DNA from: Mucisphaera calidilacus
Lineage (GTDB): Bacteria > Planctomycetota > Phycisphaerae > Phycisphaerales > Phycisphaeraceae
Direction of reading: 5' to 3'
DNA: 32,000 bases
NCBI RefSeq assembly: GCF_007748075.1
Contig: NZ_CP036280.1
Span: 2,100,001 to 2,132,000 of the forward strand
In this document: positions 1-32,000 of the stretch, piece after piece
Layout of the letters: each line of letters opens with the position of its first letter
Position numbering within the stretch: the first letter of the stretch is position 1
Position numbers and translations under genes: made by a program
Notes under the pieces: model-generated
Told to the model about the DNA's origin: nothing
What the model saw: only the letters and a program-made list of their open reading frames with translations
The model's database searches: none

Positions 1-584
1 GCGGGGTCGCCTTCGATGATCATGCGGTAGGCGGTGGGCGTGGGCTCCCAGCGTCCGGTGAGTCGATGGGCGACGACTTCGGGCTGCTGGTCGAAGGCGC
101 TGGCGAGGCCTCGGACAAGTAGTCGCTGGCCGACACCGATGCGCAGGGAGCCGGAGATGAGTTTGTGAAAGACGAATCGCTGCCAGGGGTCGAGTTGGTC
201 CCATGCCTGATTAAGGAGGGAGCGTTTGGTTTTCTCGTCGGCCTGTGGGAGCGGTAGGAGGTAGTGTTCGACGAGTTGGTGGAGGGGTGGCGGGTCGGCG
301 TCGGGGTTGGGAGGAAGGAGGAGTGCGAGTGTTTCGCCGAGGTCACCAACCATCTGTCGGCAGGGCGGGATGATCCAGTCGGGGAGGTTGCTGCGTCGCG
401 CGGCTTCCTGCTGCATGAGCTTGTAACTGATGGCGCGTTTGATGCGTCGTCCGGCGAGGAAGTAGAGGGTCCAGGCGGCGTCCTCGGGCGGGGCGTCGGC
501 GAAGTAGTCGCGGAGGGCGTCGCGTTTCTCGTTGGTGCGCGTGGTCTGGTCGAGTCGTCGGTAGAGGTCGGCGAGGCGTTTCAT
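1..584 (-). CDS. ATP-dependent DNA ligase, N-terminal part (ligase-associated DNA damage response type); 3' end runs off the window
   Basis: Absent from the ORF track because it is open at the window edge. Hand translation from ATG at 582-584 (minus) gives MKRLADLYRRLDQTTRTNEKRDALRDYFADAPPEDAAWTLYFLAGRRIKRAISYKLM...WQRFVFHKLISGSLRIGVGQRLLVRGLA. This resembles the N-terminal DNA-binding domain of bacterial ATP-dependent ligases. Its ATG overlaps the exonuclease stop (ATGA). Confidence 0.75.
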   Translation of the reverse strand, partial: MKRLADLYRRLDQTTRTNEKRDALRDYFADAPPEDAAWTLYFLAGRRIKRAISYKLMQQEAARRSNLPDWIIPPCRQMVGDLGETLALLLPPNPDADPPPLHQLVEHYLLPLPQADEKTKRSLLNQAWDQLDPWQRFVFHKLISGSLRIGVGQRLLVRGLASAFDQQPEVVAHRLTGRWEPTPTAYRMIIEGDP

Positions 585-1585
585 GGAGCGGCCTCGTCGT
601 GGTGTCGTGTGGTTGCGATAGCGAAAGCGTCGACGCCTGATTCGCGGAGGTATCGGACAAGGGTTTCGGTGTTGCCGTGGGTCAGGCCGACGCGTCGGGC
701 GCCGGTGTCGCGGATGGTCTGGAGGAGACCGGGCCAGTCGGCGTGGTCGGAGATGACGAAGCCTCGGTCGAGGGCGTCGTGTCGTCGTCGGCCGCGGACG
801 GTCATCCAGCCGGAGGCGGCGGCGGTTGAGACAGGAGTGAGTTTCCGTATCCAGGTGGTGTTGCGGGCGGCGGGCGGTGCGAGAACGAGTGCTCGGCCTT
901 TGAGTTCTGCGGCGTTGCGGGCGTCAAGTTTGGTCCAGTCGGGGAGGGAGATGCCCAGGTCGCGGTAGAGCTTGTTGAGGGGGTGGATGCTGCCGTGGAC
1001 GGCAACGGGGCCGATGGTGGGGTCGATGGCGGCGAGGATGCGTTGGGCTTTGCCGAGCGCGTAGACGGAGAGGACGGCGGTGCGTTGCTGTGCCTGGCAG
1101 TCGCGCCACCATTGGTTGATGTCGTTGAAGACGTGTTCGGGTTCGGGCCAGCGGTAGATGGGCAGGCCGAAGGTGCACTCGGAGATGAGGACGTCGCAGG
1201 GAACGACCTCGAAGGGTGCGCAGGTCGGGTCGGGGTGTCGTTTGTAGTCGCCGGTGACGACCCAGACGTGGTGGTCGTGTTCGACACGGACCTGTGTGGA
1301 GCCGAGGAGGTGGCCGGCGGGGTGGAGGGAGACCCGGGTGTCACGAAGGTCGATGGTTTCGCCTGGCTCGAGTGTGGTGGTGTTGATGGTTTTGCCGAGG
1401 CGATGGCGGAGGATGGGTGCGGTCTGCGGCGAGCAGATGTAGCGGTGTGAGCCGGCGCGGGCGTGGTCGCTGTGGCCGTGGGTGATGACGGCGGTGCGGA
1501 CGGGTCGTGTGGGGTCGATGCAGAATTCGCCAAGGCTGCAGTTCAGTCCGGCCGTGGTTGCCTGAATGAGTTCGTGATGGCTCAC
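581..1585 (-). CDS. Ligase-associated DNA damage response exonuclease (metallo-beta-lactamase / beta-CASP fold)
   Basis: 334-aa ORF with the MBL motif VITHGHSDHAR near the N-terminus, later HPAGHLLGS and a C-terminal ISDHADW..THG. Size and translational coupling to a downstream ATP-dependent ligase match the ligase-associated exonuclease family. Confidence 0.8.
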   Translation of the reverse strand: MSHHELIQATTAGLNCSLGEFCIDPTRPVRTAVITHGHSDHARAGSHRYICSPQTAPILRHRLGKTINTTTLEPGETIDLRDTRVSLHPAGHLLGSTQVRVEHDHHVWVVTGDYKRHPDPTCAPFEVVPCDVLISECTFGLPIYRWPEPEHVFNDINQWWRDCQAQQRTAVLSVYALGKAQRILAAIDPTIGPVAVHGSIHPLNKLYRDLGISLPDWTKLDARNAAELKGRALVLAPPAARNTTWIRKLTPVSTAAASGWMTVRGRRRHDALDRGFVISDHADWPGLLQTIRDTGARRVGLTHGNTETLVRYLRESGVDAFAIATTRHHDEAAP

Positions 1586-1594
1586 GCTCTGATG

Positions 1595-2173
1595 TTAGGA
1601 GCGGTTGCGGTAGAGGTCGGGGTCGACGGCGCTGACGATGGCGTCGGTGTTGAGGCCGCCGAGGAAGGCGTCGAGTTGTTGAGCGACGTCTGCGGGGTTG
1701 GTGATGGCGTCGCGGTGGTTGATGTCGAGGAGGGTCATCTCGGGTCGGGCGGCGATGGTGGCGCGGGCCTGAGCGAGTTGGGATTCAAAGACCGGTTTGA
1801 GCCGTGCGGGTTCGGCGACGGGTTTGCCGGAGCGCTGGAGCATGGCGGCCTGTGAGGCGAGGACCTCGTCGAGGTCGCGGTTCATCATGACGATGCGGTA
1901 TCGGTGGTCGGGAGGGAGGTCGCCAAGGAGCAGGTGGATGACCTTGATGACTCTGCCATGGGCCTCGGCGAGCCATGCGTGATCGGATGACTGTTTGAGT
2001 TTTTTGACGGGTTCGAGTTCGTAGTAGCCGCGCGGGTTGTCATCGTCGGAGGCGCGGATACTGTCGGTGAGTGCGGGGATCCCCCCTGCTTCGATCATCT
2101 GCATCATCATGGAGGTTCCGGAGCGTGGGAGTCCGGAGACGACGACGATCTCGTTGGGCTGGAGGTTGGGCAT
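1595..2173 (-). CDS. Sulfotransferase family protein
   Basis: 192-aa ORF. The N-terminal VVVSGLPRSGTSMM resembles the PAPS 5'-phosphosulfate-binding loop of sulfotransferases. Its stop lies 9 nt upstream of the exonuclease start. Confidence 0.6.
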   Translation of the reverse strand: MPNLQPNEIVVVSGLPRSGTSMMMQMIEAGGIPALTDSIRASDDDNPRGYYELEPVKKLKQSSDHAWLAEAHGRVIKVIHLLLGDLPPDHRYRIVMMNRDLDEVLASQAAMLQRSGKPVAEPARLKPVFESQLAQARATIAARPEMTLLDINHRDAITNPADVAQQLDAFLGGLNTDAIVSAVDPDLYRNRS

Positions 2174-2353
2174 CTGGGCAGGATAGGCCCTTGGGCGTTG
2201 TCACGTACGACGGCGAGATGGGCAGGGATCGGGCCGGACTGGCTTGGAGTATCAGCAGGATTGGTCATTGACCGGATGCCAATTTTCTCTATGCTGTTAA
2301 CGGCCTAAAGGTGTTTTGATGGTCCGTTTTTTACCGGTTGGGGAGAGAGATCG

Positions 2354-3043
2354 ATGAGCAACGGGACAGGGTTCGCGGCAGGTTTGCTGGCCGCTTTGCT
2401 GATGGTGACCAGTGCGGGTGCAGCGATCTTCATCGAGGCGAAAGAGTACGTTCTTGAACCGGCCACCGCGGATCAGGTGATCCCGCTTTACGTTTATGGC
2501 GGCGAGGCGGTGATCGGTGTCACCCTCGCGTTGGAAATCGAGGCGTTGATTCAGAGCGGCGGTTCCGGAGGAGGCGGTTCGGGTGGTGGTGGTGGGAGAC
2601 CCGGACGACCTGCGCCGCCGGCCACGGCTGATTTGCTCGGGGGAGCGGGTGACCTGTTGCCGGTGATGACGGATATTGATCTGTTAACCGGTACGATTTT
2701 CGACGGCAATCATTTCGGTATGCAGTTTGGTGCTGCTCCGCCGAGTTACGCGGTCTCGGTGGGGACCATCACGCAGTCGGGCACGGTGCTGACGGGTGGG
2801 ACGACGTCTGAGGAGAGGGCGTTGCTGGCGAGCGTGACGATCAGCACCGAGGGCGTCGAATCGGGGACCTATCGGCTGAAGTTCCAATACACGGTGCACG
2901 GGAGCACGGTTTTTGCCGGTCTCAATGGTGCCGGCACGGCTGTCTATCCGGGTGGCGGGGAGATGTTGACGCTGATTGTGCCGGAGCCGGCGAGCGTGTC
3001 GCTGATGGTTTTGGGTTTGCTGGCTGTTGCCCGGCGTTGGTGA
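2354..3043 (+). CDS. PEP-CTERM sorting-domain secreted protein
   Basis: N-terminal signal-like segment (GLLAALLMVTSAGAA). C-terminus is VPEPASVSLMVLGLLAVARRW, i.e. PEP motif, hydrophobic helix and basic tail. Internal Gly-rich linker SGGSGGGGSGGGGGRPGRP. GGGGAGAG Shine-Dalgarno-like sequence upstream. Confidence 0.75.
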   Translation: MSNGTGFAAGLLAALLMVTSAGAAIFIEAKEYVLEPATADQVIPLYVYGGEAVIGVTLALEIEALIQSGGSGGGGSGGGGGRPGRPAPPATADLLGGAGDLLPVMTDIDLLTGTIFDGNHFGMQFGAAPPSYAVSVGTITQSGTVLTGGTTSEERALLASVTISTEGVESGTYRLKFQYTVHGSTVFAGLNGAGTAVYPGGGEMLTLIVPEPASVSLMVLGLLAVARRW

Positions 3044-3237
3044 AGTGCCGGGCCGATCAGGATTGCGTTAATCGGATTTATTGGTCTCGTTCGTGCCTGC
3101 CTCTATATATGATTGACCGGTCTTGATCGATCAGGCTCTGGAGTGACATGCTTGCGGCGACAACACAAGCCGAATGGATCCCAAGCGTGACACCCGGCGG
3201 TGCCTTTTTTACAGGTTTCCTTGCTGGGAGTTGACTG

Positions 3238-6200
3238 ATGTCTGCAGCTTCGCGTGCTTACAAGCGTCTTCGTTCGCTTTATCAGATGACGCTTCGTCGG
3301 ATGCAGTCGGCTCCGCGTGGTGGGGTTGAGGCTGCTCGGCCGGTTCTCCTGGACCGTCTGGAGGAGCGCGTGCTGCTGAGCGGGACGGCTTCGCTGAGCG
3401 GACTGGTTTATTCGGATCTCGATGGCGACGGCAGTCGGGATGCGGATGAGTCGGCCGTGGCTCAGTCGCTGGTGTACCTCGACCTGGACCGGAGTGGGTC
3501 GCTGGAGTGGAGCGATCAGAACGGGAACTTCCGCTGGGATGAGGGGGAGGGTGACCGCTGGACGATTGGCGATGCGCAGGGGCGTTATCACTTTGATGAT
3601 CTAGCCGCTGACGTGTATGCGGTACGACTGTTCAAGCCCGACAACCTTGTGCTGACCGAGCCTGCGGTGGACGAGGTGCTGATCAGCGACTCGTTCGAGG
3701 ATGGCGTGATCGACAGTAGTATCTGGGTGGGCAACGGGAACCAGCCGACGATCTACACGCTCGGTGAACCGGGCCCGACGGGCGAGACCGTGCTGCGTTT
3801 CCCGGCGACCTCGCAGGTGCTCGAGACTCTGCCGATGGACCTGAGCGCGGCGTCGTCGCTTCGGGTTACCTACTGGTGGATGCAGGGCGGCCTGGAGGAT
3901 GATCCGGAATTCGGTGATGACATCTGGCTTGAGTACCTCGACGCGGACGGCGAGTTCGTGCAGTTGTACCGCCATTACGGCTACACGTCAGAGACCGATG
4001 ACTTGCGGCAGAACATCGTCGAGATCGATGGCGACCTGCTGCACGACGGTTTCGTGCTGCGGTTCCATAATCGCGCCGTGTCTTATGGGGTCGTCGAGAC
4101 CGATGACTGGTTCATTGACGATATTCGCGTCTCGATTCCGGGTGAGCAGTCGAGTCTTGTGACACTTGAGGAGGGTGGATCGGCAGAGGGGGTGAATCTC
4201 GGGATTTCACGTCGGATTGCGCCCGGTTCGCCGTATCTGCTGCCTTCGGGTGATACGGGCCGTGCGTCTGATGACGGCATCACGATGAACAACAACGGCA
4301 CGCAGGCGGAGCGGATGGCTTTCCAACTCGATCACGTGGCGAAGGGCGAGACGGTACATCTGGTTGCGGACAACGGTGTTGACCCCGAGTTGATCCTTGC
4401 GACGCCTGTCGTGACCACAGACGGGACGTTCTCGTTCTGGACCGACGGGCGTACCGCGTTGCCCGACGGGACGTATTCGATCCGGGCACGGGTGCTCTCG
4501 TCGTTCGGGACGTGGGAATCGGTGGAGAGCGTTCATCCGCTGGTGGTGGACAGCGAAGCGCCCCGAGTGACGGTGGACGAAGTGTCGGCTGACACGGCGT
4601 CCTTCAGGTTGTCGGGCACGGTGAGTGAGGCGGGCACGCTGGTCGAGGTGGCGCTCGCTGACAGGACGTACACGCCGACTGTTGCCCCTGATCTGACCTG
4701 GGAGATCGCGGCCTACATATTCCTGGAGAACGGTCGTTATGACGTGATGGCGACTGCGACCGATCGTGCGGGCAATGTCGGCAGCGACACGACGACGGAT
4801 GAGTTGGAGATTGTCGATCCGTCCGGTTCGATCTCGGGGACGGTCTGGAAGGATCTTAACGACAATGGTGTTGTGGATGAGGGCGAGTCGGGGTTGGAGG
4901 GTGTTCGGGTCTACCTGAACGAGGATGACGACCTGACGCTTGACTGGACCGATCAGAACGCGAATGGTCTTTGGGACTCGGGGGAGGGGGAGCGATGGAT
5001 CACGACGGATGCTGAGGGTTTCTATCGGTTTGACAGGTTGGTCATTGGACCCCATCAGGTATTGATAGATGCGCCTGCGGGTTTTGTTCAGAGCAATCCG
5101 ATCCCGCATGCCGACTGGTCGTCGACCTATCAGTCGGCCAGCAGCACGGTGGGCAAGATTGTTGACGTAGGGCCGCTGGACTCCATTTTCTTCATGGCGG
5201 GCAGCGGTAGCATCGGCCAATACAACTACGAAACCGGCGATTATTTCGCTTCGGTACTTGTCGGCGGCGCGGTGACGCTACACGACTTCGACGCGGATCA
5301 AGCCGGCTCACTGCTCTGGATCACAATGCCTTCGTCGAGCACCGACGGGTCTTTGCTCCGGTCGTATGAGTTAGGTAGCGGCGCGATGCAGGAGTTTGCT
5401 CTGCCTGTGGAGGCGGGTGAGGTCAGCGAGATCGCTGTGGGCTCGGACGGGATGGTTTACTTCGCCGGGAAGCCGGCTCAGTCGTCGGCCGTGGGAGGTT
5501 TCTACCGTTTTGATCCGGCCACGAGCTTTGCGACGCGGCTTTTTGATTTATCGTCCGGCGCTGATCTGACGCGGAGCCCGGAGGGTGGCGTGGTGCTGAT
5601 CGCGGACCACCACACCGACTCAACGTCGCTGCATCGGTTTGATGTGGGGACGGGGCAGGTGACGGGCAGCACCAGCGTGTGGTCGCTGGGATCGGGCACG
5701 GTGCGGTATGAGGTAGGTCCGGAAGGCGAACTGTTCACGACGCGCCAGAATCAGGTCACGCGTGTTTACGACGCGGGGCTCAACGAGATCCAGGTTTTCT
5801 CGAGTACGCCGCTGAGCTTCATCGATCCGGCCCGGCCGGTTCTGTATCGGGGCTCGGGCAGTTCGCGCCTGCAGGTACTGGATACGGTCAGCTGGCAAAC
5901 GCACATGAGTCAATGGCTGCCTGCGTCGGTCAATGACATCCCCTATGCGGCGATCACTGGTGACGGGTCGAAGCTCTTCTACAGTCGCGGCAGCCTTGTT
6001 TACATTATGGAGAACGGCACGGGCGAGGTGCGGCCGCTGAGTCTGTCTTTGGGAGAATCACTGACCGACCACGACTTCGCGTTGGCTCATGTCCTGCTGC
6101 GTGAGCCCATTGATCTAGGGTGGAGTTCGGACACGGGGTCGTCGCAGCAGGACAACATCACGCGCTACAACAACGCCGACGATGATCACCGGCTTCAGTT

Positions 6201-9200
6201 CATCGTGGATCATCTTCAGGTCGTCGGTGCGGTTCAACTCGTGGCATCGGATGGTGTGAACGAAGACATTCTGCTCGATACCACGATTGAACCTGCTGAG
6301 AACAACGGCACGATCACCACCACGGGGGACGTCGTTCTGCCTGATGGCACGTACGACTTGCGTCTGAGCGTCCTTCGTGATGCGGAGACCTGGTTCAGTG
6401 GCATGGTGGCGGCGACGGTGACCATCGACGCGACGCCGTTGGTGGTGACGATCGACGCGGTCGAGACCGACAGACTGGATACGGTCATCACGGGCACGGT
6501 TGACGGGGATGCGCACTGGGTGTCGGTTTCCTTTAACGGCAGGACGTATCAGGCGACCGTTACTGGTGACGGGACCTGGTCGGCGGAGATTTCGGTGGAG
6601 GGGTATACGCCGGGTGTTTATGACATCGAGGCGGAGGCTGTCGACGTTGCGGGCAACACGAGTACGGACACCACGACCGGGGAGTTGACGATACTTAACG
6701 GGACCAACACGCTGACCGGTTCGGTGTGGCATGATCTCGACGGCAGCAAGGATGAGGTGGACGGCGAGCCGCGGATGGCGAACGTGCGTGTCTACCTCGA
6801 CAGCAACAGGAACGATGTGCTCGACTGGCTCGATGGCGACGACGACGGGTTGTGGGACGCGGGCGAGGGGGAGCGTTGGGTTCTGACGGGTGCGGATGGC
6901 AGCTACAGCTTTGATCAGTTGCCGGAGGGGCGTTACGAGGTCAAGGCCACGACGCCTGTCGGCTATACGGCGACGCTGACGCCGGACACGGACTGGGGCG
7001 CAGAACACGTGTTCTCGGATCGCTTGCCAGAGAAGATACTGTTCGCACCGGACGGCGTGACGCTTTACACGATCCAGAGCAACAACGAGATTCGCCGATT
7101 CGACATGGCGACCATGACTCAGTTGAGTTCTTATGTGCTGCCGGCCGCATCGATCGATAGTTTCGATCTTTCGCCGGATGGGACGTTCCTGATCGCGAGC
7201 ACACAGAACGGAGCGGCCAATCATCAGGGCATCCTGTGGATGGTTAGCACGCAGACGCATGTGGTGATAGGTGAGTACACCTTCGATCTGGGCGGCTTCG
7301 AGACGGGGGTCTCGGACGTCCACATCGATAGCGATGGGCATGTCTACGTCGCGCCGTATACTGCGATTGGTCTTGGGTTCGGGACCGGACCATGGCTGCT
7401 GCGCAAGCTGGACTTGCAGACCGGGGCGTTTGAAGTCATCGGCAACTCAGATGTTGCGAATGTGACATTTGGTCAGACCCACGATCCCGCGCAGATCCTG
7501 ATGCAGGGCGCAATCAACAACAGGTCTGACCTTGCACTCTACGACACGGTTACTGACCGCTTCGTGCTTACATCACCCAACGGCCTGTCGAACATCTCAC
7601 AGGTTTCGATCTCGCCTGACGGGCAGACGCTTGCTTATCGCGTCGGCTCAGCGATCAGGCTGGTCGATCGGTCGTTCAACGTGCTTACCACAATCAACAC
7701 GCAGTATGTGGGGGTCTTCGACCCGAACCTGCCTTACTATTACACGCAAGGTTCGGGCAACGAATCTCTTCATGTGCTTGATGCTTCGACCGGCGCGACG
7801 GTCGACAGCTACCGCGCGCCTTACTCCTTCTCTTACTCACCCACCTCTATGACCATCTCCGCCGACGGCACGCGGATCGCCTACAGTGCCCAGTCTAGTT
7901 ATAATATCTACTACATTTATGCCCTCAACAATGGCAAGGCGTTTGAGGGTGTGGTTGTCGAGGGTGGGGGGACGACCGCGGGGCCGGATTTCGGTTTTCA
8001 ACGAACTGTGAAACCTGCCGCCCCCGATCTGCGTGGTGAGACGGATACGGGTACCTCGACGACGGACAACCTGACGCGTCGGAACAACGGCTCGGCAGAT
8101 GAGACGCTCATGTTTGCCCTGAATGGGCTGAATGCTGCCGACGAGGTTACGCTGTTGATCTTCCCGGATGAGGGCGTGCCATATGCCATCGGGTCGGGTG
8201 TCGCGTTGGGGGCGGGTGCATTTATCAGCACAGACGGGCAGACGGTGCTGGAGGACGGCACGCACCCGATCGGCGTGCAGATTACTGACCGCTACAACAC
8301 CTTCACTTATTCTTCTCCGACGACACATGTGCTGTCGGTGACGATCGACACGATTGCGCCGGTGGTTGATGTTGATCCGCTGGTGACCGATCAGATTCGG
8401 CCCGCGTTGTCGGGCACGTTGGATGATACGTTTGCCAGTGTCGAGATTACCCTCGGTGAACTATCGGTGGGTGCGGGCAAACCGACGTCAACCACCTGGC
8501 AGGTCGGCGCGGGCGTGTTTGGCCCGCTGGCTGTTGGGTTGCATGACGTTGTGGCGCGTGCGACCGACCGTGCGGGGAACGTGGGCATCGACACGACCGT
8601 CCGTGAATTGGAAGTCATCACGCCTACGGCGGAACTGGCCGGCACGGTCTGGCACGATCTGAACAACGACGGGGTGTTCGACGCGGACGAGCCGACGCTG
8701 ACCGGCGTGCGCGTCTATCTGGACGACAACAACAACAGTGCGCTCGACTGGTTCGACTACGACCTGGACGGTTCGTGGGACGCGAACGAGGGCGAACGCT
8801 GGCAGCTCACGGATGACGAGGGCAACTATCGGTTCGCGGGGCTAATCTCGGGCGGGTACACGGTTCGTCAGCAGGTGATGGATCCGTATGTTCTGACCGC
8901 GCCGTTCGGGGACACCGTGCTTTTCGAGGAGACGTTTGAGACCACGAGTTTTGATCCGTCGCGGTGGGCTGTGGTTTCCCACGCGACCATTGATGACGTG
9001 GGCATCGATGAGCCATCCGAGCCTTACGCGCTGCGTCTCAATGGCGATCCGAGTTACTCGGACTATGTCGACACCGTGCCAATCGATCTCAGTGGGTTGG
9101 CGAACGTCTCTCTGGAGTTTGCCTGGCAGCAGACGGGCGGCGGTCATGAACCGGGCTACAACGACAATCTGGTCGTTTCTTATCTCAACAGGTACAACGG

Positions 9201-12200
9201 CCGCTATACGCTCAGGACACTTTCTGGCAGCACTACCGGGGCGGGCACGCCCTTTGGCGTCAGCCAGTCGTACCTGCCCTCGTCGGCGTGTCACGATGAC
9301 TTCTCGCTGCGTTTTTATGCCTCGGACACGCAAAGGCCAGCGGGTGACTGGTTTGTCGACGACGTCCGGCTGCTCGTGCCCGGAGATGGCGGGCATCGTG
9401 TCGAGCTCGACGTGGGCGAGCGTCTTGAAGACCTTGACTTCGGCAACTTCGCGGAGAGTGTCGCGGAGGGCACGGTCTGGATGGATCTCAACAAGAACGG
9501 CGTGCGTCAGGCCAGCGACCCGTTGCTGGAGAACATCCGTGTCTATCTCGATCTGGATGGCAACGGTGTCTTTGATGACACGGAGCCGTCCGTGTTGACC
9601 GATGATTCAGGCCAGTACCGCTTTGACGAGATCATTACGGGTGCGTACAGCCTGCGTGTTGACCTGCCTTCAGAGTACCTGACGGTGATCAGCCCTGAGG
9701 CAGGGGTCTACACGTTCACGGTTTATTCGGATGAGTATGTCGGCGGGCTGGATTTCGGTCTGCAGCGGACTAGCCCGTTTGGTGTGGTCAGCAGTGACCC
9801 GGCGCTCGGCGAGTTCACAGGCCCCGACACGGATTACTACTTCGTGACGTTCAACGGCGAGGTTAACTCGAGTACGGTGCAGGCCTCGGACTTCCTGGTC
9901 GATGGCCAGCATCCGGCGGGTGTCTACGTTAGTGCGCCCGACACGGTACGTATCACGCTGCCGGGCACGCTGAGCAGCGGGCTGCACAACGTCATCCTCC
10001 CCGAGAACAGGATCGAGGATGTCTGGGGTGTGCCGAACACGATCTTCACGGGGTTCTTCGCGGTGGACGCGACCGGTCCACGGATCATCAGTTCTTCGAT
10101 CGTGGAGGGTCAGGAACTGCCCGTGGGTGATGTCACGCTGATGCTTGCCTTCGACGAGTCGATGGGTGCGTCGAGTGTGGAGAACCTCGACGCCTACGCG
10201 TTGCGGGACAGCGGGGACAACCTGTTCGTGCCGGATCATGCTGTGTATTACGAGGCGACCAAGACGGCGGTCGTGCGCTGGCGGGGTCTTGAAGAGGAGT
10301 TCTACAGGCTGGCGATCGCGGACAGCCTGACCGATGTCGTCGGCAATCGCCTGGACGGCGAGGCGGCCTGGCCCCTGCCCGTTGAGGGCACGGGCGACGG
10401 TGTGCCGGGCGGCGCGTTTACGGTTCGCTTCACGACCGATGTGCAGACCAGCCAGAAGGTCGAGGACTGGCGGCTTCTCGAGCCGGTGGGCTCACACGCG
10501 GCGCGCGCCGAGCAGCGTGCACTGCTTGGCCGTACAGGTGATGTCGACCGCTACACGCTGGACGTGGCGTCGGGCAATGTATTCTCGGTGCTCGCGCGTA
10601 CCGAGGATGTGGTGCGTTACTCTCTGAGGATTGTTGACCCCTCAGGGGACGTGCTGCGGCTTCATGCGGGTGAGGTGGCGGGTTCTGCGCTTGCGACGCC
10701 GGTGCGTGCCACGGAGACGGGCACGTACACGATCGAACTGGAATCGATCTGGAGTGCGGGCCGCGTCGATCTTGAGATCTTGCTGAACGGCGTGTTCGAG
10801 GCTGAGGAGCATGACGATTCGACGAACCACACCGCCGACGATGCACAGGACCTGAGTACGGTTTTCACCCCCCTGCCGGGGACAGACGTTCAGCAGGTCA
10901 AGGTGCTTGGAGCGGGCGAGGATCACGTCGACGGCCACGACGTGTCTCGGACGCAGCGCATCTCGGGAACCGCGTATTATCCGAACAACCTGTACTTCAC
11001 CTTCGATGATCTGCCTCAGACCGTGGGCGATGGTGTGTTGACGTTTGTTGGCTGGGGTGACTTCGATCAGAGTAATGAGTACGCCATAGTTACGGTCGAC
11101 AACGTCATCTTCTCTGCTCTGGTCTTCGATCTTCCGGGTTATCACTCCAACCCTGTGACGGACACGATCAGTGTGACGCAGGATGATCTGGATGCGCTGC
11201 TGGCGGACGGGTCTGTGACGCTTTCGGCTGGCTTCAGCACCAGTGTTTCCAACTACGGCGGCAGCTACCTTGAGGTAACGCTGTCGTATCCTTCGATCCC
11301 GCCGACGGCGGACTGGTACCGGGTATCGCTGGAGGATGGAGAGTCGCTCAACCTGCTCCTGGAGAGTGATCAGGTCCAGTCGGGTGCGGCCATCCGGGTC
11401 TATGACACTGACATGGTCGAACAGCAGGCGACGTTGACGGCGGGTGGCAAGCGTATCGAGCTTAAGGGCTTCGCGGATACGACCACAGACGGCGGAGCCG
11501 ATGACTACTTCGTCGAGGTGACGGGTGTGGTCGGGGCATACGAGTTGCTGGTGACGCGAAATGCGGCGATCGCGTTGAACGGTTCAGTCTCGGTGTCGGC
11601 GGACCATGCGGAGGCCGGCGTTCGCTACGTCGGTGGCGTGATGGGCCCCGAGCCTGAGGAGACCACCAAGTCGCCGGTGACTCCGCCGACCGGAGCTTCG
11701 GGCGATGAACCGCTGCTCGTCGGGTTTGATAATCTGGCGCTGGGCCAGTTGGATGCGGAAGTCTATCTGTCGAGCCTGGGCCTGAGTGTTCTTGACGTCT
11801 ATCCGATGGTTGGTTCGGCGTTGGTGCAGGCGCCGCGGGTGTCGCTGCTCGGCGAGGCGGATGGCGTGTCGTGGGTCGACGATCCGGCGATCCGGTACGT
11901 CGAACCGGATGGCGCGTTGCGTCTGCATCAGACCTTAGCCAGTGATCCGTACTTTGGTTCGCTCTGGGGTCTGCACAACACGGGTCAGTCGTTTGGCACC
12001 CATGACGCGGACATCGATGCGCCGGAGGCGTGGTCGGTCTTCACCGGGACCTCGGATGTGGTTGTTGCGATCATCGACAGCGGCATTGACTACAACCACC
12101 CCGACCTCGCGGACAACATGTGGCGTAACCCGGGTGAGATCCCCGGCAACGGCATCGACGACGACAACAATGGCTATGTCGATGATGTATACGGTATCGA

Positions 12201-14193
12201 CGCCGCGAACAACGACAGCGACCCGATGGATGACAACAGCCACGGCACACACGTGGCGGGGACGATCGGTGCCGTCGGCAACAACGGCATCGGGATCACG
12301 GGTGTGAACTGGGATGTCGAGATGATGGCGCTCAAGTTCCTTGACCGTTATGGCGACGGGAACAACTCAGACGTCATCGAGTTGATCGACTACATGGTCG
12401 ACATGAAGCTCAATCATGGCATCAACATCGTGGCGTCCAACAACTCGTGGGGCGGGTCGCTCTACTCCTCCGCCTTGATGGACGCGATCGAGGCCAGCAA
12501 CGACGCGGGCATTTTGTTTGTGGCCTCGTCGGGCAACGATCGTGTCAACACAGACATCAGCGGCCGGTATCCGCATGGCTATAACCTTCCTGGCATTCTT
12601 GCGGTCGGCTCGACCGATCGCAATGACCGCCTGTCGTCGTTCTCGAATTATGGCGTGCAGACGGTTGATATCGCGGCGCCCGGGACCGACATCTACAGCA
12701 CCGTGCCCGGCGGTTCGTATGGGTACAAGAGCGGCACGTCGATGGCTTCGCCGCACGTGACGGGCGCAGCGGCCATGCTGATGGCCGCTAACCCTAACGC
12801 GAGCATCTTCGAGATCAAGCAGCTCCTGATGGATACGGCGGATTCGGTTTCCGAACTCACGGGCAAGATCGCCAATGCGGGTCGGTTGAATCTCAACACG
12901 GCGATCCAGACCATCGGCCTGCACACCGAGGAACTGGATACTTACACCCTCTACATGGACCCGGGCGACACGATTCGTGTTTCCACCCTGACACCCGGCG
13001 ACGAGGTGGGGCCGCTGGTCAACCACCTGGACCCGATGATCGAGATCCGTGACGCAGCGAACGAATTGCTTGCCTTCGACGACAACTCGGCGGCCGACGG
13101 TCGGAATGCGGAACTGGTCTATCGTGCTGAGGGTGCCGGGACCATGACCGTTGTGGTGAAGGCTGCCGAGGGTACCGAGGGGATCTATCTGCTCGACCTG
13201 TCGGTTGAGCGTGCGGCGGAGGTCGTCAACACGGAGCTGTTCTACAACAACTCATCGTTTGACCAGAACGACCCTGAGCTGAACGAGGCTGACCTCGAGG
13301 CGATCGCGGAGGACAAGTATCCGCTGAAGCCGGGATCTGAGGCCCGCTTTACCAACTACACGAGTTACGACCGCGGCATCAACGGTCTGATGATCGACAT
13401 CAGCAACCTCAAGTCGCTGCCGACGCTGAGCGACTTCGTCTTCATGACCGGCCGGTCGCAGGACGCTTCTGAATGGACTGAGGCGCCGTTGCCGACGGCG
13501 ATGCTCGTATCGGAGGGTATCGGGCGTTACGACAGCGACCGCATCAGTTTCTCGTGGGAGGACGGTGCGATCACGAACACGTGGCTGCGGGTCCGAGCGT
13601 TGTCGGATGACAACGGTGGTTCGCTGGGGCTCGGCGAGGACGCGGTCTTCTACTACGGCAACGTCATCGGCGAGAGCGGGAACCGAGCTGACACGGTGGT
13701 CGATATCTTCGACATGCTCGCGCCGCTGCGGCGTATCGAATCCGGTGGGCGTGGCTCCACCCCCAACACCATGCCCGTCGAAGTCACGCACCCGTTCGAC
13801 TACAACCGGGATCAGGTCCTCGACGAGAAGGATATGGCGATCGCGCGTGGCCACGGCAGCACGATCGCCAACGCGTTGCCGTTGATGCGGGCACCGGACT
13901 CGATTGGCAGCACGATCAGCGCCGCTCCGCCGGTGAAACTCAACACGCGTTACTACTACCGGTCGTTCGTCTACCCGCTGGCTCAGCGGCCGGATACCGG
14001 CGGTGTCGCGGTGCCCCGCTACACGCTCTTGGTGACGCGTGACGGCATCAGGATGGTGAGTGAGGATCCGGCGGCGAAGAAGGGGGATCCCGGGCGTGTG
14101 TCGGCTACTCCGTCGCTGCCTCAGGCTCAGCGTGTTGCCTATCAGCAGCAGCCGATGTCGGCACTCAGGCAGCAGCAGTTGGTACAGCAGTAG
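3238..14193 (+). CDS. Giant (3,651 aa) modular extracellular protein: SdrD-B-like, Ig-like, beta-propeller-like, jelly-roll and PPC-like domains plus an embedded I9-prodomain/S8 subtilisin
   Basis: Single uninterrupted 10,956-nt ORF with a GGGAG sequence 8 nt upstream of the ATG. Recognisable domain motifs run throughout (see sub-features). Every overlapping ORF is Arg/Pro/Ser-rich and looks like a high-GC artefact. Confidence 0.9.
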   Translation: MSAASRAYKRLRSLYQMTLRRMQSAPRGGVEAARPVLLDRLEERVLLSGTASLSGLVYSDLDGDGSRDADESAVAQSLVYLDLDRSGSLEWSDQNGNFRWDEGEGDRWTIGDAQGRYHFDDLAADVYAVRLFKPDNLVLTEPAVDEVLISDSFEDGVIDSSIWVGNGNQPTIYTLGEPGPTGETVLRFPATSQVLETLPMDLSAASSLRVTYWWMQGGLEDDPEFGDDIWLEYLDADGEFVQLYRHYGYTSETDDLRQNIVEIDGDLLHDGFVLRFHNRAVSYGVVETDDWFIDDIRVSIPGEQSSLVTLEEGGSAEGVNLGISRRIAPGSPYLLPSGDTGRASDDGITMNNNGTQAERMAFQLDHVAKGETVHLVADNGVDPELILATPVVTTDGTFSFWTDGRTALPDGTYSIRARVLSSFGTWESVESVHPLVVDSEAPRVTVDEVSADTASFRLSGTVSEAGTLVEVALADRTYTPTVAPDLTWEIAAYIFLENGRYDVMATATDRAGNVGSDTTTDELEIVDPSGSISGTVWKDLNDNGVVDEGESGLEGVRVYLNEDDDLTLDWTDQNANGLWDSGEGERWITTDAEGFYRFDRLVIGPHQVLIDAPAGFVQSNPIPHADWSSTYQSASSTVGKIVDVGPLDSIFFMAGSGSIGQYNYETGDYFASVLVGGAVTLHDFDADQAGSLLWITMPSSSTDGSLLRSYELGSGAMQEFALPVEAGEVSEIAVGSDGMVYFAGKPAQSSAVGGFYRFDPATSFATRLFDLSSGADLTRSPEGGVVLIADHHTDSTSLHRFDVGTGQVTGSTSVWSLGSGTVRYEVGPEGELFTTRQNQVTRVYDAGLNEIQVFSSTPLSFIDPARPVLYRGSGSSRLQVLDTVSWQTHMSQWLPASVNDIPYAAITGDGSKLFYSRGSLVYIMENGTGEVRPLSLSLGESLTDHDFALAHVLLREPIDLGWSSDTGSSQQDNITRYNNADDDHRLQFIVDHLQVVGAVQLVASDGVNEDILLDTTIEPAENNGTITTTGDVVLPDGTYDLRLSVLRDAETWFSGMVAATVTIDATPLVVTIDAVETDRLDTVITGTVDGDAHWVSVSFNGRTYQATVTGDGTWSAEISVEGYTPGVYDIEAEAVDVAGNTSTDTTTGELTILNGTNTLTGSVWHDLDGSKDEVDGEPRMANVRVYLDSNRNDVLDWLDGDDDGLWDAGEGERWVLTGADGSYSFDQLPEGRYEVKATTPVGYTATLTPDTDWGAEHVFSDRLPEKILFAPDGVTLYTIQSNNEIRRFDMATMTQLSSYVLPAASIDSFDLSPDGTFLIASTQNGAANHQGILWMVSTQTHVVIGEYTFDLGGFETGVSDVHIDSDGHVYVAPYTAIGLGFGTGPWLLRKLDLQTGAFEVIGNSDVANVTFGQTHDPAQILMQGAINNRSDLALYDTVTDRFVLTSPNGLSNISQVSISPDGQTLAYRVGSAIRLVDRSFNVLTTINTQYVGVFDPNLPYYYTQGSGNESLHVLDASTGATVDSYRAPYSFSYSPTSMTISADGTRIAYSAQSSYNIYYIYALNNGKAFEGVVVEGGGTTAGPDFGFQRTVKPAAPDLRGETDTGTSTTDNLTRRNNGSADETLMFALNGLNAADEVTLLIFPDEGVPYAIGSGVALGAGAFISTDGQTVLEDGTHPIGVQITDRYNTFTYSSPTTHVLSVTIDTIAPVVDVDPLVTDQIRPALSGTLDDTFASVEITLGELSVGAGKPTSTTWQVGAGVFGPLAVGLHDVVARATDRAGNVGIDTTVRELEVITPTAELAGTVWHDLNNDGVFDADEPTLTGVRVYLDDNNNSALDWFDYDLDGSWDANEGERWQLTDDEGNYRFAGLISGGYTVRQQVMDPYVLTAPFGDTVLFEETFETTSFDPSRWAVVSHATIDDVGIDEPSEPYALRLNGDPSYSDYVDTVPIDLSGLANVSLEFAWQQTGGGHEPGYNDNLVVSYLNRYNGRYTLRTLSGSTTGAGTPFGVSQSYLPSSACHDDFSLRFYASDTQRPAGDWFVDDVRLLVPGDGGHRVELDVGERLEDLDFGNFAESVAEGTVWMDLNKNGVRQASDPLLENIRVYLDLDGNGVFDDTEPSVLTDDSGQYRFDEIITGAYSLRVDLPSEYLTVISPEAGVYTFTVYSDEYVGGLDFGLQRTSPFGVVSSDPALGEFTGPDTDYYFVTFNGEVNSSTVQASDFLVDGQHPAGVYVSAPDTVRITLPGTLSSGLHNVILPENRIEDVWGVPNTIFTGFFAVDATGPRIISSSIVEGQELPVGDVTLMLAFDESMGASSVENLDAYALRDSGDNLFVPDHAVYYEATKTAVVRWRGLEEEFYRLAIADSLTDVVGNRLDGEAAWPLPVEGTGDGVPGGAFTVRFTTDVQTSQKVEDWRLLEPVGSHAARAEQRALLGRTGDVDRYTLDVASGNVFSVLARTEDVVRYSLRIVDPSGDVLRLHAGEVAGSALATPVRATETGTYTIELESIWSAGRVDLEILLNGVFEAEEHDDSTNHTADDAQDLSTVFTPLPGTDVQQVKVLGAGEDHVDGHDVSRTQRISGTAYYPNNLYFTFDDLPQTVGDGVLTFVGWGDFDQSNEYAIVTVDNVIFSALVFDLPGYHSNPVTDTISVTQDDLDALLADGSVTLSAGFSTSVSNYGGSYLEVTLSYPSIPPTADWYRVSLEDGESLNLLLESDQVQSGAAIRVYDTDMVEQQATLTAGGKRIELKGFADTTTDGGADDYFVEVTGVVGAYELLVTRNAAIALNGSVSVSADHAEAGVRYVGGVMGPEPEETTKSPVTPPTGASGDEPLLVGFDNLALGQLDAEVYLSSLGLSVLDVYPMVGSALVQAPRVSLLGEADGVSWVDDPAIRYVEPDGALRLHQTLASDPYFGSLWGLHNTGQSFGTHDADIDAPEAWSVFTGTSDVVVAIIDSGIDYNHPDLADNMWRNPGEIPGNGIDDDNNGYVDDVYGIDAANNDSDPMDDNSHGTHVAGTIGAVGNNGIGITGVNWDVEMMALKFLDRYGDGNNSDVIELIDYMVDMKLNHGINIVASNNSWGGSLYSSALMDAIEASNDAGILFVASSGNDRVNTDISGRYPHGYNLPGILAVGSTDRNDRLSSFSNYGVQTVDIAAPGTDIYSTVPGGSYGYKSGTSMASPHVTGAAAMLMAANPNASIFEIKQLLMDTADSVSELTGKIANAGRLNLNTAIQTIGLHTEELDTYTLYMDPGDTIRVSTLTPGDEVGPLVNHLDPMIEIRDAANELLAFDDNSAADGRNAELVYRAEGAGTMTVVVKAAEGTEGIYLLDLSVERAAEVVNTELFYNNSSFDQNDPELNEADLEAIAEDKYPLKPGSEARFTNYTSYDRGINGLMIDISNLKSLPTLSDFVFMTGRSQDASEWTEAPLPTAMLVSEGIGRYDSDRISFSWEDGAITNTWLRVRALSDDNGGSLGLGEDAVFYYGNVIGESGNRADTVVDIFDMLAPLRRIESGGRGSTPNTMPVEVTHPFDYNRDQVLDEKDMAIARGHGSTIANALPLMRAPDSIGSTISAAPPVKLNTRYYYRSFVYPLAQRPDTGGVAVPRYTLLVTRDGIRMVSEDPAAKKGDPGRVSATPSLPQAQRVAYQQQPMSALRQQQLVQQ
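3398..3663 (+). repeat. SdrD-B-like (Cna-B-type) domain, copy 1, with inserted W-D-x-G-E-G-D/E-R-W loop
   Basis: GLVYSDLDGDGSRDADE..VYLDLDRSGSLEWSDQNGNFRWDEGEGDRWTIGDAQGRYHFDDLAADVYAVRL. Confidence 0.6.
3670..4140 (+). repeat. Jelly-roll (MAM/LamG-like) domain, copy 1
   Basis: LISDSFEDGVIDSSIW...LRVTYWWMQGG...DIWLEYLDADGEFVQL...DDWFIDDIRVSIPG. A paralogous copy lies at 8905-9380 (LFEETFETTSFDPSRW...LEFAWQQTGGG...NLVVSYLN...GDWFVDDVRLLVPG). Confidence 0.5.
4831..5100 (+). repeat. SdrD-B-like domain, copy 2 (with insert)
   Basis: ISGTVWKDLNDNGVVDEGESGLEGVRVYLNEDDDLTLDWTDQNANGLWDSGEGERWITTDAEGFYRFDRLVIGPHQV. Confidence 0.65.
5150..6020 (+). other. Beta-propeller-like region 1 (YncE/lactonase-like blades)
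   Basis: Repeated strand-turn patterns of roughly 40-50 aa such as VGSDGMVYFAG, RSPEGGVVLIAD, VGPEGELFTT and TGDGSKLFYS. The assignment is by pattern only. Confidence 0.45.
6711..6985 (+). repeat. SdrD-B-like domain, copy 3 (with insert)
   Basis: LTGSVWHDLDGSKDEVDGEPRMANVRVYLDSNRNDVLDWLDGDDDGLWDAGEGERWVLTGADGSYSFDQLPEGRYEV. Confidence 0.65.
7027..7940 (+). other. Beta-propeller-like region 2
   Basis: FAPDGVTLYT, LSPDGTFLIAS, IDSDGHVYVA, ISPDGQTLAYR and ISADGTRIAYS recur at blade-like spacing. It occupies the same position in the module as region 1. Confidence 0.5.
8632..8905 (+). repeat. SdrD-B-like domain, copy 4 (with insert)
   Basis: LAGTVWHDLNNDGVFDADEPTLTGVRVYLDDNNNSALDWFDYDLDGSWDANEGERWQLTDDEGNYRFAGLISGGYTV. 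Confidence 0.65.
8905..9380 (+). repeat. Jelly-roll (MAM/LamG-like) domain, copy 2
   Basis: Paralogue of 3670-4140, with the same order of conserved W/F/D positions and ending GDWFVDDVRLLVPG. Confidence 0.5.
9463..9697 (+). repeat. SdrD-B-like domain, copy 5 (canonical, without the insert)
   Basis: EGTVWMDLNKNGVRQASDPLLENIRVYLDLDGNGVFDDTEPSVLTDDSGQYRFDEIITGAYSLRV. Confidence 0.65.
11707..11934 (+). other. Peptidase inhibitor I9-like subtilisin prodomain, internal (about residues 2824-2899)
   Basis: EPLLVGFDNLALGQLDAEVYLSSLGLSVLDVYPMVGSALVQAPRVSLLGEADGVSWVDDPAIRYVEPDGALRLHQT. The ending ..V.YVEPD..... directly before the catalytic domain is the usual I9 arrangement. Confidence 0.55.
11935..12918 (+). 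other. Peptidase S8 (subtilisin) catalytic domain
   Basis: Ordered Asp-His-Ser triad motifs: VVVAIIDSGID (Asp2947, nt 12076-12078), DDNSHGTHVAGT (His3002, nt 12241-12243) and SGTSMASPHVTGAAA (Ser3168, nt 12739-12741), plus the oxyanion-region SNNSWGG. Confidence 0.9.
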
Positions 14194-14290
14194 CCTTGTG
14201 CGGTCGTCCTGATCTGGCGGGTATCGAATCGCGGGGCGTGCGGGTGTAGCATGTTCTTTTCGCACGTCCGCCCGATACCCGAGCCACCGC

Positions 14291-15283
14291 ATGAACGATC
14301 CAGTTGCCGACGGCCTGATTCACGCTTTCGTGATTGATGACGCGGGCACGATTAATCAACTCGCCTCGGACGCGCTGGATGACTGGCGGGGCGAACAGGG
14401 CACGCTCTGGGCGCACTTTGACCGCTCGAAGCCGGCAACCGGCCGGTGGCTTCGTGACCGCAGCGGCCTGGACGGGATGGTGCGTGAGGCGTTGTTAGCC
14501 GAGGACACGCGGCCGCGAGTCACCATCGTGGGTGAGGGTGCGGTGGTCATCCTGCGTGGCGTCAATCTGAATCCCGGTGCCCAGCCGGACGACATGATCT
14601 CGCTGCGGATGTGGGTGGACCGCCACCGGCTGCTCAGCATGCGTTTTCCCAAGCTGGCGGCTGTCGGCGATGTGCGTGAGCGTCTGCTGGCCGGCGACGA
14701 CCTGCTGACATCGGGTGCTCTGCTTGCCGGGCTGGCCATTGCGATGACGGACCGGATGGCTCAGGTTATGGCCAATCTTCGAGAGCTGCTCGACGATTTC
14801 GAGGAGCAGACGGTCGAGGGGTTCCGGCCGTCGCTGCTGGAGGCGTTGGGGCCGGTTCGGCGTCAGGTGATTGTGCTGCGGCGTTACCTCTCGCCACAGC
14901 GTGACGCGTTGATTCAGCTCACCGAGAGCACGCTGACCTGGTTGACGCAGGAAGACCGCGCCCGTCTCCGGGAGGCTCTTGACCGGACGACGCGGTTTGT
15001 GGAGGACCTCGACTCGCTGCGGGATCGCTTTGTGTACGTGCAGGAGGAGATGATGGCCTGGCAGTCTCAGCAGCTGAATACGACGATGTACCTGCTGTCG
15101 ATCGTCTCGACGGTCTTTCTGCCGCTGAGTTTTCTGACGGGCGTGCTCGGCATGAACGTGGCGGGCCTGCCGGGTACCGAGGTGTGGTGGGCCTTCGGCG
15201 GCGTGGTGATCGTGATGATCGCGATGGCCCTGGCGGAAGTGGGTGTTCTGTGGTGGTGGGGTCTGATCGGCAGGCGGGGGTAA
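14291..15283 (+). CDS. zntB: CorA-family divalent metal transporter, ZntB-like
   Basis: 330 aa with two C-terminal TM helices flanking the signature FLTGVLGMNVAGLPG (GMN). The N-terminal domain resembles enterobacterial ZntB as recalled from memory (RPRVT..GEG.V.ILRG.N; RRQVIVLRRYLSPQRDA). Confidence 0.8.
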   Translation: MNDPVADGLIHAFVIDDAGTINQLASDALDDWRGEQGTLWAHFDRSKPATGRWLRDRSGLDGMVREALLAEDTRPRVTIVGEGAVVILRGVNLNPGAQPDDMISLRMWVDRHRLLSMRFPKLAAVGDVRERLLAGDDLLTSGALLAGLAIAMTDRMAQVMANLRELLDDFEEQTVEGFRPSLLEALGPVRRQVIVLRRYLSPQRDALIQLTESTLTWLTQEDRARLREALDRTTRFVEDLDSLRDRFVYVQEEMMAWQSQQLNTTMYLLSIVSTVFLPLSFLTGVLGMNVAGLPGTEVWWAFGGVVIVMIAMALAEVGVLWWWGLIGRRG

Positions 15284-15306
15284 ATCGCTCGTGGCATGAG
15301 GAGCCA

Positions 15307-16503
15307 TCATCCTGACGAGAAGAGTGTCAGGAATCCCTTGATGACCAGGGCGTTCATGAGGTCGATAAAGAAGGCTCCGACGAGGGGGATGATGAGAAAG
15401 GCCTTGGTCGACGGCCCGTACTTGTCGGTCAGTGCGCTCATGTTGGCCATGGCGACGGGTGTCGCGCCCAGCCCCAAGCCCACGAATCCGCCTGTGATCA
15501 CGGCGGCGTCGTAGTCTTTGCCCATCAGTCGGAAGACGAAGAGGACGGCGACCAGTGTGATCACGAGCATCTGGGCGCAGACCACTAGCAGGAGTACTCC
15601 GGCGGCACTCGCGAGCGTGGAGAGTTGCAGACTCATCAGGCTCATGGCCAAAAAGAGTTGGAGAGAGACTTCGCCGGTAACGTCGATCACGGGCCTGCTG
15701 AGTCGGCGATCCAGGAGGTCACAGGTGTTGACGATGACGATTCCCACAACCATCGCTGTCAGGAATCCGGGGAGCTGGACGCCGTGTGAAAAGAGGAGTC
15801 GGTTCACCATGTCCCCGGCGGATATGCAGACAGCCAGGGCGAGCAGCGTTTCGATGAAGTCGCTGACGTGCATCGGCTGGGAGGGGGCGACACGATCCCC
15901 GTCGGTCGATTCAAGATTGTTCTGCTCGTTCGATTGCAGTCGGTGCTTGTTGATGAGATACCCGGCGATCGGGCCGCCGATCAAGCCGCCCGTAATGAGG
16001 CCGAAGGTCGCGCAGGCGACGCCAAACTCGGCGGCGCCTTGCAGCCCTGCACGGGTCGCCTCTCCGCCCCAGGCGATGGCCGTGCCGTGGCCGCCGGCGA
16101 AGGAGATCGATCCTCCCATCAGACCGAAACCGGGGTGCCCCCCCACCATCATGACTGCGAGAACCCCGGTCGCGTTCTGCACGATCAGGAAGATGCCCGC
16201 GAGCACAACGAGCACCACCAGAGCGGTGCCGCCGGCGCGCAAAGACGACAGCCGTGCGTTGAGGCCGATGGTGCTAAAGAAGGTGAGGAGAAAAAGGTCG
16301 CGCAGCGTCAAGTCGAAGGTCAGTGCGATGCCTCCCACCTCGCCGATGAGCAGCACAAGGATGCTGCAGATGATACCGCCGGTGACGGCCTCGGGGATAT
16401 TGTGACGGCGCAGCAGCGGGACGTGACGGTTGATCCACCCACCGAGGTAGAGGACGAAGACACTGACGATCAGGACGTCGACGCTCCGCATTTCGTAAGC
16501 CAT
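15307..16503 (-). CDS. gltS: Sodium/glutamate symporter
   Basis: 398-aa polytopic membrane protein collinear with E. coli GltS. Shared segments include IPEAVTGG, FFSTIGLNARLSSLRAGG, SFAGGHGTA, ACATFGLITGGLIGGP, MGKDYDAAV, GLGATPVAMANM and FIDLMNALVIK. Confidence 0.9.
   Translation of the reverse strand: MAYEMRSVDVLIVSVFVLYLGGWINRHVPLLRRHNIPEAVTGGIICSILVLLIGEVGGIALTFDLTLRDLFLLTFFSTIGLNARLSSLRAGGTALVVLVVLAGIFLIVQNATGVLAVMMVGGHPGFGLMGGSISFAGGHGTAIAWGGEATRAGLQGAAEFGVACATFGLITGGLIGGPIAGYLINKHRLQSNEQNNLESTDGDRVAPSQPMHVSDFIETLLALAVCISAGDMVNRLLFSHGVQLPGFLTAMVVGIVIVNTCDLLDRRLSRPVIDVTGEVSLQLFLAMSLMSLQLSTLASAAGVLLLVVCAQMLVITLVAVLFVFRLMGKDYDAAVITGGFVGLGLGATPVAMANMSALTDKYGPSTKAFLIIPLVGAFFIDLMNALVIKGFLTLFSSG

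Positions 16504-32000: not shown

Follow-up and report, generated by a model that had tools for sequence, protein, structure and literature searches.

The maturation of subtilases is a classical example of folding assisted by a prodomain, a segment of about 80 residues generally regarded as a disposable leader. To our knowledge, the first cleavage in every characterised subtilase with such a prodomain is autocatalytic and takes place in cis. A subtilase module can also lie away from the N-terminus, as in Clostridioides difficile CspBA, a fusion of two such modules that acts in spore germination and is cleaved between its domains by another protease. Subtilisins that are not N-terminal are found in line in polymorphic toxins, along with variable toxin tips and immunity genes (PMC3482391). 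A precursor with two stable wall products is known from Bacillus subtilis, where WprA gives rise to CWBP23 and to the protease CWBP52 (PMC8767453). Our literature searches on embedded or internal subtilase prodomains, including a 2008 survey of prokaryotic serine-protease architectures, yielded no account of the arrangement reported here.

We analysed a 32,000-nucleotide stretch of the genome of the planctomycete Mucisphaera calidilacus (the window). The first-pass annotation of this DNA had placed a complete subtilisin unit about 2,800 residues inside a giant protein, and that is where we find it, with the prodomain starting at aa 2826 and the S8 domain at aa 2901 (Table 1). The closest solved catalytic domain is that of deseasin MCP-01, a collagenolytic S8 protease of Pseudoalteromonas sp. 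SM9913 (PDB 3vv3; phmmer against 3vv3_A, E=3.1e-110; Foldseek, 56% identity and TMt 0.91), with which the window protein has in common a Ca-binding-type insertion (NPGEIPGNGIDDDNNGYVDD) and, downstream of the catalytic domain, accessory beta-domains. In close full-length relatives of the MCP-01 clade (for example from Shewanella and Gallaecimonas, about 835 aa), however, the prodomain lies directly after the N-terminus and is followed by a P-domain and PKD domains, whereas in the window protein about 2,825 residues come before the prodomain, and a sub-threshold PPC domain and a family-less domain come after the protease. A search for the deseasin layout (P-proprotein, PKD) in the window protein gave no P-domain, and PKD_4 reached 17.3 bits against a cutoff of 27.

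Results

The giant ORF encodes 3,651 aa in one uninterrupted frame, with no stop codon or frameshift, and lies on a closed single replicon of 3,486,541 bp (3.49 Mb), in agreement with the earlier description of the gene as intact. Its module map is based on Pfam and NCBIfam matches only; self-BLAST of the protein gave no off-diagonal HSPs that would mark internal repeats. No hydrophobic signal peptide was found at the N-terminus, nor any hydrophobic stretch of transmembrane grade. The motif near the N-terminus matches NCBIfam NF012209 (LEPR-XLL) at 15.5 bits, below the cutoff of 17, and 13 of the 19 giants listed carry an LExRxLL motif, the 19 comprising P0186 and 18 proteins whose S8 domain lies deep in the chain.

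Table 1. Features of the giant gene and its product, in window coordinates.
Feature	Residues (aa)	Position (nt)	Strand	Basis or remarks
Giant ORF	3,651 aa	3238..14193	+	QDU71862.1 / WP_145446059.1; annotated solely as 'S8 family serine peptidase'
LEPR-XLL-like motif, LLDRLEERVLLSGTA	37-51	3346..3390	+	Basic stretch before motif
Adhesin-like modules	~2,750 aa	3391..11637	+	Five SdrD_B, three Big_13/Ca-tandemer Ig-like, Big_5; also PD40-type beta-propeller stretches and family-less modules
Flexible linker, Pro/Glu/Thr-rich, VMGPEPEETTKSPVTPPTGASGDEP	2801-2825	11638..11712	+	Model pLDDT <50
Subtilase N-propeptide, divergent	2826-2896	11713..11925	+	Predicted I9-like fold; PF22148-type
Predicted autoprocessing junction, HQTL	2897-2900	11926..11937	+	Approximate position
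S8 catalytic domain, deseasin MCP-01-like	2901-3226	11938..12915	+	Pfam PF00082, 3vv3_A, Foldseek; pLDDT >90
Catalytic Asp	D2947	12076..12078	+	BPN' alignment
Catalytic His	H3002	12241..12243	+	BPN' alignment
Oxyanion-hole Asn (SSGND)	N3100	12535..12537	+	BPN' alignment; invariant column in 44-sequence alignment
Catalytic Ser	S3168	12739..12741	+	BPN' alignment
Post-protease beta-sandwich, PPC-like	3234-3325	12937..13212	+	Model beta-strands; below Pfam threshold
C-terminal domain without family	3325-3565	13210..13932	+	Beta-sandwich and short helices; conserved
C-terminal tail, Gln-rich end	3566-3651	13933..14190	+	Low confidence, pLDDT <50

The last module of the adhesin region (aa ~2660-2800) is a beta-domain conserved ahead of the cassette in relatives. 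A word-indexed homology search gave no match at E<=1e-5 for aa 2405-2899; this blank reflects the sensitivity limit of such a search, because exhaustive HMMER comparison did find relatives. On the other side of the protease, PF04151 matches aa 3234-3325 at 19.2 bits (cutoff 25.9, E=0.0024), and the C-terminal domain, which occurs in tandem copies in some relatives, shows the conserved pattern FYNNSxFD...NYTSYxRGINGLMID...FYFGNxIGESGNS...DYNRD and gave no enzyme or toxin match. The last quarter of the protein is a conserved super-module made up of the beta-domain, linker, propeptide, S8 domain, PPC-like beta-sandwich and C-terminal domain.

Pfam Peptidase_S8 (PF00082) matches aa 2939-3203 with E=4.1e-59 and 200.7 bits, against a gathering cutoff of 21.8. 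The triad motifs, previously reported as intact, are present at the reported positions: IIDSG (aa 2945-2949, nt 12070-12084), HGTHVAG (aa 3002-3008, nt 12241-12261) and GTSMASPHV (aa 3166-3174, nt 12733-12759). Alignment with BPN' confirmed the residues, with D32/H64/N155/S221 matching D2947/H3002/N3100/S3168 and the triad in Asp-His-Ser order. The embedded subtilisin is complete and apparently functional. A pseudoprotease was ruled out by the intact triad, and an autotransporter subtilase by the lack of any beta-barrel match in the Pfam and NCBIfam scans.

The prodomain is less easily recognised. Pfam scans at E<=10 of aa 2744-2938 and of the isolated 78-aa segment gave no match, including to I9 (PF05922) and PF22148, and because of this we did not file the segment as I9 and used a leave-one-out propeptide profile, built without the query from 26 relatives (the aligned set being these 26 and the window's own segment). 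With this profile aa 2826-2896 score 21.8 bits over profile positions 5-74, compared with a best score of 6.2 bits in 2,000 shuffles, and nothing else in the 3,651 aa matches. PF22148 recognises 21 of the 27 aligned segments, although the window's own segment matches no Pfam model. The relatives' profile also detects the prosegments of subtilisin E and BPN' (E about 1e-5) and residues 32-99 of fervidolysin, hhalign against the BPN' propeptide gives 95% probability, and a BLAST and MAFFT alignment runs from the catalytic domain into the N-terminal propeptides of ordinary subtilases of 450-860 aa. The end of the segment, IRYVEPDGALRLHQT (aa 2885-2899, nt 11890-11934), stands directly ahead of the catalytic domain.

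An AlphaFold model agrees with this assignment. Its predicted prodomain is beta-alpha-beta-beta-(alpha)-beta (DSSP: E37-41, H48-57, E61-66, E71-75, a short helix at 90-92 and E96-101, in model numbering), mostly at pLDDT 77-93; the second helix has 3 residues only, at pLDDT 52, and confidence is low at the mature N-terminus (model residues 110-143). In Foldseek the model aligns over 409-445 columns with unprocessed pro-subtilisins (TMt 0.83-0.85 for 3whi, 0.74-0.78 for 2z2z and 2e1p) and over 300-323 columns with mature enzymes, and is compatible with a docked prodomain. On sequence similarity, aa 2826-2896 are genuinely homologous to the canonical prodomains found at the N-terminus of ordinary subtilases, abut the catalytic domain as those do, and belong more precisely to the fervidolysin-type PF22148 group. 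The propeptide of fervidolysin (PDB 1r6v) and the I9 prosegments of subtilisins E and BPN' are of the same overall beta-alpha-beta-beta-alpha-beta module type; that of the window, in contrast, is too divergent for the curated models, and is internal and preceded by a linker rather than by a signal peptide. The I9-like propeptide first noted at 11707-11934 therefore corresponds to the prodomain at nt 11713-11925, as borne out by the profile score and the predicted fold; homology and an I9-like fold stand, whereas the I9 family label does not, there being no curated PF05922 match and a closer relation to the PF22148 group. Its score across profiles (12.8-21.8 bits) is among the lowest of the internal prodomains, for which 30-55 bits is typical. 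A relic in decay was ruled out, since the sequence agrees with its sub-lineage consensus.

To see how common such cassettes are, we considered two sets: 79 genomic relatives from a scan of genome contigs (best identity 58%), and the best 146 metagenomic representatives, with 227 S8 domains. The catalytic domain of the genomic relatives usually starts 105-160 aa in, and in this respect the architecture is as unusual as had been supposed; as a rarity it does not hold up, since internal pro-S8 cassettes occur at 7 of the 79 loci and 79 of the 227 metagenomic domains have 1,000 aa or more ahead of them (counts from biased samples, not frequencies). At least 2,000 aa precede 15 of the 227, and two S8 domains among the best 146 metagenomic representatives lie deeper than the M. 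calidilacus copy. The arrangement is odd in comparison with textbook subtilisins, yet recurrent in dozens of related giant proteins, many of which have two or three cassettes per chain. In the 146 metagenomic representatives, internal copies keep the prodomain at the same rate (88 of 109, 81%) as N-terminal ones (94 of 118), and they also retain the junction motif, which argues that embedding has not removed the need for a prodomain. It is not obligatory for every embedded copy, because no prodomain could be detected at the deep S8 domain of P0126 (2731) or at either copy in P0197.

The first-pass annotation offered two functional outcomes, self-cleavage and a tethered latent protease, and these are the right alternatives to consider. 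We favour the former: autocleavage that splits the fibre from the protease, with the two parts latched through the prodomain, is the best explanation of the cassette, with a probability of about two in three. The protein would be made as one continuous, exported giant of matrix or surface type, in which the propeptide would serve as an intramolecular chaperone in cis, its C-terminal tail occupying the active-site cleft. The protease would then cleave the chain to which it belongs between propeptide and mature enzyme, around H2897-A2901, yielding an adhesin-like fibre of ~2,900 aa, with the propeptide as its last part, and a fragment of ~750 aa with the S8, PPC-like and C-terminal domains. The cleaved propeptide would stay bound as a tight inhibitor, so that the two chains would be latched non-covalently and the enzyme kept latent, until degradation or displacement of the propeptide freed the active protease into the extracellular matrix, or left it held there by the C-terminal domain. 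These steps follow the established mechanism of subtilisin, Tk-subtilisin and fervidolysin, and the HQTL junction was placed from the family consensus (...YAEPDY-x6 / xPNDPxFxxLWGL, the slash marking the junction) and from the alignment of A2901 with residue 4 of the crystallised MCP-01 chain (3vv3_A). Such a cleavage would be ordinary and its result unusual, because ~2,825 residues precede the propeptide.

Alternatively, the prodomain might fold and inhibit with no self-cut, leaving the enzyme covalently on the fibre end; activation, should it occur, would then come from a second protease or from a cue such as Ca2+ or the binding of substrate. Activation of a prodomain-inhibited subtilase in trans has a precedent in SUB1, which plasmepsin X activates (PMC10128010). 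The window junction, EPDGALRLHQT/LASDPYF, departs from the family consensus EPDY-x6/xPNDP, and the low prodomain score points the same way. Against these stand the intact triad and oxyanion residue and a model compatible with docking, as well as the autocatalytic first cleavage in cis established for characterised subtilases, and we regard an uncut, tethered enzyme as unlikely. Somewhat less probable still is that the S8 domain mainly serves to cut its own chain elsewhere, in linkers between modules or ahead of the C-terminal domain, and so frees modules or cargo. Subtilisin is among the in-built processing proteases of Sec-/PVC-exported polymorphic toxins (Zhang et al. 2012, PMC3482391), cassettes are spaced two or three to a single chain in many relatives, and P/E/T-rich linkers are found; the C-terminal domain, however, is a conserved rather than polymorphic beta-sandwich that is sometimes present as tandem copies and matches no enzyme or toxin, and the gene downstream of the giant ORF is CorA, with no immunity-like gene next to it. 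Cutting elsewhere is also compatible with autoprocessing at the junction and is no true alternative to it. A polymorphic toxin as such was ruled out, as there is neither a toxin tip nor an immunity gene.

The embedding might be only apparent if an internal start, the in-frame ATG at nt 11641 (M2802), gave an independent pro-protease of ~850 aa. This ATG coincides with the start of the linker and has GGTGG a few bases before it; nothing resembling a promoter or a terminator, however, was found within 11000-12100, the product would begin with the P/E/T-rich linker and lack a signal peptide, and the 30 aa before 68 internal cassettes of relatives are linkers enriched in P, E, K and Q, not signal peptides, which makes separate expression highly improbable. 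That assembly or annotation fused separate adhesin and protease genes, a caveat of the first-pass annotation for which we found nothing in favour, is very unlikely, because QDU71862.1 sits on a closed genome in an unbroken frame, GC content does not change across the adhesin/protease junction, many assemblies made independently, across several phyla, show the embedded layout, and relatives keep the order beta-domain, linker, prodomain, S8.

Discussion

Autocleavage at the junction, if confirmed, would account for the post-translational partitioning of very large surface or matrix proteins in planctomycetes, and for the way in which a protease can be stored in latent form on a fibre. In the window protein and dozens of related giants the discarded side would be a multi-module fibre of ~300 kDa, and the same chemistry would then serve both to split chains and to latch them. 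The cassette with its flanking domains, about 650 aa, is small enough for in vitro work; as the protein is not unique, the class rather than the single gene is the proper object of study. More tentatively, embedded cassettes may be programmed break-points in widespread giant surface or matrix proteins of the LEPR-XLL type, in Planctomycetota, Verrucomicrobiota and some other phyla, with the resulting chains latched by the prodomain-protease complex, a generalisation that we consider possible rather than probable. One translation product would then give two chains, or three or four in multi-cassette proteins, and the matrix would be stocked with fibre-tethered latent proteases to be released or activated on demand.

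The nearest functional precedent, from the literature, is WprA, whose N-terminal part survives as a separately functioning wall protein. WprA differs, however, in its size (96 kDa), its classical signal peptide and its small N-terminal product, whereas the product predicted here would be the ~300-kDa fibre. CspBA resembles the window protein in having an S8 module away from the N-terminus, and a weak NCBIfam CspBA match is present in the latter; the toxin tips and immunity genes of polymorphic toxins are absent here. Closer to home, giants of Planctomycetota and the PVC group with an N-terminal pro-S8 unit (for example L020, L026, L037, L039, L044, L049 and L076, of 3,170-3,230 aa) share with the window protein the S8 clade (45-48% identity), the phylum-level background and a multi-domain chain. 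Because their cassette is at the N-terminus, autoprocessing removes only a propeptide of ~100 aa; the window protein has the opposite order, with most of the chain on the 'propeptide' side of the predicted cut.

Catalytic domain and coding frame

The giant protein is encoded by one uninterrupted reading frame and corresponds exactly to QDU71862.1/WP_145446059.1 of Mucisphaera calidilacus Pan265 (Phycisphaerae; 3,486,541-bp contig). The three S8 triad motifs and IRYVEPDGALRLHQT, named in the first-pass annotation, were each found where it had placed them. In pairwise alignment D32, H64, N155 and S221 of BPN' correspond to D2947, H3002, N3100 and S3168; since these counterparts are all present, the protease is catalytically complete. 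Among solved structures the collagenolytic deseasin MCP-01 (3vv3; phmmer E=3.1e-110) is nearest; it shares 56% identity with our structural model at a TMt of 0.91 (Foldseek).

Coordinates of the giant's features, of two relatives with internal cassettes (L018, L003) and of neighbouring genes
Feature	Nucleotides (window, or own locus for L003)	Residues	Remarks
Giant reading frame	3238-14193 (+)		3,651 aa
Shared N-terminus	3238-3400	1-55	Arg/Lys-rich stretch, then LExRxLL(S/A) at aa ~24-45; also in the metagenomic giants P0126, P0153, P0159, P0128, P0185, P0203, P0222 and others
IRYVEPDGALRLHQT		2885-2899
TLASDPYFGSLWGLHNTGQSFGTHDADIDAPEAW	11932-12033	2899-2932	model residues 110-143
Peptidase_S8 match		2939-3203	Pfam, E=4.1e-59
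IIDSG		2945-2949
HGTHVAG		3002-3008
GTSMASPHV		3166-3174
Conserved C-terminal domain	13210-13932	3325-3565	~230 aa, without family
L018 (Verrucomicrobiota)		prodomain 2245-2316, catalytic domain 2318-2638	4,545 aa
L003 (Okeania sp.)	8693-17773		three complete cassettes in one 3,027-aa chain
Low-GC patch	17800-19400		ORFs 17820-18596 (-) and 18478-18906 (-)
tmRNA gene	19458-19833 (-)		Rfam RF00023, 172.6 bits; adjoins low-GC patch
Hydantoinase/oxoprolinase A/B pair	23216-26829
tRNA gene	26835-26908 (+)		Rfam RF00005, 58.8 bits; directly after A/B pair
Type IV pilin-like N-methylation/DUF1559 protein	28311-29189 (-)		adjoins GH16 gene
GH16 glycoside hydrolase	29217-31121 (-)

The segment preceding the catalytic domain is a prodomain

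Curated models are silent on this segment: residues 2744-2938 matched no Pfam family even at E<=10, nor did the isolated 78-aa segment. Its identity as a prodomain is shown by four independent lines. Ordinary subtilases of 450-860 aa, many annotated PF22148 + PF00082, are the best-matching database relatives of the catalytic domain, at 50-60% identity. BLAST aligns them without a break from the catalytic domain as far back as giant residue ~2822-2826, ending in residues ~30-90 of the relatives, i.e. in their own N-terminal propeptide. Among 27 such aligned propeptide segments, 21 carried PF22148, two I9 and one Tk-SP_N-pro. The propeptide profile matches the prosegments of subtilisin E (1scj_B, 1.3e-5) and BPN' (1spb_P, 2.3e-5) and fervidolysin residues 32-99, and hhalign returned 95% probability against the BPN' propeptide. 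A query-free profile matched giant residues 2826-2896 (21.8 bits, profile positions 5-74) and nothing else in the whole protein; the maximum over 2,000 shuffles was 6.2 bits.

In an AlphaFold2 model of residues 2790-3330 (mean pLDDT 78.5, catalytic core above 90), residues 2826-2895 adopt the I9-like order beta-alpha-beta-beta-(short helix)-beta at a pLDDT mostly of 77-93. The model superposed on unprocessed pro-subtilisins over 409-445 columns and on mature enzymes over 300-323, with TMt of 0.83-0.85 for 3whi, 0.74-0.78 for 2z2z and 2e1p, and 0.70 for SUB1 with its prodomain. Its weak spots are the second prodomain helix, weakly predicted, and the low-confidence mature N-terminus. In the MCP-01 crystal these ~35 highly conserved residues (TLASDPYFGSLWGLHNTGQSFGTHDADIDAPEAW) are ordered; their pLDDT of 34-49 in the pro-form model may reflect differing conformations before and after cleavage.

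The prodomain agrees with the consensus of the closest architectural homologues, e.g. the metagenomic proteins P0131 and P0162 (...INGA.IE....SW..D..I.YxEPDY); its low profile score stems from divergence of the lineage and not from decay. The most fitting label for the segment is an I9-like propeptide of the PF22148 type. The earlier assignment of a prodomain plus S8 domain was correct in substance and is here refined.

Embedded cassettes recur among relatives

A scan of species-representative genomes yielded 79 loci encoding relatives. In most, the catalytic domain begins 105-160 aa into the reading frame, and a large group of Planctomycetota giants (~3,170-3,800+ aa) carries the cassette of prodomain and catalytic domain at the N-terminal end. 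The cassette is internal in seven loci (L018, L003, L007, L006, L010, L011, L033), six of which have a prodomain that is clearly detectable and ends 1-10 residues ahead of each catalytic domain; in L033 the prodomain is marginal at 5.5 bits and the distance ~55 residues.

We also searched metagenomic proteins exhaustively with HMMER, using the last 1,200 aa of the giant, a query that favours proteins with the same flanking domains and therefore biases the sample toward giants. The best 146 representatives contain 227 S8 domains, 109 of them starting at least 300 aa into the chain, 79 at least 1,000 and 15 at least 2,000; two representatives in this set, P0197 (3,813) and P0157 (3,723), exceed the depth of the giant's own. 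A prodomain was detectable in 88/109 internal (81%) and 94/118 N-terminal copies (80%), hence retention is equal in both positions. The junction ...YAEPDY-x6 / xPNDPxFxxLWGL is retained in internal cassettes. The stretches leading into these cassettes are rich in P, E, K and Q but poor in hydrophobic residues; they resemble linkers, not leftovers of signal peptides. A super-module of ~650 aa, made up of beta-domain, linker, prodomain, S8 and beta-sandwich, is common to the closest homologues.

The architecture had been called unusual. Embedding is indeed a minority arrangement compared with canonical subtilases, yet it is recurrent and conserved in the giant's clade; because it recurs so widely, its novelty is below the first estimate. 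The searchable literature yielded no account of it.

Three cassettes per chain occur in L003 and in P0122, P0123, P0125, P0127, P0134, P0223 and P0250, and two in many other relatives, often one N-terminal and one internal. If each autoprocesses, one multi-cassette gene would give three or four chains. Internal S8 copies without a profile-detectable prodomain (P0126, catalytic domain at 2731; P0197, at 2085 and 3813; P0223; second copies of P0191, P0244 and P0209) either have very divergent prodomains or fold without one.

Predicted maturation

The giant's intact catalytic domain is directly abutted by a homologous prodomain. The maturation pathway is established for subtilisin E and BPN', Tk-subtilisin and fervidolysin, and from it we infer that of the giant. 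By analogy, the prodomain would chaperone folding in cis, the enzyme would itself cut the junction, at a site predicted near H2897-A2901 from the MCP-01 crystal chain start and family junction alignments, and the cleaved prodomain would stay bound as an inhibitor. Owing to the embedded position, two chains would result: a ~2,900-aa fibre with the prodomain at its end, and a ~750-aa fragment comprising the S8 domain, a PPC-like domain and the C-terminal domain, the two probably latched non-covalently until prodomain removal. For a subtilase precursor that gives two products, the nearest experimental precedent is Bacillus subtilis WprA, whose processing yields the wall proteins CWBP23 and CWBP52 (PMC8767453). 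Embedded pro-subtilases are an uncharacterised class, and the predicted consequence is that giant surface proteins split themselves while their protease stays latched and latent.

If the junction stayed uncleaved, the protein would be a tethered zymogen activated in trans, which we consider improbable. Somewhat less probable still is an in-line releasing peptidase, of the kind listed for polymorphic toxins (PMC3482391), cutting other sites of the giant; this would be compatible with self-cleavage at the junction. Internal initiation has very little probability: M2802 is the only internal ATG, and its product would begin with a P/E/T-rich linker and lack a signal peptide. GC content is flat across the junction, no promoter-like or terminator-like sites were found in 11000-12100, and the genome is described as a single replicon without plasmids (PMC8882080); given these features, the nature of the M2802 product and the recurrence in relatives, it is very unlikely that the assembly fused two genes or that a second gene is hidden here, artefact being the least credible explanation of all. 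The gene is intact, as first reported.

Remainder of the chain

The giant's N-terminus consists of a basic stretch and LLDRLEERVLLSG without a hydrophobic h-region, and scores just below the cutoff for NCBIfam LEPR-XLL (15.5 against 17). Similar LExRxLL(S/A)-type starts, likewise without a hydrophobic signal-peptide core, occur in 13 of the 19 giants listed (18 with deep S8, plus P0186). The body contains Big_13/Ca-tandemer Ig-like and Big_5 domains besides five SdrD_B domains, as well as propeller-like stretches and unassigned modules, with a single cysteine and no TM-grade segment. C-terminal of the protease lie a sub-threshold PPC beta-sandwich and a conserved domain with the signature FYNNSxFD...NYTSYxRGINGLMID...FYFGNxIGESGNS...DYNRD. 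The latter domain also occurs in small standalone proteins, stands at the very C-terminal end of many giants and is present as three tandem copies in P0229. Its model (pLDDT 78.8), a beta-sandwich with short helices, matched no PDB entry at E<=1e-3; the domain has the look of a module for binding or anchoring and not of a toxin.

Genomic neighbourhood

The giant's neighbours are housekeeping genes (sulfotransferase-like gene, CorA, glutamate symporter, FBP aldolase), with no partner secretion, immunity or chaperone genes among them. Pan265 cells are embedded in a dense extracellular matrix (PMC8882080), a plausible, if speculative, home for the protein. Elsewhere in the window, GC falls to 0.48 in 18001-19000, against ~0.62 in the rest; both ORFs of this low-GC patch lack a Pfam match, and the patch may be what is left of an element that integrated at the tmRNA gene. 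In the GH16 protein Dockerin_1 matches weakly, and a C-terminal PEP-CTERM match falls just short of threshold (20.5 bits, cutoff 20.7).
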